DNA from: a virus | Taxonomy: Duplodnaviria > Caudoviricetes | Direction: 5' to 3' (one strand) | DNA: 61,465 bases | IMG/VR virus record: IMGVR_UViG_3300019889_000016 | Location: 1 to 61,465 of that record | Part shown: piece by piece, positions 1 through 61,465 of the stretch | How positions within the stretch are numbered: the stretch's first letter is position 1 | How the letters are laid out: each line of letters starts with the position of its first letter | The notes under the pieces: model-generated | Database searches by the model: none | The model's input: only the letters and a program-made list of their open reading frames with translations | Told to the model about the DNA's origin: nothing | Translations under genes and position numbers: made by a program

Positions 1-61
1 AGTTGAACAGCCCGAAGATCGGGACGGTCTCACCGCGGGGCTCGGGCTGCTGCTTGGCCAT

Positions 62-214
62 CTACTTGCCCCCCTGGTCGTCGCGGCCGGTGACCTTGCC
101 GTCGAACGCGTGGCCCAACGGGTCGGGGCGCACGATGATCGGCACCATCGCCCAGCCCCGGGCCGACTGCGGGTTGTCTCGGCTGATCGGCTGGTCGTCG
201 TTGTTCTTGCTCAT
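62..214 (-). CDS. small hypothetical protein
   Basis: Hand-translated ORF MSKNNDDQPISRDNPQ...GGK*. Its ATGA overlaps the stop of the upstream gene and it has a GAGG RBS. Confidence 0.55.
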   Translation of the reverse strand: MSKNNDDQPISRDNPQSARGWAMVPIIVRPDPLGHAFDGKVTGRDDQGGK

Positions 215-762
215 GCGGGCACCTCCGTGCCTGGTTGTGGCAGCCGCTCGCGCAGCTGCTGGATGCGGTCGTAGTGGGCTTCGATGCGGGACTCCGGGTT
301 GGTGCCGGCGGTGCCCAACTGCAAGGCGTCGGCCATCAGCACCAGCTCGGAGAGCAGCTCAGCGACGATGCGGTCGGCCACCTGGTCACGGCAGTTGAGC
401 AGCAGCCCGGCGGCGTCGGCGATGTGATGCCCGACGTGCCGGGACAGGGCCAGCTCGGCCAACTCGGCGGTGTCGGGCTCTCCGTCGTCGCGCACCTCGC
501 GCAGCTCGGCGGCCAGCTCCCGCACCCGGGCGCGTTGGGCGTCGAGATCGGGGTGCACCGGGTAGTAGCCGATGCTCGCGGCGAGGGCGTCGACCAGGTA
601 GCGGGCCTCGGCGTGCTCCATGCTGACATCGGCGCCGGAGCCGTTCGGGGCCACGCTGGCGGTGGTGCCTTTGATCACCCGGACGCGGTTGCTGCCGGCG
701 GCGTACACCCGCAGCTGCCGGCGCTCGGTGCCCAACGTGAGGTGGACCAGGCGCTCAGGCAC
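211..762 (-). CDS. hypothetical protein
   Basis: 183-aa ORF with natural composition, overlapping its neighbours as in an operon. Confidence 0.65.
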   Translation of the reverse strand: MPERLVHLTLGTERRQLRVYAAGSNRVRVIKGTTASVAPNGSGADVSMEHAEARYLVDALAASIGYYPVHPDLDAQRARVRELAAELREVRDDGEPDTAELAELALSRHVGHHIADAAGLLLNCRDQVADRIVAELLSELVLMADALQLGTAGTNPESRIEAHYDRIQQLRERLPQPGTEVPA

Positions 763-976
763 CGTTCGGCCCGTCGACGTAGACGACCCACTGCACCTCG
801 GCGGCCGTCATGGGCTCGCCGGGGCCGTCCATACCCGAGCCGACGTGCCACCAGCCGTGACGTTCGACGTCGGGAATCCAGTCGTCCAGCATGCGCCGGG
901 TCACGGCGGCGGCGGCCATCAAGGCCGTCATCAAACCGTCCCGGGGGTAGTCGGTCGTGGTGGGGGTGGGGGGCAT
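755..976 (-). CDS. hypothetical protein
   Basis: MPPTPTTTDYPRDG...; GGAG RBS; downstream of the promoter at 1009-1048. Confidence 0.6.
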   Translation of the reverse strand: MPPTPTTTDYPRDGLMTALMAAAAVTRRMLDDWIPDVERHGWWHVGSGMDGPGEPMTAAEVQWVVYVDGPNGA

Positions 977-1008
977 GTGGGTCGCTCCGTGGTGATCGGG
1001 GTACCGGT

Positions 1009-1048
1009 ACGTTACCGCGGTCACGGGTGGTCGCACAAGCGCGCTACG
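1009..1048 (-). promoter_or_regulatory. sigma-A-type promoter overlapped by palindromic operator copies
   Basis: Minus strand CGTAGCGCGC-TTGTGC-N18-TAACGT, the same layout as at 9888, 10709, 19152 and 58581. Confidence 0.65.
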
Positions 1049-2459
1049 AAGCGATGCGACGATCGGCCAGACCCTTCGAGTGGTCGCCCGGCGGGAGCGA
1101 CAGATCCGGGATGAGCCAGCTCACACCCCACACCAGCGCGTCCATACGGTCGGGCGACGTCGGGTCCAGCGGCGTCCAGAAACACATCTGCTCCTCCAAC
1201 TGAGGGAACACGCCGACGTGGTGGCAGCGGGCCTGCCCGCGGTCGTAGAGGATCGCCACCGGCTCGGCGCGGACCCGCTTCGCTCGGGTGGCCCGGACTT
1301 CGTCCACGGGGATCTCGGGGGCCTGGATCTTGATGACGTCGACGACCAGCGCCGCACCAAAGTTGGTTTCGGCGACGACCGAGTCGGCCGCCCAGTCGCG
1401 GTACGCCTGGATCACGATCCGCGACCACACCTCGGGGCGGTTCTGGCACGACAGATCGTCGAGGACGTAGACGTGCTGGCGGCCCCACTGGTCGCGGGTC
1501 GCGGCCACGCCGACGACGACGATCCCGCACTCGTCGCCACCATCGGAACCGGACGGGTCGACCGCCACACAGATCCGGGTGAGCGCCGGCATCTCGCCGA
1601 GGCGGATGCGGGAGTTCTGGATCAGGTCGGCGTTCCACAGGGCGCCCTCGACGCTGTCGACGACCTTGCCGTGGATCTCCTGGTCGGCCAGGCGGGTGCC
1701 TTGGTAGCGGCCGAGGACGGCGGCCATGAACGCCACCGGCAGGTTGGTGCGGTTGTCGAGCATCGACCCGCGGGTGATCTGGGTGGGGCCGTGCTTGCTG
1801 GCCAGCAGGTCGCGGATGACGGGGACGGGCTTGGGGGTGGTGGTGACGCACCCCTGGGGGACCATGCCGTCGGGGCACGTGCCGCGCAGCGCCAGCTCGG
1901 CGTTCGTGAACACGGTGTTGCCGACGGCGTCGACCTTGTGCTTGTACGCGGCCAACTCGTCGATCCACAGGGTGTGGAAGTTCCGGCCGCGGGGGCCTTC
2001 GGGCTCGATGGCGGTGTGGACCTCGAACTCGGAGATGTGCTCGGTGCCGTCGTCGCGCATGATCCCGACCTTGGGTTCCAGCGTGGTGTCGGCGCCGATC
2101 CAGCGGTGACCCCGGCGGCGTACCGCCTCGCGGATTCCGGACACGCCACCGATCTGGAGGGCTTTCACGTCGTCGTTGTTCTGGCCGATCAGGCCGACCA
2201 GGTGCGCCATGCCGGCATCGGCGAACGCTTCGCAGCGGTCCAGGACCCACTCGGCGCCGGTGCGGTTCTTGCCCCAGCCGCGGCCGGTGACGATCACCCA
2301 CCACCGCCACAGCCACAGCGGGGCGAGCTGTTCGGGGCGGGCGTGGAACTGCCACGATCGCCACAGGGCGTCCAGCTCGTCCTCGTCGTACGCGGCGAGC
2401 ACGGCGTCCAGCTCGTCGCTGGTCAGGTCGGACCACTGCTCAACGAGGCTGGCGGCCAC
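1044..2459 (-). CDS. terL: terminase large subunit
   Basis: Walker A GRGWGKNRTGAE, Walker B WIDELAA, coupling motif VTTTP, and nuclease motifs VAVDPS, ETNFG and SPDRMDALVW. Confidence 0.95.
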   Translation of the reverse strand: MAASLVEQWSDLTSDELDAVLAAYDEDELDALWRSWQFHARPEQLAPLWLWRWWVIVTGRGWGKNRTGAEWVLDRCEAFADAGMAHLVGLIGQNNDDVKALQIGGVSGIREAVRRRGHRWIGADTTLEPKVGIMRDDGTEHISEFEVHTAIEPEGPRGRNFHTLWIDELAAYKHKVDAVGNTVFTNAELALRGTCPDGMVPQGCVTTTPKPVPVIRDLLASKHGPTQITRGSMLDNRTNLPVAFMAAVLGRYQGTRLADQEIHGKVVDSVEGALWNADLIQNSRIRLGEMPALTRICVAVDPSGSDGGDECGIVVVGVAATRDQWGRQHVYVLDDLSCQNRPEVWSRIVIQAYRDWAADSVVAETNFGAALVVDVIKIQAPEIPVDEVRATRAKRVRAEPVAILYDRGQARCHHVGVFPQLEEQMCFWTPLDPTSPDRMDALVWGVSWLIPDLSLPPGDHSKGLADRRIAS

Positions 2460-2700
2460 CGGTCACCTCCCATTCGACGATCTCGTCGCGGCCCGGCGGG
2501 CGGGGCAACCCGACGTGTATGCCGGGCTCCATTGTGAACCCCAGGTCGAGCAGGTGGGCCTCGATCACTCGGCGGATGTAGTCGGCCACCGAGTCGGCGT
2601 CGGTGGTCAACACCAGGTAGTCGAGGATGCGGCGCACCTCCTCGGGGAGGCGGGTGGCCACCGGCGCCGTGGGGCGGTCGTACCGCGGCGCCTGGGCCAT
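2440..2700 (-). CDS. ribbon-helix-helix-like DNA-binding protein
   Basis: PVATRLPEEVRRILDYL...SVADYIRRVIEAHL matches an RHH/CopG pattern. Confidence 0.6.
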   Translation of the reverse strand: MAQAPRYDRPTAPVATRLPEEVRRILDYLVLTTDADSVADYIRRVIEAHLLDLGFTMEPGIHVGLPRPPGRDEIVEWEVTGGRQPR

Positions 2701-2927
2701 CAGCGTCTCGGTGGCGCGAGGGAGGCCGACGGCGGCAGACCGGGCGGCGGGTACTGCGGCGGCGGAAGCCAGTAGACGCCGGGCACGTTGGGCTCGGGGC
2801 GGCGTAGCTCGCGCATCATGGCGTTGTGCCGGCGGCGGGCGGTGGCCTGCCGGGACCGGTACCAGCCCAGCGGCGGGAACACGACCCACAGCAGCCCACG
2901 CCACGCGGCTCCCGCTAGGCGCATCAT
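2700..2927 (-). CDS. small membrane-associated hypothetical protein
   Basis: MMRLAGAAWRGLLWVVFPPLGW..., Pro-rich tail, coupled to its neighbours. Confidence 0.5.
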   Translation of the reverse strand: MMRLAGAAWRGLLWVVFPPLGWYRSRQATARRRHNAMMRELRRPEPNVPGVYWLPPPQYPPPGLPPSASLAPPRR

Positions 2928-3205
2928 GTCAGGTCGTCCGGGATCGTGTCGGGCCAGCCAGCGGGCTCGTCGCGGCCAGCGGGGTGCTGGTCCTCGGCGA
3001 CCTGGCGGGACCGGTCGATCGCCACTTGGATGCGGGACCACCGGTCGACGCTGCGAAGCGTGATCGTCAACCGGCGTTGCGGGGTGCCGTCGTTGTCCTC
3101 CGGGTCGGCCCACCATTCCAGCTCAACCTCGGGGACGCCGTTGGCGACGTGCTCCGCTGCGGCGGACATCAACGTGAACGGGTCCTGATCAGCCGGTAGC
3201 GGCAT
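2924..3205 (-). CDS. hypothetical protein
   Basis: MPLPADQDPFTLM...; coupled. Confidence 0.55.
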   Translation of the reverse strand: MPLPADQDPFTLMSAAAEHVANGVPEVELEWWADPEDNDGTPQRRLTITLRSVDRWSRIQVAIDRSRQVAEDQHPAGRDEPAGWPDTIPDDLT

Positions 3206-3566
3206 CGCGGGCCTTCCTCTCGAACTCACGGTGGACATCGGCGAACGCGTCGGCGGCCTGGTTCTGCCACGACGCGGTGTCTCGGCGGCGTTCGGCGGCC
3301 AGCTCGGCCTCGCGGTCGAACCGGCCAGTGAGATAGTCGTGCTCGGCGTGGCGGACGGCGGTGGCCATATCGGCCATGGGGTCCGCCGCCGGGGATGTCC
3401 AGCCGGTCGGCCCGGAGCTGTCAGCACCGTCATCCCCGGTCGGGCATGGCGCACCGGCCGAGTCGGATGCCGACAGCTCCGGGCCGGGGCCGCCGTCGTC
3501 CGCGGCGCGGCGGCCGGTCCATGTCGGGAACATCGCCGTCACGATGCGACGCCAGATGTCACGCAT
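3189..3566 (-). CDS. hypothetical protein
   Basis: MRDIWRRIVTAMFPTW...; coupled. Confidence 0.55.
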   Translation of the reverse strand: MRDIWRRIVTAMFPTWTGRRAADDGGPGPELSASDSAGAPCPTGDDGADSSGPTGWTSPAADPMADMATAVRHAEHDYLTGRFDREAELAAERRRDTASWQNQAADAFADVHREFERKARDAATG

Positions 3567-4908
3567 GATCGGAGGGTACCCCCGGGACCTGGTTGGCCTG
3601 CTCCCACCGGACCATGAGCAGGTCGTGTGCGGCCCAGCGGGCGGCGGCCATGTCGCCCACGTTGGCGGTGATGGTGCCGACGACCTCGGCCGGGGAGATG
3701 GTGGGCCACACCCCATGGTTGGGCATCTCGGCGGTGAGCCCGGTCATGCGGGTGACCAGCCGCTGGAACTGCTCGTCGGTCAGGTAGGACATCTCCAGCT
3801 CGATGTCGACGCGCCCGGGCCGCAGCAGGGCGTCGTCGAGCACCGCACGGTTGTTGGTCGACATCGCGGTGATAAGCCCGTGCGGGGTCGACATGCCGTC
3901 CAAGGCGTTGAGCAGGCCGCCCAACGTGATGCCGGCGCGTTCGGCGTCGTCGCGGGCCTTGGCGGCGTGGACCACGTCGATGTCCTCCAGCAGCAGCATG
4001 CACCGCTCGGGGACGTTGCCGACCAGCTCGATCAGGTTGGCGTCGGCCTCCAGGTCGGACAGCGCCACGGCGTACACGTCGAGTCCCAGAGCGGCGGCGA
4101 TGGCCCGGAACGCGGACGTCTTCCCGGTGCCGGGGGGGCCGTGGAACAGGTAGCCGCGGTGCCACGGGACACCCATCAGGGCGTACTTTTCTTCGGCGTC
4201 GAGGAACGTGCGCAGGTCGGCGAGGACCCCGTCGAGGTGGCCGGCGGGCAACACGACGCTGTCGAGTGGGCGGGCCGGCAGCAGGCGACGCGGCCCCCAG
4301 TGACCCCATCGTGACGCGGTCACCAGCCGGGGGGTGCGCTTGCCTTCCACCAGGGTGTCGGCGATGCCCTGCAGGAACCGGACCACGGCCTGTCGTCCGT
4401 CGGCCGAGTCCGACGTGAACACGATCTTGCGGGGCTTGAACAGGTACGACGACCGGCTCTCCGAGTCGGTGCCGGGCCGCTGGGAGTTCTCGTCCTGCTC
4501 GACGCGCACCGCGACCCGGTGGCCGTCCAGGTCGACGTCGTGGGATCGGGTGCCGTCGTAGCTCAACCGCACCCGGCGGATGACGGCGGACTTGGAGCTG
4601 GTGTCGTCCATCGGCGCGAGCTGGTCGCCGCGGACGGCGTGGGTTCTGGCGGTGAGCGCCCGCTGGTCGATGTCGGGCAGCATCTGTAGCAGCCAGTCCT
4701 GGACCAGGTCGTAGACCTCGTCGCCTTCGGGGACGGTGACGCTGTAGGACCGGTTCTGCTGGTGGTTCCGGTAGAGCGTGAGTCCCTGCTGGCCCAGGTG
4801 GTAGAGCGCGGTCGCTGTCGCGAGGCGGGTGCCCCACTTCCCCTTGGACGGGCCGACGGCCGTACGGGCCGCGGCGACGTGGTCGGTGGTCGGCGGGGAC
4901 GCGGTCAC
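3559..4908 (-). CDS. BCS1-like AAA+ ATPase
   Basis: RPLDSVVL, GVPWHRGYLFHGPPGTGKTS, LLLEDID, TLGGLLNALDG and LDDALLRPGRVD match the BCS1-type AAA signature. GTG start at 4908 is coupled to the upstream stop. Confidence 0.85.
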   Translation of the reverse strand: MTASPPTTDHVAAARTAVGPSKGKWGTRLATATALYHLGQQGLTLYRNHQQNRSYSVTVPEGDEVYDLVQDWLLQMLPDIDQRALTARTHAVRGDQLAPMDDTSSKSAVIRRVRLSYDGTRSHDVDLDGHRVAVRVEQDENSQRPGTDSESRSSYLFKPRKIVFTSDSADGRQAVVRFLQGIADTLVEGKRTPRLVTASRWGHWGPRRLLPARPLDSVVLPAGHLDGVLADLRTFLDAEEKYALMGVPWHRGYLFHGPPGTGKTSAFRAIAAALGLDVYAVALSDLEADANLIELVGNVPERCMLLLEDIDVVHAAKARDDAERAGITLGGLLNALDGMSTPHGLITAMSTNNRAVLDDALLRPGRVDIELEMSYLTDEQFQRLVTRMTGLTAEMPNHGVWPTISPAEVVGTITANVGDMAAARWAAHDLLMVRWEQANQVPGVPSDHA

Positions 4909-5045
4909 TCTTCGACCCACTCGGCTCCGACCATGTCGAAGTCGTAGGCGTCCTGTTCCTCGTCGAGGACGTAGGCGGCGACGTCGTCGGGGTCGTTGAG
5001 GGTGGGGTCGGTCTCGGGCATGTCGATGGTGATGCGAAGCTTCAC
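4905..5045 (-). CDS. small acidic hypothetical protein
   Basis: VKLRITIDMPETD...; GTGA overlaps at both ends. Confidence 0.5.
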   Translation of the reverse strand: MKLRITIDMPETDPTLNDPDDVAAYVLDEEQDAYDFDMVGAEWVEE

Positions 5046-5227
5046 GGGGTGGGGTCCTCGGTGTCGGGGTCGGGTGGGGTGAGCTGGGTGAGCATGGCGG
5101 TGGCGTCGATGACGCCCTCGCCTCCGCGCTCGCGGAGGATGTCGATCGCCGAGCGGCCGGAGCACAGCGAGCAGCCGCCCGGCGTGAACGAACACGCATC
5201 GCAGCCGTCGTCGGCGGGGTCGGTCAT
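5042..5227 (-). CDS. small Cys-rich hypothetical protein
   Basis: MTDPADDGCDACSFTPGGCSLC (CxxC...CxxC). Confidence 0.5.
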   Translation of the reverse strand: MTDPADDGCDACSFTPGGCSLCSGRSAIDILRERGGEGVIDATAMLTQLTPPDPDTEDPTP

Positions 5228-5303
5228 CCCGCCACGCACCCGGCGACCAGCGCGATGCCGGTGCCGATGGTCAGGCCGATGCCGATAGCGATCATGGTGA
5301 TCG

Positions 5304-5465
5304 TCACAGCACGTTCCCGAGGTGGAGCAGCCAGGAGCTGGCCGCCACGCAGGCGGACACGAACACCATCCCGGCGCCGACGATGACGAACAGGATGCCG
5401 GTCTTCGCTGACGTGGGCAGCTCCGACCACGGGACATCCCGGCGGGGTGTGCGGCCGTTACCCAC
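5304..5465 (-). CDS. small membrane protein
   Basis: Hand-translated ...KTGILFVIVGAGMVFVSACVAASSWLL, containing a hydrophobic segment. Confidence 0.45.
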   Translation of the reverse strand: MGNGRTPRRDVPWSELPTSAKTGILFVIVGAGMVFVSACVAASSWLLHLGNVL

Positions 5466-6078
5466 AGGACGCCACCGCCTGCTGGACCAGCGCCCCGTAG
5501 GCCAGCTTGCCGGCGTGGGTCAGGTGTAGGCCGTCGGCGTCGATGTGCTCGGGGCGTGCGACGTCGACCCACTCGAACACCCGCTCCCCGCGGGAGGCGG
5601 CGAACCCGTCGAGCCACTGGGAGTGCGCGGCCAGGCCGGCGATGTAGCCGGGGTCGGTGCCGAAGTAGGCCGACTTCACCCACACGACGCAGGCGTCCGG
5701 GTGCGGGGTGTTGGCCAGTTGGGTCATCTGGGTGATGTCGGTGGTGGTCCACCCGTCGCGGGGCGTCGGGCATGCGGCGGCGTCGAGGCACGAGTCGTTC
5801 GCTCCGAGCGCGACCGCTACGCGGGCCGGGCTGCGGGTGGGGTCGTCGACGCGGTCGGTCAGGCCGGGCTGGGCGTTCTCGGCCTGCCACCCGAGCATGC
5901 TGTGGACGTCGTAGTCGGCGGGGAATCCGCCCTCGAACAGGGCGGTCATGGTGAGGCTGTCGCCGACCACGGTGGTGATGTTGGCGGGGGCCGGCGGGTA
6001 CTGGCAGCCGGACACTAGGACCGCTGCGACGGCCAGGAGGCCGGAGGCCAGGAGCCAGAGGTAGGGGCGGCGGTTCAT
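5458..6078 (-). CDS. SGNH/GDSL hydrolase lipoprotein
   Basis: Signal peptide with lipobox VSG-C, block I GDSL, block III LGAND, block V DGLH. Confidence 0.85.
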   Translation of the reverse strand: MNRRPYLWLLASGLLAVAAVLVSGCQYPPAPANITTVVGDSLTMTALFEGGFPADYDVHSMLGWQAENAQPGLTDRVDDPTRSPARVAVALGANDSCLDAAACPTPRDGWTTTDITQMTQLANTPHPDACVVWVKSAYFGTDPGYIAGLAAHSQWLDGFAASRGERVFEWVDVARPEHIDADGLHLTHAGKLAYGALVQQAVASCG

Positions 6079-6797
6079 GACTCGGCCGGCATCTCGTGGA
6101 ATGGGTGGTTCTCGGGCCAGCCACACCCGGCGCAGCCGTTCGGGTCGGTGGCGTTCTCGTCGGGGTGCCTGAACACGTGGTAGTCGCCGTCGACCGTCGT
6201 GGTGGGCTCCGGCATGGGGACGGTGGTGATTCCGGATGTCTCGGGGCCGCCGTAGGTGGCCGGGGCGACCATGGCGAAGATCGTCCGGTTGACGCGGGCG
6301 GCGGCCTCGGTGGTGCACAGGCTGGCCATGGACGTCAGCCAGTCCCGGGTGCGGCTGTCGACGTAGGCGCCGTTGATGACCTCGCCCAGCATCGGGAGGA
6401 TGCGGCACAGCAGCACCTCCATGCGGATGTCCTCGGGCAGGGCCGACACGTCCATGGGGCCGGGGTCTCGGGCCGGTGGGGCGTCGATGGTCTGGCCGGG
6501 GAGCACGGCGAACGTCAGGCCGCGTTCGGCGACCTTGGTGGTGGCGGTGACCCACTCGTCGGTGAAGTCGGTGCCGTCGTTCGGTGGGATCGGGAACGTG
6601 GTCAGCTCGGGGATGTGGCCGCCTCGGACGGTGAGCTGGAACCCGGTGTGGGTGTCGTCGTCGACCCCGAACGCCTGGCACAGGCGGGCGCACAGGTCGC
6701 CGATCTCCATCGCGTGGGCGACGCGGTCGGGCTGGGGGGCGGCGGGCCGCTGGTCGTCGACGTCGGTCGTCGACGTGTCGGGGTTGGGTTCGGTCAC
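6075..6797 (-). CDS. hypothetical protein with C-terminal His/Cys metal-binding motif
   Basis: GGAGG RBS before the GTG; C-terminal HVF...CAGC...H. Confidence 0.6.
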   Translation of the reverse strand: MTEPNPDTSTTDVDDQRPAAPQPDRVAHAMEIGDLCARLCQAFGVDDDTHTGFQLTVRGGHIPELTTFPIPPNDGTDFTDEWVTATTKVAERGLTFAVLPGQTIDAPPARDPGPMDVSALPEDIRMEVLLCRILPMLGEVINGAYVDSRTRDWLTSMASLCTTEAAARVNRTIFAMVAPATYGGPETSGITTVPMPEPTTTVDGDYHVFRHPDENATDPNGCAGCGWPENHPFHEMPAES

Positions 6798-6834
6798 GTG
6801 GTCCTCCGGTGTGGGGTCGGGCAGAACGGACACG

Positions 6835-7266
6835 TTACCGCGGTAGCGGTGCGGATGCGAACATGGCCGACAGGTCGACGTCGGAGCCGACCAGCTCGGC
6901 CAGGTCGTAGCGCACGACGACGGCGGCGCCGACGTCGTCGATGGCGCGGCGCAGGTCCGCCCACGACCCCGCCCACATCATCGTCATGGGCTCGGGGGCC
7001 AGCACGGCGTAGCCGCGGCGGGGCGGGTCTTCGGTGGGGTCCATGGCGGCGCGGGCGACGTCGGGGAACGCTGTGGCGTCCCCGTTGGCGGGGATCACTC
7101 CGGTCATGTGGTTGGCGAGCGCCAGGCGGATGACGGTGCGGGTGGGCCACCGGCGACGGGACCCGCTGCCCTGGTTCATGCCGGCGACGGCGCCGGACCG
7201 CGTGAGGTAGTCGAGCTGCCGGTAGGTGCACCCGATGGTGCTGCACGCCTGACGCGACGACATCAC
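6835..7266 (-). CDS. MerR-like HTH DNA-binding protein
   Basis: SSRQACSTIGCTYRQLDYLTRSG...GSGSRRRW is the actinobacterial MerR-type HTH pattern. Confidence 0.8.
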   Translation of the reverse strand: MMSSRQACSTIGCTYRQLDYLTRSGAVAGMNQGSGSRRRWPTRTVIRLALANHMTGVIPANGDATAFPDVARAAMDPTEDPPRRGYAVLAPEPMTMMWAGSWADLRRAIDDVGAAVVVRYDLAELVGSDVDLSAMFASAPLPR

Positions 7267-7298
7267 GCCGTCAACGTTACCGCGATGCTGACGGGAGG

Positions 7299-8000
7299 CT
7301 ACGGATGGTGCCCGTTGCCGTTCGGTGTTGCGGGCTCGGCCATCAGCGTTTCCAGCGCGGCCGGGTCGGTCTCGGCGCGGGCCGCTTGGATGTCGGCCAG
7401 GTGCCGGCGCACCTTCTCGATGATCGGTGTGGCGTCGACCTGGACCGCGCCGCCGTCGGCGCCGGTGATCTCCAGCCGGGACCGGTTGAAATCGCCGGGC
7501 CACCGGTGCTGCAGCAGCCACGCCACCATGTGCCCGTCGGGGCCGACTTCGATCTCGCGGGTGATCGTCTCGACCACGACCGCGCCGGCGGGGGCGTTGA
7601 CCGACTTGGTGGTGGTCTCCTTGCGGGTGATCCCACCGCGGGCCAGCTGACCCGCCACCATCATCAGGCCGGTGCGGGCCTCGGCCTCGGCCAGGTCGAT
7701 CTTCGCGGCGAGCGTCGCACAGTTCCGTTCGTGGCGGGACATGTCGCTGCGGCGGCGCTTCCCGGCGGTGACCTCCCCCAGGCACCGGTTCCCGACCGTG
7801 CGCCACGTGCGCAACGTCTCGACGGCCACCCCTACCCGGGCGGCGGCGTCGTGGAGGAACCCGCCCAGCCGCATGGTCTCCTCGACGACGTCGATGACGT
7901 TGAGCGCCTGCTGGGTGCCATCGGCACGGGGCCGGTAGTTGACGACGGCACGCAGGTTCGTCGGCGGGTGACCGGCACCTGGTCGTCGTCCTCCGGGCAT
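7299..8000 (-). CDS. terS: probable terminase small subunit
   Basis: N-terminal HTH (AAARVGVAVETLRTW), AWLLQHRWP and LEITGADGGAVQV, motifs typical of TerS. Confidence 0.7.
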   Translation of the reverse strand: MPGGRRPGAGHPPTNLRAVVNYRPRADGTQQALNVIDVVEETMRLGGFLHDAAARVGVAVETLRTWRTVGNRCLGEVTAGKRRRSDMSRHERNCATLAAKIDLAEAEARTGLMMVAGQLARGGITRKETTTKSVNAPAGAVVVETITREIEVGPDGHMVAWLLQHRWPGDFNRSRLEITGADGGAVQVDATPIIEKVRRHLADIQAARAETDPAALETLMAEPATPNGNGHHP

Positions 8001-8187
8001 GGCCGGAGCGTAGCGCGCAACGGCCCCAGGCCAGCGGGGGAAGCTGGACCTGGGGCCGGCGGCAGGGGGTGCAGGCTCCTCCCTGCGTGGGATGCACGAC
8101 GGCTGCCGGGCTCACCAGCACCCAATGCCCCAGGCGCCCCGGGGGCGGTGCAGCCCCATCACCCCGGTGGACCCTACGTCGTGCGTC

Positions 8188-8231
8188 CCACGCAAGGCCC
8201 GGGCCGGCGGTGTGGCCCGGGACCTGCGTGG
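8188..8231 (-). terminator. GC-rich hairpin terminator
   Basis: CCACGCA..CCCGGGCC / GGCCCGGG..TGCGTGG inverted repeat immediately after the stop at 8236. Confidence 0.55.
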
Positions 8232-8235
8232 CGGT

Positions 8236-8580
8236 CTAGTCCTGTTGCTGCTGCTCCTCCGTCCAGGTGGCGTCCTCCTCCGACACCACGTCGGCACCTT
8301 CGCCGGGCCACGGGATGTGCCGTGCCGGGCAGCCGCCCGCCTTGGCCTCTTCCCACAGCTCGCCGGGGTCGCAGCGCACGTAGTGGATGCGGGGCACCTC
8401 CACCCAGAAGTGGGCGTCGGTGTCGTGGGGCACGGCGTGCTCGACGCGGAGCATGTAGTGCGTCTCGTAGCGGGTCGTGTCGATGCGGTGGTTGCGGACG
8501 ATGCCGGAGCTGACGGCGTTGCAGCCCGACAGCACGGCCACCAGGCCGGCGGCGGCCACGGCAGCGGCGGCACGGCGCAC
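8236..8580 (-). CDS. lipoprotein
   Basis: VRRAAAAVAAAGLVAVLSG-C signal peptide with lipobox. Confidence 0.65.
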   Translation of the reverse strand: MRRAAAAVAAAGLVAVLSGCNAVSSGIVRNHRIDTTRYETHYMLRVEHAVPHDTDAHFWVEVPRIHYVRCDPGELWEEAKAGGCPARHIPWPGEGADVVSEEDATWTEEQQQQD

Positions 8581-8717
8581 TACTTGTTGTCCTCCAGGTT
8601 CTTGTCGATCCGGGCCAGTGTGGCCTTGATCTCCTCGGCCGACTGGCGCTTCGCGTTCTCCAGGGACTTGACGTCCTTGGCCAGCGCGGCGTCGGCCTTC
8701 GTGGTGTTCTTGCCCAT
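8580..8717 (-). CDS. small coiled-coil protein
   Basis: MGKNTTKADAALAKDVKSLENAK...; GGAGG RBS. Confidence 0.55.
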   Translation of the reverse strand: MGKNTTKADAALAKDVKSLENAKRQSAEEIKATLARIDKNLEDNK

Positions 8718-8854
8718 CGGGCCTCCCTTGGGTTGCGGGGTTTCCTCCCCGTGTGGGTGGCACGCACTACCAGGGGCCAAACGGTCCCCCGGATGCGCGC
8801 CACCCACACGAGGCCCGGACGTCTCGGCGGACGCCCGGGCACCCATGCCGGCGG

Positions 8855-9847
8855 TCATGCGGCGACGGCGGCGACCTCCCGGATCAGGCCCAGCGCCTTG
8901 GCCTTGAGCGCCTCGGGCCGCAGGATGGTGCGACCGACGTAGCTGTCCCGGTTGCGGAAACCCCGCACGTGGTCCAGGTATTCGGTCGACGCCTGCAGCA
9001 GCCCGTAGGCGGTGCCCCGGATGCCGTCGGTGGTCAGCGACCGCTCGTACAGGCCGGCGAACGTGGCCCGGGCCTTGTCGACGTTGGCGGCGACCCGGTC
9101 GGAGCAATGCTCGCCCCGGTCGGCCGGGGACGGCAGGAACAGCTGGGTGAAGTCCTTCACCTGGCTGTCGTTGACCGGGACCTTGGCCAGCTCCTCGAAC
9201 ATGGCCCGGGTGCGGGCGGATTCGGTGCGCAGGTTGGTCAGGGCGTCCTTGGCGGCGGCGATGCGTTCCTGGACGTTGCCGGTGTGGCGGAACACGTGCC
9301 GGGCACCGGAGCGTTCGCCCTGGTCGTCGGCGGCCTGCCAGGTGTTCCAGCACACCACCCGGATGTCGGTCATGGTCAGCGAGCACGACGCGGACCCGTC
9401 GTGAGCGTTGAGCATGGCCATGAACGGGTAGGTCGGGGAGTCGTCGCCGGGGACCTGGTAGGGCTCGTCCAGCCGGACCAGCGCCCACACCATCGCCCCG
9501 TCCTTCACCGAGCCGGCGGTCTCGAACCGGACGTTGGTGTCGGTGTCGAGCACGGCGTCAATGATGGTGCCCATGTCGGCGTGGGTGATGACGCTGTAGG
9601 CGTCGGAGGCGACGTGGAGCAGGTCACCGGTGTCGTCGCGGACGATGGCCTGGCGGCCGGCGACCTGGACGTTGCCGATCCCGGAGTTGGGGCCGGCGAT
9701 GAAGATCGGGGCCGTGGTCGGCTCCCACATCAGGCCGGCGGCGCGACGGGCGTCATCCCAGTTCTCGGGGTAGTCCTCCAGCAGCGTCTCCTGGCCGTGC
9801 CAGGACGGCTCTCGGACTGCGAAACCGGTGTCGAAGTAGGCGGGCAT
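8855..9847 (-). CDS. DUF932 (phage/plasmid LGT family) protein
   Basis: REPSWHG, FETAGSVKDG, NAHDGS, IRVVCWNT, RHTG and GTAYGLLQASTEYLDH. Confidence 0.85.
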   Translation of the reverse strand: MPAYFDTGFAVREPSWHGQETLLEDYPENWDDARRAAGLMWEPTTAPIFIAGPNSGIGNVQVAGRQAIVRDDTGDLLHVASDAYSVITHADMGTIIDAVLDTDTNVRFETAGSVKDGAMVWALVRLDEPYQVPGDDSPTYPFMAMLNAHDGSASCSLTMTDIRVVCWNTWQAADDQGERSGARHVFRHTGNVQERIAAAKDALTNLRTESARTRAMFEELAKVPVNDSQVKDFTQLFLPSPADRGEHCSDRVAANVDKARATFAGLYERSLTTDGIRGTAYGLLQASTEYLDHVRGFRNRDSYVGRTILRPEALKAKALGLIREVAAVAA

Positions 9848-9887
9848 TTGGGTCCTCCGTGTGTCGGGGGTTGTTGGTGATGTGGAG

Positions 9888-9928
9888 ACCGTACCGCGGT
9901 CACGCCCCGGTGCGCAAGCGCGGTAACG
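9888..9928 (-). promoter_or_regulatory. promoter plus operators
   Basis: CGTTACCGCGC-TTGCGC-N18-TACGGT. Confidence 0.65.
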
Positions 9929-9950
9929 GGATTCGTGGTGGGGCGCGCAA

Positions 9951-9981
9951 CGACCCCCGGGGGTCAGGGTCCCGGGGGTCG
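9951..9981 (-). terminator. hairpin terminator
   Basis: 11-bp stem CGACCCCCGGG / CCCGGGGGTCG after the stop at 9998. Confidence 0.6.
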
Positions 9982-9997
9982 TGCAGGGTGGGGGAGG

Positions 9998-10666
9998 TTA
10001 GACGGTGGCCGAGATGGTCACGTCGTTGGCCAGCGTGTGCGACCAGGCCGTGTTCTCCGGGTCGGAGATCCCCGCGGCGGCCAGCAGCGCCACCAACGCC
10101 GTCGTGTTGACCCGGCCGCCGTCGTCGCCCAGGCCCTTCGTGGCCTGCCATGCGACCGACGACAGCTTGTTCTGCGAGTCGGGCATCGCCCGGTCGCCGA
10201 CGTGGAAGCGGAGCCCGGCGGCCTTGGTGCGCTTCGGGGTGGTGGCCTTCCGGGTGGCGGCCTTCCGGCCGGTGCGGGGCTTGCCCGCGGCATGTGCGCC
10301 GTTCATGGCGTCCAGGTTGGCGGTCGACGGGCGGTCGCCCACTTGGCCGGCCTCGTTCCAGGCCTTGAGCGCCTTCCACTCGTCGCGGGCGACCATCAGG
10401 TCGTAGCCCTCGGGGGCGAACGGCTCCGGGGTCTCGGCGGGGGCTTCGACGACGGGGGTCTCGACGTTGGTGGTCTCGATGGCCTTGATCCGGCGGGAGG
10501 GCTGGCCGCCCGTCTTCCGGGCGGGGCACTTCGGGCAGTCCAGCGTCGCGCCGGGGGCGCAGCGCTCCGGGGACATCGGGAAGTCGTCGCCCTTCGCCCG
10601 GGCCAGCGTGTGGTTGCAGGACAGGCGGACGACGGTGGTGATGGCGTGGGTGGTCGTGGTGGGCAT
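9998..10666 (-). CDS. hypothetical protein (N-terminal Zn-finger, basic linker; possibly DNA-binding)
   Basis: LSCNH...CPKC, K/R/T-rich linker, with its own promoter and terminator. Confidence 0.65.
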   Translation of the reverse strand: MPTTTTHAITTVVRLSCNHTLARAKGDDFPMSPERCAPGATLDCPKCPARKTGGQPSRRIKAIETTNVETPVVEAPAETPEPFAPEGYDLMVARDEWKALKAWNEAGQVGDRPSTANLDAMNGAHAAGKPRTGRKAATRKATTPKRTKAAGLRFHVGDRAMPDSQNKLSSVAWQATKGLGDDGGRVNTTALVALLAAAGISDPENTAWSHTLANDVTISATV

Positions 10667-10708
10667 CGGGTGATCTCCCTGTGTGTCGGGGTGAGTGGTG
10701 ATAGGGAG

Positions 10709-10748
10709 ACGTTACCGCGGTACTCGGTGGAGTGCAAGCGCGGTAACG
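10709..10748 (-). promoter_or_regulatory. promoter plus operators
   Basis: CGTTACCGCGC-TTGCAC-N17-TAACGT. Confidence 0.75.
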
Positions 10749-10758
10749 GGGCGATGCT

Positions 10759-11436
10759 CTACGAGCGGCCACCGGGAGTCGAACCCGGACCGTCACCACG
10801 GGATGGTGCCGGCTCACCTTCGAGCCCTTGGCCGCGGGGGAACGGTACCGCCATGCCAGCCACCACCCGGCGCATGCCCCGATCCAGCGGCATGACGTAG
10901 CGGTGCTTCGGGGGCATCGGGACCCGCTCGGCGTGCGGGTCGACGTGCTCGCGGAGCCACGGGATCGACTGGCCGCCGATGCCGTACGTGGAGTGCAACG
11001 TCTTGGGGTGGACCATGCGGCCGTTGACCCGGTACCACTGGTGGTCGACGGCGCCGGTGTAGGTCCAGTTCCCGGCCTGGTAGATCGTGCCCAGGTGCCC
11101 CTGGCCTTCGTCGGCGAACGACACGATCAGCCGGAGCCCGGGGTTGGTGCGGCGCAGCCAGGCGATGGCCCGGGCGACGACCTGGGTCGTGGGCGACTGA
11201 TGGGTGGTCAACGCCACCCGGACCAGCTCGCACACCTGCGTGGCCGAGCAGCCGAACGCCCGCCCCAGCGCTGGGGCGGCGCCGCGCCCGAACATCACCA
11301 CCCCGATGAACTCGCCGTCTTCCCACGCGCCGGCGCGGACCAGCTTCCCGGACGGCATGCGGCGGGAGTAGTGCCACCTGGTGACGGCGTAGACCGCGGC
11401 GCGGTGCTCGGCCGGTGCCACCACCAGGTCGACCAT
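10759..11436 (-). CDS. mom: Mom-family (GNAT-fold) DNA adenine modification protein
   Basis: WHYS, FIGVVMFG, ELVRVAL, IVSFADEGQGHLGTIYQAGNWTYTG and KHRY are the conserved Mom-like motifs. ATG at 11436 is coupled to the upstream stop. Confidence 0.85.
   Translation of the reverse strand: MVDLVVAPAEHRAAVYAVTRWHYSRRMPSGKLVRAGAWEDGEFIGVVMFGRGAAPALGRAFGCSATQVCELVRVALTTHQSPTTQVVARAIAWLRRTNPGLRLIVSFADEGQGHLGTIYQAGNWTYTGAVDHQWYRVNGRMVHPKTLHSTYGIGGQSIPWLREHVDPHAERVPMPPKHRYVMPLDRGMRRVVAGMAVPFPRGQGLEGEPAPSRGDGPGSTPGGRS
10764..10835 (-). tRNA. atypical tRNA-Gly(CCC)-like element embedded in the 3' end of the mom CDS
   Basis: GCGGCCA-AG-GGCT-CGAAGGTG-AGCC-G-GCACC-ATCCCGT-GGTGA-CGGT-CCGGG-TTCGACT-CCCGG-TGGCCGC-T. 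Perfect 7-bp acceptor stem, D arm with GG, CCC anticodon, perfect T arm, U73; no encoded CCA. Confidence 0.8.
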
Positions 11437-11933
11437 CAGGGGGTGCCGGGGCCGAGCGCGGGCAGCATCGACGGCATCTCGCTGGTGGCGTACGCCCGCT
11501 CGATCTGCGGTGCCATGAAGTCGCTCACCGTGGACCCGTCGGGCAGCACGATGTTGGCCATGAACTCCTGCTCGAACGTGGCCAGGCCGATGTCGACGGC
11601 CTCCAGCTTGGCGGTGATGTTCAGCAGCAGGGCACGCCAGCGTTGGCGAGTGGCCTGTTCCCAGGCGGCCTCGGCGGCCGTCGCCGTCCTGGCGCGGCCG
11701 GTGTCGGTGACCGTGAACTCGTGGTCGTCGCGGTCGGGCATCGGGAGCACGAACCGGACGTAGCGCTCGTGGGCGCGAAACTGGATCACGGCGGTGCCGG
11801 CGGGGCCGACCATGCCCGCGCCGCCCCACCCGTACAGGTACTGGTCGGCGCCGTAGCGGGTGACGACCTTCTCGATCTGTTCGCGGGATCGGTTGGCGGG
11901 GACGTCGGTCCCGGCGGCGTAGCGGCGGGTCAC
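11436..11933 (-). CDS. conserved phage hypothetical protein
   Basis: YAAGTDVPANRSREQIE...QRWRALLL..AKLEAV..G..TFEQEF.ANIVLPDGSTV, a pattern I recognise from phage hypotheticals. Confidence 0.7.
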   Translation of the reverse strand: MTRRYAAGTDVPANRSREQIEKVVTRYGADQYLYGWGGAGMVGPAGTAVIQFRAHERYVRFVLPMPDRDDHEFTVTDTGRARTATAAEAAWEQATRQRWRALLLNITAKLEAVDIGLATFEQEFMANIVLPDGSTVSDFMAPQIERAYATSEMPSMLPALGPGTP

Positions 11934-12523
11934 TGCTCGACGCGTTGGGCCGCGGCAGGGTCAACGGCGGCCCCGCAGTTGTTGCACACCAGGTGGAACT
12001 TGCGGTCGAGGTGCGGCTGGTCGGCGCCGTCGGTCGGCGAGAAGTCCGGAGGCGCCAGCTCGGCGAGCAGGGCGTCGTAGGCCTCGGTCGTGAACCCGGG
12101 AGGCAGACCGGCGGGGGCCTGGGCCATCTCGGTCAGCTGCGCGGCCAGGTCGGGGAGCTTCCACCCGCCTGATTCGGTCAGCCGGTTGGTGGACACCATG
12201 TACGCCTGGGCCTCCTGGTCGTCGGTCGACGACCAGCCGCGCTGGACCGGTACCAGCCACACGCCGTCGCCGGTGAGGATGACCCCCTCGGGCGGGTGGG
12301 CGACGTCGCCGTGGTCGTGCCAGGCGGCGAGCTGGTCGACACGGCCGTGGCCGGCGACCAGTCGGCCGGTGCGTTCGTCGATCTCGGGTTGGGTCGTGAA
12401 CCCGAACCGGCGGATGGACTCGGCGATGCCGGCCTCGTCGTGGTCCTTGACGTTGGCCAGGTCGCGCCGGTCGAGCAGGTCGTCCAGCTCCATGTACTCG
12501 GTGCGGCGGGGCAGGTCAGTCAC
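11930..12523 (-). CDS. ParB N-terminal-like domain protein
   Basis: NVKDHD..IAESIRRFGF, LVAGHGR and STNRLTE..GW, with C-terminal QPHLD..CNNCG. Confidence 0.8.
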   Translation of the reverse strand: MTDLPRRTEYMELDDLLDRRDLANVKDHDEAGIAESIRRFGFTTQPEIDERTGRLVAGHGRVDQLAAWHDHGDVAHPPEGVILTGDGVWLVPVQRGWSSTDDQEAQAYMVSTNRLTESGGWKLPDLAAQLTEMAQAPAGLPPGFTTEAYDALLAELAPPDFSPTDGADQPHLDRKFHLVCNNCGAAVDPAAAQRVEQ

Positions 12524-12744
12524 GCGTTCCTCCACATGGTGTCGATCATGGCATCGAGCCGTTCATCGTCGGCCTGCTCGGTCCACGCGGCCACGAAGCC
12601 GTTGATGCTGGCGGAGGCCCGGCGGGCCACGGCGGGCATGTCGGCCGCTCGGGCCAGGCGCTGCCGGGTCAGCAGGCGCCCGGCGTCGCGCCGGGCCAGC
12701 AGCCGGCGGCGCCGGACGGCGGCCAAGGTGCGGGCGTCATCCAT
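12520..12744 (-). CDS. hypothetical protein
   Basis: MDDARTLAAVRRRR...; coupled. Confidence 0.45.
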   Translation of the reverse strand: MDDARTLAAVRRRRLLARRDAGRLLTRQRLARAADMPAVARRASASINGFVAAWTEQADDERLDAMIDTMWRNA

Positions 12745-14368
12745 GGTCGTGGCCTTCCCGCAGCTGGTCGAGTTCGCCCGCCATGTCCGGCGGGTCGGCG
12801 GCGGTGCGGTCGGCGACGCCGTCCATGAGCGCCACCACGGCGCCGCGGTCGGGCCGGTCGACGCCACCGAGGATGCGGCGCATCGGTTCGCAGGCGGTGA
12901 CGTTCAGCGACTCCCGGGCACGGGTGCACGCCACATACAGCAGGCGCAGCTCGCCGGGCGCGATCTCACCGGACTCCGGGAGATCGAAGTCCGGGCCGAG
13001 GCGGACGGTGGGCCACTCGCGGCCCTTGGCGCGGTGCGCGGTCGAGATGATGACGTCGGCGCCGTCCTCGCCCACGAGCCCGGTGAGGGCGTCGATGACG
13101 ATCTGGGAGCCGTAGTCGTCGAGCAGCTTGACCATGGTGCGCAGGTCGCTGCCACCGGGGTCCTGGTCGACGTAGTCCTGGACCTCGCGCCACGTCTCGA
13201 AGCACGCCAGGTCGGCGTGGGACACCCGTTCGCCGGCCTGCAGTCGGATGGCGGCCTCGGCGAACCGGACGATGTCTTCGCTGCCACCGACCAGGTGTGG
13301 GGCCATGCCGCGTTCCTGGTAGCCGAGCAGCGCCTGGACGGCGGCGCCGTTGGTGCGGCACAGCAACGCCCGCGGGGTCGGAGCACCAATGGCGGTGAAT
13401 GCGTAGACGTCGCCGGGGTAGCCGGGGCGGCCGGTCAACCGCAGCGGCGCGTGGAGGCGGGCTAGCACCTGGTTGGCGACGTGGGCGATGGCCGGCCCGA
13501 ACCGCCACGACTGGGTCAGGAACGTGCGTGGCACGGTGTCGTCGACGGTGTCCATGGCGTTGACCGCGCCGCGCCACTCGTAGATCTGCTGTTGGGTGTC
13601 GCCCACGTAGATGACCTGCTTGCCCAGCTGGTCGGTCAGCCACGCCAGCATCACGGGGGAGGCGTCCTGGGCCTCGTCGAACAGGATGTACTCGCCGGGG
13701 ATCTCGAACCCGGCGAGCTGGGCCATCTTGAGGTAGACGTCGTGGGTGAACCGCAGCCCGCCGGTGGGTGACGTCAGGTCGTCCCATGCCCGCAGCAGGG
13801 CGGGCATCAGCTCCCGGGCCAGCTGGCGGTTGTTGACGTAGGTGCGTTCCCCGTGGTCGTTGCGGGGGTCGATGCCGTCGACGTAGGGGAAGTGCCGGGT
13901 CGCGGGAACGACGTCGGCGCTGTTGCAGAACACGCTGATGGCGCGCATGATGTGCGACGCCTGCCACGCCGGCTGCAGCACCTTCCGGCGGGGCATCCCC
14001 ATCGGGGTCGGGATGTCGACGGCGACGTAGCCGAGCCGGAGCGCTTTCGCTGCCTGCCACGGGGCGATGCGGTTGTGGCGGGTGCGGTCGAGTAGGGCGC
14101 GGCCGTCGGGGTGCTGGTTCTGTAGGGCTCGCCACGCCACCGAGTGCACGGTGCGGGCCTCCACGGACATGGGCATGGCCGCGCCGGCGTCGTTGGCGAT
14201 GGCCTTGTTGAACGCCAGGTAGGTGCCGTTCCGGGCGGTGGTGCCGGCCATCATGGCCAGCGTCGTCGTCTTCCCGGTACCGGCGCCGGCCTCGATGACG
14301 AGGGGGTCGCCGGTAGCGAACAGGTCGACGGCGGCCTGCTGTTCGTCGGTCGGGGTGCGGGTGGTCAT
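12737..14368 (-). CDS. UvrD/REP-type SF1 helicase
   Basis: AGAGTGKT, DEAQD, VGD..QQIYEWRGA, LTQSWRFG, STAHRAKGREW and LLYVACTRA. Confidence 0.92.
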   Translation of the reverse strand: MTTRTPTDEQQAAVDLFATGDPLVIEAGAGTGKTTTLAMMAGTTARNGTYLAFNKAIANDAGAAMPMSVEARTVHSVAWRALQNQHPDGRALLDRTRHNRIAPWQAAKALRLGYVAVDIPTPMGMPRRKVLQPAWQASHIMRAISVFCNSADVVPATRHFPYVDGIDPRNDHGERTYVNNRQLARELMPALLRAWDDLTSPTGGLRFTHDVYLKMAQLAGFEIPGEYILFDEAQDASPVMLAWLTDQLGKQVIYVGDTQQQIYEWRGAVNAMDTVDDTVPRTFLTQSWRFGPAIAHVANQVLARLHAPLRLTGRPGYPGDVYAFTAIGAPTPRALLCRTNGAAVQALLGYQERGMAPHLVGGSEDIVRFAEAAIRLQAGERVSHADLACFETWREVQDYVDQDPGGSDLRTMVKLLDDYGSQIVIDALTGLVGEDGADVIISTAHRAKGREWPTVRLGPDFDLPESGEIAPGELRLLYVACTRARESLNVTACEPMRRILGGVDRPDRGAVVALMDGVADRTAADPPDMAGELDQLREGHDHG

Positions 14369-14387
14369 GTGGGGGTGTCTCCGTGGG

Positions 14388-14690
14388 TTACTGGCCGTCG
14401 CGTCCGCGGCGGGCCTTGAGTAGAGCCTGGCGGACCGACTCAGCGGTGACGCCGAGGTAGTCGGCGATCTCCTTGTTGGTGACCTCCAGCGGGCCGGCCA
14501 ACATCAGGTAGAGCCGGATGCGGCGCTTGTTCTTGGCGTCGACGGGCTTCATGTACTCGACGATGTCGAGCAGCTCGTCGAGCAGCTTGCGGCGCGCGGT
14601 CTCCCGGTCGACGTCGACCAGGAGCTGAGTCACCTCCTGCTCGGGGGTGGGTGTGTCCGCCGTCGGGGCGGCGGTGTCGACGTCGGCCAT
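14388..14690 (-). CDS. HTH DNA-binding protein (sigma region 4-like)
   Basis: TNKEIADYLGVTAESVRQAL. Confidence 0.7.
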   Translation of the reverse strand: MADVDTAAPTADTPTPEQEVTQLLVDVDRETARRKLLDELLDIVEYMKPVDAKNKRRIRLYLMLAGPLEVTNKEIADYLGVTAESVRQALLKARRGRDGQ

Positions 14691-14693
14691 GGC

Positions 14694-15080
14694 TCAGACC
14701 GGGGCCGGCTCGGCGGCGAAGTCGTCGGCCGGGTCGTCCACGTCGTCGGCCTCGTCGTCGTCGTAGGGGAGCGACTGCACGCCCTTGGCCTCTTCGACGC
14801 GGCGGCGCTGCTGCTCCAGCAGCTCCTCCACCAGGCCCGGGTCGATGATCGCGGCGTTGTCGACGCGCAGCACGTGGATGCGCTCCAACACGTCGGTGTC
14901 CTTCACCTTGTCGTGGCGGACCTTGACGACCTCGAACTCGATGACGACGGTGCCGCGTTCGCCGTGGTGCATCTCCAGGCTGTTGACGGCCAGCGCCTTG
15001 TTGAGGCCGCCGGACGCTCCGGGCATCTCGATGCCTGACGCGACCACGTCGCGGTCCTCGAACGGTGTGAGCGATCCCAT
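14694..15080 (-). CDS. hypothetical protein
   Basis: AGGA RBS, natural composition, acidic tail. Confidence 0.65.
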   Translation of the reverse strand: MGSLTPFEDRDVVASGIEMPGASGGLNKALAVNSLEMHHGERGTVVIEFEVVKVRHDKVKDTDVLERIHVLRVDNAAIIDPGLVEELLEQQRRRVEEAKGVQSLPYDDDEADDVDDPADDFAAEPAPV

Positions 15081-15105
15081 GTGTGGGGTGTCCTTCCTGT
15101 TGGGG

Positions 15106-15130
15106 GTTACCGCGCTACGTTAGCGCGGTC
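15106..15130. promoter_or_regulatory. tandem operator copies
   Basis: GTTACCGCGCTAC followed by GTTAGCGCGGTC, upstream of the start at 15080. Confidence 0.6.
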
Positions 15131-15533
15131 CGCGCTGTCGGGCGGTGGCCAGCTCCCGGTAGGCGATCAACCGGTCGACCGGATCGAACCCGTAGACCCG
15201 GGGCGCCGACTTCGGGTCACGCATCCACGCTTGAATGTCGGGCCATGGGTCCCGGGGTCGCAGCACCCACGCCCGGGCGTTGGGCACCTCGGCGTAGAGC
15301 GACAGCACCGCCCGCTGGGCGCCCTCCAGGCGGCCACGGTCGGCCTTGACTTCGATGGCCAGGAGCCGGGGCGGACGGAGCGCGATCAGGTCCGGCTGGC
15401 CTTTCAGCGTGCAACCGGTGCGCCAGAACCCCTGCTTGGTGAGCAGCGGGTAGGTGTGCGCGACGACGTAGCCGAACACCTCCAGCGCCGCCACCAGGGT
15501 GGCCTGCCACTCCTTCTCCGTCGGCCCCGGCAC
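15120..15533 (-). CDS. VRR-NUC / PD-(D/E)xK nuclease (Holliday-resolvase-like)
   Basis: TEKEWQ, GQPDLIA, IEVK..GRL..Q. Confidence 0.8.
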   Translation of the reverse strand: MPGPTEKEWQATLVAALEVFGYVVAHTYPLLTKQGFWRTGCTLKGQPDLIALRPPRLLAIEVKADRGRLEGAQRAVLSLYAEVPNARAWVLRPRDPWPDIQAWMRDPKSAPRVYGFDPVDRLIAYRELATARQRGPR

Positions 15534-15536
15534 CGG

Positions 15537-16010
15537 TCAGTCGACTACCACGACGTCGGGCTCGTCGGACTCCCCGGGCTCCCCGTCCAGGTCGGCCATC
15601 ATCAGCGTCGGGGTCCCGTCGGTGAACGTGATGTAGGCGCCGTCGACCCGCACCCGGATGGTGCCGTCGTCGAGCACGTCCCACAGCGGCAGTTCCTCGT
15701 CGCCGTGGTCGTCGGCCCACGACTCGACGGCGTCGCGGACCGCGTCCACGACCCGAGTCCACGCCGCCGACGCGGTCGCCACGTCGGGCTGCAAGCGCAC
15801 GACGTCGGCGGCGGCGAACCGGACGCGGCGGCGCTGCTTGGAATCCTCCGGGGCGTCGGGCCGGCGGCCGTAGGCGTCGACCACCTCACCGGTGCCGTTC
15901 CATGTCTTGCGCACCTCGTCGATGACGAGCGGCCCGTACCGGTCGGTGTCGATCACCATGTTGGGCGCCAACCTGGCGGCCTCGGCGGCGCTGTAGATCT
16001 CGATCTTCAC
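15537..16010 (-). CDS. hypothetical protein
   Basis: GGAGG RBS, GTG start VKIEIYS. Confidence 0.6.
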   Translation of the reverse strand: MKIEIYSAAEAARLAPNMVIDTDRYGPLVIDEVRKTWNGTGEVVDAYGRRPDAPEDSKQRRRVRFAAADVVRLQPDVATASAAWTRVVDAVRDAVESWADDHGDEELPLWDVLDDGTIRVRVDGAYITFTDGTPTLMMADLDGEPGESDEPDVVVVD

Positions 16011-16219
16011 GTGCTGTCCTCCGTGGGTATCTCGGGTGTGTCGAGGGTGGCGGGGTAGCGGCATCGGATGGTGCCGGGCTGGCCCAGGTCGCCGCTGATG
16101 GCGTGGTCCTTGCGGCGCCACGGCCGGGCGGGGGTACCGCCGCGGTGGCGTTCGGCCCGGGGTCGGAGCAACGGGACGTCGCGCTGGCAGCCCGGGCAGC
16201 GGCCGGTCAGCGGCGCCAT
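16007..16219 (-). CDS. small Cys-containing hypothetical protein
   Basis: MAPLTGRCPGCQR...H...C. Confidence 0.5.
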   Translation of the reverse strand: MAPLTGRCPGCQRDVPLLRPRAERHRGGTPARPWRRKDHAISGDLGQPGTIRCRYPATLDTPEIPTEDST

Positions 16220-16644
16220 ACCGTGCCTGCCCGCACTTTGCGGATGAGGGTGCGCGACACGCCGTGGCGGGCGGCCAGCTCGCGCTGGGAGTCGGACGAC
16301 GCCCGGATGTCGGCGACATCGGCCGCGGTCAGCTTGGCGTTGGGATGGGCTTCGCCCAGCAGGCGCCGGCCACGGCCCTTCCGTTCGGCGTCGCGGACGT
16401 TGACGAGCTGCGTGGCGCGGACCAGGTGGTCGTAGCGGAAGCACGGCGGGTTGTCGCACGTGTGCATCACCACCTCGCCCGGCGACAGTGGCCCCTCGAC
16501 CTGCTCCACCACCCACCGGTGCAGCTGGACCAGTTGGCGGCCACGACGGCGGCCCCGAGCGTCGACGCGTGGTGGTCCGAACGACACGCGGCCGTACCCG
16601 TGGCCGTTGTCGGGGCCGCGGTAGACGAGGCAGTCAGTGGCCAC
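16207..16644 (-). CDS. HNH endonuclease with C-terminal HTH
   Basis: GYG..., HRWV, MHTCDNPPCFRYDHL, N..D, GEAHPNAKLT and LAARHGVSRTLI. Confidence 0.85.
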   Translation of the reverse strand: MATDCLVYRGPDNGHGYGRVSFGPPRVDARGRRRGRQLVQLHRWVVEQVEGPLSPGEVVMHTCDNPPCFRYDHLVRATQLVNVRDAERKGRGRRLLGEAHPNAKLTAADVADIRASSDSQRELAARHGVSRTLIRKVRAGTVWRR

Positions 16645-16870
16645 GGTCCCTCCACTCGTCAGCGTTGGGGCAGGTCTGGAAATGCGTCGTGTGGACGGGG
16701 TGCTCGGCCATCAGCGGGGACTGGCCGTGGACGATCGCCCTCGGGCCGGCGGGCGTGGGGATGAGTTCGACGTTGCCGGCGGGGTTGGGTTCGGCGTCGA
16801 TGGGCATCGCCTTGCCCTTGTTGGTGGTGGCCCAGATGATCTCGGCGTTGCAGCTGCGGCAGGTGCTCAT
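16634..16870 (-). CDS. small Zn-binding phage protein
   Basis: CRSCNAEIIWATT.KGKAMPIDAEP...HFQTCP. Confidence 0.7.
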   Translation of the reverse strand: MSTCRSCNAEIIWATTNKGKAMPIDAEPNPAGNVELIPTPAGPRAIVHGQSPLMAEHPVHTTHFQTCPNADEWRDRGH

Positions 16871-17100
16871 GTCGTTCGCCCACGGAACCAGGCGACACAG
16901 CGGTGGCACGCCCGGGGGTGGTCGGGGTCGAACGGCACGGGCTTGCCGTTCTCGCGCAGCGAGTAGGGCGTGATGCTGGTCCCGCAGGCGGCCCGATGGT
17001 TGCGGCCCCACCGGCTGGCCTGCACGTGCGTGTGGATGTGCCGGAGGGGGCCGCGCTCGTTGTACTGGTTCCGGCAGGTGATGCCGACGACGTAGCTCAT
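16867..17100 (-). CDS. hypothetical protein
   Basis: H...ACG...CHRC; coupled. Confidence 0.5.
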   Translation of the reverse strand: MSYVVGITCRNQYNERGPLRHIHTHVQASRWGRNHRAACGTSITPYSLRENGKPVPFDPDHPRACHRCVAWFRGRTT

Positions 17101-17498
17101 GGCCGTGTGATGTCGTCGGGCCGCGGCCGGTGCATCGGAGTGCCGTCCCACCACCACTCAACGATCCCGGCCAGGATCAGGCGGTGCCACGCGGTCCCGT
17201 AGTCGCCGACCAGAGCGCGGGGGATGACCAGACCCAACGCCTCACCGTCGGCGCGGCGCATCGTCTCCACGCCGTCGTTGTGGCCGCCGCACAACGTCAG
17301 CAGGTTGCGCATCACGTACAGGCCGCCCTGCCCCTCCTTGTGGAGATGGTGGGGCGTGAACGGCACACCGATGCACCGACCCAACAGCGACCCGGCGAGC
17401 CGGCACCGGCCGTCGCGCTCGAACACCGCGGTCCGGGTGGCGACCTCGGCCGGCGTGCGGCGCGCCCGGCCGCTGCGGAGACCGCGGCTACGTTGCAT
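17097..17498 (-). CDS. HNH-like endonuclease
   Basis: VFERDGRC, HHLHKEGQGG, NLLTLCGGHN. Confidence 0.7.
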   Translation of the reverse strand: MQRSRGLRSGRARRTPAEVATRTAVFERDGRCRLAGSLLGRCIGVPFTPHHLHKEGQGGLYVMRNLLTLCGGHNDGVETMRRADGEALGLVIPRALVGDYGTAWHRLILAGIVEWWWDGTPMHRPRPDDITRP

Positions 17499-17658
17499 CG
17501 GTCAGCACCTCCCACGTGACCACGTTGCCCAGCGACAGCCGCTCGGTGTACCCGTTGGCCTGGGACAGCACCAGCTCGTGGCCGTGGCGGTCCCACCTGA
17601 TCCGGTGGGCGTGGTAGCGCTGGTCGATCCCGCCCGCGTAGATGACGTCCAAGATCAC
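17488..17658 (-). CDS. small hypothetical protein
   Basis: Hand-translated VILDVIYAGGIDQRYH...EVLTDAT*; GGAGG RBS. Confidence 0.5.
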   Translation of the reverse strand: MILDVIYAGGIDQRYHAHRIRWDRHGHELVLSQANGYTERLSLGNVVTWEVLTDAT

Positions 17659-17897
17659 GACCCACCTCCGACCGCGGCCCGCCGCTGTCTGGGCGACTTG
17701 CCCCGTAGGGGGATGGGAGCGGCGCTGGTTGGGTCGGCGCCCGACCCGACGTCGGGCAACGCCGACGGGTCGAACCCGACGACGTCAGGGGTGTCGGCGG
17801 TGCGGTGCCAGTCGCGGCGGCGCTTCTTGCCCTTGCCGTGCTGGGTGCCGGACGTGCCGTTGCGGTCCCACCGGATGTTGCGGTTCTTGCGGGCCAT
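17655..17897 (-). CDS. small basic hypothetical protein
   Basis: MARKNRNIRWDR...; GAGGAGG RBS. Confidence 0.5.
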   Translation of the reverse strand: MARKNRNIRWDRNGTSGTQHGKGKKRRRDWHRTADTPDVVGFDPSALPDVGSGADPTSAAPIPLRGKSPRQRRAAVGGGS

Positions 17898-17899
17898 GA

Positions 17900-18610
17900 T
17901 CAGGCCTCCTCGGGTCGTCGGAGTCGCAGGATGGTCTCGAACTCGGCGCGGGCCGCGGTCGCTTCGGTGCCGTGGCCGTTCAGGCGGTCGGTGGCGATCC
18001 GGTTGTCGCGGCCGGCGTGCACGAACCCGGCGCCCATCGCCGCGCCCCGGTGCCACTCGGTCGCCGGGATCAGCGCTTTCGCCTTGTAGAAGTCGGAGAC
18101 GTTCAGCAGCAGCAGGCCACCCGGTCGGAGCACGGCCAGCATCAGCCGGTAGGCGGCGGCGTGGAACGCCCAGTAGCGGGGACCCCACGGGATGTTCGCG
18201 CTGGTGCCCGATGTGAGTGGGCGCCCCAAGTCGTGTGTGTAGCTCCGGCGTGTGGACTCGTCCTTGGCCACGTGGTTGTCGGCGAACCGGTTCCCGTAGG
18301 TCGGGCTGGTCGCGATGGCGTCGGCCAGATCGGCGTTGCGGACCATGCGCGGTACCCACTCGAACATGTCGCCGCAGTAGGTGCGCTTGTGTAGGGCGGC
18401 CCACTCGGGCTCGATCTCGATGCCAGCGGTGCGGATGCGACGGGACGTCAGCTGGTGGACGCGCCCGACTCCGGCGAAGGGGTCGAGCACGTACAGCGGG
18501 CCGTCGTGCACCCGGCCGATGACCCGGCGGGCTTCGGCCGTGAGCAGCACCCGCATCCGGTCCAGGATGGGATCGGAGAACTTGGCGGGGTGCAGGGGTG
18601 CGGACGTCAC
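17900..18610 (-). CDS. amino (N4-C/N6-A) DNA methyltransferase-like protein
   Basis: HPAKF, motif I VLDPFAGVG, GIEIE, motif IV variant TSPTY, VLRPGG. Confidence 0.8.
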   Translation of the reverse strand: MTSAPLHPAKFSDPILDRMRVLLTAEARRVIGRVHDGPLYVLDPFAGVGRVHQLTSRRIRTAGIEIEPEWAALHKRTYCGDMFEWVPRMVRNADLADAIATSPTYGNRFADNHVAKDESTRRSYTHDLGRPLTSGTSANIPWGPRYWAFHAAAYRLMLAVLRPGGLLLLNVSDFYKAKALIPATEWHRGAAMGAGFVHAGRDNRIATDRLNGHGTEATAARAEFETILRLRRPEEA

Positions 18611-19116
18611 CGGAGTGAAGCCAGGGCGTCGGTCGCCCACGCCGTGGCGGCGTCGGGCTCGTCACGCCACCAATCGAGGACCGCCTGGGACAGCTCGGCG
18701 AACACGCCCGGCATGTCGGGGGTGCGGCGCGGCAGCGGGGGCCGACGTGACGGGCCGGGATCGGCCGGCAGCGGGGCGGCAGGGACGGGGTCGGCGAGTG
18801 ACGCGGTGCGCATGCGTTGGGCGGCAACGAACCCGGGCTCGGGGACGTCGACGTCGGCGTCCATCATGAACAGCACGTGGCGGCGGCCGATCACCTCGCG
18901 GATCGCGTAGCCATCCCCCTCCAGGGCGATCATGCTGCGCATGACGTGTTCCTGGGTGGTGCGGAACCCGGCGTCGCGCAGCGCCTTGTGGATGGTGGCG
19001 GTGACGTTGGCGGTCTGGAACCCGCCGTGCTGCTTCGTGATCCACGCCACGGCGATGTCACGGTGCTTGCGCTGAGTCGTCGTCTTGGGTGGGAACGTCA
19101 GCGGTCGAGTGGCCAT
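18607..19116 (-). CDS. hypothetical protein (possible winged helix)
   Basis: AGGAGG RBS; first gene after the promoter at 19152. Confidence 0.6.
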   Translation of the reverse strand: MATRPLTFPPKTTTQRKHRDIAVAWITKQHGGFQTANVTATIHKALRDAGFRTTQEHVMRSMIALEGDGYAIREVIGRRHVLFMMDADVDVPEPGFVAAQRMRTASLADPVPAAPLPADPGPSRRPPLPRRTPDMPGVFAELSQAVLDWWRDEPDAATAWATDALASLR

Positions 19117-19151
19117 GTCGGCCTCCTGGTCGGGGTGTAGGTGATGCCGGG

Positions 19152-19191
19152 ACGTTACCGCGCTACAGGTCGGGTTGCAAGCGCGGTAACG
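19152..19191 (-). promoter_or_regulatory. promoter plus operators
   Basis: CGTTACCGCGC-TTGCAA-N17-TAACGT. Confidence 0.75.
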
Positions 19192-19203
19192 CCGGGTGTT
19201 CGT

Positions 19204-19437
19204 TCACGGGCCACCCGCAGTAGGAACAGATGCGCCCCAGCTCGGGTCGGGTGGCGTCCAGCCAGCTGATGGACGCCGTGCAAGCGCCCACCGGCCGCCG
19301 GGGGCGACCCGAGCCGCCCACGTCGCCGGGTCCTGCACCTGGCCGTCCTCCAACGGCGGTAGCGGCAGCGGATGCCACAGCAGACCCGGCACCCCGTCCG
19401 GCACCACCAGCACCCCGTCGCGGTCGTCGAGCGGCAC
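19204..19437 (-). CDS. hypothetical protein
   Basis: GTG overlaps the upstream TAG; fills the gap. Confidence 0.35.
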   Translation of the reverse strand: MPLDDRDGVLVVPDGVPGLLWHPLPLPPLEDGQVQDPATWAARVAPGGRWALARRPSAGWTPPDPSWGASVPTAGGP

Positions 19438-19970
19438 TAGAACGCCCCGAGGCGGCCATCGTGCTCCCCGATCATCCGAGCCGTCTCCGCTACCGCCCGC
19501 TCCAGCGTCGTGTCCGACACCAGCGCCAGCTGCGTGCTCTCTCCGGGCGCTTTCCGGCGACCTCGGTGGGTGCGGTGGTGGGCGCGGTGCGCCACCGGCG
19601 GCAGGCAGCCCTGCGGGCACGGTCGCACCCACCAGCTGCCGGCGTCGTCGGTGCGACCGTGCCCGCAGTCCAGGCACGTCAGGCAGGCGACCGTGCCTCT
19701 GCCGTCCGGGGACGCCGCCGCGGCCTGGTGTCGGCCCTGCGATGCCTGGATCACCCGTGCCCGCATGTCCGCGATCGTCGGGAAGAACTTCACGCTGGGG
19801 TCGGCCAGTAGGCCGGCGACGGCCTGGTCCAGGTCGTCGGGGAGCACCGCCGACAGCTGGGAGTTCCACATGTCGAAGACGGCGTAGACGGCGTCCTGAT
19901 CCTCGAACGCCCGGTTGTAGTTGAGGGCCAGCTTCGCGATCACACCCGCCAGATGGTCGGCCGCGATCAC
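19437..19970 (-). CDS. helicase loader/inhibitor-like protein (SPP1 G39P-like) with Zn finger
   Basis: W..QL..., AV......KFFPTIADMR pattern, CLTC...CPQGC, located downstream of the initiator. Confidence 0.6.
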   Translation of the reverse strand: MIAADHLAGVIAKLALNYNRAFEDQDAVYAVFDMWNSQLSAVLPDDLDQAVAGLLADPSVKFFPTIADMRARVIQASQGRHQAAAASPDGRGTVACLTCLDCGHGRTDDAGSWWVRPCPQGCLPPVAHRAHHRTHRGRRKAPGESTQLALVSDTTLERAVAETARMIGEHDGRLGAF

Positions 19971-20383
19971 GCGGCCCGGGCTTCTGCCAGGATCTCTGCC
20001 ACAGTCGCGCCGGCATCGGGATTCTCATCGACCCACTCCTGGATCAACCCCTCCAGCGAGGCCACGTCGGCGTCGATGCGCTGGAGCTGCGGGCGCACGA
20101 AGTCCTCGATCAGCTCCAGCCGGTTGAGGCGGACCACGTAGGCGTAGACCGCTGAGCCGTCGGCGGTGCGGCCCACGTGGCGCATGCCCTCGGTGCGGCA
20201 GATCCCCACGAACAGCGATCGGAGCCAGCTTCGGCGGGCCTGGTCCTGGAAGCGGACGGGCAGGTCTGGGAGCGCTGCGTCGGTGACCTGGTCGACGGGG
20301 ACGCGGTCGAGTCGGGCGTATTCAGGGCGGGCGGCCAGCCAGCGGCGCCCCCAGTCGTCGGCGGTCTCTCGGGTGGTCATCAT
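19967..20383 (-). CDS. hypothetical protein
   Basis: MMTTRETADDWGRRW...; coupled. Confidence 0.55.
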   Translation of the reverse strand: MMTTRETADDWGRRWLAARPEYARLDRVPVDQVTDAALPDLPVRFQDQARRSWLRSLFVGICRTEGMRHVGRTADGSAVYAYVVRLNRLELIEDFVRPQLQRIDADVASLEGLIQEWVDENPDAGATVAEILAEARAA

Positions 20384-21141
20384 CGGGTCCCTTCGGTCAG
20401 AACGGTGCGGGCTTCGGTGAGCGCGGCGATCGCCTGGTCGATGTCGACCAGGACGGATTCGGCTACTCGCGGGGCCTGGTTGGCGGGGAGGTTGGCGTGG
20501 CCCCCTGGGTAGATACCGAACCGCATCGCGGCGATGGGCTGCTCCGAGGTGCGGGCCAGCTTCCGGGCAGCGACGACCCAGCGATCGGCTTCGGCCCACT
20601 GGCCGGCGGTGGACGGTGGAGCCGGCGGGTCGACCTTTCGAAGCACGTTCGCCCGCGACACCGTGTTCGACCGGCCCTCGATGGCGTCGCGCTCGGCCCC
20701 CTCGACGGCCGCGTCGAACGTCTCCTCATCGGCCTCCGCGAGCTTGCCGTACGCCGCTGCCTGGTCGTAGCTGATCCCATGATCGGCCAGGGTCGGCGGC
20801 GGCGCATCGGAAACCCCTCGGTCTGCACTAGGGGTTTCTGGCACGGCCCGAAGCCTCGGGCGTCCGCCCTTGTTCTTGCCTCTCTCGGCGAGGAGTTGCC
20901 CGATGCGCCGTTCGGCCCGGACGCGCATCGCCCCAGCGGCCGCGACCATCTCGGCGTTCAGGTCACGGGCACGGGTCGCGTGCTCCAACGTCGAGATCGC
21001 GGCCAGGATGTGGCGGGCCTCATCCAGGTCGCTGGTCTCGCGGACCGCCACCGCAGCCTGTCCGAGGAAGGCGAGCACCACGCCCACGGGGTCGTCGTGG
21101 GCATCGAGCGCACCGGCGCTCACCGGTACCAGATCCGTCAT
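20380..21141 (-). CDS. conserved phage hypothetical protein
   Basis: RVRAERRIGQLL...GGRP...PTLADHGISYDQ...KLA, a pattern often found N-terminal to phage methylases. Confidence 0.65.
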   Translation of the reverse strand: MTDLVPVSAGALDAHDDPVGVVLAFLGQAAVAVRETSDLDEARHILAAISTLEHATRARDLNAEMVAAAGAMRVRAERRIGQLLAERGKNKGGRPRLRAVPETPSADRGVSDAPPPTLADHGISYDQAAAYGKLAEADEETFDAAVEGAERDAIEGRSNTVSRANVLRKVDPPAPPSTAGQWAEADRWVVAARKLARTSEQPIAAMRFGIYPGGHANLPANQAPRVAESVLVDIDQAIAALTEARTVLTEGTR

Positions 21142-22094
21142 CGGGGTGCCTCCAGGGCATTCGTCGGGGATGTACGCGCTGACGTTACCGCGATACCACG
21201 CAGGTGGCCCATCGTCCGTCCCATCGCCGTCCGCGGAGCCTCCACCGCCGCCACCCGCCGGTCGGGCAACGCGTCGTCACCCCAGCACTCCCCGTTCAGC
21301 CACGTGGCCGGATGCTTCGTGTAGGCGTCCTCCCGGTTCGGGTCCGCCGCGTAGGCCATCGCGCCCCGAACCATCACCTCCGGAGGAACATGCCGACGCC
21401 GCGCCGCCGCCCACGCCTTCCGCGCCTGCCCCTTCCCGGCCTTCCGCGGGTAGACGTCCCAGAACGCCACGAACGCGAGGTCCCGATCACTTCCCAGAAC
21501 GGGGCCGTCTGCGCGCTGGGTGCCGAGGGATTGGCGGATGGCCATCGGAGACGCAGCAGCAGGTGGCACGTCAGGGCCGGGAAGTGGCGCAGGCCGAACT
21601 GGATCGTTGCCCAGATCCAACCGGCCAGCCGGCGCGGCTCGCCCATCGTTTTCTCGTTCCTCATGGCTCTCCTTCACCTGGCTTTCCTTAGGCGCGTTGT
21701 CCAGCGTGGAGGGTCCGCGCTGGACAACGGGGACCCCTCCCCCCTGGCTGGCGTGGACCCCGCGTTGTGGAACGCGCTCCTCGGGCTGTCGGGGGATCAT
21801 CAGCACCCGGTAGCCGTTGGAGTCTGGGGAGCCATCCGGGCGCAGTCGGGCGACGCGTTCCACCCAGCCGGCGGTTTCCAGTTCGCTGATCCACGTGGCG
21901 ATGGAGCGCTTCGACCGACCGATCAGGCCGCCGATGCGGGCGTGGGAGGGGTAGCAATTCTCCGGATCGGAGCCGTGGCGAACTAGGACGCCGTAGACGC
22001 GGACAGCGTCCGGGCTGATGGCGTCGTCGTACAGCAACGTTTCCGGGATCATCGCGAACCGGTGCTCGACTTCGACGTGGGCCGGAGCGTTCAT
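21138..22094 (-). CDS. replication initiator (N-terminal winged HTH)
   Basis: CYPSHARIG...ELETAGWV N-domain and FWDVYPRK.GK..A.KAW...KHPATWLN..W.D C-domain. Confidence 0.8.
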   Translation of the reverse strand: MNAPAHVEVEHRFAMIPETLLYDDAISPDAVRVYGVLVRHGSDPENCYPSHARIGGLIGRSKRSIATWISELETAGWVERVARLRPDGSPDSNGYRVLMIPRQPEERVPQRGVHASQGGGVPVVQRGPSTLDNAPKESQVKESHEERENDGRAAPAGRLDLGNDPVRPAPLPGPDVPPAAASPMAIRQSLGTQRADGPVLGSDRDLAFVAFWDVYPRKAGKGQARKAWAAARRRHVPPEVMVRGAMAYAADPNREDAYTKHPATWLNGECWGDDALPDRRVAAVEAPRTAMGRTMGHLRGIAVTSARTSPTNALEAPR

Positions 22095-22257
22095 GCGGTG
22101 GCCGCCGTTGTGGTGACCGCGCTACGGTGTCCCTTGTTGGGCATGGAGTCGTACCTCCTGTCTGGACGGGTCGGCCGTGGGGGTCGGCCCGTCTCGCGTG
22201 GTGGCGGGTGTCGGACCCCGCCGTGTGGCTGGGCACACTACGCCGTCCCGACGGGGG

Positions 22258-22288
22258 TTGCACACACCACCCCGAACCGCGGTAACGT
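22258..22288 (+). promoter_or_regulatory. divergent promoter with operator
   Basis: TTGCAC-N19-TAACGT containing GAACCGCGGTAACG, upstream of the gam-like gene; the spacer is long. Confidence 0.55.
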
Positions 22289-22325
22289 GTGGCGGTACAC
22301 CCCACGTGAGCAGGAGGAATGCCCC

Positions 22326-22985
22326 GTGCCCGACACCCGGGAATTGACCGCCGACGAACAACTCGACGAGTGGCTGGAGTCGTCGCTGGATGAGATCGGC
22401 GATGAGCCCGCCGACCAGGAACAGGCCGACCGGCTGCTGTGGGCGTTGCGTGGCGTCCGCCGTCGCCGGGCCGAGGTGACCGACGTCGGGAAGGCCCGCG
22501 TGCAGATGATCAGCGTGTGGGCCGGTCAGCAGACCGACCAGCTCGATGCCCGGGCGGCGCACCTGGAGCGGCTGCTGGAAGGGTGGACCCGCGCCGAACA
22601 TGACCGGTCGGGCCGCAAGTCGTGGCCGCTGCCGGCGGGCCAGCTCAAGCTCCAGGCGCGGCGGACGCGATCCGAAGTCGACGCCCGCATGGAAGCGGCG
22701 GACGCGGCCCACCACGTCGGGGCGTTGGTCGGCACGGGGATGCTGCCGTCGGACGCGGTCAAAGTCGAGCGCACCGTGCGCGCCGGCACCGTGAAGGACA
22801 ACACGGTGCCGGGGGACGTGATCCCCGACTACCCGAACACGCCGGAGGGCTACGAGGCCCGGACCGCGGTGGGCACGTTCGATTTCGGAGGCGCGGAGCC
22901 GGTCGTCCGGGTGGTGCCCGGCGTGGTGCTGCTCGTGCCGAAGCCCGGCCGTGAAGGCCAGACGTTCGCGGCGGTGACGTCGTGA
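22326..22985 (+). CDS. Mu Gam-like host-nuclease inhibitor
   Basis: ADRLLW.L, coiled coil, KSWPLPAGQLKLQAR; AGGAGG RBS before the GTG at 22326. Confidence 0.75.
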   Translation: MPDTRELTADEQLDEWLESSLDEIGDEPADQEQADRLLWALRGVRRRRAEVTDVGKARVQMISVWAGQQTDQLDARAAHLERLLEGWTRAEHDRSGRKSWPLPAGQLKLQARRTRSEVDARMEAADAAHHVGALVGTGMLPSDAVKVERTVRAGTVKDNTVPGDVIPDYPNTPEGYEARTAVGTFDFGGAEPVVRVVPGVVLLVPKPGREGQTFAAVTS

Positions 22986-23338
22986 GCGCCGACGACACCG
23001 TGGTCAACGTCCCGGCATCTGCCACCGAGCAGGCACCGCTGCCCCCGACGAAGCACCTGCACCCGGCTGGCACGATCGGGCAGCTGCAAGAGGCGTTCTT
23101 TGGCCCGGCGTCTACCCGGCAGCGGGAGCGGGCCGAGAAGCTGGCCGACATCGCCGTGACCGATGCCGCCGAACGTTCGCGGCACCTAGCGCAGCTCGGT
23201 CACGAGGAACTCAAGCAGGCCAGAGCCCGCACGCTCGAACGGCGGGCCACGGCGTGGCTGATCATCCTGATCGGCGCCGAGCTGCTGTGCCTGGTGCCGC
23301 TGCTGGTGTGGGGCCTGTTCACCGGGGAGGTGTGGTGA
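22982..23338 (+). CDS. membrane protein
   Basis: C-terminal hydrophobic segment; coupled at both ends. Confidence 0.55.
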   Translation: MSADDTVVNVPASATEQAPLPPTKHLHPAGTIGQLQEAFFGPASTRQRERAEKLADIAVTDAAERSRHLAQLGHEELKQARARTLERRATAWLIILIGAELLCLVPLLVWGLFTGEVW

Positions 23339-24810
23339 TGACCGACACCGGAGTCGTCTCCGGCGAGCTGGTGAACCGCGAGCCCGGCACCGACGTCGCC
23401 GTCCCCGACCAGCAGGTGATGCCATCGGCGATCGAACGGGCCGCCGAGGCCGCGCTGGCCATGCCCGGCGTCCCCGGCCGCGACGAGTTCCTGGGCCTCG
23501 CCATGCAGGCCCGCGTCCTGTCGCTGTCCGGGGCCGCACCCGAGGCGGTGCGCAACAACCCGCACGTGGCGTTCCACGTCGCGATGGTCGGCCGCGACCT
23601 GGGCATCTCGCCGTCGGCGGCGCTGCAGCTGATCGACGTCATCAAGACGAAGGGCGGGTACCAGCTGTCGCTGTCGCCGCAGCTGCTCAACGCCCAGATC
23701 CGTCGCCTCGGACTGGGGGCGATCCGTCCCGTGGTCCAGGAACGAAACCGGTGCATCGCCGAGGCCGTCGGCCCCGACGGGACCGTGCTCGGCCAGACCG
23801 AGTTCACGTGGGACGACGCCCGCGACGCCGGGCTGGTCGGCAAGGCGTGCGAGCCCGGCGACCACGTCATCAGCCGGGACGGCAAGTGCGGCTGCAACCA
23901 GGGTTACCGGACGTACCCGCGGCGCATGATGTGGTGGCGGGCGTCGGGATTCGCGGCGAACGACTGGTTCCCGGAGGCCGGCCTGGGCCTGTACTCGCCG
24001 GAGGAGTTGGGCGCCGTTGTCGACGACAACGGGCGGCCCGTCGACCCGTCGACCGTCGCGCTCCCCGAGGGCTACACCGACCCCAAGGAACAGCAGGCCG
24101 CCGCTCAGGCGGACGCCGACCGGCCCGCGGACGACGACAAGCTGTGGGACCTGCAGGTGTTGATCGCCGCGCTCCCCGAGGCGCTGCGCGGCGAACTCAA
24201 GGAGGCGTGGACCGCGGAGGAGTCCCGGGTCCGGAACTTCACGATCCGGGACTTGCCCCAACGGCTGATGGGCACGGCGCGGGCGATGGTCAACGCCAAG
24301 TGGGCCGCGGCCACCAAGGCCGGCGTCGACCAGGTCCAAGAGCTGGACGCGCTGCGGCTGGCGTTCGTCGACGGCGTCACCGCGGCGCTGCGGCTGACGT
24401 TCACCGGCACCACGTCGATGGCCAGCGACCCCGCATCGGCCGCCGTGGACGCCGTGGAGACGCCCGACCCGGCCCCGGCACCCGAAACCCCCGAACCGGC
24501 ACCCGAGGCCACCACGGACGACGTGGCGCCCGAATCCGACAACGTGGACTGGCTCCCAGCCATGCGGTCCATGTCGGACAACGTGCGGGCGTTGCTCGCC
24601 GCGACCCCCGAGGCGGTCGCGCAGCGCATCGTCAAGGACGTCGCCGACCTGCACCACACGAAGATCAACACCGAGATCGCCGAGGCCGGCGAAGGGCAGC
24701 ACTACCCGCCGACCGCGCCGATCGACCTGCGGCGCATGGTCGTCACCGCCATCCGGTTGGACGCGTTCGCCGCGGCCGGCGTCGTGCCCGGCGGGGCACC
24801 ATCGGAATGA
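23338..24810 (+). CDS. RecT-like ssDNA-annealing recombinase
   Basis: G.DLGISP..AL..I, FTWDDARDAGL, Y.TYPRRMMWWRA...FPE...GLYSPEELG. Confidence 0.75.
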   Translation: MTDTGVVSGELVNREPGTDVAVPDQQVMPSAIERAAEAALAMPGVPGRDEFLGLAMQARVLSLSGAAPEAVRNNPHVAFHVAMVGRDLGISPSAALQLIDVIKTKGGYQLSLSPQLLNAQIRRLGLGAIRPVVQERNRCIAEAVGPDGTVLGQTEFTWDDARDAGLVGKACEPGDHVISRDGKCGCNQGYRTYPRRMMWWRASGFAANDWFPEAGLGLYSPEELGAVVDDNGRPVDPSTVALPEGYTDPKEQQAAAQADADRPADDDKLWDLQVLIAALPEALRGELKEAWTAEESRVRNFTIRDLPQRLMGTARAMVNAKWAAATKAGVDQVQELDALRLAFVDGVTAALRLTFTGTTSMASDPASAAVDAVETPDPAPAPETPEPAPEATTDDVAPESDNVDWLPAMRSMSDNVRALLAATPEAVAQRIVKDVADLHHTKINTEIAEAGEGQHYPPTAPIDLRRMVVTAIRLDAFAAAGVVPGGAPSE

Positions 24811-25145
24811 GCGGGCCGCCACCGGACGGGATGTTCGACGACCAGCTGTTCCCGCACCTGGTCGACGCCGTGAAGGCCCGCCTGCTCGTCGTCGAGCCGA
24901 CCCGGGAGTGGTACTGCCGGGTCCGGCCCGGCGACGCCGCGGCGACCCCGGCGGACATCTCCGGTGGCGGCCCGCTCCGCGAGTACGAGGTGTTCACGTG
25001 GTGCATGGTCGACGGCGGCACCTATGGGTTCACGTTCGCTCTACCAGAGGCCGCCACGCTCCACGACATCGACCCCGGGTGGGTCGAATCCATCGCCCAC
25101 CAGACCACCGTCAAGATGCTCGCGCTGGTGGCCCGCCTCAACTGA
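24807..25145 (+). CDS. hypothetical protein
   Basis: ATGA overlap; ends just before the terminator. Confidence 0.55.
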   Translation: MSGPPPDGMFDDQLFPHLVDAVKARLLVVEPTREWYCRVRPGDAAATPADISGGGPLREYEVFTWCMVDGGTYGFTFALPEAATLHDIDPGWVESIAHQTTVKMLALVARLN

Positions 25146-25154
25146 CCCGGACGC

Positions 25155-25192
25155 GACACGGCCGCCTCACCCCGACGGTAGGCGGCCGTGTC
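25155..25192. terminator. hairpin terminator between convergent operons
   Basis: 13-bp stem GACACGGCCGCCT / AGGCGGCCGTGTC between the + recombination genes and the - lysis genes. Confidence 0.7.
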
Positions 25193-25234
25193 ATCACCCG
25201 ACGGGTCACCCCCACATGGGCACCCGAGTCAGGA

Positions 25235-25576
25235 TCATACCCCGAGGCCGTCGCCCAGGGCCGGCTCCGCGGTCGACGTCGAGTTGTCGACCGCCGTGAC
25301 CGCCTTGTGGGCGAACCCGCCGACGGCGCCGATGGTGGTGGACACGAGCAGCAGTGACGCGACGTCGAGATCACCCAGCGGGGAGTCGATGCCGGGGAAC
25401 ACGATCCCGGCCGTGGCGTCCGCCTGGGCGCCGATCAGCAGGACACCGAACGCGGCCACCCACGGGATCACCGTGGTCAACGCGCGCTTGGGCTCGCCAC
25501 CGGTCAGGAACTTGAGCAGGGACGTGATCTGCGATGCCAGCGCCGCGAGTGCTGCCACCGTCGCGATGTCCTCCAT
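25235..25576 (-). CDS. probable holin
   Basis: Three hydrophobic segments, located in the lysis cassette, GGAGG RBS. Confidence 0.6.
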   Translation of the reverse strand: MEDIATVAALAALASQITSLLKFLTGGEPKRALTTVIPWVAAFGVLLIGAQADATAGIVFPGIDSPLGDLDVASLLLVSTTIGAVGGFAHKAVTAVDNSTSTAEPALGDGLGV

Positions 25577-25621
25577 GGAACCTCCCAGGTCGTAGTGGTC
25601 ACCACGGAGCGTAGACCCGGG

Positions 25622-25891
25622 TCAGGTCGGGTCGCGATCCGCGTCTCGCGGGTGGCGCGCCCGGGCCTCGTCGCGCTGAGCCGTCACCGCGTCGAGCCGG
25701 TCCACCAGGTCGTGGTGGTTGCCGTTGACCAGATCCTTCACAGCCGCCACCTCGCCACGGGTCGCCAGCGCCGCCTCCCGCACCACGCGTAGCTCGCCGA
25801 ACATCTTCATCATCCCGGCCACGGCGGCGACCAGACCGGTGATGGCGGTGATGACCGCGGCGATGGCAAGGAGCTGACCGGCGGTGGGCAC
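25622..25891 (-). CDS. membrane protein (holin-like or lysis accessory)
   Basis: N-terminal TM segment plus charged coiled coil. Confidence 0.55.
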   Translation of the reverse strand: MPTAGQLLAIAAVITAITGLVAAVAGMMKMFGELRVVREAALATRGEVAAVKDLVNGNHHDLVDRLDAVTAQRDEARARHPRDADRDPT

Positions 25892-26028
25892 GAACCCGAG
25901 CGTACGCGCACCGGCCCCCACTCCAGAGGGAGCCAGGGGCCGGTGCTTCGCATGGGTTGTAGAGGTGGCGCCCGCTATCGCGCCCGGTGAATGGATGGAC
26001 GCTGGGGCGTCGCGTGCTGCCGACCCTA

Positions 26029-26517
26029 CTACGGGGTGTCGGGGGTGACCTCGGTCGGGTCGCTGGCCTCGATGGTGAACCGCTCGGCCAGACCGGAGAC
26101 CACGACGATCTGCAGATCACCGGACACGGCCAGGCCACCACCGGTCGCCTCGGCGTGGACGTTGGCGGTGCCGAGCACCCCAACCGCGGCGGCCACGGCC
26201 GTGCCGTCGCCGTTGTCGGTGAGGTTGATGACCGTCGGGTCGTCGACGGTGTAGACGACCGCGGCGTCGACCGGAGCGGCGACGGGGTTGCCCATCTCGT
26301 CGGTCCACTGCCCGGAGAGCGTGACTTGCATGTCTGCGGCGAGATCCATGATCAGATCGACCTTCCCTGTGTGCTGGTGGTATGGCGGCCCGTTGACCAC
26401 CCGATCGGCTGGTGTGGTGGGCCTGGGCACGCTGGCATGGAGGACGAACCCCCGCCGCTGGTGCCCCTTGACGAGCAGCTCCAACGACAGCGTGACGTCA
26501 CCAAAGTCCAGCTTCAT
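26029..26517 (-). CDS. hypothetical beta-rich (Ig-like) protein
   Basis: DEMGNPV...YTVDDPTVINL...GTANV.AEA pattern. Confidence 0.55.
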   Translation of the reverse strand: MKLDFGDVTLSLELLVKGHQRRGFVLHASVPRPTTPADRVVNGPPYHQHTGKVDLIMDLAADMQVTLSGQWTDEMGNPVAAPVDAAVVYTVDDPTVINLTDNGDGTAVAAAVGVLGTANVHAEATGGGLAVSGDLQIVVVSGLAERFTIEASDPTEVTPDTP

Positions 26518-26540
26518 GCCCAGACCCTACCCGTGCCCGA

Positions 26541-27248
26541 TCAGGCGAACAGCACGCTGTGCCACGTCGCTGGGCCGGCCTTGCCGTCGACCCGGAGCGG
26601 CGGGTGCTTGCGCTGCCAGTCGACCACCACGTGGTTGGTGCCCGGCCCGAACCGACCGTCCACAGCGATGGCGTAGCCGCGAGCCTGCAGCGCCAACTGC
26701 CAGGTGCGCACCGCCTGCCCGGTGCTGCCCATACTCACGGCGCCGGGGTAGTCGAACGGCACGATCGGCCGACCGGCAGGAGCCGGCGGCGCCGGGGCCG
26801 CCCCGAGGAACGCACGCAGCCGGGCCGCGGTGGCACGGGCCTGGGCAGCGGTGCCCATGAACTCGAAGTGCATCGGGTCGGGCCACGAGAAGTCCCCGCC
26901 CCACCGGAACCCGTGCGCCTTCCACAGGTCGATCACCCGCCGGGGCAGGTTCGTGACCATCGGCAGCCCGCGCTTGCGGCGCGGGTTGACCGGGGCGTTG
27001 ACGTCGACGGCGGTGCCCCAGCTGTGGTTCGACGGGGTCGACGTATTGGCGATCGGGCGGCACGCGTAACCCCAAGTCCAATCGGGGCGGATGTCGTAGC
27101 CGGCCAGCTCGGTGAGATCCATGAGCATGGCCGTCAGGTCGGCCAGGTCGCGGTGGACCGGCAGCCGCAGGCCGTCGTGGCGCACCAGGGTGACGATGGG
27201 GCCGCGGTCGCAGTTGGGCCAGCCGGCACCGAACGAGCTATGCGCCAT
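26541..27248 (-). CDS. endolysin: M15-family Zn peptidase plus peptidoglycan-binding domain
   Basis: GYACR, SNHSWGTAVDVN, GFRWGG, DPMHFE; C-terminal GSTG.AV..WQ..L...VDGRFG...VDGKAGPATW. Confidence 0.9.
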   Translation of the reverse strand: MAHSSFGAGWPNCDRGPIVTLVRHDGLRLPVHRDLADLTAMLMDLTELAGYDIRPDWTWGYACRPIANTSTPSNHSWGTAVDVNAPVNPRRKRGLPMVTNLPRRVIDLWKAHGFRWGGDFSWPDPMHFEFMGTAAQARATAARLRAFLGAAPAPPAPAGRPIVPFDYPGAVSMGSTGQAVRTWQLALQARGYAIAVDGRFGPGTNHVVVDWQRKHPPLRVDGKAGPATWHSVLFA

Positions 27249-27477
27249 CGTCGTCGTCCTCCACTGCGGGCTCGGGCAGCCCGGCGAACGGGTCGTCGGC
27301 CTGCGGGAGGAACACATCGTCCGTCGATGACGTGTCAGACCGGGAGTCGCCACCGGTGCAGGTGGTGTCGCCCACCTCACCGTCAGGCATCGGGAACGCC
27401 GACGGCGCCGCGTCCTCCGGGTCGTACTCCTCGATGACCCACCGGGGCCGCTCGGTTGTGGGGGTGGAAGTGTCCAT
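27238..27477 (-). CDS. small acidic protein
   Basis: 79-aa acidic ORF overlapping the endolysin start; -10 TACGGT 7 nt upstream. Confidence 0.5.
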   Translation of the reverse strand: MDTSTPTTERPRWVIEEYDPEDAAPSAFPMPDGEVGDTTCTGGDSRSDTSSTDDVFLPQADDPFAGLPEPAVEDDDDGA

Positions 27478-27496
27478 GTCCCCCGACCGTAGCGCG

Positions 27497-27964
27497 CTAC
27501 GGGCTGTCGAGCACCGCCTGCGCCGTAGCCCGGTCGCACGTCGGCGGCGGGTAGGTGGCGATCAGGTCGGACACCTCCGCGTCGGAGAGATCGGCCGACG
27601 CTTCACCCAACCGGGAAAGCAGGTCGGTCAACACGCCGTAGACGACGTGGCTACGAACGCACGCACCGGCGTCTTCCTCCTCGTCCTCGCGTGCCTCGGC
27701 CGCGGCCAGATCCTCTAGACGCTGGGAGGTGCGCTCCAGGGCGCCGTCAGTGGCGGCCAGGTGCTCGTCGACGGCGTCCTGCCGGTCGTCTTTCCGGACG
27801 TCCTGGCAGGCGTCGTAGGTGAACACCAGCCCGAACGCCACCGCCATCAACACCAGCCACCGGACCCCGGCGTAGAGCTGTTCGATCGACCGGCGCGGCA
27901 CCTCGACCGTGCCGGACTCTCGTGGCGCGTCGACCACCTCGGATTCCCCGTCAGGGATCACCAC
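27497..27964 (-). CDS. membrane protein
   Basis: Single TM segment followed by a coiled coil with Cys residues. Confidence 0.6.
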   Translation of the reverse strand: MVIPDGESEVVDAPRESGTVEVPRRSIEQLYAGVRWLVLMAVAFGLVFTYDACQDVRKDDRQDAVDEHLAATDGALERTSQRLEDLAAAEAREDEEEDAGACVRSHVVYGVLTDLLSRLGEASADLSDAEVSDLIATYPPPTCDRATAQAVLDSP

Positions 27965-28053
27965 GGGCACCTCGTCAGCAGGCCGGTGATGAACCCGGCG
28001 ACCAGCAACAGCACTCCTACGGGGTATGCCCACCGCAGGTAGGCGTCACTCAT
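27958..28053 (-). CDS. tiny membrane peptide
   Basis: MSDAYLRWAYPVGVLLLVAGFITGLL; overlaps both neighbours. Confidence 0.4.
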   Translation of the reverse strand: MSDAYLRWAYPVGVLLLVAGFITGLLTRCPW

Positions 28054-28271
28054 CGGAGCAGGCCCTTGGCCTTGGCCGCCACATCGACCCCGACCGTGCC
28101 AAACAGCACCGCCAGGATGAACGCGAACGACGCCGCCCGCGCCCCCAACACGAACACCTCGGCCGATCCCCAGATGAGCGCCACGACGATGACCAGGTTC
28201 CGCAGCCATGGCGGCGGCGGGACGACCGAGTGCGGCACCGTGGGTGCCGGTGGAGTCTCCTGGTCTGTCAC
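28050..28271 (-). CDS. small two-TM protein (holin-like)
   Basis: Two hydrophobic helices and a basic C-terminus. Confidence 0.55.
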   Translation of the reverse strand: MTDQETPPAPTVPHSVVPPPPWLRNLVIVVALIWGSAEVFVLGARAASFAFILAVLFGTVGVDVAAKAKGLLR

Positions 28272-29365
28272 GTCGCACCAGCCGGCACCTTCGCACGTTG
28301 CGCCGTGACTGCTGCTTCCCACGCCTCGGCCCACCGCCAGGCGTTGCCTTCGATCGTGTGAAGTGCGGCCGCACTTCGTCCCGCCTCAGACATCTCCAAC
28401 CGGCGCCCCTCGTCGGCCACCAGAGCCCGCAGGATGGCCGCCCACTTCCGGGGCCGGTCGGCGGTCACGGTCCCGGCGCACTCGGTGGCCCACGCCTGGT
28501 AGTCGGCCGTCGGCGACGCCACGCACGGCACCCCGACCGCCGCGTACTCCAACGGCTTGAGCCGGGACTTGGCCTGGTTGAACGCCGTGTCAGCCAGCGG
28601 CGCGATCCCGATCCCGAACTGGGCGATGGATCGGGGCCACTCGTCGAGCCCGACCGGCCCCGATGACGGCGGGTCCTCGGCGAGCCCCAACGCGCGCCCG
28701 ACCCCGTCGGGTTGGCCGACGGTCTCGAACCGGCCACCCGCGGCGACCAGCTGCTGGACGGCGGCGCCGACCTGCTGCAGGTCATCCGGATGCGAGTGCA
28801 CGCTGCCACCCCACCCGACCAGGTCGCTGTCGACGTGTGGGACGTTCAGGTACCACTCGGGCACGTAGTTGGGGACCACCACCGCGTTGCCGTTCGACCC
28901 GTAGCGGGACGCCAGCTGCGGGGTCGTCACCGTGACCAGCCCGGCCGCGGCGCACGCCAGCGAAGCGTTGCGTGCGCTGTGCATGTTCTGCATCGGCATC
29001 CGAGGGTTGGCCGGGTGGGGAACGAACTTGGCGAGCGTCCGGAACGCCGGGTTGGACGGATGGATGCGGGCCAAGTCGTCGTCCATGTCGACGATCACAG
29101 CGACGCCCCGGGCACGGAGCATCGGCAGCGCCTGGTAGAGGAACCGGGTGGTGGGCCGCTGCAGCAGCACGGCGTCGGCGTCGGCGGGGAACGACTCGCC
29201 GTACACCCGCCCGCTGAAATCCATCTTCACCGACACCGACCGCGACTGCGGGTCGACCACGACCACATCCCACTCGGGGAACTGGGCGCCGACAGCTTCG
29301 GCGGGCCAGATCATCCGGTACGAGCCGCAGCCCCACTGGTCCCCCGGGTAGACGTAGATCTTCAC
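28268..29365 (-). CDS. GT-B glycosyltransferase
   Basis: GCGSYRM..P, DMDDD, VGWGGS..H..DL, IGIAPL....FN.AKS.LK.LEY...GVP.VASP. Confidence 0.88.
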   Translation of the reverse strand: MKIYVYPGDQWGCGSYRMIWPAEAVGAQFPEWDVVVVDPQSRSVSVKMDFSGRVYGESFPADADAVLLQRPTTRFLYQALPMLRARGVAVIVDMDDDLARIHPSNPAFRTLAKFVPHPANPRMPMQNMHSARNASLACAAAGLVTVTTPQLASRYGSNGNAVVVPNYVPEWYLNVPHVDSDLVGWGGSVHSHPDDLQQVGAAVQQLVAAGGRFETVGQPDGVGRALGLAEDPPSSGPVGLDEWPRSIAQFGIGIAPLADTAFNQAKSRLKPLEYAAVGVPCVASPTADYQAWATECAGTVTADRPRKWAAILRALVADEGRRLEMSEAGRSAAALHTIEGNAWRWAEAWEAAVTAQRAKVPAGAT

Positions 29366-29571
29366 GCAGCAGCCCGCAACGTCGCGAGCCGGGCCTGGGG
29401 CAGCACCGCCCAGCGGGCCTCGAACTCGTCGACCGACATCACCGCCGACGGCTGCGACGTGTCGGCGTACGAGAAGTCCACCGTGCCACCGACGATGACC
29501 CCGTGACCCACCACGTTGCCGTTCTCGTCGACGACCTCGAACATGCCGTCATCGTTGGTCGGGATCGTCAC
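29362..29571 (-). CDS. small hypothetical protein
   Basis: AGGAGG RBS; coupled. Confidence 0.55.
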   Translation of the reverse strand: MTIPTNDDGMFEVVDENGNVVGHGVIVGGTVDFSYADTSQPSAVMSVDEFEARWAVLPQARLATLRAAA

Positions 29572-30176
29572 GGTGCCTCCTGGGGCTTGCGGGCCAGGGC
29601 CTCGACGTTCAGCCACGCCTCCGCTGCAGGATTCCACCTGGTGACCTCGGCGGGCGGGATGATCTTCGCCGGGTACATGTAGCCGACGTGCAGCACGTCG
29701 AGCCCGGCGTCTTCCATGATCACCCGCAGCGCCCCAGTGGAGAACCGAAAGAAGTCGCTGGGGTAGCCGTGGATCGGGAACGTCTGGTGGGTCTGCACGT
29801 ACACCAGGCCCCCAGGCCGGACGACGGCGGCGGCGGCCTGCATGGCCACCCACGGGCGTTCCAGGTGCTCGAACAGGGAGCAGGCCACGTAGGCGTCGAA
29901 CAGGGTGCCCAGCCCATCGGTGTCGGGCCGGATCATGGTCAGGTGGTGGGCGTCGTCCACGATGTCGACGTCCTGGCCTGGGTAGGCGTCGACCTTGGTC
30001 CACTCGCCATGGGGCGCCCACGCCGTGTGGTGCGTCGGGTTGGCCGGCTCCTGACGCAGGGTGCCCACCTCGATGATCTTCGGCTCGAACAGGGTGGCCA
30101 GCCACGACACCAGGCGGCTGGCGCCGTCGGCCTGACCCCGCCCGATGTGGGCGGGGTCCAGGTCGGGGTCGGTCAT
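29568..30176 (-). CDS. class I SAM-dependent methyltransferase
   Basis: IIEVG, VD...G.DVDIV.DAH, FD.....FEHL..PW, RPGG, HGYPSDFFRF. Confidence 0.85.
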   Translation of the reverse strand: MTDPDLDPAHIGRGQADGASRLVSWLATLFEPKIIEVGTLRQEPANPTHHTAWAPHGEWTKVDAYPGQDVDIVDDAHHLTMIRPDTDGLGTLFDAYVACSLFEHLERPWVAMQAAAAVVRPGGLVYVQTHQTFPIHGYPSDFFRFSTGALRVIMEDAGLDVLHVGYMYPAKIIPPAEVTRWNPAAEAWLNVEALARKPQEAP

Positions 30177-30694
30177 CCCCAGTTGGCGCCGGGGCGGGCA
30201 GCCTCGGCCACCTCGAACAGGTCGCCCTGCGGGACCACCAGGCCGCCGCGCACGGCCTCCACCTGGGTGCGCAGCGCCCTCTGGAGCCGACGGTTGTTGT
30301 CGAGCTGCTCGGCGGCCTCATCGGCATCAGGCCAGTCGGCGTACCGCTCCGACAGCGTCGCGACGATGTCTTCCCACGGCCGGTCGATGAGCACGAACCG
30401 CACCTCGACCCCGGCGTCGAGCGCCGGGCGCCACATGTTCGACTGGATCAGCGCGAACGGCCACACGATGCCGGTGACCACGTGGTGCTCGGCGAGGCCA
30501 TCGCTGGCCAGGTTGGTGACGTGGTGCAGGAACTCGGCGGCCCGCCACTGGAGCCACGACACGTCAGCGGCCGGCGGCGGCCCATCGGCCACGTCGTCCA
30601 GCTCCGCGACGAACGCCTGCCCGCCTTCGATCAGCTGGTCGTGGAGGGTCGTCTTGCCGGAGCCCGAGGCCCCGGTCACGTAGGTGATGCGCAT
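30173..30694 (-). CDS. P-loop kinase (NMP-kinase-like)
   Basis: N-terminal YVTGASGSGKTT and a kinase-like lid (L..R). Confidence 0.7.
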   Translation of the reverse strand: MRITYVTGASGSGKTTLHDQLIEGGQAFVAELDDVADGPPPAADVSWLQWRAAEFLHHVTNLASDGLAEHHVVTGIVWPFALIQSNMWRPALDAGVEVRFVLIDRPWEDIVATLSERYADWPDADEAAEQLDNNRRLQRALRTQVEAVRGGLVVPQGDLFEVAEAARPGANWG

Positions 30695-30775
30695 CGCGGT
30701 CACGCTACCTGCCGGGGCCTCGGGGCGGGAACCGATCAGCCGTCTCGCTGGCCTCCAGCGTTACCTCGGCCCTCA

Positions 30776-31654
30776 TCAGCGGACCGGCTGGTCGGTGATG
30801 ATCGGCCAGTACCAGCCGCCCGCCGGGTGCTGCACCGGCGGCATCGGGAAGTCCGGCCGGTGGTCGATCCCGGAGAAATGCGCGATCAGCGACGGCCGGT
30901 AGGCGTTCGGCACCAGCGGCGTCGAACCCCGGTGGTACAGCCGCGGGTGCCAGATCAACACGTCACCGGCGGCTGCCGCGTAGTCGACCACCGGCGCGTT
31001 GCGGGCGTCGATCTCGGCCTCGACCAGGTCCGTCAGGATGGCCTCCGTGTGGGCGGGCCACGCCGGGTCGTTGACGTCGACATAGCGGCGCACCTTCTCG
31101 AACGTGAGCCGGTGCCACAGGTGCGACCCGGGCACGTACTGGAACACCCCCGACGACGGGTGCACGTCCCCCAGAGCGATCCACACGGCGGCGTAGTGGT
31201 CACCGGTGATCGCCGGGTTGAGGTAGCCGTCCTGGTGCCAGTTCCGCCGGGTCGACGTCCACCCGGTCAGGTTCAGGTGCAGTCCCATCGCCTCGCCTAC
31301 GAGCTTCTCCAGCTCGGTGGCCAGCTCCCCGGACATGCACAGCTCCAACAGCGCCGGAGTCCGCATGTAGGGGCAGGCGTCGGGCCAGCCGCCCGGCTGG
31401 TCGGCGTCGACGACGTAGAGGCCTTCGGGGTTGCCGCGGCCCGTGATCCACGTGCCATCGCCACCTTCGGGGGCCATGTCGTCGGTGGCCGGGTGGAACT
31501 GCCGGAACCCGTTGCCGGCGGTCCACGCGTCCTCGTAGGCGGCGATCAGGTCGCCGGGGATCAGCTCGGGGAGATGGACGATGCCTTCGTCGTTCCAGTC
31601 GGCTGGCGACCGGTCGGGGGGCGGGTCAGATAGGTCCGTCAGGGTGATTGCCAT
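30776..31654 (-). CDS. PhyH-family Fe(II)/2-oxoglutarate dioxygenase
   Basis: WHQD, VWIALGDV..SSG...YVPGSH, GDVLIWH..LYHRG, R. Confidence 0.88.
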   Translation of the reverse strand: MAITLTDLSDPPPDRSPADWNDEGIVHLPELIPGDLIAAYEDAWTAGNGFRQFHPATDDMAPEGGDGTWITGRGNPEGLYVVDADQPGGWPDACPYMRTPALLELCMSGELATELEKLVGEAMGLHLNLTGWTSTRRNWHQDGYLNPAITGDHYAAVWIALGDVHPSSGVFQYVPGSHLWHRLTFEKVRRYVDVNDPAWPAHTEAILTDLVEAEIDARNAPVVDYAAAAGDVLIWHPRLYHRGSTPLVPNAYRPSLIAHFSGIDHRPDFPMPPVQHPAGGWYWPIITDQPVR

Positions 31655-31685
31655 GAGCGGACGTTAGCGCGCTACCGGAACCGCG

Positions 31686-33383
31686 CTACAGCTCGTCGAT
31701 GGTGAGGGGGCCGAGCTGCATGCGCGCCGTCTGCCCTGGCGTGTTGATCCCGACGTGAGCGAACAGGACGCCGCCGTACCCGTAGCCGGTGTGCCCCCAC
31801 CCGCCGGTATCGGTCCACGTGAAACCCCAGTCGGGGTCCCCCATCGGCGGCGGGTCCATGCCGATCGGGTAGAACCGGCCGCGCATGGTGTCGCCCACGA
31901 TGTCGGTGTCGGCGTTGTGCGGGAAGCAACTAGCGAAGTCGGCCCACGATCCGGGGCCACCGGAAGTGACGTCGGCGCCGGCCTGGGTGTACTGCAGGTG
32001 GTTGGCGTCGATGCGGGCCACCAACCCGGTGAAGTCCCCGAGGGGACCGGCCATCTCGATGTCGATGAGCGCCGATCGGTAGGCACGGTCGGCGTCGTCC
32101 TGCAGCACGGTGAGGGTGACCACGTTGCCGGACCGTTCGGACGCCAGCACCTGTCCCCCGGCCGACAGCCGCAGCCCAGGAATCACGCTGTTCGTCAGGC
32201 CGAGCAGGGCCGGTGGGCCGACCTCGCCGAGGGTGCCAGCCCACACAGCCCGGTTGATGATCCACGGGATCGCGAAGAAGATGTTCGACCACGCCATGTA
32301 CGCCAGGTAGGCGCCGGTGTCGGGGTCCACGAACGCTCGCAGCGGGTTGCCGTGCTGGCCGACCAGCAGCCCGCCGTCGCCGTTGTGCCACACGTTCTTG
32401 ACCGACATGTCGGGGGCCTGGACTTCGGGCAGCAGGTACATGAACCGCTCGTTGGACTCCGAGCCGGACAGGCGCACGAACTCGCCGCGGCGGCCACCGG
32501 GGGCGACGACGGTGCGGCGGGTGTTGACGTTGCGGGCCGTGGGGTCGGCGGGCACCGTCAAGGTCAGCGACTGGAACCGGTCCCAGTCGCGTTCGTCCCA
32601 CCCGACGTAGGCGCGGTCCTTGTCCCGGATCGTGGCCAGCGTGAACACCGCCACCTGGTCGGCCGGCACGAGATGGCGGTCGGCCTGGGTGCCGGTGAAC
32701 TCGACGGCGGTCGCTCCGACCAACTCGGCGAACGCCTGGACGTCGGCGGCGGCGATCTGCGTGTCGGCGTCGCCGTACCACAGCTTGATCTTGTGCCCGA
32801 ACGGGCGGATGGCGTCGAGGTTCTGCATCGGGTCGATGTCGGGCAGCGCCGCGGTCCACGCCGCGCCTGACCCCCAGTCGGCGTTGATGGCGGCCTGGAG
32901 CCCCGGGTTGGAATCGTAGAACGCTTCGGCGTCGACGATGGGACCGACCAACGCCACGGACGCCACCTTGCCCGGGTTGCGCCACGCCCAGTTCAGAGCG
33001 TTGAGGTGCCCATCCCGAAACGCCAGGATGGCGACCTTGTCGGCGCGGGTGTCGATCCACACCTGGCCGGCAGCCCAGTCCAGGGCATCGTCGACGTGCC
33101 CCCCGGCGTCCACGACGTCGGGGGTGGCCCACTGGCTCATGCCACCGAGCGACGGTGCCAGCAGCGGGTAGCCGGGGCTGGTCGCTGCGGAGAACACGCC
33201 ATCGAACGCGCCGTCCAAGTCGGTGACCGCGTCGTGCAGGTAGTCGTGGAAGAACAGGATCGGCAGCCGACCCTGGGGGCGTTGCAGACGTTCGACGTGC
33301 AGGGCGAGCTGCTCGCCCACGACGAAGCTGTCGCCGGTGTAGCGGGTCCACCGGGTGAACCCCAGCGGCGGGACGACGTTCAC
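31686..33383 (-). CDS. minor tail protein with alpha/beta-hydrolase-like N-domain
   Basis: Last gene of the tail module; hydrolase-fold topology followed by a beta-rich domain. Confidence 0.6.
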   Translation of the reverse strand: MNVVPPLGFTRWTRYTGDSFVVGEQLALHVERLQRPQGRLPILFFHDYLHDAVTDLDGAFDGVFSAATSPGYPLLAPSLGGMSQWATPDVVDAGGHVDDALDWAAGQVWIDTRADKVAILAFRDGHLNALNWAWRNPGKVASVALVGPIVDAEAFYDSNPGLQAAINADWGSGAAWTAALPDIDPMQNLDAIRPFGHKIKLWYGDADTQIAAADVQAFAELVGATAVEFTGTQADRHLVPADQVAVFTLATIRDKDRAYVGWDERDWDRFQSLTLTVPADPTARNVNTRRTVVAPGGRRGEFVRLSGSESNERFMYLLPEVQAPDMSVKNVWHNGDGGLLVGQHGNPLRAFVDPDTGAYLAYMAWSNIFFAIPWIINRAVWAGTLGEVGPPALLGLTNSVIPGLRLSAGGQVLASERSGNVVTLTVLQDDADRAYRSALIDIEMAGPLGDFTGLVARIDANHLQYTQAGADVTSGGPGSWADFASCFPHNADTDIVGDTMRGRFYPIGMDPPPMGDPDWGFTWTDTGGWGHTGYGYGGVLFAHVGINTPGQTARMQLGPLTIDEL

Positions 33384-34189
33384 GCCGCGACGGCCCGGAT
33401 CGACGCCAGGCCCAGCACGCTGGCCGACACCCGCGCGGTGAAGTTGCCACCCACCCCGGTGCCGGCGATCACGTAGTCGCCGGGACTGTGCGCGGCCAGC
33501 CGGGCGAACGGGTCGACGGTGCGGGCCGTGGTGGTGTCCATGTCCGGCACCGGGACGCCGTCGAGCGCCGCGAAGATGCCGAGCTGGGCCTGGGGGTAGA
33601 TGCCGAACGACGCCTCCGCTGGACCACCCGGCGGCTGGATCGCGGGGACGTGGCCGTGCAGGTAGATGGGCCGCGCCAGGTCCGGAACGGTGATCAGCAG
33701 CCCGGGCACGGCGGCGGTGACGAACCCACCGCTGGTGCCGGTGACGGTGACGGTGCTGCTGATCGACGCGAACGCCACCTCGATCCCGCCGCCGTGTAGG
33801 GCCAGGTCGCTGGCGTGGGCGCTGAGCGCCGAGGGAGTGATGGTGCCCAACGGGTCGTCCTCCACGGTGAAAGCCTCGAACGGGCCGCCGGTGACCGGCA
33901 CGGTGACGAAGCTGACGAACAGGCCGCACTCGGGGACGCGGCGCTCGATGCGGTAGGTGGTGTTCTCCGGGAAGATGTCGCTGTTGGGGACCAGGTCCAA
34001 CGACCACACCCCGGCGTTGCTGATGCCGTTCCCGGTGCTGAGCAACGTCTCACCGACGATGGCCCGGCCGGTCGACACAGTCTTGCCCAGCACGGGACGG
34101 CCCTGGGCGCCGGCCAGCCGGACACGCACCTCGGCGGGCCACGGCGTCGACGTGTCGGGCAGGTCCAGATCCTCGTAGATGACCGTCAC
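33380..34189 (-). CDS. minor tail protein
   Basis: Position in the module; beta-rich, GVWSLDLVPN. Confidence 0.65.
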   Translation of the reverse strand: MTVIYEDLDLPDTSTPWPAEVRVRLAGAQGRPVLGKTVSTGRAIVGETLLSTGNGISNAGVWSLDLVPNSDIFPENTTYRIERRVPECGLFVSFVTVPVTGGPFEAFTVEDDPLGTITPSALSAHASDLALHGGGIEVAFASISSTVTVTGTSGGFVTAAVPGLLITVPDLARPIYLHGHVPAIQPPGGPAEASFGIYPQAQLGIFAALDGVPVPDMDTTTARTVDPFARLAAHSPGDYVIAGTGVGGNFTARVSASVLGLASIRAVAA

Positions 34190-34198
34190 CGCGTGCTC

Positions 34199-34849
34199 CT
34201 AGTCGGTCTGCTGGATGCGGGCAAGGTAGCTGACCCCGTCGAGGATGATGTCGGCCCCACCGGAGCTAGCCAGTACCCCGGTGGCCCGGTCGATGGTGAA
34301 GACGGTGACCGCGCCGAACGCCCCAACGCAGGGGATCGTCAGATCGTTGTCAGGCCAGTAGGGCTCCGGCAGCGTGAAGATCGGGTTGAGCGCACCCGAT
34401 GCCCGATGCGCCCACCCCCGCAGCTCCACCCGCCCGGACCGCATCGTGAACATGACCTGGGCGTTGCCGTTCTGACCGGGGGGCACGGTGCCAGCGGTGT
34501 GCCCCCACGTGCCGGTGAACTGGGGTTCGGCGTCATTGCCGACGATGTGCCAGTCCTCGCAGTCCCCCGACCGGCGCCCCAACACGAAGCACCCCGGGCT
34601 GGACCCGGCGTACATCAGCAGCACCCGGTCACCGGGCCGCAGCGTCACCGGCGCGGCGATGGACGCTCCGTGGGTGTCGCCCAGGGGACCCTCGGGGCCG
34701 TCGGGCCGCACCAGCGCGGTGGTGTTCGTCGGGTCGACCGACACCACGACACCGGGCACCGCCACCAGGCCGGCCTCGATGGCGGCGTCGCGGCCGGCCT
34801 GCGTCGCGGCGTTGACCGCTTCGAGCAGCAGGTCACGTTCGACGCTCAT
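34199..34849 (-). CDS. minor tail protein
   Basis: OB-like PGVVVSV...PGDRVLL...VLGR followed by a G.VELRG..IFTLP..YWP fibre-tip motif. Confidence 0.7.
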   Translation of the reverse strand: MSVERDLLLEAVNAATQAGRDAAIEAGLVAVPGVVVSVDPTNTTALVRPDGPEGPLGDTHGASIAAPVTLRPGDRVLLMYAGSSPGCFVLGRRSGDCEDWHIVGNDAEPQFTGTWGHTAGTVPPGQNGNAQVMFTMRSGRVELRGWAHRASGALNPIFTLPEPYWPDNDLTIPCVGAFGAVTVFTIDRATGVLASSGGADIILDGVSYLARIQQTD

Positions 34850-35955
34850 CCCTCTTCCTCCAGCAGATCGGCGAGCGACTCGGACCACACCCGGCGCAGC
34901 TCGTTCGGCATCGACGCCGTGTCGTCGAGCGGCAACGTCCACGACTGCGCGCGGTACTTGTCACCGCGCCACTGCACCACGTCGAACGTGTCGCGCCGGG
35001 GGTCGATCGCCGTCGAGAAGTTCGCCCACCGGTACGCCGAGAAATCAGCCTGGCCGGCGGCCTTCGCAGCCTGGCGGGCCTGGGCGTTCGACTCGACGCC
35101 CTGCTGGTCGATCTCCTTCACGACGTAGAACCCGCTCTTGGCGTAACTGTTCGGCGCCTCCGCGGGCACCAGCCACTCGCCCCACACCGGCGCTGCGGTG
35201 AACCCCGAGTTGATCACCACGTAGCTGTTCGGGGCCTTGAGCTGGTCGTCGGCCTCGGTGATGCTGTCGGCGATCACGTTGGTGCCGGCCTCATAGATGA
35301 ACGTCGGTTCGACCGCTTCCATGGACGGCACATTGCGGATCACCGCGGTGCCCACATTGTCGAAATACAGGCTGTAGAACCCCGCCATCGCTGCCAGCTC
35401 ATTGATCACTTTGAGCCGGTTCGTATTGGGCTTCCACACCACCCATTCCGAGAACGCCGCGTCGGTCGATTCGACCGACCGCTCGATGACCCCGGCGGCG
35501 TCGAGCTGCTGGTGCAGGGCGTCATAGATGCTCGCGCCGGGGCCGTAGAAGTTGATGCCCCGGCTGCCCTGGTTGATGGTGCACGCCTGGTCCAACATGG
35601 TGCCGTTGGTCCACCACTGCTCCCCGACGGCGGCGTACTGCACCGACCCCGACAGCACCAGCTCGCGCACGGCGTCGGCGAACAGGAACACCCCCAGCGG
35701 CCATTCGGTGCCGTCTTGGAACACCATCCACGGCCGCACCCGCATCGCGAGCGTGTCGATATCGGCGGTCACCGACGGGGGCAGCAGCAGCCCGTCCATC
35801 GACCGTTTCACGGCCCGGTTGATGTTGTTGGTGATCGACGGCGGCGACTGCATGTCGACGTCCAGGGCGCCCAGCAGGCTGTTCTGCTTGTCGAGCAGAT
35901 CGAACCGGAACGACGCTGCCCGCTGGCCGAGCCCGTCGAGCGTCAACAAGCTCAC
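34846..35955 (-). CDS. minor tail (hub/Tal-like) protein
   Basis: Second gene after the tape measure; WPLGVF, YFDNVG..V, PN..VV. Confidence 0.7.
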   Translation of the reverse strand: MSLLTLDGLGQRAASFRFDLLDKQNSLLGALDVDMQSPPSITNNINRAVKRSMDGLLLPPSVTADIDTLAMRVRPWMVFQDGTEWPLGVFLFADAVRELVLSGSVQYAAVGEQWWTNGTMLDQACTINQGSRGINFYGPGASIYDALHQQLDAAGVIERSVESTDAAFSEWVVWKPNTNRLKVINELAAMAGFYSLYFDNVGTAVIRNVPSMEAVEPTFIYEAGTNVIADSITEADDQLKAPNSYVVINSGFTAAPVWGEWLVPAEAPNSYAKSGFYVVKEIDQQGVESNAQARQAAKAAGQADFSAYRWANFSTAIDPRRDTFDVVQWRGDKYRAQSWTLPLDDTASMPNELRRVWSESLADLLEEEG

Positions 35956-38429
35956 AGGCCCGGCACCCCGGCGACCTGCGCCACCGACGTGTCATGCACG
36001 CTGGGGGTGTCGGCCACCTCAACGATGCCGATCTCGGACAGCCACATCTCGGTTCCCCGGTCGTCGGCCCGTCGGTTGCGGCCCTCGGGGACCGTGAGGC
36101 TGGCCAGCCACCGGTTGCCTTCGCCGTCGCGGACGCACACGTACGGCACCGGCGCCCACCCCAGGTCGCGCAGCGGCGAGAACAGGTCCATCGTCGGCAA
36201 CGCCACCGTGCACCCGAACGACAGCAGCACCGTGCGAGAGAACCCGTCGCCCCGGCGTTCCAGCGGCCGGAACGCCACCTGCCGGTTGCGGCCGTAGATG
36301 CGGCGCAGCTCGACGTCGGCGGCCTCCAGGAACGACCAGTCGCGGTTCACCTCGCCGGTCCATACCTCGGGGTACACGCAGCCCATGCCGGTCGCGGCGT
36401 TGCTGGAGAACGCCAGCGCCACCTGGCCGCCCGGCACCGTTTCGCTGATCGGGTCCGACCAGTCGCCCGTCACCAAGTCCTCCCGCACCACCCGGACCCG
36501 GTAGGACGACCGCACCCCGATGCGGGCCTCGTGGTCGTTCCACACGGTGTTGAGGCGGCCGTGCACCAGCGCCACCCGCTCCCAGTCGGGGGACAGGTCG
36601 TCCATGCGGTCGACGTGGTAGGCGGCGACGTCGGGGGTGCCTGACGGGGCCGCAGACCAGGTGAGCTGCACGTACGGCATGGTGTCCTCGGCGCAGCCCT
36701 CACACCCGGATTCGCCGGAGCAGATCTCGACGTGGTGTGCGGTCAACGACCCGTTGCTGGTGCCCACCCCGGTGACCGCCGCGGGCACCTCGACCAGCTG
36801 GGCGAGGATGTCGCTGCTCAGTTCGGCGTCGGTCAACGCGTGGAGCGTGGTCCCGGACGGGAAGAACCCGTCGGCGTAGTCGATGTCGGTGCCGAACGTC
36901 TGGTCGTCGGTGTGTACGTCGGCCATCAGCGCGGCGATGCGCCACGGCCGGTCCTCGGTCGATGCCGGCGACGAGAACCGCAGCTCGTACTGGGCGGCCA
37001 GCAGCTGCTCGCTGTTCGGGAACCGGAACTGCACCGTCTTGTAGACGGCGTTCGTGTCGTCGGTGTTGCTGACCGGCGCCGACACGGGGAGCCGGTCGAC
37101 GTCGGCGGCGGTGACTTCGACGGCGTCGAGCACCTTGACGCCACCCGAGTCGTACACCTCGGCCCGCAGCGGTGCGACCGGGCGCCCCAGGGTGGGGACC
37201 CAGCCGGCGACGGCGAACGCCTGCCCGTAGATCGTCGGGCCACCGGCCATCGTCAGGAACTGGGACACGGTATTGGTGCCCCAGCACACGGCACCCCGGG
37301 ACAGGTTGTAGGGCATGGTGTCGTCGATCACCGTGGCGCCGTCGAGCATGCGCGCCGCGGGGATGCCGTCGACCTGGGGGCCGGCGGGATCCATCAGGAT
37401 CGACCCGGTGCCCGGCAGCCCGGACGTGAACGCGGGCCGGAACGTCTGCTGGTGGTTGCGCCAGTCGCCGGTCGTGCTGCGGCCCCGCATGTTCCGCCAC
37501 GGCAGCACGGCGTTGGCGACGGCGTCCACGGAGTAGTCGGTGATCCGGCGGGCCATCAGCGTCATGTCTTCCCCGGCGACCACGGCGGGCGACCCAGTGG
37601 CGTTGGGAGTCGCCATGTCGAACGGCACCCACAGCAACGGGGCCGTGGGGGAGCCGATGCCGACACCGCGACGCCGTTCGGGGATCGACCACACCCGCAG
37701 GTACAAGCGGTCCAGGCGCCACGACCCGGGGCCGGCCCGGCACGTGATCCGAATCTTCCGGGTGCCACCGGAGGCGAAGTCGCGGACCATCTGCGGCGTC
37801 CAGTGTGACCACGCCGACGCGCCCTGCTGGACGATGGCCTCACCCCACCGCACCGAGCCGCCCACGAACCCCGACGACCAGAACGGGAAGTCCCGCGCCC
37901 ACAGCGCACCGCCCGGGTCGTAGCGGGTCACCCGCAGCGTGATGTTGCCTCGGAAGAACGGTTCCACCGCCAGGACGTGCCGGTCCAACCCGAACGCGCC
38001 GGTGGTGAACTGGGCGTCGAAGAAGGCGTTGAGCGTCGACGACGCGATGAACAGGCCGTCGTCGAAGGCGTTGAGCCGGCTCGGTGTGATCGGCGTCGAC
38101 AGGTTCTCATTGAACATGCCCGTACCGCCGGTGACGGCGGACACGGAGAAGTCGTTGTGGGTGATTGGCCCCCACGCCTCGTCGCCCTGCTCGACCAGGT
38201 CCACCAGCATGGGGCGGGGCAGGGTGCCGTAGCCGCCGCCCAACACGGGAGCCGACGCGCCGAGCCCGGCGTACAGCTCGATGGTGTCCAGGTCCCCGGT
38301 GCGGGCGACCTCCCACTGGAGTTCCCCGACATCGGACGCGGCGTCGATCACGGTGTGGCCGTAGCCAACGTCCAGGTGCTCGATGCCCCGCTTGCCGGGG
38401 GAGTTGGGGTTCCAGTCGGGCAGGCCCAT
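35952..38429 (-). CDS. minor tail protein (possibly Dit-like, with inserted domains)
   Basis: First gene after the tape measure; Fn3-like segment and C-terminal VCVRD..G.RW. Confidence 0.65.
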   Translation of the reverse strand: MGLPDWNPNSPGKRGIEHLDVGYGHTVIDAASDVGELQWEVARTGDLDTIELYAGLGASAPVLGGGYGTLPRPMLVDLVEQGDEAWGPITHNDFSVSAVTGGTGMFNENLSTPITPSRLNAFDDGLFIASSTLNAFFDAQFTTGAFGLDRHVLAVEPFFRGNITLRVTRYDPGGALWARDFPFWSSGFVGGSVRWGEAIVQQGASAWSHWTPQMVRDFASGGTRKIRITCRAGPGSWRLDRLYLRVWSIPERRRGVGIGSPTAPLLWVPFDMATPNATGSPAVVAGEDMTLMARRITDYSVDAVANAVLPWRNMRGRSTTGDWRNHQQTFRPAFTSGLPGTGSILMDPAGPQVDGIPAARMLDGATVIDDTMPYNLSRGAVCWGTNTVSQFLTMAGGPTIYGQAFAVAGWVPTLGRPVAPLRAEVYDSGGVKVLDAVEVTAADVDRLPVSAPVSNTDDTNAVYKTVQFRFPNSEQLLAAQYELRFSSPASTEDRPWRIAALMADVHTDDQTFGTDIDYADGFFPSGTTLHALTDAELSSDILAQLVEVPAAVTGVGTSNGSLTAHHVEICSGESGCEGCAEDTMPYVQLTWSAAPSGTPDVAAYHVDRMDDLSPDWERVALVHGRLNTVWNDHEARIGVRSSYRVRVVREDLVTGDWSDPISETVPGGQVALAFSSNAATGMGCVYPEVWTGEVNRDWSFLEAADVELRRIYGRNRQVAFRPLERRGDGFSRTVLLSFGCTVALPTMDLFSPLRDLGWAPVPYVCVRDGEGNRWLASLTVPEGRNRRADDRGTEMWLSEIGIVEVADTPSVHDTSVAQVAGVPGL

Positions 38430-41400
38430 CAGCTAGCGATCCTTGCTTCGACTCGTGCCCGGCGCTTGTCCAGCACCTCGGATGCGCCCTTGCCGATCTC
38501 GCGTCCGACGGCCCGCGCTTCGGTGGGGGTGACGGACCCGTTGATGTGGGCCTCGATGTTGATGACCGTAGCCCCAGCCCCGCCGTCGCCCGATCCCGAC
38601 ACGCCCAGCGCCCTGGTGGTGGCGGTGCGTTCCGACAGGTTCAGGAGCCCGGTCTGGGCGAGCAGCTCCAGTGCCCGGTTGGGGTTGTCGAGCGGGATCA
38701 CGACCTCGGGGGCGTGCAGCGCGCCGATCTGGTCGTGGGTGATGACGCCGCCGTGGGCAAACGGGTTGAGGTTCCCGACCGCGCCGGCGATGTCGCCGAT
38801 GACGCCGCCGCCGGGGATGTTGCCGATGGCGTCGACCAGGTCGCCGACGGCGCCGACGGCGTCCTCGATGATCCCCAGGAGCGACTCCACGATGTTGATG
38901 ACGGTGTCGATCGCGCCCCGGAACAGGCCCCAGGCGCTCGCGGCGATCCCGATGGCCCGGGTGAACGCCCCGGCGAGGAAGTCGCCGATGGGGCGCAGGG
39001 CGTTGTCGAGCAGGATGCGGGCGGCGCCCATCACCGTGTCGAAGACGCCGCGCAACAGGTTCCAGGCGCCGACCGCGACCTGTACGTGGGCGGCGAACAC
39101 GCCCTGGAGGAAGTTCCCGAGCGGGACCAGCACGTTCTGCCACAGCCACAGAGCGATGGTGCTGACGACCTGGAACGACGTCTGGAGGCCGGCGAGCACG
39201 AACCCGGACAGGTAGGCCAGGATCGGCCCGAACGTGTTGATCAGGAACGCGGCCATCGGGGCGAGGACGGCCTGCCACGTGAACGTCGCCACGATCGACA
39301 CCGCGGTGATCGCCGCGGCCAGCGGCCCCAACGCCACGACCGCGAACGCGACCACCACTGGCGTCAGGACGGTCTGCAGGAAGTTCCCGACGGGGACCAG
39401 GACCGTCTGCCACAGCCACACGGCGGCGTCGATGACGGCGTGGACGGCGGTCAGGAACGGGCCGGTGAAGAAGTCGCCGACGGCCTGCACCGCGACGAGG
39501 AACGTGTCCCGGAGGAACCCGGCGAACGGGACCAGGATCTCGAACCACAGGTGCTGCAGGGCGGGGCCGGCGTTGTCGGCCACGAACCCGACGAAGTTGG
39601 CGACCGCCGTGACCACCTCGGCGACCGCGATCGCCAGGATCGCGAACGCCTGGGCGATCGCCACCAGCACGGGGGCGCCCAGCTCGGTGATGAGCAGCGT
39701 GACCAGCGCCGCGAGCGGTGGGATCAGCGGCACCAACGCCACCAGGATCTCGGCCATCGCCAACGAGATGGCCACGAACGCTTCGGTCAGCTCCGGTACC
39801 ACTGGGGCCAGCTCGGTGAGCACGTCGAGCAGGGCGTCGCCGAGCGCCGCGACGACCTCGCCGAGCACGGGGAGCAGGGGGGCGAACGCTTCGGCCAGCC
39901 GGGTGACCAGGTCGGCGAACCCGGCCATGCGGTCGGCGATCATCTGCCCGATGATCTCGGCCAGCTGGATCAGGATGGGGGCCAGTGCCCCGGTCAGGGT
40001 GGTGGCCAGCTCAACGAACGGGGGCAGGATCACCGCGAGGGCGTCGCCGATCGCGACGAACGCTTCGGCGAGCACTGGCAGGACCGGCACCAGCACCGCG
40101 GTGAGGACGTCGGCGAAGGCGCCGGCCATCAGTTCGACCAGCACCGCCAGGGGCGGCCCGACGGCCTCCAGCACGGTGATCAGTGCACCGCCGAGGGCGT
40201 CGACCACCGGCCCCACGGCGTCGGCCACGGTCTGGAACGCGTCGGCCAGCAGGTCGACGATCCCCGAGTCGAACAGGCCCTGGAAGAACCCGGCCACGAT
40301 CTCGGCCACCTGGCCCAGCTGGTCGGCGACCAACTGGAGCACCGGCCCGAACGCCGAGGCGAACTGCTGGACGACTTCCCCGACGATCTGCAAGATCGGG
40401 GTCAGCGCGACGACCACCGCGGTGAGCGCCGTAATCACCGGGGGCAGCACCGCCGAGGCGAGCTGAGCGAAGGTCGACAGGATCGGTTGCAGCGCGGCGG
40501 CGACGGCGGGCAGCAACTCGGCCAGCGGCGCGAACGCCAGCGACGCCTGCTCGGCCACGAACCCGAGTGATGGCCCGAGGATCTCCAGGCCGGCGCCCAG
40601 GCCCTCGAACAGGGCGGCCAGGCCGGGGCCGAGTCCTTGGATGACCTCCAGCACGGTGTCGATGACGGCCGCCGCTGTGGTCGACAAGGCGGGGGCCAGT
40701 AGCGCCAGCGACTGCTGCGCGATCAGGGTGGCCTCGGCGAGCGACTCCTTGATCTGCGGCCCCACCGGCTGGAACGCGTCGGTCAGGGCGAGCTGGACCG
40801 TGTCCTTGAACGTCGAGAACAGCCCGGTCAGGGTCTGGGCCTGCGCGGCCATGGCACCCGCCGCGCCCGGGAACTCGCGCATCCCGACCAGCAGGGCGTC
40901 GATGCCTTCCTTGGCGGGGATCAGTCCGGCGGTGATCTGCTCCTGCAGCTCGGCGCTGGTCAACCCGAGCCCGTCGGCCATGGCCTGGAACGGGGCGAAC
41001 CCCGGCAGCGCCTCGGCCAACTGCAGCATCTCCTCCGACGTGACCTTGCCGCGCGACGCCATCTGCCCGAGGGCACGGATCACGGAGTCGATGGCCTCCG
41101 GGGGGGCGGCCAGGACGGCGGTCAGGTCGCCGATGGTGGTGACGACGGGGATGATCTCGTCGCGTGCGATGCCGGCGGCGTCACCAACAGCCAGGAGCCG
41201 GCGGGCGTTGTCGGCGAGCCCCTGGAACTCGAACGGGGTGTTGGCCGCGAACAGCTGCATCTCGCGGATGAACGCATCGGCTTCTTCGGCCGAACCGAGC
41301 AGCGCCGTGAACCCGATCTGGGTCTGTTCCAGCGACGCCGCCCCCACGACCCCGAACCCGACGGCGGCAGCCGACATGATGCCGAGCCCTGCAGCGACCG

Positions 41401-42310
41401 CCAACGCACCGGTCGACAGCAGCGAGAAGCTCGCCCCGCTGGGGCCGATGCGGGCCAAGGCCCGGACGCTGTCGTTGGACGAGTCGCGGAACGACCGCTC
41501 GACCGATTCGGCGGCCAGCTCGGCCTGCGCGACGACCGGCCCGAACGCGTCGATCCCGCCGATCTCGCGCAGCTCGTCGTCGACCTCTTGGCCGACCCCG
41601 GAGAACGTGTCGGTGAACGCGTTCTCGACGGCCTGGGCGGCGACCTCGGCGTCGCGCACCACGTTGCCGAACGCGTCGACGCCGCCGATGTCCCGCAGGT
41701 CCGCCTGGACGCCGCGGACGGCCTCGGCGAACGCCTGCTCCATCGTCTCGGCGACCTGCTCGGCGCGGACCGACGCCGTGCCGAAGTCCTCGGCGTTGCC
41801 GATCTCCTTGAGTGACCGCTTCGCCGCGGCCTGCGCCTCCCGGAACGCATCCTCGATCGCTTCGGCTGCCCGCTCCGCGCCGCCGGGGATGTCGGCGAAC
41901 GCGTCGGCGCCACCGATTTCCTCCAGTGCCAGGCCCGCAAGGCGGCCGGCATCCTGGAAGGCGTCCTTGATGACGGCCCCGGTGGCCTTGGCGTCGTTCT
42001 GCGGGTCGCGCAACGACTCGGCGATCTGGCGGGCCGCAGCGTCGAACGCTTCACCGATCTGGTCGCCTGCCAGCCGTGCATCGCGGGCGGTGGCCTCCAG
42101 GCTGTCGTCGACCGACCGGCTTGCCTCTTTGAACGCCCGCTCGATCTCCTCCCCGGCCTCCTCGAACGCGTTCTCGATGCCTTCGCCGACCTCGCGGGCG
42201 ACCCGCTCGACCGACTCCAGCTCGTCGCCGACACGGTCGATCTCCCGGTCCGCCCCCTTGGGGTCGGCGTTGATCTCGACTACAGCCTCACCCAAGGGGC
42301 CGGAAACCAT
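38429..42310 (-). CDS. tape measure protein
   Basis: 1293 aa, helical and Ala-rich, tape-measure domain FAANTPFE...ALGQM.SRGKV..EEM.QLAE, periodic W/F repeats. Confidence 0.95.
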   Translation of the reverse strand: MVSGPLGEAVVEINADPKGADREIDRVGDELESVERVAREVGEGIENAFEEAGEEIERAFKEASRSVDDSLEATARDARLAGDQIGEAFDAAARQIAESLRDPQNDAKATGAVIKDAFQDAGRLAGLALEEIGGADAFADIPGGAERAAEAIEDAFREAQAAAKRSLKEIGNAEDFGTASVRAEQVAETMEQAFAEAVRGVQADLRDIGGVDAFGNVVRDAEVAAQAVENAFTDTFSGVGQEVDDELREIGGIDAFGPVVAQAELAAESVERSFRDSSNDSVRALARIGPSGASFSLLSTGALAVAAGLGIMSAAAVGFGVVGAASLEQTQIGFTALLGSAEEADAFIREMQLFAANTPFEFQGLADNARRLLAVGDAAGIARDEIIPVVTTIGDLTAVLAAPPEAIDSVIRALGQMASRGKVTSEEMLQLAEALPGFAPFQAMADGLGLTSAELQEQITAGLIPAKEGIDALLVGMREFPGAAGAMAAQAQTLTGLFSTFKDTVQLALTDAFQPVGPQIKESLAEATLIAQQSLALLAPALSTTAAAVIDTVLEVIQGLGPGLAALFEGLGAGLEILGPSLGFVAEQASLAFAPLAELLPAVAAALQPILSTFAQLASAVLPPVITALTAVVVALTPILQIVGEVVQQFASAFGPVLQLVADQLGQVAEIVAGFFQGLFDSGIVDLLADAFQTVADAVGPVVDALGGALITVLEAVGPPLAVLVELMAGAFADVLTAVLVPVLPVLAEAFVAIGDALAVILPPFVELATTLTGALAPILIQLAEIIGQMIADRMAGFADLVTRLAEAFAPLLPVLGEVVAALGDALLDVLTELAPVVPELTEAFVAISLAMAEILVALVPLIPPLAALVTLLITELGAPVLVAIAQAFAILAIAVAEVVTAVANFVGFVADNAGPALQHLWFEILVPFAGFLRDTFLVAVQAVGDFFTGPFLTAVHAVIDAAVWLWQTVLVPVGNFLQTVLTPVVVAFAVVALGPLAAAITAVSIVATFTWQAVLAPMAAFLINTFGPILAYLSGFVLAGLQTSFQVVSTIALWLWQNVLVPLGNFLQGVFAAHVQVAVGAWNLLRGVFDTVMGAARILLDNALRPIGDFLAGAFTRAIGIAASAWGLFRGAIDTVINIVESLLGIIEDAVGAVGDLVDAIGNIPGGGVIGDIAGAVGNLNPFAHGGVITHDQIGALHAPEVVIPLDNPNRALELLAQTGLLNLSERTATTRALGVSGSGDGGAGATVINIEAHINGSVTPTEARAVGREIGKGASEVLDKRRARVEARIAS

Positions 42311-42313
42311 GCC

Positions 42314-42752
42314 CTACGTCACCCCCCGCCGACCTGCGGTACCGACCGTCGGCAGCCCCGCACGGGGCCGCTCCCGGGTGGCGGCGGGCTCGCCGAGCTG
42401 CTGGCCGGCAGCCACCGACGACGAGAACGCCGCACGGTCGCCCCGCCACCAATCCGGCGGCGGGATACTGGCCGGCGCCAGACCCGGCACGTGACGGCCG
42501 TCGGGCCGGGACGCGGTGCGAACCACCGGACCGTCAGCTGTGATGTCGACGCCCGACGGGTTGTCGCTGAGCGCGTCGTCGACCACCGAACGGGATTCGG
42601 GCGTCAGCCCATCGACCCACCGGTGGTACATCGTGTTCAGCAGACGGCGCGGCGGCATCGACATGGGGTCTACGCCGTGGCCGGCGCACCATCCGTCGAA
42701 GTCCCACCAGTTCCGCCGACCCCATTCTGCGAGGGCGCCGACGGCGTGGTAG
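42314..42752 (-). CDS. tail assembly chaperone, -1 frame portion
   Basis: The -1 frame is open from about 42752: YHAVGALAEWGRRNWWDFDGWCAGHGVDP..RLLN..Y. Confidence 0.65.
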
Positions 42753-43179
42753 GGCGGCCGGTGTAGTGCTTGAGCAGCGCCTTGAACACGGCCAGCATCT
42801 GCGGGAGCGTGATCATGCGCTCAAGGTGGGCCTTGCGCTTGGCCGGCGTCAGCCCCTTTTCGGGGCGCTTCATGTTGGCCTGCCACTGCTCCCACGAGTC
42901 GGGCTCCATGACCGTCTCGATGAAATCGAGCGCCTTCATCAGGCTGGAGCCACCGGCCTTCGATAGGCGGGCAGCGGCACCCGGGTTGGATTCGGCCAGC
43001 TGCTCCATCGTCATGCCCTCGGGGATTTCCGGCATGTCCGTGCTCGACGCCACCGTCGAGCCCAAGGCCACGTCGGCGGCCACGTCGGCGGCGGCGTGGT
43101 AGTTCACCCCGTTCAGCGGGATGGTGACCTTCTCGTCAACCGGCGCTCGAAGGTTGCTGTAGTCCTCTAGTTGAACCAT
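42670..43179 (-). CDS. tail assembly chaperone
   Basis: Sits before the tape measure; ends ..YTGRPT followed by a low-complexity tail. Confidence 0.75.
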   Translation of the reverse strand: MVQLEDYSNLRAPVDEKVTIPLNGVNYHAAADVAADVALGSTVASSTDMPEIPEGMTMEQLAESNPGAAARLSKAGGSSLMKALDFIETVMEPDSWEQWQANMKRPEKGLTPAKRKAHLERMITLPQMLAVFKALLKHYTGRPTTPSAPSQNGVGGTGGTSTDGAPATA

Positions 43180-43193
43180 CGTGTCCTCCCGTG

Positions 43194-43538
43194 TCAGCCC
43201 CGCCCGGCGGGCAGGGCGTTGGTGAGGAATCTACGGGCTGGGACCGTGTGGCCACGAGAATGAGCTACTCGCCACGACCGGGGCGCCCAGATCGACCCGG
43301 ACCCTTCGTGGACCGGCAGGCTGTAGACGATGTTCGACCCGACCTGGATCATGAGCCCCTCGGCGACCGGGATCGGGTCGGTGTGCGTCTGAGCGGCCCG
43401 GAGCCGGTCCTTGTCGACCGGGCACAGAACCTTGGACATGTTCTCGACCCGGATAGCCCGACGGGTCAAGTCGAGCCCGACGGGGCCGCGTGGGTCCCGT
43501 AGCAGGAAGTCGCGGGCCGCCCGGTTGATCGTGGCCAT
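43194..43538 (-). CDS. HK97 gp10-like tail completion protein
   Basis: CPVDKDRLR, VGSNIVY..PVHEG, RFLTNAL. Confidence 0.75.
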   Translation of the reverse strand: MATINRAARDFLLRDPRGPVGLDLTRRAIRVENMSKVLCPVDKDRLRAAQTHTDPIPVAEGLMIQVGSNIVYSLPVHEGSGSIWAPRSWRVAHSRGHTVPARRFLTNALPAGRG

Positions 43539-44065
43539 CAGCAGTCCTCGCAGTTCCGCAACGCCACCAGGACGTGCAGCTCCGAGCCCATGCACTGGCC
43601 CTCGACCCCGACGGCGAGCTGTTCCTGCTGCAGCCGTGGCGTGCGCAGGGCGGCGTTCTCGCCTTCGAAGCAACAGGTGACGCCGCGCCGCACGGCGTGG
43701 CGGTCCAGCAGGTCGCGTTCGGCGGCGGTGCGCAGCGCGTCCGGGGCGGGAGGGTTGCCCCGGTTGTCTTGCACCGGCACACACCGCAGGACCGTGATCA
43801 CGTACTCGACGACCAGCCACGTGGCCGGGCACTTGTCGAACGACCCGGTGAGCTTCTGGGCGGGGAAGTTGTCGCTGGGGTAGGCGGTGCGGGTGTGGAC
43901 GGTCAGCTGCCCGCACTGGCATTGGTCCCACGCCACTTGGGCGCCGGGGATCACCATCGCCCGTGCCGGGGAACCGGACGGGGTCGCGGCCAGGCGTTCG
44001 CTGACACACAGCAGCAGCCGGTTGGCCATGTCCCACACGGCGGACGCCGGGGTCGTGGCGCCCAT
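43538..44065 (-). CDS. neck / tail-terminator-like protein
   Basis: PG..VAWD.CQCGQL.V, .LRC.P and G.C.G motifs typical of this gene position in actinophages. Confidence 0.6.
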   Translation of the reverse strand: MGATTPASAVWDMANRLLLCVSERLAATPSGSPARAMVIPGAQVAWDQCQCGQLTVHTRTAYPSDNFPAQKLTGSFDKCPATWLVVEYVITVLRCVPVQDNRGNPPAPDALRTAAERDLLDRHAVRRGVTCCFEGENAALRTPRLQQEQLAVGVEGQCMGSELHVLVALRNCEDC

Positions 44066-46719
44066 CACACACCGCCCGGCCGGCGCCACGACATGGCGTA
44101 GTCGTCCGGGTTGATGATGCGCGGCCGGTCCTGCAGCCCCGATGGGTTCTCGGTCCGCAGGAACAGGTCGACCATCGGCAGCCCCACCCCGATGACGCCG
44201 GCGCGCATAACCTCGATCCACGACGGGAACGTCTGCGTCACCCCCTGCCGCGACACGCTGGTGGTGAACGCCGGCAGCTTGCATTCGCCCTGGTCGCAGC
44301 CCGCCGCTATCTCGGTAGCCAACTCCGCTGCGGCGAACTGGCCCATTGACGGGACCGGCCACCCGTAGACCGCGGTCACCGACCACGCCCCGGTGCCGGA
44401 CACGGGCACGGTCCAGTCCTGGCACATCGGCCACCGCTCGCCGTCGGTGCGGACCAGCAGCGTCCCGTCGTAGAGCGTCCACCCGGAACCCTCCGGGAGC
44501 ACGACACCGTCGATCAACACCTGGGTGATCGACTGGGCGGGGGCCGGTAGCCGCAACGTGTCCGCGTTCCCGCAGTCGCACCCACCGGAGCATCGGCCGC
44601 ACACCGCGTCGAGCCAGCCGCCTTCACCGGGCCGCCAGCGTTGAGGCCACGCACCGGGCTCCCATCCTTCCCACCACCCGGACGTCACAGCGGGGGCGCA
44701 CGACTTGCGGCACGGCCGCAGCAGCACCTCGCACGACCCGAACTGGTGACCGGACATCGCCCACAGCACCTCCGACGCCGCCATCAACGGCGCGCCGGTG
44801 ACCGGCTCCAAGCAGTTGTCCGGCAGCGGCCAGGATTCGCATAGCGGCACGTACATGTCAGCTCCCGAGTACCCGTCGAACGCCGCGGTGAGCGCCGGCA
44901 GCTCTACTGCCAGCGCCCCTGATGATGCCCCTTCGCCACTCAACGCGCCCACCATGGGCGGCAACACGATGTCGAGTACCCCGCCGGATGTCTCGGATTC
45001 ACCCGCCAGCGCGGCGTCCAACGCGGGCAGGGTCGCGTCGACTGTGCCGGCGGCGGCCTCGGATTGGCCCGCCAGGGCCGCCGTGAGCGCCGGCAACACG
45101 ATCTGGGCCGTACCGGACCCCAGGGCGGCACCGGTAGCCGCCACGGCGATCTGAGGCAGCGTCGCAGCCAACGTGGCGTCCGCTGTGGCCGTGGCGGTGG
45201 CCGACGCGGCGATGGCGGGCAGCGTGGCGCCGACGGTTCCGGTGGTCGATGCGGCCGCGTCAAGGTCCGCAGCCAGCGCCGGCAACGTCACCGCGACGGC
45301 ACCGTCCGTTGACGCCTGGCCGTCCAACTCGGCGGTGAGCGCCGGCAGCACCGCAGCGATCGTGCCCGCGGCTCCGGCGTCGACCGCGCGCAGCCGCACG
45401 AACGCGACCGGGCCGCACTGCTGTGTGGTCGACGTGAACGCCAGCGACGGGGCCACCGTCCCGGTACCGGCCGTGACCGCGGCGTCGAACACCTCGACGT
45501 TGCCGTCGTTGCCGGTGCCGGCACCCGCCCCGGTGGTGCGCCGGGTCGTGGTGCCGAACGTGATCCCGGATGCCGTGATCGCCGGAGTCGCGAACCCAGC
45601 GAGGTTCAGGTCCGTGTCGACCGCCGCGACCGCGACCACCACATCGCCCGGTTGGAGATCGACCGCAGCCGACGCTGTCGCTGCCCGGTTCACGCCGTGG
45701 AGGGCGTCGTCGCCGGTGACGATCGCCGTGTCCCACGCCGCGGTCGGGCTCTTGGCGTAGAGCACCATCAGGCCGATGACGCCACCGTTGGTGCCGGGCA
45801 CCTGGTCGAAGGTGACCGACCCCGACTCGGAGCCGTCCAGCTCGCGCAGATCGACCGCGACCCGGCCCTGGTGACTGTCGGCGATGTTGGTGCCGACCAG
45901 GCCGCCGAGTAGGTCGGTGTGGTCCGTCCACCCGGACTCGGCGGCGATGGTGGCCAGGTTCATCCAGGCGTTCCGGCAGGCGATCGCCAGCACACCAGCG
46001 GCGACCCCCGCCGGGTAGGCGACGTTCTGTGTCGTCGTGCCCGTGGTCGCCTTCGCTCCGGTCGCGAGATGCCCGACCGGCAGCGCGGGCCGGATCGCCA
46101 GCGTGACGGTGCAATAGAACTGCGACGCGTCGAGGGTGAACGCGCCCGGGTCCTCCGACGCCACCGCGTTGTCGCGCAGCGCCCACGCCAGGGAGACGCC
46201 GTCGGTGGCGTCCCCGGCGTTGACCAGGCCGGTGCGGTCGTAGCTGGCCGGGTAGGCCGAGATCGTGGTGGTGCCGTTGTCGATGCCCACCAACGTCAGC
46301 CACAGCGTGTCCTCGACATCCCACCCGGCAGGGTTCAGCGCCGCCGGGTCGCAGGTGGCCGACGCCCCGCCCGGCTCCGTGCCGATCGACGCCATGAACG
46401 CCGCCGCCGCGGCGCCGGTGACCCGCCACACGTGATGCGCCGACGTCTGCCCGACGTCAGTGAGGATCGTCTGAGTGGCGCCCTCGGTACCGTTGGCCAC
46501 CTTGGTGAACACGCGCAGGAACTGGTGGTCCCCACCGTCGGCCTGCGAGATCTGGTGGGTCCAGTCGTCAACGATCTGCCCGGACGAGATCGGGCGGGCG
46601 TCGAACAGGATCGCCGCGACCAGGACACCGCCCGACCCGGCCGGCATGTCGACCGTGTGCGTCGTCGTGTTGACGGGCTCGCTGCTGTCCGCCTCGAAGG
46701 CAGGGACGGGGAACGTCAC
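44065..46719 (-). CDS. large virion protein ending in a head-to-tail adaptor domain (possible internal start at 44856)
   Basis: One open frame: beta-rich N-domains, (V/I)xLPAL repeats, then ASEVLWA.SG.QFG.C...RPC...CKLP..TSVSRQGVT...G.P.VD.FL...NP. Confidence 0.75.
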   Translation of the reverse strand: MTFPVPAFEADSSEPVNTTTHTVDMPAGSGGVLVAAILFDARPISSGQIVDDWTHQISQADGGDHQFLRVFTKVANGTEGATQTILTDVGQTSAHHVWRVTGAAAAAFMASIGTEPGGASATCDPAALNPAGWDVEDTLWLTLVGIDNGTTTISAYPASYDRTGLVNAGDATDGVSLAWALRDNAVASEDPGAFTLDASQFYCTVTLAIRPALPVGHLATGAKATTGTTTQNVAYPAGVAAGVLAIACRNAWMNLATIAAESGWTDHTDLLGGLVGTNIADSHQGRVAVDLRELDGSESGSVTFDQVPGTNGGVIGLMVLYAKSPTAAWDTAIVTGDDALHGVNRAATASAAVDLQPGDVVVAVAAVDTDLNLAGFATPAITASGITFGTTTRRTTGAGAGTGNDGNVEVFDAAVTAGTGTVAPSLAFTSTTQQCGPVAFVRLRAVDAGAAGTIAAVLPALTAELDGQASTDGAVAVTLPALAADLDAAASTTGTVGATLPAIAASATATATADATLAATLPQIAVAATGAALGSGTAQIVLPALTAALAGQSEAAAGTVDATLPALDAALAGESETSGGVLDIVLPPMVGALSGEGASSGALAVELPALTAAFDGYSGADMYVPLCESWPLPDNCLEPVTGAPLMAASEVLWAMSGHQFGSCEVLLRPCRKSCAPAVTSGWWEGWEPGAWPQRWRPGEGGWLDAVCGRCSGGCDCGNADTLRLPAPAQSITQVLIDGVVLPEGSGWTLYDGTLLVRTDGERWPMCQDWTVPVSGTGAWSVTAVYGWPVPSMGQFAAAELATEIAAGCDQGECKLPAFTTSVSRQGVTQTFPSWIEVMRAGVIGVGLPMVDLFLRTENPSGLQDRPRIINPDDYAMSWRRPGGV

Positions 46720-46730
46720 GTCCCCGCCAC

Positions 46731-47147
46731 CTACCCAGCAGGCATCGTCAGGGTGCCACCGGTGATCTCTACGTCGAGGCCAGTCGAGATCGCCACGGTG
46801 TTCAGCTCCAACTGACCGCCGCCACCCGTGGCCGTCACCGACCCGTCGAACACGGTCGCCCCGTCGCTGTCCTTCGCCCGGAACCATCCGGCGTCGGCGT
46901 CGGCCAACCCGACCGTGGCCAACACCGGTGCGGCGTCGAGGGTCTTGACGCCGTTCACCGCGGCGGCCCACGCCGGGTCAGCGGCCGTGAACGTCGCCAG
47001 CAACGTGCCCGACGCGGCGTCGTTCGCCGACGCCGGCTGGACACCGGAGCGGACATCGAACGTGCCCGCTCCGGCCCCGGCGTTCATCAGGTCGCCGACC
47101 GCGTCCGCCGCAGCAGACCGGCTGGCGTTCGGGATCCGGGTGGCCAT
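46731..47147 (-). CDS. virion structural protein
   Basis: G.QPASA..A..GTLLA, AGWFR..DSDG..V.DG.V...GG..L.L pattern seen in phage neck regions. Confidence 0.65.
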   Translation of the reverse strand: MATRIPNASRSAAADAVGDLMNAGAGAGTFDVRSGVQPASANDAASGTLLATFTAADPAWAAAVNGVKTLDAAPVLATVGLADADAGWFRAKDSDGATVFDGSVTATGGGGQLELNTVAISTGLDVEITGGTLTMPAG

Positions 47148-47150
47148 GGC

Positions 47151-47810
47151 CTACGCCGCGGGCAGCGTGACGGCGCCGCAGCCGGTGACGTCCGGGAGCG
47201 GCAGCCGCGTGATGTTGAACCCGCGGTGCGCGTCGGCCGGCACCTGGTTGATGAACTTGATCGCGCCCGGCCCCGAGCCCCACAGGCTGTTGGCCTTCTC
47301 CGACCGTGCGGTGATGCGCCACTCGATCACGTCGTTGGTGACCGTGAAGTCGTTCAGGCGCCCGGACGCCAGGTGCGGCCACGCCCAGTACGCGGTGCGG
47401 GGGTCGTCGCCGGTGCACGTGTCGGCGTCGGCCTGCCACAGCTCGAACCCCCACCGCGAGTCGACCGACCCCTCCTTGACCCAGAACCCGGTCCCGGTGG
47501 CGGGGTCGCCGGTGACGATGATCTCCTGCCCGGTGGTGATCACCACGGCGTCCGGGTCGATCGTGCAGAACCGGATGTTCAGCTCGTCACGAAGGAACTC
47601 GTCGTTGCCGCGCCGGTTCACACAGAACCGGCCGTTGGCCTTCCGGAGCTGGTAGTTGACGCCGTCCTCGTACTGGGGCGACACCTGCACCTCGACGAAC
47701 CCATCGAACACGATGAGCGAGCCGGTGCCGGTGACCGGCGCGCCGCACTCGTCGAGGCGGATGATGCGGGCACGGGTGCCCTGGATGGGGGAGATGCACT
47801 CGGCGGTCAT
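47151..47810 (-). CDS. major tail protein
   Basis: GTRARI.RLDECG.P, KANG.FCV, FC.IDPD, FELW, YWA.P. Confidence 0.8.
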   Translation of the reverse strand: MTAECISPIQGTRARIIRLDECGAPVTGTGSLIVFDGFVEVQVSPQYEDGVNYQLRKANGRFCVNRRGNDEFLRDELNIRFCTIDPDAVVITTGQEIIVTGDPATGTGFWVKEGSVDSRWGFELWQADADTCTGDDPRTAYWAWPHLASGRLNDFTVTNDVIEWRITARSEKANSLWGSGPGAIKFINQVPADAHRGFNITRLPLPDVTGCGAVTLPAA

Positions 47811-48178
47811 GACTGGACGGCCTCCACAGCCTTGATGATCTGGTCGCGGGACATGTCAGCGGTCACCGGGATGTTGTTGGCCTCGGCGAACACCGCCCAG
47901 GCCTCCCGGGTCGCGCCCTGGCCGGTCCTGGGCGGCGCCTCGCCCACCAACACGACCGCGTTGCTGGTGTCGTCGACCGCCACGGGAGTAACGGCCTCCG
48001 AGCCTGGCAGCGGGTCCCTGACGAGCTTGGCCAGCTCGCCCCGCTGCTCGTCGTCGAACTCGTCCAGGTCGGGGATCTCGACCTCGTTGGCGCCCAACGG
48101 GCGGAACGGCACGGCGGCCTCGACGAACACGCCGAGCCCCACCATGAACGCATCGTGGCCACGGAACCGGAGGATCAC
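47807..48178 (-). CDS. hypothetical protein with C-terminal HeH-like motif
   Basis: REAWAVFAE..I.V..DMSRDQII. Confidence 0.55.
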   Translation of the reverse strand: MILRFRGHDAFMVGLGVFVEAAVPFRPLGANEVEIPDLDEFDDEQRGELAKLVRDPLPGSEAVTPVAVDDTSNAVVLVGEAPPRTGQGATREAWAVFAEANNIPVTADMSRDQIIKAVEAVQS

Positions 48179-49107
48179 GCCGTGCTTCCCGCGCTATCGG
48201 GGGCGCCTGACACGGCGCCACCCAGGGTCACCTCGGCGGCGACCAGGCAGCAGTCGAACGAGATCGAGTAGTCGCGGTAGGCGACATACACGGTGGTGTT
48301 GTCGGTCCGGCCGATGATCTCCGATGCCGACACACCCAGGTTCCGGATCGGTGAGCGCAGCACCTGGACCATGCCGGTGCCGTAGAACCAGCCCTGCCCG
48401 GCGGCCGGCTCGGCGCCGGTCGGCCCGGGGTAGAGCCCACCCGAGTACGCCGCGATCCGGTTGCCGGCGAGCGTGCGGATCTGTTCGCCGGACTGGCGGG
48501 CGACGCCGTAGTGGTCCAGCAACGCCAGCGCGGTGCGCGGGACGTGGATGATGCCTTCCCCGCCGTAGCACTCGCCAAGGGCGCCTTCGACCAGGGCGAG
48601 CGCTTCGACGGCGTCGACCGTCCCGGACGTCTGGACGTCGGCGGCGAGCTGACGCACCACAGTGTGCGCACCTTGCGGGTCGGCGTCGAGCTGGGCGTCG
48701 TCGGCCAGGTGCGGGTAGACCAGCCCACCGTGGTGGGTCTGACCCGACCAGAACACCCGCTCGACCGCCCGGCCCTCGCCGTTCGTCAGCAGCGCCTCGG
48801 TGCGCCGCCGCAGATCGGCCAGGTCGTTGCCCCACCCCACAGGGGAACACGGCACCCACGCGTAGACCCGGAACACGTCCGCGGCCAACGACGCCACCTC
48901 GGTGGGTGACGGGGTCCCGGTGATCGGCGCGCCGGTGCACGGGATCATCACCGACGTCGACGCCGGCCCGCAGTCGGGCGACATCCGCTGCACGCCATGT
49001 GCCCAGCCCTCCGGCTGGACTGGCGGCAGCTCGCCTGCGGTCAGCAGACCGAACCGTTGGGGGGTGAACGACGGTCCAGCGTCGACGACTAGGTACTGGT
49101 CAACCAT
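48175..49107 (-). CDS. minor capsid / capsid-associated protein
   Basis: Directly after the MCP; FGLL..., F.VY...CSPVG, E.RAVER.FW, G.IHVP. Confidence 0.65.
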   Translation of the reverse strand: MVDQYLVVDAGPSFTPQRFGLLTAGELPPVQPEGWAHGVQRMSPDCGPASTSVMIPCTGAPITGTPSPTEVASLAADVFRVYAWVPCSPVGWGNDLADLRRRTEALLTNGEGRAVERVFWSGQTHHGGLVYPHLADDAQLDADPQGAHTVVRQLAADVQTSGTVDAVEALALVEGALGECYGGEGIIHVPRTALALLDHYGVARQSGEQIRTLAGNRIAAYSGGLYPGPTGAEPAAGQGWFYGTGMVQVLRSPIRNLGVSASEIIGRTDNTTVYVAYRDYSISFDCCLVAAEVTLGGAVSGAPDSAGSTA

Positions 49108-49149
49108 CGCTCACCCTCCTCCCGATCTCGTAGTGGTCGTCACCAGGGC

Positions 49150-51084
49150 CTAGGCGCTGGCGGCGGCCTGGACCGTCTGGGCGCCGGTGGTGCCCTCGGC
49201 GAACATGTCGGTGAACACGATGCTGAGCGCCCGGTTGCCGCGGGCACCGATCAGCGACGCCTCCTCCGACCAGGCGGCCGTGTGGTCGTTGGCCTCGTTC
49301 AGCACCGAGTCCCGGACCACACCGAGGTTGAGCTGCATGCCCGCACCCCGGAAGAAGTGCCCGGGCGGGTACATGAGGCCGGTGAACGACGACGGCCACG
49401 CCACGGGGGCGGTGGTGCCACCGATGGTCCCGGCGGGGGCGGCCCAGCCGATGGCGGACTGCCAGTCCTCGACCCACTGGCCACGGATGTTGCGGGCGTC
49501 GAGCTGGGACATGAACCAGCTGTCGGCGACCGACAGGTCATCCCAGGCGTTGCGCTTCGCGATGTCCGACCGGAGCAGACCACGAGCCCACGCCGGGAGC
49601 ACCAGCTCCATGACAGCGTTCTGGGGCATGCCGACCCGGTACCGCTCGGATGTGGCCTCCAGCTCGACCGCACCCAGGAAGTGGGTGATGGCCGACGACG
49701 CCGCACCGTTGGTCGGGGTCACCGACACCACGGAGGCGTCGTCGGCCATCAGGGCGATGTGCCGGCGGTTCATGATCCGGGCGTGCGCGACCTGGACCAG
49801 CGACAGGAAGTGCCGGATCAGCTCCGGGTAGGCGTCCTCGGTCAGGTTCCCGGCGAGCACGCACAGGCCGAGCAGCCACAGGCGCTCCTCGTTGAAATCG
49901 GGGCACGGCGGCCGGAGGCACGCCTTCGTGGGCGACCCGGTCGCGGCGAGGATGTCGTCGGCCTCGGTCCACAGCCACGGCATCGACGCGTTGGTGCCGA
50001 CCCCTGACGCGGCGGCACCGGACAGGGCGAAGAACTGCGCCAGGTCCAGCGACTCGGGCCACCGGAGCCCGCCCCGGCGGATGCCGATGGTGGGCACGTC
50101 GACCATCCCCGACGGGGGGCCGGTCACATCGAAGAACGAGTAGTCGATCTCCGACGGGGCGCACCAGCCGCCAGCGGCGACCAGGCCTTCCATCCCGGTG
50201 CGGGACGTGGCCGGCGAGATCAGTGCCCGGAACGCGGCGTCGACCTCGGCCAGGGTCGAACCCTCGCCCAGCGTGTACTCGAACGTCCGCTGGATCGAGG
50301 CGACCGGCATGGGGGAGCCCTTGCCGGCGGTGATGCCCATCGACCGGGCGCGGGCGATGACGGCGTCGGTCAGCGCCTCGATGTTGCCCAGCTCGTCGCC
50401 GGGGACGACGCCGGGGATGTCGGCGGCGGCCGTCAGGAGCATCTGGGCGGTGCGCCGAGCGGGGGCCGACGGGGCCGGCGCGTTGCGGGCGATGTCCCGC
50501 AGCGACAGCGCGGGGTTCATCGTGCCGGGGGCGGCGGTGGCCGGGACGGTGACGGGCCGGCGGGCGGACGCGGCGACGGCCTCGGGGGCGGGCGCGTCGG
50601 CGGGCGGGTCGGCCGGGGCGTCTTCGACGGGGGCCGGGTCAGCCTCGGGGGCGGGCGCGTCGGTGGCGGCCGGAGCGTCGTCGCCGGGGTCGACCGCGGT
50701 CCGGACCGGGGTGAGCGCGTCGAGCACGCTGTTGACGGTGCCGGCGTGCTCCTCGGTCCGGCGGGTCACCTCGGTGTCGAGAGCAGCGAACGCCGCGGCC
50801 AGCTCGGTGGCCCGGGCGGCGTCGTCAGCGGAGATCGAATCCGGGTCCTGTTCGGCGCGGGCGGCCAGGTCGTCGATCGCGGCACGGACGCTGGTGTGCA
50901 TCGTGGCCAGCGACTCGTCGTCGACGTGGTCGGGCGACAGGTTCTCGGGGACGGTCAGGTCAGTGGGCAGGTCGGGGGCATCGCCATCACCACCGCCGAT
51001 CCACGGCAGGGTGCGACCGGAAGCGGCGTCGCGCCACTGGAGGCCGCGCTCGCCCATGATCAGCTGGAGATCGGAACCGTTCAT
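49150..51084 (-). CDS. major capsid protein with N-terminal scaffold-like domain
   Basis: Acidic helical N-domain, Pro/Ala linker, LVAAGGWCAPSE..Y, RGG, K.C...CP.F.E.RL, DSVLN..NDH.A.WSEE. Confidence 0.9.
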   Translation of the reverse strand: MNGSDLQLIMGERGLQWRDAASGRTLPWIGGGDGDAPDLPTDLTVPENLSPDHVDDESLATMHTSVRAAIDDLAARAEQDPDSISADDAARATELAAAFAALDTEVTRRTEEHAGTVNSVLDALTPVRTAVDPGDDAPAATDAPAPEADPAPVEDAPADPPADAPAPEAVAASARRPVTVPATAAPGTMNPALSLRDIARNAPAPSAPARRTAQMLLTAAADIPGVVPGDELGNIEALTDAVIARARSMGITAGKGSPMPVASIQRTFEYTLGEGSTLAEVDAAFRALISPATSRTGMEGLVAAGGWCAPSEIDYSFFDVTGPPSGMVDVPTIGIRRGGLRWPESLDLAQFFALSGAAASGVGTNASMPWLWTEADDILAATGSPTKACLRPPCPDFNEERLWLLGLCVLAGNLTEDAYPELIRHFLSLVQVAHARIMNRRHIALMADDASVVSVTPTNGAASSAITHFLGAVELEATSERYRVGMPQNAVMELVLPAWARGLLRSDIAKRNAWDDLSVADSWFMSQLDARNIRGQWVEDWQSAIGWAAPAGTIGGTTAPVAWPSSFTGLMYPPGHFFRGAGMQLNLGVVRDSVLNEANDHTAAWSEEASLIGARGNRALSIVFTDMFAEGTTGAQTVQAAASA

Positions 51085-51196
51085 CTCGGTGGTGGTCCTT
51101 CCTGGACGCGTTGTGCGTGTAGGAGAACTCGACCAGGCCGAGCGGCGATGCTCCGGGGGTGGGCCAGGCCCTACCCGAGCGGTGCGAACTGCGGTG

Positions 51197-51226
51197 AGTA
51201 TGCCTAGAGCGGCCCGCCGGTGTCAA
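51197..51226 (-). promoter_or_regulatory. sigma-A-type promoter for the capsid operon
   Basis: TTGACA-N18-CATACT about 110 nt upstream of the MCP start. Confidence 0.6.
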
Positions 51227-51350
51227 CGAGGGCGGCGATCACTGCAGGCCGACGTGATGCGAGGGTGCGCCCGGGCCGTCCCCCCGCGTGGCCTGCGCTG
51301 TGCCGTCGGCCGGCATGACTGGCTACCCCGGAGGCAGGTCCGATCGCACC

Positions 51351-51614
51351 CTAGACGGTGCGGAGTTTCCCGCCGTTGTCGCGCTGCCACGCGAACGCCG
51401 ACCCGTGCCCATCGAAGTACGCCACCTCACCACCGGCGACCACACGGAACCGGGCACCCGCCGGGATCTCCTCCACCCCATCCGGCAGCACCGCCAACGG
51501 CTCGACCGGCGGCGCGGTCGGCGTCACGTACGACCCCACCGGAGCGTCGCCCGACGTCCGAACGACCGCCGACCGGCCACGGCCGCTACGACTCCCCGAA
51601 CACCCGCACGCCAT
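51351..51614 (-). CDS. small hypothetical protein
   Basis: MACGCSG... type ORF, coupled to the protease stop. Confidence 0.6.
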   Translation of the reverse strand: MACGCSGSRSGRGRSAVVRTSGDAPVGSYVTPTAPPVEPLAVLPDGVEEIPAGARFRVVAGGEVAYFDGHGSAFAWQRDNGGKLRTV

Positions 51615-54600
51615 CAGCGCGTCCCCTTGATCGCAGTTAGCACCCGAGCAGCCGGCGTCCGCCCCGACAGGCGGGCCACCGTCGCGATCCCGGCCGCCCG
51701 GCGGCGGGACGCTTCGATCTCGGCGGTCGGCACGTGCACGACCGGGACCGTCGACGCCACCAGCGTGTCGCCCCGGTAGCTGGTCGTCGGATGCGCCCGA
51801 GCGAACCCGGGCACCGGCACCAGCAGGCAGGCGACCAGCTCGGCCGTGTCGGCGACATCCGGGTGGGGCTGCCAATCCCCCGAGCATGAGCAGGCGAGCG
51901 CCCGGGCGATCTGGTCGGGCTTGGTGCCGGGCAGCACGGCGCCGGCCATCCACACGCCGCCCAGCCGATCGGATTCGCCGACGGCGACGGCGCCGATCAC
52001 GGAGCAGGCGTTGTCGTAGTGCTCGACGGCGACGTGGTGGTCGGCGCGGTGGATGGGGGCGTGCCCGCAGTCCATGGTGACGGGGCCGGCGTGGACGCGG
52101 CCTTCGGCGGTGAGCGCCCACTTGCCCATGAACCGGGTGTAGTCGACGTTCCCGCGCGGTGCTTCGCGGCGGCCACCCGATGCGGCCCATGCGCGGTGCC
52201 CGGTGCCGTAGGGGGCCAGGAGGCCGTAGATGCGGCCGTCGTCGGTGACGCAGAACGCGCCGTCCAAGTCGACGTCGACGGGCTCCTGGAACCAGGCGGC
52301 GGGCGGCAGGTCGGGGAGCGTGATCGTGTGCGCCGCGGCCGTCAGGGCGGCGGCCGTGTGGGACTCTTGCGCTCCGGCCATGAGATCGTCGATGGCACGG
52401 TCCTGCCCGCAGGTGGTGCACGACCCGCCACACCCACAGCCGGCATCCGGTGGGGCGACATGGCCGCCGGTGGCCAACGCCGCCGCGGCCAGGGCCGGCT
52501 CCATGGGCTCGTCGACCATCTCGGCCGGCGCCGGCCCCATCAACGCCACCAGCTCGTCGGTCGGCTCCAGCACGGCGTCGGCCTGCGCCGGGGTCGACAC
52601 CCCGGTCAGCTCGGCGACGTTGGCGCCGTCGATGATGACGCGCTCGGGCTGGATCACGACCTCCTCGATCGGCTCGTTGGGGTCGACCTCCTCCAGCACG
52701 GGGTCGTCGTCCATCTCACCGGGGGCCGGCCACACCAGCGTCGTGGTGGCCGCTGTCTCGTCAGCGCCGATCGACACCCACCGGTCGAACCCGGCCACCG
52801 CCCGGCGGCCGTGCTCCCAACCGTCAGGCGAATCCAGGTCCAGGCGGATGAACCCGTAGTGGGTGTCACCGTCTTCGACGACGCGGGTGACGACCCCGAC
52901 GGGGACCACCTTCGGGGTCCCGCCATGCGCCGAGCTGTGGACCTGCACGTGATAGGCGAACGGGGTGTCGCGGTAGGTCAGGTTCGTGAACACCCGGCCG
53001 GTGTTCCCCAACCCGGTGGCGGTGCCCTGCTGGTGCATCACCGCCCGCAGATGCTCACCGGCCTGCGCCGGGGGGCCGTTCCCCTCGGGGTCGTCGACGG
53101 GTCGCCCGCTGGGGGCGTCCGGATCGTCATCGTCGATCGCGGCGGTCAAGTTCAGGTTGATGACGATGGGCTCGATGGCCGCGCCGCCACGGGCCACCGC
53201 CGCAGCGACGGCGTCTTCGACGGCGGCGGTCAGCTCGGCACGGTTCATGGGCACATCATCCTCCTCCGGCGTGGCGCCGGCCAGCTCGAAGTCTTGAGCG
53301 TCCGCACCCCGGGTCACCCGGATGCGGTCGAACGTGATCGGCCCCTCGTCAGCGACCGCGACGGCCATGGGGTCCCAGACGTCGCCGTAGCCAACGCACA
53401 CGTGAGCGACCCACGGGGCGTGCTGATCGGGCATCGTCCACAACGCTCCCGGGCCACCGGCGACCGACGCGCGGCCCACCATCGTCGTCACCCAGTCGTG
53501 GATCGGCGCCAAGCGGGGTCCGCCGACCGACAGCACCAGCGACGGCGTGTCGCCCATCGTGTTCCACGCCGCGACCCCGAACACGTTGCCGACGACCGGG
53601 GGCTCGTCAGCGGCCCACGTCTCGATCTGCGCGACCAAGCTGTCGAACACCGGTTCGGGGATGTCGGCGCCGTCCCCCAAGTAGGCGAGCGTCAAGTGCA
53701 GGGCGTCGAGGGGTTCGCCGTCGGCGACCAGCAGCCGTTCGCCGTCGGCGGGGATGAGCGCCACCATCGACCCGGTGTGCGGCTCCCCCGTCGTCGAGTC
53801 GACCTGGTCGGGGCCGGCAGCGGCGACCATGCGGGCCACCTCGTCGACCACGCCACCTTGCTGGCGGCCCTCAGCGACCAACGCTTCCGGGGTGTCGATG
53901 AACAGCACCGTGCACCGGCAGTTGATCACCTCGGCGCCCGGGCCGGTCGGGTCACCCGGCACCCGCAGCCGCGCCGACCCGACCGTGAACTGCTCGTCAG
54001 CGGCGACGACCTGGCCGTCAGCGGCGACGTGGGTGGGCCGGGTGCGGTTGTCCATCGTCGACAGCCACTGCCGGTACGGCGGGGCGTCGGCGCCCATCAG
54101 ATCGACCCGGGCCTGGGCACCCATGTTCGACGCCGAGATCACTTCGGTGCGGGCCAGCAGTTCGGCCTCGCGGGCGGTCAGGTCGACGACGTCGGTGATC
54201 CGGCGTCGCAGCGCGTCGATCCCTTCGCCGGCACGGAACCCCACGACCAGTTCCTCGCGGGCCGCGGTCCACGCCGCCTCGCCCAGCGGGTAGAACCGGT
54301 TGCGGGTGTCGGCCAGGTACTGGGCCGCGGCGTGGTTCAACAGCTCGGGGTCCGCTGTCGGGATCACGACACCCACTCCACGGATCGCCTGGACCTGTTC
54401 CTCGGCGGCCTCCGCGCCGGCCTCGAACATGCCACCGAACCACGGCAGCACCGTCTGGTCGACGGCGTACCCCCACTGCGTTTGGATCGCGGCCAGGTCG
54501 TCGAGCGATGCGCGGGCCTCGGCGTCCCCGGCCGCGGCGGTCGTGGCGACCACCGCGAACCGGGCGGCGACCCCCGACAGGATCGGGGCCATCGCTCCCA

Positions 54601-54667
54601 GCAACATCGCGGTGGCATCGTTCTCCAGCTCGGCGACCCGGCGGCGGTGCGCTTCACGCCACCCCAT
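51614..54667 (-). CDS. MuF-like head protein / 2H phosphoesterase / capsid maturation protease fusion
   Basis: ARTEV, W.STMDNRTRPTH..ADGQ, PGDP...EVINCRC (MuF); LHLTLAYLG...WVAHVCVGY (2H); HGG...VG, VSIGAD, GRIYG, SGDW (protease region). Confidence 0.8.
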   Translation of the reverse strand: MGWREAHRRRVAELENDATAMLLGAMAPILSGVAARFAVVATTAAAGDAEARASLDDLAAIQTQWGYAVDQTVLPWFGGMFEAGAEAAEEQVQAIRGVGVVIPTADPELLNHAAAQYLADTRNRFYPLGEAAWTAAREELVVGFRAGEGIDALRRRITDVVDLTAREAELLARTEVISASNMGAQARVDLMGADAPPYRQWLSTMDNRTRPTHVAADGQVVAADEQFTVGSARLRVPGDPTGPGAEVINCRCTVLFIDTPEALVAEGRQQGGVVDEVARMVAAAGPDQVDSTTGEPHTGSMVALIPADGERLLVADGEPLDALHLTLAYLGDGADIPEPVFDSLVAQIETWAADEPPVVGNVFGVAAWNTMGDTPSLVLSVGGPRLAPIHDWVTTMVGRASVAGGPGALWTMPDQHAPWVAHVCVGYGDVWDPMAVAVADEGPITFDRIRVTRGADAQDFELAGATPEEDDVPMNRAELTAAVEDAVAAAVARGGAAIEPIVINLNLTAAIDDDDPDAPSGRPVDDPEGNGPPAQAGEHLRAVMHQQGTATGLGNTGRVFTNLTYRDTPFAYHVQVHSSAHGGTPKVVPVGVVTRVVEDGDTHYGFIRLDLDSPDGWEHGRRAVAGFDRWVSIGADETAATTTLVWPAPGEMDDDPVLEEVDPNEPIEEVVIQPERVIIDGANVAELTGVSTPAQADAVLEPTDELVALMGPAPAEMVDEPMEPALAAAALATGGHVAPPDAGCGCGGSCTTCGQDRAIDDLMAGAQESHTAAALTAAAHTITLPDLPPAAWFQEPVDVDLDGAFCVTDDGRIYGLLAPYGTGHRAWAASGGRREAPRGNVDYTRFMGKWALTAEGRVHAGPVTMDCGHAPIHRADHHVAVEHYDNACSVIGAVAVGESDRLGGVWMAGAVLPGTKPDQIARALACSCSGDWQPHPDVADTAELVACLLVPVPGFARAHPTTSYRGDTLVASTVPVVHVPTAEIEASRRRAAGIATVARLSGRTPAARVLTAIKGTR

Positions 54668-56640
54668 CAGGACGCCACCCGCAGCGCGGCCAGCACCTGT
54701 TCGGCCGGCGACATCGTCGGCGCCGCGGCCAGATAGGCCTCCAGGAGATCCCAGCTGTGGACTGTCCGGGACGTGATCAGGTGCCGGGTGTAGTCGTCGA
54801 GCGTGGCCTGCAACGTGGCCGGGCACACACCCACCCGGCCGGCGTACTCGGGGACCCGTTCCCACGCGCCGTCCAGGAGCGTGTCCAACGGCCGCACACG
54901 GGCCGCGTTGCAGGCGGTGTGCATCAGGTGCGGGGGCTGGTCCAACGTGGCGTCCGTGGCCCGCTGGCGGGCTGTGACGTTACGTAGCCGGTTCCCGGCG
55001 CGTTCGATGGCCCGGCACACCAGCGCGTCGGCGGCGACGACCAGCGCGACGTCGGCCGCCCGCACCGTTGTAGGGCGCACCGCGTCCGGGACGTCGCGCT
55101 CCGATGGGGCCGGGTCGTCCGGTGCGGTATCGGGGACAGGCCCCACCTCCGGGACGGGCTCCTCGGGGTCATCGCCCACCGGCACCTCGTCGACGACGGG
55201 GGCGACCGGTTCGGGGACCTCGTCCTCGGTGAACACGCCCAGCTTGATCAGCGCCGCCCGCTGCAGCGCCGCGTCACCACCAGGCTCGGCCACCTTGATC
55301 AGCAGCCGGCGTTCCACCTCGCCGTTGTCGGGGGGCTCGACCTCGGACAGGCCGGTCTCCGACCGCAGGGCGTCGCCAGTGGCCTCGTACCGGTCATAGG
55401 CCAGCACCGTGTCATCGGAACGGTCGGGCTTCGCGGTGAAGTCCGACAGGTCGTACCAGGCGATGATCTGCTGGCCGTCGCCGTCCACGATGTTCTCGGC
55501 CTGGATCGCCTCGGCGAGGATCCGGCCACCTTCGGGCAGGTCCAGGTCGACGCCACCGGAGCGGGCCTCGCCGACCAGCGCCGGCAGCAGGTAGCCCTTC
55601 GTGATCCCGTCGCACACCAGCTCCAGGTTCGGCTGGACGTGGATCTTGACGCCTTCCTCGGCGGTGATCGCCTTGCCCCAGTGGTTCTCCTGCTCGTTCG
55701 TCAGCGCCCGCGCCGGCATGTCCATCGCCGTCGCCAACCGCTCGATCAGCTCCTGGCGCAGCTCCACGGAGTGCTCGTCGAACGGCGTCGAGAACTGCAC
55801 CAGCTTGATCTTGTCGATCCACTCGCCTTTCATACGGAGCAGGAACGGCACCACCGCGGCGGCCGACCCCCGATCCGAGATCGGGCGCGTGATCGTCTCG
55901 ACGAACTCCTTCTCGAACTGCTCCCACCCTCGGGGTAGCTCCATCTCCTGCGGCAACGGCAACAGGCCGGCGCCGGCCAGGCGGGACACGGCGGTCGCTT
56001 CGATGGCGGCGGTGAGGGTGGTCAACTCCCGTAGGATCGACATCGCACCGCGCACCGGCGAGTCCGGGCGCCAGTGGCGTTGCGGGTCGGGGCGGTGGAC
56101 CTTCACAACCAGGCCGTCGTCGAGCGGCACCCAGTCGGTCGTCAGGTCGCCGTTCTGGACCTCGTAGACGGGGCGGCCGTCGGCGCCCAGCCGGGACGAC
56201 AAGCGCACCTCGTCAGCGGACCGCACCTGCCACGTCGCGCCGCCACCGTCACGGGGGTCGTAGCCGCACATGAACCCGACACCCGGCGTCATCAGGTACG
56301 TGCCCCACGCTCGCAGCAGCGCCGACTGGCCGCCCACGCCACCGGCGAGCTGCGCCATGTAGACCGACGCGGGGTGGTCCTCGGGCAACACCTCGGGCTC
56401 GGCGCCAGGGGCACGACGGCGAGCAGCGATCAGCCGGGCGCGGCCCATCGAGTTACCCAGCCACGTCTCGGCGTGGCGCAGCTCGCCGGTCGTGTTCCGG
56501 AAGAACCAAGCGTCCGGGTGCCACGCCTCAGGGGTGGGTTCGTCCGCTCGGGTGGGGGCGAGGATCTTGGCTGCGGCGGTCGTGGCGGCGAATCGTTGAC
56601 GGCGGGCTGGTCGACGTCGGACTCGCAACAGGTCAGCCAC
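54667..56640 (-). CDS. portal protein
   Basis: AW.F....GELR, PDP......DSP, SRLAGAG.L.LP.E, SAAAVVP, ERLA..MDMP, NHW. Confidence 0.85.
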   Translation of the reverse strand: MADLLRVRRRPARRQRFAATTAAAKILAPTRADEPTPEAWHPDAWFFRNTTGELRHAETWLGNSMGRARLIAARRRAPGAEPEVLPEDHPASVYMAQLAGGVGGQSALLRAWGTYLMTPGVGFMCGYDPRDGGGATWQVRSADEVRLSSRLGADGRPVYEVQNGDLTTDWVPLDDGLVVKVHRPDPQRHWRPDSPVRGAMSILRELTTLTAAIEATAVSRLAGAGLLPLPQEMELPRGWEQFEKEFVETITRPISDRGSAAAVVPFLLRMKGEWIDKIKLVQFSTPFDEHSVELRQELIERLATAMDMPARALTNEQENHWGKAITAEEGVKIHVQPNLELVCDGITKGYLLPALVGEARSGGVDLDLPEGGRILAEAIQAENIVDGDGQQIIAWYDLSDFTAKPDRSDDTVLAYDRYEATGDALRSETGLSEVEPPDNGEVERRLLIKVAEPGGDAALQRAALIKLGVFTEDEVPEPVAPVVDEVPVGDDPEEPVPEVGPVPDTAPDDPAPSERDVPDAVRPTTVRAADVALVVAADALVCRAIERAGNRLRNVTARQRATDATLDQPPHLMHTACNAARVRPLDTLLDGAWERVPEYAGRVGVCPATLQATLDDYTRHLITSRTVHSWDLLEAYLAAAPTMSPAEQVLAALRVAS

Positions 56641-56945
56641 TACACGGGCTCCTCATCGGCGTCGTGGGGCTCCAAGATGTTGATGAGCCCGGCAACATGT
56701 GCGCACATCCCCCACACCAGCACCGGCGCCGGTAGCCCGTACCACGCCGTCGTCACCGCGGTGAGTGCCCCGGCGACCCACACGCCCATGCACCACGGGC
56801 ACGACATCAGGTAGTCCTGCCAGTCGCCCCGGGCCGCGACCCATGATCGGGCTCGGGCGATCGGCGGGAACGCGTCGGCCACCAGCAGCCGCGTCACCCG
56901 GGCCGACGTGACGGCCAACAGCACGAGTAGCAGCACGACGCTCAC
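56640..56945 (-). CDS. DUF1360-like membrane protein
   Basis: RVTRLLVAD...LMSCPWCMGVWVA. Confidence 0.75.
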   Translation of the reverse strand: MSVVLLLVLLAVTSARVTRLLVADAFPPIARARSWVAARGDWQDYLMSCPWCMGVWVAGALTAVTTAWYGLPAPVLVWGMCAHVAGLINILEPHDADEEPV

Positions 56946-57058
56946 GGCGGCGAGCGTACAACGCGGCCCGCCCACTCAGCGTGTACGCGCCACCGGCGCC
57001 CCACCCCATGGGGCAGAGCGCCGGCATACACGGACCCCGACGTAGCGGGACCCGCAGG

Positions 57059-57301
57059 TTACATCGTCGGCCGGCGGCCCGGGTCCAACCACCAGCCGCT
57101 GTTCCCCCGGATCGAGGCGGCCATCCGGCGGGCACGCCGCGCGACCGGCCGCTGCCACCATCGCCCCGCCTGGTCGGCGATGCGGTCGCATTGAGCTGCC
57201 AGACACCGCCACGACCCGCCGAACGTCTCGGGCGGCCACCCGTCGTGCGACGTCCCGCAGTCCGGGCACGGGCCGAACCAGCCGCCGTCGAGCAAGGCCA
57301 T
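57059..57301 (-). CDS. small hypothetical protein
   Basis: MALLDGGWFGPCPDCG...; coupled. Confidence 0.45.
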   Translation of the reverse strand: MALLDGGWFGPCPDCGTSHDGWPPETFGGSWRCLAAQCDRIADQAGRWWQRPVARRARRMAASIRGNSGWWLDPGRRPTM

Positions 57302-57747
57302 CAGAACGGCAGGATGGCGTCGCGCATCCAGTACGCCACCACCGGCGGCATCGACTGCAACAGCGGCTCCGGGTCGGTCGGGTACCGGCCCACGGCGCCG
57401 TACTCGGTCAGCGTGGGGACACCGGCCCGCTCCGGGTCGGTCACGTCGAGGAACGTGCGCCACGCCATGTACCGACCGGCGGCGGCGCTGAACCACACCG
57501 CGTACCAGCCGGGCTCCCCCCGCTCGTAGAACACGTGCCACGACGTCGACCCGTCCATGTGCCGGCGTTCGGTGACCTCGACCATGGGGGGCACGGCGTG
57601 GTTCGGGGATCGGCCGCCGTCGCAGTTCCGGAACCAGCCGTTGTCGACGTGGGGGTGGACCCACATGTCGCCGACCAGCGCGACGTCGAGCCCGCAGTCG
57701 GGCTGCGAGCACAGCATGCCGGTGGCCTCAGGGGTGATCGGGGGCAT
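57301..57747 (-). CDS. hypothetical protein
   Basis: AAGGAG RBS; C...C...H...C. Confidence 0.55.
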   Translation of the reverse strand: MPPITPEATGMLCSQPDCGLDVALVGDMWVHPHVDNGWFRNCDGGRSPNHAVPPMVEVTERRHMDGSTSWHVFYERGEPGWYAVWFSAAAGRYMAWRTFLDVTDPERAGVPTLTEYGAVGRYPTDPEPLLQSMPPVVAYWMRDAILPF

Positions 57748-58042
57748 CGTCCGTCTCCTTGGGTGCGGGGTCGGGGTAGTAGCGGTCGGCGTCGGCGGCG
57801 TCACGGACCAGGTCATCGAGGTGCAGGTTCTGGAGCTGGACGGTGGTCGACACGACCATGGCCGCGGCCGACGCGTGCGGGGCCTCGCCGAACAACGGCG
57901 ACCCGAGCCGGGCGCCGCGCCGTTCGACTTCGTCGGCGAACTCCCGGAGGCGGGCGGCGATGCCGGCGACGTCGCGTTCGTAGCGCTTGTGGTGGTACTC
58001 GTAGAGCGCCTCGCGGGGGGCGCCGGGACCAGGTCGGGGCAT
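57728..58042 (-). CDS. hypothetical protein
   Basis: AGGAGG RBS. Confidence 0.6.
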   Translation of the reverse strand: MPRPGPGAPREALYEYHHKRYERDVAGIAARLREFADEVERRGARLGSPLFGEAPHASAAAMVVSTTVQLQNLHLDDLVRDAADADRYYPDPAPKETDDAPDHP

Positions 58043-58056
58043 GGGGTTCCTCCTGC

Positions 58057-58275
58057 TTAGGGCCAGCCGAGCAGCTTCGCCAGGCGGGCCACGTTGTCGA
58101 ACGGACGATCCACCCGCAGCTGCGCCACCGTCATCAGCCGGTCACCATGGCGGACGGTCAGGGCGAACTCGGAGCGGGAGTAGCCGGCGTCCGCGCATGC
58201 GCCGGTGCGCCAGGCGATGCCGGCTCGGCGGTCGTAGTCGGCCCACCGGCCGGCCTCGATGGGCCACACGGTCAC
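58057..58275 (-). CDS. hypothetical protein
   Basis: VTVWPIEAGRW...; GTGA overlap. Confidence 0.5.
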   Translation of the reverse strand: MTVWPIEAGRWADYDRRAGIAWRTGACADAGYSRSEFALTVRHGDRLMTVAQLRVDRPFDNVARLAKLLGWP

Positions 58276-58574
58276 CACCGGATCAGCACCCGCTCGTCGG
58301 CCGAGAACACCACCGCGTCGGCCACCTCGGCGACGCCGTCGGGCAGGTTGCCCAACGCCTCGTGGACCATCGACGACCGGTCGATCAGCGTGACCGACAC
58401 CAGGTCGCCCAGTTGCTCGACGCGGACGGCGACCAGCGGCCGGTCCAAGTCGATGGGCACGTTGCGGCCGTCCGCTGGGGTGAGGCGGAACCCGTCGCCC
58501 TCGGCCAGCTCGGCGGCGACGCCCCAGAAGTAGTCGGCGTAGCGGTGATGGGCGGGGCGACCGGTGAGATCCAT
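58272..58574 (-). CDS. hypothetical protein (leaderless)
   Basis: ATG 6 nt after -10 TAACGT. Confidence 0.6.
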   Translation of the reverse strand: MDLTGRPAHHRYADYFWGVAAELAEGDGFRLTPADGRNVPIDLDRPLVAVRVEQLGDLVSVTLIDRSSMVHEALGNLPDGVAEVADAVVFSADERVLIRW

Positions 58575-58580
58575 GACCGT

Positions 58581-58620
58581 ACGTTACCGCGGTACGGACG
58601 GTGGGGCAAGCGCGGTAACG
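58581..58620 (-). promoter_or_regulatory. promoter plus operators
   Basis: CGTTACCGCGC-TTGCCC-N17-TAACGT. Confidence 0.75.
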
Positions 58621-58796
58621 GACCATGCTGGGCAGTCGCAGCGCCGGCACCGGCGACGCCGCCCCGGCGAGTGCCACACCTTGGCGTGATGGCACCCACC
58701 ACACGCACCCGGGCCACCGGGCACCGCCTCACCGCGGGCCAGCGCGTCGGTCGCATCCCAGTAGGCGTCGGTGCCCCGATCCATCAGATTGTCCAC
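58584..58796 (-). CDS. small Cys/His-rich protein
   Basis: CGGCHH..WH...CRRCDC. Confidence 0.5.
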   Translation of the reverse strand: MDNLMDRGTDAYWDATDALARGEAVPGGPGACGGCHHAKVWHSPGRRRRCRRCDCPAWSVTALAPPSVPR

Positions 58797-58801
58797 CTGG
58801 G

Positions 58802-59266
58802 TCAGGCTCCACCACCGGGCGCAGCGTCACCCGGCTGGTCATCCTGTCCAGCCGCGCCGCGCCGGTCGTGGTGCATCCTGACCAGAGCGTCCACGACGTC
58901 CTCCAGGCTGTCGCCCTTCGGGGGGAGGGCGAACCCGTACTCCCGGCACTGGCCGCCGAACTCCAGGCGCTTGAACTCCGGTGGCCCGGAGTCGCTGTAG
59001 ATCGGGCGCGCCCACAGGAACGCCGGGCGCTCCAGCACGAACCCGCCACGCTGACCGGTCTGCGGGTCCTCCTCCAGGACCACGAACACGGCCTCGGGTG
59101 TCGGCAGGGCCTGCCGATCCGGGTCACCGACCAGCAGATCAGGAGCGGTGTCGACCACGCGGGCGTCCGGGCGACGGCCGGCCAGCAGGTCACGGGCGAC
59201 CTGCACCATGTCGGTGCCGTCGTCCACGATGTCGACCACCAGGTGGATGCGTCGCACGTCAGGCAC
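58802..59266 (-). CDS. hypothetical protein
   Basis: VPDVRRIHLVVDIVDD...; natural composition. Confidence 0.55.
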   Translation of the reverse strand: MPDVRRIHLVVDIVDDGTDMVQVARDLLAGRRPDARVVDTAPDLLVGDPDRQALPTPEAVFVVLEEDPQTGQRGGFVLERPAFLWARPIYSDSGPPEFKRLEFGGQCREYGFALPPKGDSLEDVVDALVRMHHDRRGAAGQDDQPGDAAPGGGA

Positions 59267-59537
59267 GGTGGGCCACCACGACGTCGGCGGGCCACGTGTC
59301 GCCCGGGTAGACAGGCCAGCCATCGGTATCGACTCGCCGCAGGTCGCTGGCGGTGAACACCACGTTCCGGCCGGTGTCGGTGTGCACCCACACCTCATCT
59401 TTGTGGGCCACGTAGTGGATCTCCGCCACGACCCCGGCGCGCGATACCTCGGGCAGCTGGCCATCTGGGTCGAGCACGCGGACCTGCTGGCCGAGCAGGA
59501 TCGGCTGCCCGTCGGGGTAGCGCGGGTGTTCGATCAC
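59259..59537 (-). CDS. small SH3-like beta protein
   Basis: LGQQVRV...GVVAEI...VWV.T..G....F...DL. Confidence 0.55.
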   Translation of the reverse strand: MIEHPRYPDGQPILLGQQVRVLDPDGQLPEVSRAGVVAEIHYVAHKDEVWVHTDTGRNVVFTASDLRRVDTDGWPVYPGDTWPADVVVAHRA

Positions 59538-60004
59538 TTCGGCACCACGCCCAGGTCGCGCAGCAGGCGCAGGGCACGGCGGCCGTTCCGCCAGCTGCGG
59601 TAGGCGTCCCACGCCTCGCCCGCCATGGCCAGGCCGACAGCAGCGCCGATGATCGAGTAGGCGACCACCGGGGCGATCAGGCCACGGGGTTCCTGACCGG
59701 GCCGGAACAGCGGCGGCATCGGCGTCGGGACCGACCGGGGGCCGTCGTCGTCGGTCACTGTGCCCCACTGGGCGCTGACCAGCGTCCCGCCGGCGTCGGT
59801 CCGGTGCACGGTCCAACCCGCCGCGGCGGCAGCCGGAACGTGGTCGTTGCACACGGGCATGTCGTAGGTCACCGTCTGGTCGATCGGGCTGAGTGCCCGG
59901 TGGCCGCGCATCGGGAGCAGGCACTTGCGGCCGGTGTCGATGTGGTAGCGGCTGGGGGTGTGGCCGTCGGCGGGCCAGGCGCACAGGTGGACGTCATCGG
60001 GCAT
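59534..60004 (-). CDS. hypothetical membrane protein
   Basis: Cys/His N-domain and C-terminal TM segment. Confidence 0.55.
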   Translation of the reverse strand: MPDDVHLCAWPADGHTPSRYHIDTGRKCLLPMRGHRALSPIDQTVTYDMPVCNDHVPAAAAAGWTVHRTDAGGTLVSAQWGTVTDDDGPRSVPTPMPPLFRPGQEPRGLIAPVVAYSIIGAAVGLAMAGEAWDAYRSWRNGRRALRLLRDLGVVPK

Positions 60005-60791
60005 CGGGGGTCGTCTCCGTGGTCGGGTCGACGTGGATGGCGTCGCTCTCCGGGTACTCGCAGGCCAGGCACTGTCCATCGACGCGGGAGGCCACGTAGA
60101 GGTGCTGTTCCTCCGGTGCCCGGCCGGCGTGGACCCTGGAGAACGGGCCGGTCGTGCAACCCTCGACCTGGCAGCCGGCGCGCCCTGCGTCGTGCCGGTA
60201 GGCGTGAGGTGACAGGCCGGACAGGGGCGGGCAGTCCCGGTCGTCTTCGTGGCCGGGGCACCATCGGTCCCCGCAGCCGCGCAGGATGCGGGGCTGCGGG
60301 TCAGGCGCTGGGGCCTGGACGATGTAGCCAGGGTCCCAGCTGTCGTCGTCCAAGTCCCCACCGTCGACCACCAGCGGCAACGGCGTGACGTCCATCTCCA
60401 GGGGGTGGTGGACCGGGTGGTCGTGGGGCTTCCGGCACGCCGTTCGGTTGCACAGGTCGTCCGGGCCGGTCTCGTAGTCGTGCCACATCGTGTCCACCAG
60501 CGGGGCAGCGGGGACACCGGCGCGGAGGCGTAGCGCCTCGCGGGACACCTGGCCGGCGGTGGGCCAGGGCCAGCGTTTCGCTAGTTCGATGCGCAGGGCC
60601 ATGTCCTCGTCGGCGGCGCGGGCGTAGGTGGCGATGGCGTCGACCATCAGCGGGAGGGAGCTGGCGAGCATGTCGATGGCGTGCTGGAAGGTGACGCTGG
60701 TGGCGTAGAGCTGGCGGTGTGGGCCGGGGGTGACGAGGGCGCCGCGTAGGCGTTCTACCTGGTAGGCGGGGTCGCCGGGTTGGGTGGTCAT
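59994..60791 (-). CDS. hypothetical protein with repeated Cys/His modules
   Basis: GGAG RBS; several C..C...H units. Confidence 0.6.
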   Translation of the reverse strand: MTTQPGDPAYQVERLRGALVTPGPHRQLYATSVTFQHAIDMLASSLPLMVDAIATYARAADEDMALRIELAKRWPWPTAGQVSREALRLRAGVPAAPLVDTMWHDYETGPDDLCNRTACRKPHDHPVHHPLEMDVTPLPLVVDGGDLDDDSWDPGYIVQAPAPDPQPRILRGCGDRWCPGHEDDRDCPPLSGLSPHAYRHDAGRAGCQVEGCTTGPFSRVHAGRAPEEQHLYVASRVDGQCLACEYPESDAIHVDPTTETTPDAR

Positions 60792-60815
60792 GTGGTCTCC
60801 GGGTGAGGGTTTCAC

Positions 60816-60844
60816 GTACCGCGCTACATGTTAGCGCGGTAACG
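60816..60844. promoter_or_regulatory. tandem operator copies
   Basis: GTACCGCGCTAC-AT-GTTAGCGCGGTAAC upstream of the start at 60791. Confidence 0.6.
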
Positions 60845-61087
60845 GGTGCAGGTGGGGCAGGGGGTGTCGGGGTTGGTGGGGACGGGGAGGTGTGGGGTGT
60901 CGTTGAGGATGCGGGTCATGGCGGTGAGGGCGGCTCCGACGATGCCGGCGGGGAGGATGGGGATGCGGAGGTGGCGGGGTGCCCAGCGGCGTGCGGTGTC
61001 GTAGGCGTGCTGGTAGTGGTGCCATCCTCGGGGTGCTCGGTGGCGACGGTTGATGTCGGCGAGCACCTGGTGGATGGGGTCAGGCAC
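60824..61087 (-). CDS. hypothetical protein
   Basis: 87-aa ORF with atypical codon usage; C-terminal CPTC. Confidence 0.4.
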   Translation of the reverse strand: MPDPIHQVLADINRRHRAPRGWHHYQHAYDTARRWAPRHLRIPILPAGIVGAALTAMTRILNDTPHLPVPTNPDTPCPTCTRYRANM

Positions 61088-61274
61088 CGGGCCACCAACG
61101 GTGTCGGCGGGGTAGGGGGAGCGGGCGCATGGTGCCGGGCGACGGCGGGTGGTCGGGGGCCATGCGCCACTCGTGGGCCACCTCGGCCAGGATCGTGGCT
61201 ACCTGAGCGTCGAGGCGTCGCTGGCGGTCGGCGGTGGTGCGCCGTGTGAGCCCGGACGCGGTGCGGTCGGTCAC
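61080..61274 (-). CDS. hypothetical protein
   Basis: Coupled ORF. Confidence 0.4.
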   Translation of the reverse strand: MTDRTASGLTRRTTADRQRRLDAQVATILAEVAHEWRMAPDHPPSPGTMRPLPLPRRHRWWPGA

Positions 61275-61438
61275 TACCGGGGCACCTGCTGCTGCGCGGC
61301 GATCTCGGGTCCCCAGATGATCGCCACCTGGGCGGGGGTCCAGTCCTGGGGACGGGTCGCGATCGGGGTGGCGAGGTGCAACGTCGGCTCGCCGTTGACG
61401 TGGACCACCAGGCCGCGGCGCTCGGCGGTCGCGGTCAT
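61274..61438 (-). CDS. hypothetical protein
   Basis: MTATAERRGLVVHVNG...; ATGA overlap. Confidence 0.5.
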   Translation of the reverse strand: MTATAERRGLVVHVNGEPTLHLATPIATRPQDWTPAQVAIIWGPEIAAQQQVPR

Positions 61439-61465
61439 CGCTGCACCAGGTCCGTGCCCCATAGC

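What the first reader, a model, noticed from the sequence alone, without database searches (positions are those of the whole stretch)
10759..11436. Mom-family DNA-modifying gene that contains a tRNA-Gly in its 3' end: candidate enzyme plus co-substrate module
Seen in sequence: minus-strand 10835-10764 folds into a complete 72-nt cloverleaf with a perfect acceptor stem GCGGCCA/TGGCCGC, T arm CCGGG-TTCGACT-CCCGG, anticodon CCC and a 4-nt variable loop. It carries the classic bacterial GlyRS identity elements (G1-C72, C2-G71, G3-C70, C35, C36, U73). It lies entirely in the mom reading frame, starting right after the ...VPFP motif, so the last ~25 aa (RGQGLEGEPAPSRGDGPGSTPGGRS) are translated tRNA. 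Established: Mu Mom is a GNAT-fold enzyme making N6-carbamoylmethyl-adenine, a glycine-sized adduct, and GNAT-fold Fem transferases use dedicated Gly-tRNAs. I also recall recent reports that Mom uses Gly-tRNA(Gly) as donor; this should be verified. Inference: the phage supplies its own glycyl donor RNA for DNA hypermodification (anti-restriction) from the same transcript. It is the only tRNA-like element I found in the window.
Basis: partly seen in the sequence, partly recalled or inferred. Interest (0 to 1): 0.95.

Follow-up and report, generated by a model that had tools for sequence, protein, structure and literature searches.

The report
Mom gene fused to tRNA-Gly
A phage DNA-modifying enzyme gene (Mom, which elsewhere is known to take glycine from charged tRNA-Gly) ends in its own glycine-tRNA-like gene, and this pairing recurs in many phages, often with tRNAs too stripped-down to serve protein synthesis.

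Summary
Window 10764-10835 (-) matches Rfam tRNA (37.6 bits, cut-off 29). It lies inside the last 25 codons of a Mom-family ORF (PF25680, E 1.8e-49) and is the only tRNA-like element in this 61-kb viral contig. ARAGORN misses it.

The pairing recurs. A same-strand tRNA-Gly-like element sits at or near the 3' end of mom in 62 of 87 IMG/VR Mom loci and 27 of 75 genome loci. Arthrobacter phages Sonny and Wyborn carry it unannotated, and Salinibacter phage B2_17 carries it annotated. Microbacterium Appa-like phages have it on the opposite strand. Stems covary strongly.

Across 67 elements the glycyl-tRNA synthetase identity set is kept: G1-C72 and C2-G71 in 67, U73 in 66. Decoding features decay: U33 in only 28, A34 is common, and 40 of the 62 IMG/VR elements are D-arm-less.

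Best reading (about 0.65): a phage-encoded glycyl-donor tRNA for Mom. No expression or charging data exist. I found no prior report.

The parts
10759..11436 (-). Mom-family ORF, 225 aa including the 25-codon tail that reads through the tRNA-like element; stop codon at 10761-10759
   Evidence: ORF list. Pfam PF25680 Mom, E 1.8e-49, residues 4-200. PHROG 1384, E 1.3e-53. PDB 8bv8 Mu Mom, E 2.4e-13.
10837..11436 (-). Mom catalytic domain (codons 1-200), ending in the conserved P-[YF]-P motif
   Evidence: Pfam envelope. Alignment A1 with invariant P200 and near-invariant P198 and Y199. R73 aligns to Mu R111 and T84 to Mu S124, by my reading of the alignment and the numbering offset of the PDB chain.
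10764..10835 (-). tRNA-Gly(CCC)-like gene, 72 nt, discriminator U73, no encoded CCA
   Evidence: Rfam RF00005, 37.6 bits, above the gathering score. Family model R3, built without the window, 73.5 bits, E 3.8e-16, the only significant hit in the window. ARAGORN negative.
10711..10747 (-). Stable hairpin 16 nt downstream of the tRNA-like 3' end, without a U tract; possible terminator or processing signal (untested)
   Evidence: RNA fold of 10667-10763 (-): -28 kcal/mol, z -3.47, 0 of 200 shuffles as good. The consensus terminator scan found none.
11436..11933 (-). Upstream ORF of unknown function (PHROG 17260); its stop codon overlaps the mom start codon
   Evidence: ORF list. PHROG 17260, E 3.4e-57.
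11930..12535 (-). ParB-like gene upstream on the same strand; a conserved neighbour of mom in related phages
   Evidence: PHROG 620, E 1.7e-17. A ParB-like gene is next to mom in Appa, Sonny, Wyborn and phiEf11.

Best explanation
The window encodes a two-part DNA-hypermodification module. One part is a Mom-family GNAT enzyme. The other, starting one base after the last codon of its catalytic domain on the same strand, is a tRNA-Gly-like RNA gene.

Proposed mechanism:
1. The RNA is transcribed with mom (inferred).
2. It is released by RNase P and 3' processing, with CCA added by the host enzyme in this copy (inferred).
3. It is glycylated by the host glycyl-tRNA synthetase. This is inferred from a complete identity set.
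4. It serves as the glycyl donor, or extra donor supply, that Mom transfers to adenine N6 in the phage's double-stranded DNA. That chemistry is shown for Mu Mom only.

The 25-residue protein tail is a by-product of the ORF running through the RNA gene until the next stop codon.

The window's copy belongs to an old lineage of Mom-linked tRNA-Gly genes. In many relatives this lineage has lost the features needed for ribosomal decoding while keeping those needed for charging. The likely advantage is a glycyl-tRNA pool that does not compete with translation, by analogy with the staphylococcal cell-wall tRNA-Gly.
For: Shown here

(a) A real tRNA-like gene. Rfam 37.6 bits against a cut-off of 29. 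The leave-window-out family model gives 73.5 bits, against at most 65.2 bits for any tRNA in four bacterial genomes.

(b) Recurrence. CM searches found a same-strand element in 62 of 87 distinct IMG/VR Mom loci.
- 56 start 0-7 nt after the P[YF]P motif.
- 2 start 43-57 nt after it.
- 2 follow a second tandem mom paralog.
- 1 follows another ORF.
- 1 lacks the motif.

The element also occurs in 27 of 75 Mom loci in GTDB genome contigs from many phyla. It is present in Arthrobacter phages Sonny (68.8 bits) and Wyborn (65.1 bits) and in Salinibacter phage B2_17 (59.1 bits). Microbacterium Appa and Pickles13 carry tRNA-Gly(ccc) 32 nt past the mom stop on the other strand. In about 690 kb of Mom-flanking DNA searched on both strands, the only other significant hits were tRNA-Trp genes.

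(c) RNA-level selection.
- In the cloverleaf set, 97.1% of cells are paired and 15 of 21 pairs have compensatory changes; 0 of 500 shuffles reach this, and slid controls give 34-49% paired.
- RNAalifold on 28 mini forms finds 14 of 19 pairs compensatory.
- The D-loop and T-loop covary: GG with TTC in 7 rows and AG with TGC in 11 rows, out of 22.
- The ORF crosses the element in all three frames. It stops inside the element in 3 of 58 adjacent cases and before it in 2 of 58.

(d) Charging signals are kept and decoding signals are lost. Over 67 elements:
- G1-C72 and C2-G71 in 67
- G3-C70 in 64
- U73 in 66
- CCA encoded in 47
- the anticodon-position triplet is always NCC apart from about 2 mis-parsed rows
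- U33 in only 28
- ACC, which I recall is not a bacterial tRNA-Gly anticodon, in 29
- positions 32 and 38 complementary in 61

Of the 62 IMG/VR elements, 40 are better fitted by the D-arm-less model.

(e) Phylogeny. On the Mom tree the element-less state needs 3 changes. Its rows are the outgroup, one single row and one nested clade of 21 (SH-aLRT 96). This fits an old association with few losses.

From the literature
- Mu Mom uses Gly-tRNA(Gly), and its authors suggest it may recognise mainly the acceptor end (PMC13219725, sections 10 and 14).
- The Gly identity set is U73, G1-C72, C2-G71, C35 and C36 (PMC9976931, passages).
- Staphylococcal non-proteogenic tRNA-Gly have TGC or TGT in place of TTC in the T loop and bind EF-Tu and the ribosome poorly (PMC7826273, passages).
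Against: No direct data. No RNA run holds this sequence, so transcription, processing, glycylation and use by Mom are all inferred.

A phage tRNA is not needed for the chemistry:
- Mu Mom works with all three host isoacceptors (PMC13219725).
- Mu itself has no such element.
- 25 of 87 IMG/VR loci and 48 of 75 genome loci lack it. These include Firmicute, Enterobacterales and Pseudonocardiales prophages; 15 loci were checked with filters off and 8.

The window's own copy still looks able to decode: U33, a 7-nt anticodon loop, a GG/TTC elbow and anticodon CCC. GGG makes up 387 of 1426 Gly codons (27%) in 45 likely ORFs. An ordinary translational role for this particular copy is therefore not excluded.

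Detection is not unanimous. ARAGORN does not call it, and the single-sequence MFE fold is not a cloverleaf.

There is a cost to explain. RNase P cleavage at G1 would leave mom mRNA without a stop codon.

Sampling is not random. The 80 IMG/VR loci are the ones most similar to the window's Mom out of at least 573, so the frequencies describe this neighbourhood only. Near-identical contigs inflate the counts.
Confidence: 0.65

Rival explanations
1. It is an ordinary phage tRNA-Gly(CCC) that supplements translation of GGG codons or replaces host tRNAs cut by defence nucleases. Its position next to mom has no functional meaning.
For: The window's copy keeps U33, a 7-nt anticodon loop and a canonical GG/TTC elbow. 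GGG is 27% of Gly codons in 45 likely ORFs. Phage tRNAs for codon supply are common (established knowledge).
Against: Every tRNA-like element found at this position is Gly-type. The pairing persists down to about 40-50% Mom identity and across many host phyla. Most relatives have lost features needed for decoding: U33 in only 28 of 67, 29 with A34, and 40 of the 62 IMG/VR elements D-arm-less. It is the only tRNA in the contig.
Confidence: 0.12
2. It is a cis-acting tRNA-like structure at the 3' end of mom mRNA. It might be an RNase P or exonuclease-blocking processing signal that sets Mom dosage, for example by producing non-stop mRNA. Or it might be charged while still attached to the mRNA, as in plant-virus 3' tRNA-like structures. 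In either case it is not a free donor tRNA.
For: In 56 of 62 element-bearing IMG/VR loci the element starts 0-7 nt after the domain end. In 53 of 58 adjacent cases the ORF reads through it. Mom is described as tightly regulated in Mu (PMC13219725 discussion). A stable hairpin follows the element in the window.
Against: Conservation of C35, C36, U73 and an encoded CCA in 47 of 67 points to aminoacylation at a free 3' end. The elbow covariation implies a full L-shape. The Appa-like phages keep the tRNA on the opposite strand, where it cannot act on mom mRNA in cis. In L026, L075 and Salinibacter B2_17 it lies after the stop codon.
Confidence: 0.13
3. The conserved feature is the C-terminal peptide tail of Mom, and the RNA fold is incidental. 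Or the element is a decaying relic of an attP or tRNA integration site with no present function.
For: The tail is translated in most loci. tblastn extended into the tails of some relatives. Phage attachment sites often lie in tRNA genes (established knowledge).
Against: Compensatory base changes keep the stems. The ORF crosses the element in three different frames, and 5 of 58 ORFs end inside or before it. Both tRNA halves are always present. No integrase lies nearby; the neighbours are helicase and ParB genes. Identity nucleotides are invariant while the encoded peptide varies.
Confidence: 0.04

Closest known systems
Phage Mu Mom with host Gly-tRNA(Gly) (Silva et al., Nat Commun 2026, PMC13219725; PDB 8bv8)
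   Same: Same enzyme family: PF25680 at E 1.8e-49 and 8bv8 at E 2.4e-13. The residues aligned to Mu R111 and S124 are R73 and T84. The presumed chemistry is the same: glycyl transfer from tRNA-Gly to adenine N6 in dsDNA.
   Different: Mu has no linked tRNA-like gene and takes host tRNA. It regulates mom through Com (annotation). In the window the RNA gene is embedded in the 3' end of the ORF. The text of the paper that I read does not mention phage-encoded tRNAs. Its supplements could not be seen.
Staphylococcal non-proteogenic tRNA-Gly for FmhB/FemA/FemB (PMC7826273)
   Same: Both are tRNA-Gly paralogs that accompany a GNAT-fold aminoacyl-transferase working outside the ribosome. Both keep GlyRS charging signals. 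Both replace TTC by TGC or TGT in the T loop: 25 of 67 Mom-linked elements start the T loop with TGC and 3 with TGT.
   Different: The staphylococcal tRNAs are cellular, unlinked to the fem genes and full cloverleaves, and their acceptor is peptidoglycan. The elements here are viral and physically fused to the enzyme gene. They go much further in reduction, with loss of the D arm and 5-nt anticodon loops. The presumed acceptor is DNA.
Ordinary phage-encoded tRNAs
   Same: Both are tRNA genes in a phage genome. Some members are called by ARAGORN and annotated as tRNA-Gly: Appa, Pickles13 and Salinibacter B2_17.
   Different: These elements have a fixed partner gene, a fixed position, a single amino-acid identity, A8 in 64 of 67 (against U8 in 8 of 8 cellular tRNA-Gly), and frequent loss of decoding features.
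3' tRNA-like structures of plant RNA viruses and mitochondrial 'tRNA punctuation' with D-arm-less tRNAs (recalled, not tested)
   Same: In both, a tRNA-shaped RNA sits at the 3' end of, or overlaps, a coding region. Reduced tRNAs lacking the D arm also occur there.
   Different: Those are eukaryotic-virus or organelle systems, unrelated in sequence and not tied to a DNA-modifying enzyme.

Membership tests
tRNA (Rfam RF00005) | Covariance-model score at or above the curated gathering score over the full model | tested here: met
   37.6 bits against 29, model 1-71/71. It was missed with default filters on the whole window and by ARAGORN.
tRNA (Rfam RF00005) | Conserved core nucleotides U8, A14, G18, G19, U33 and T54-Psi55-C56 | tested here: inconclusive
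   G18, G19, U33 and TTC are present. Position 8 is A and position 14 is C. A8 is shared by 64 of 67 family members.
Bacterial tRNA-Gly (substrate of GlyRS) | Identity set U73, G1-C72, C2-G71, C35 and C36, plus G3-C70 and G10 (PMC9976931) | tested here: met
   All are present in the window.
Bacterial tRNA-Gly (substrate of GlyRS) | Actual glycylation by GlyRS | not testable with these tools
   This needs an in vitro charging assay.
Mom family (PF25680) | Profile match above the curated cut-off across the domain | tested here: met
   168.6 bits against 27.1, profile 2-201/202. PHROG 1384.
Mom family (PF25680) | Catalytic residues equivalent to Mu R111 and S124 | tested here: met
   In the alignment to 8bv8, R73 aligns with the Arg and T84 with the mutated Ser position. 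The numbering offset of +9 is my inference from the S124A chain. R73 is invariant in A1.
Mom family (PF25680) | Formation of N6-carbamoylmethyl-adenine in DNA | not testable with these tools
   This needs LC-MS of DNA.
Mom-linked tRNA-Gly lineage (defined here) | Position: starts within a few nt of the Mom domain end on the same strand | tested here: met
   The offset is 1 nt in the window. It is 0-7 nt in 56 of 62 element-bearing IMG/VR loci.
Mom-linked tRNA-Gly lineage (defined here) | Scores with a family model built without it, above cellular tRNA-Gly | tested here: met
   R3 gives 73.5 bits. The best cellular tRNA in 4 genomes gives 65.2 bits. The margin is modest.
Non-proteogenic (non-decoding) tRNA | Loss of ribosome and EF-Tu features | tested here: not met
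   The window's copy keeps U33, a 7-nt loop and TTC/GG. Many relatives have lost them. EF-Tu binding is not testable here.
attP or tRNA-fragment integration site | A partial (3') tRNA copy next to an integrase | tested here: not met
   The element is a full-length cloverleaf, and its neighbours are helicase, ParB and unknown ORFs.

The most novel reading that the evidence does not exclude
Phages have evolved a private aminoacyl-carrier RNA for DNA chemistry. It is a lineage of tRNA-Gly genes welded to the 3' end of mom. It is charged by the host GlyRS but withdrawn from translation. In many members it is reduced to a D-arm-less mini-tRNA with a 5-nt NNCCN loop and an encoded U73-CCA end. It exists only to hand glycine to Mom for adenine hypermodification. 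If so, it would be the first virus-encoded non-proteinogenic tRNA and the first dedicated donor RNA for a DNA modification. Cleaving it out of the transcript may also limit the dose of Mom.
Probability: 0.55. Interest if true: 0.95.

Novelty: new variant of a known kind. Interest (0 to 1): 0.9.

Why it matters
The tRNA dependence of Mom was published only in 2023-2026, and its authors describe Mom as harvesting a host resource. A conserved, co-inherited tRNA-Gly gene fused to mom in many phages would change that picture in four ways.

1. It independently corroborates the tRNA dependence from genomics alone.
2. It points to competition with translation as a real selective pressure.
3. It offers natural minimal substrates for mapping what GlyRS and Mom each recognise. 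The acceptor stem, U73-CCA and two loop cytosines are what survive.
4. It shows that standard annotation misses most of these genes. ARAGORN called 8 of the 62 IMG/VR elements, and the Sonny and Wyborn records carry no annotation for it.

Cultured, engineerable phages (Arthrobacter Sonny-like, Microbacterium Appa-like, Salinibacter B2_17) make the idea directly testable.

Tried and rejected
Negative or weak detection runs
- ARAGORN on the window found 0 genes. I treat this as a detection limit, not absence, because Infernal scores the element above the Rfam cut-off.
- Rfam at gathering threshold on the whole window found 0 hits. Rfam in E-value mode on ten loci together missed even the ARAGORN-called tRNA in L008. 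Both are filter losses.
- The single-sequence MFE fold is not a cloverleaf.
- The promoter and terminator consensus scan found nothing.

Expression
- No RNA holder was listed for the region. Five soil or permafrost DNA metagenome runs hold it.

Tools
- The search of earlier findings: the first call failed on a malformed word. The corrected call was answered 'closed', and I did not try again.

Ideas rejected
- attP relic, and a conserved peptide tail: see the rival explanations.
- Recent capture of a host tRNA-Gly. The window differs from 8 cellular tRNA-Gly genes at position 8, in the D arm and at position 37.

Elements not found
- Mu, phiEf11, and the Firmicute, Enterobacterales and Pseudonocardiales Mom loci, with filters off.

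Prior reports
- Searches found no paper linking mom to a phage-encoded tRNA.
- Supplements of PMC13219725, including its similarity-network and homolog tables, were closed and might bear on this.

Other
- The tblastn extension into the Appa 'tail' crosses the annotated stop codon and is a low-complexity artefact.
Full report
**1. What is in the window**

The window is a linear IMG/VR virus record of 61,465 bases, estimated 84% complete, with 71% G+C. On the minus strand lies a run of co-directional genes:
- a DNA helicase (12737-14368)
- a ParB-like protein (11930-12535)
- an ORF of unknown function (11436-11933)
- the ORF 10759-11436

The last ORF is a Mom-family protein. Pfam PF25680 matches at E 1.8e-49 over residues 4-200 of 225, covering profile positions 2-201 of 202. 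PHROG 1384 matches at E 1.3e-53. The solved Mu Mom structure 8bv8 matches at E 2.4e-13. In that alignment the window's R73 and T84 fall on the positions the Mu paper calls essential, R111 and S124. The numbering offset is my inference from the mutant chain.

The domain ends with the conserved P-[YF]-P motif at codon 200.

**2. The tRNA-like element**

The element runs from 10835 to 10764 on the same strand, beginning with the second base of codon 201. The sequence reads as a 72-nt cloverleaf with anticodon CCC, a 4-nt variable loop and discriminator U.

For it:
- Infernal aligns it end to end to Rfam tRNA at 37.6 bits, above the gathering score of 29, E 1.6e-6. The whole-record search gave the same result.

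Against it:
- ARAGORN finds nothing in the window.
- A whole-window Rfam run with default filters lost it.
- The single-sequence minimum-energy fold is not a cloverleaf.
- The element departs from canon at A8, C14 and a G27-A43 mismatch, and has no encoded CCA.

It is the only tRNA-like element in the record. The mom stop codon follows three bases after U73.

**3.

Silva et al. show that Mu Mom transfers glycine from Gly-tRNA(Gly) to N6 of adenine in double-stranded DNA, followed by an on-base rearrangement. I read the abstract and sections 9, 10 and 14 of Nat Commun 2026 (PMC13219725) and passages of the 2023 preprint. The paper also reports three points that bear on this finding:
- All three E. 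coli isoacceptors work, but Gly-tRNA(Ala) does not.
- The authors suggest that Mom may recognise mainly the acceptor end.
- They describe the enzyme as exploiting a host resource.

I found no mention of phage-encoded tRNAs in the text.

**4. The pairing recurs widely**

*Deposited phages.* A tblastn search of phage records found 242 with a Mom relative.
- In Microbacterium Appa-like phages an annotated tRNA-Gly(ccc) lies 32 nt beyond the mom stop codon, on the opposite strand.
- Salinibacter phage B2_17 has an annotated tRNA-Gly 33 nt after its Mom homolog on the same strand.

*IMG/VR.* A profile-based scan gave at least 573 Mom relatives, of which the best 80 were kept. Together with the first ten, and after removing three duplicates, that makes 87 distinct loci.
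- ARAGORN called a tRNA at the mom 3' end in eight of them, all Gly. The only other tRNAs were Trp or Asn genes about 1.2 kb upstream in one clade.
- I built covariance model R1 from eleven cloverleaf elements.
- I built model R2 from 28 reduced elements that I had noticed in the ORF tails.
- Together the two models find a same-strand element in 62 of the 87 loci.

The 62 break down as follows:

| Position of the element | Loci |
|---|---|
| Starts 0-7 nt after the P[YF]P motif | 56 |
| Starts 43-57 nt after it | 2 |
| Follows a second, tandem mom paralog | 2 |
| Follows an unidentified ORF | 1 |
| No motif in that locus | 1 |

Twenty-five loci have none. Six of these were rechecked with filters off.

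*Bacterial and archaeal genome contigs.* 27 of 75 Mom loci carry the element. The host labels span Proteobacteria, Planctomycetota, Acidobacteriota, Chloroflexota, Actinomycetota and others. Firmicute, Enterobacterales and Pseudonocardiales prophages lack it, and so does Mu.

*Cultured phages without annotation.* Arthrobacter phages Sonny and Wyborn carry the element unannotated, overlapping the end of the annotated mom CDS (68.8 and 65.1 bits).

*Specificity.* Apart from tRNA-Trp genes, no significant hit fell anywhere else or on the other strand in these flanks.

**5. Selection acts on the RNA, not the peptide**

- In the cloverleaf alignment 97.1% of cells are paired and 15 of 21 pairs show changes on both sides. 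This is beyond all 500 shuffles and far above the slid controls at 34-49%.
- RNAalifold, run on its own on the reduced forms, predicts a 7-bp acceptor stem, an anticodon-like hairpin and a T-like hairpin. 14 of its 19 pairs are compensatory.
- The tertiary elbow covaries. D-loop GG goes with T-loop TTC in 7 rows and AG goes with TGC in 11 rows, out of 22.
- The ORF crosses the element in all three frames. Of 58 adjacent cases it reads through in 53, stops inside in 3 and stops before in 2.

**6. What is conserved and what is not**

Over 67 elements (62 IMG/VR, the window, and four cultured phages):

| Feature | Count out of 67 |
|---|---|
| G1-C72 and C2-G71 | 67 |
| G3-C70 | 64 |
| U73 | 66 |
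| A8 | 64 |
| CCA encoded | 47 |
| U33 | 28 |
| Positions 32 and 38 complementary | 61 |
| T loop beginning TTC | 13 |

- The triplet at the anticodon position is ACC in 29, UCC in 23, CCC in 10 and GCC in 3. About five rows were mis-parsed by my heuristic.
- Complementary 32-38 gives an effective 5-nt loop.
- Of the 62 IMG/VR elements, 40 fit the D-arm-less model better.

The retained nucleotides are the published glycine identity set: U73, G1-C72, C2-G71, C35, C36 and G10 (PMC9976931, passages). The lost features serve decoding. TGC in place of TTC in the T loop is also the mark of the staphylococcal cell-wall tRNA-Gly, which bind EF-Tu and ribosomes poorly (PMC7826273, passages).

Eight cellular tRNA-Gly genes from four genomes all have U8.

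A family model built without the window (R3) scores the window at 73.5 bits, against at most 65.2 bits for any cellular tRNA in those genomes. The margin is modest. The window's copy is one of the most canonical members of the family.

**7. Evolution**

On a quick maximum-likelihood tree of 87 Mom domains, the element-less state is confined to three places: the outgroup, one single row, and one nested clade of 21 (SH-aLRT 96). This fits an old association with few losses. The tree is unrooted and many forks are unsupported, so I claim no more than clustering. L008 and L057 were left out of the tree because their mom frames contain stops.

**8. Interpretation**

I conclude with near certainty that the element is a real, selected tRNA-Gly-like gene that co-evolves with mom.

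I rate at about 0.65 that it is charged with glycine and used by Mom. That rests on three things: the enzyme's known co-substrate, the retention of charging signals alongside decay of decoding signals, and the staphylococcal precedent.

Three cautions apply:
- The window's own copy could also decode GGG, which makes up 27% of its glycine codons.
- Processing at G1 would leave mom mRNA without a stop codon. Whether that is a cost or a dosage control is open.
- No expression data exist. The only public runs that hold the region are soil and permafrost DNA metagenomes.

**9. Novelty**

Searches of the open literature found no report of a mom-linked phage tRNA. The closest known systems are Mu Mom with host tRNA and the staphylococcal Fem-dedicated tRNA-Gly.

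I classify the finding as a new variant of a known kind: a dedicated, non-ribosomal aminoacyl-donor tRNA. It differs from the known cases in being viral, fused to its enzyme gene, aimed at DNA, and in many members radically reduced.

Noticed in passing
window 10711-10747 (-): A stable hairpin (10-bp stem) lies 16 nt after the tRNA-like 3' end and before the next gene. Fold z-score is -3.47. It has no U tract.
   Followed up: partly
L048:690-1406 and L069:2570-3238: Two tandem mom paralogs. The tRNA-Gly-like element follows the second one, again right after its P-Y-P motif.
   Followed up: partly
L068:2600-3203: The mini-form element lies about 540 nt past mom, after an unidentified ORF of about 170 aa, rather than at the mom stop codon.
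   Followed up: no
L032-L038, L043 (about 750-970 in each locus): The element-less, Firmicute-like Mom clade has a tRNA-Trp or tRNA-Asn gene about 1.2 kb upstream of mom on the same strand.
   Followed up: no
L008:1025-1150 and L057 around 1808: The mom frames in these two contigs are interrupted by stop codons, although their tRNA-Gly elements score among the best. This could be assembly error or a decaying mom gene.
   Followed up: no
L094:2080-2151 (Arthrobacter phage Sonny) and L095:2101-2172 (Wyborn): The tRNA-Gly(UCC)-like element is not annotated in the deposited records and overlaps the last ~21 nt of the annotated mom CDS. L042 (IMG/VR) carries an identical element.
   Followed up: yes
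window 11930-12535 (-); L001, L094, L095, L097: A ParB-like gene upstream of mom is a conserved neighbour in Appa, Sonny, Wyborn and phiEf11. The window has one extra ORF (PHROG 17260) in between.
   Followed up: partly
mini-form elements, e.g. L004:3599-3668: In the reduced forms the base before G1 is A and can pair with U73. This gives a possible 8-bp acceptor helix directly followed by CCA.
   Followed up: no
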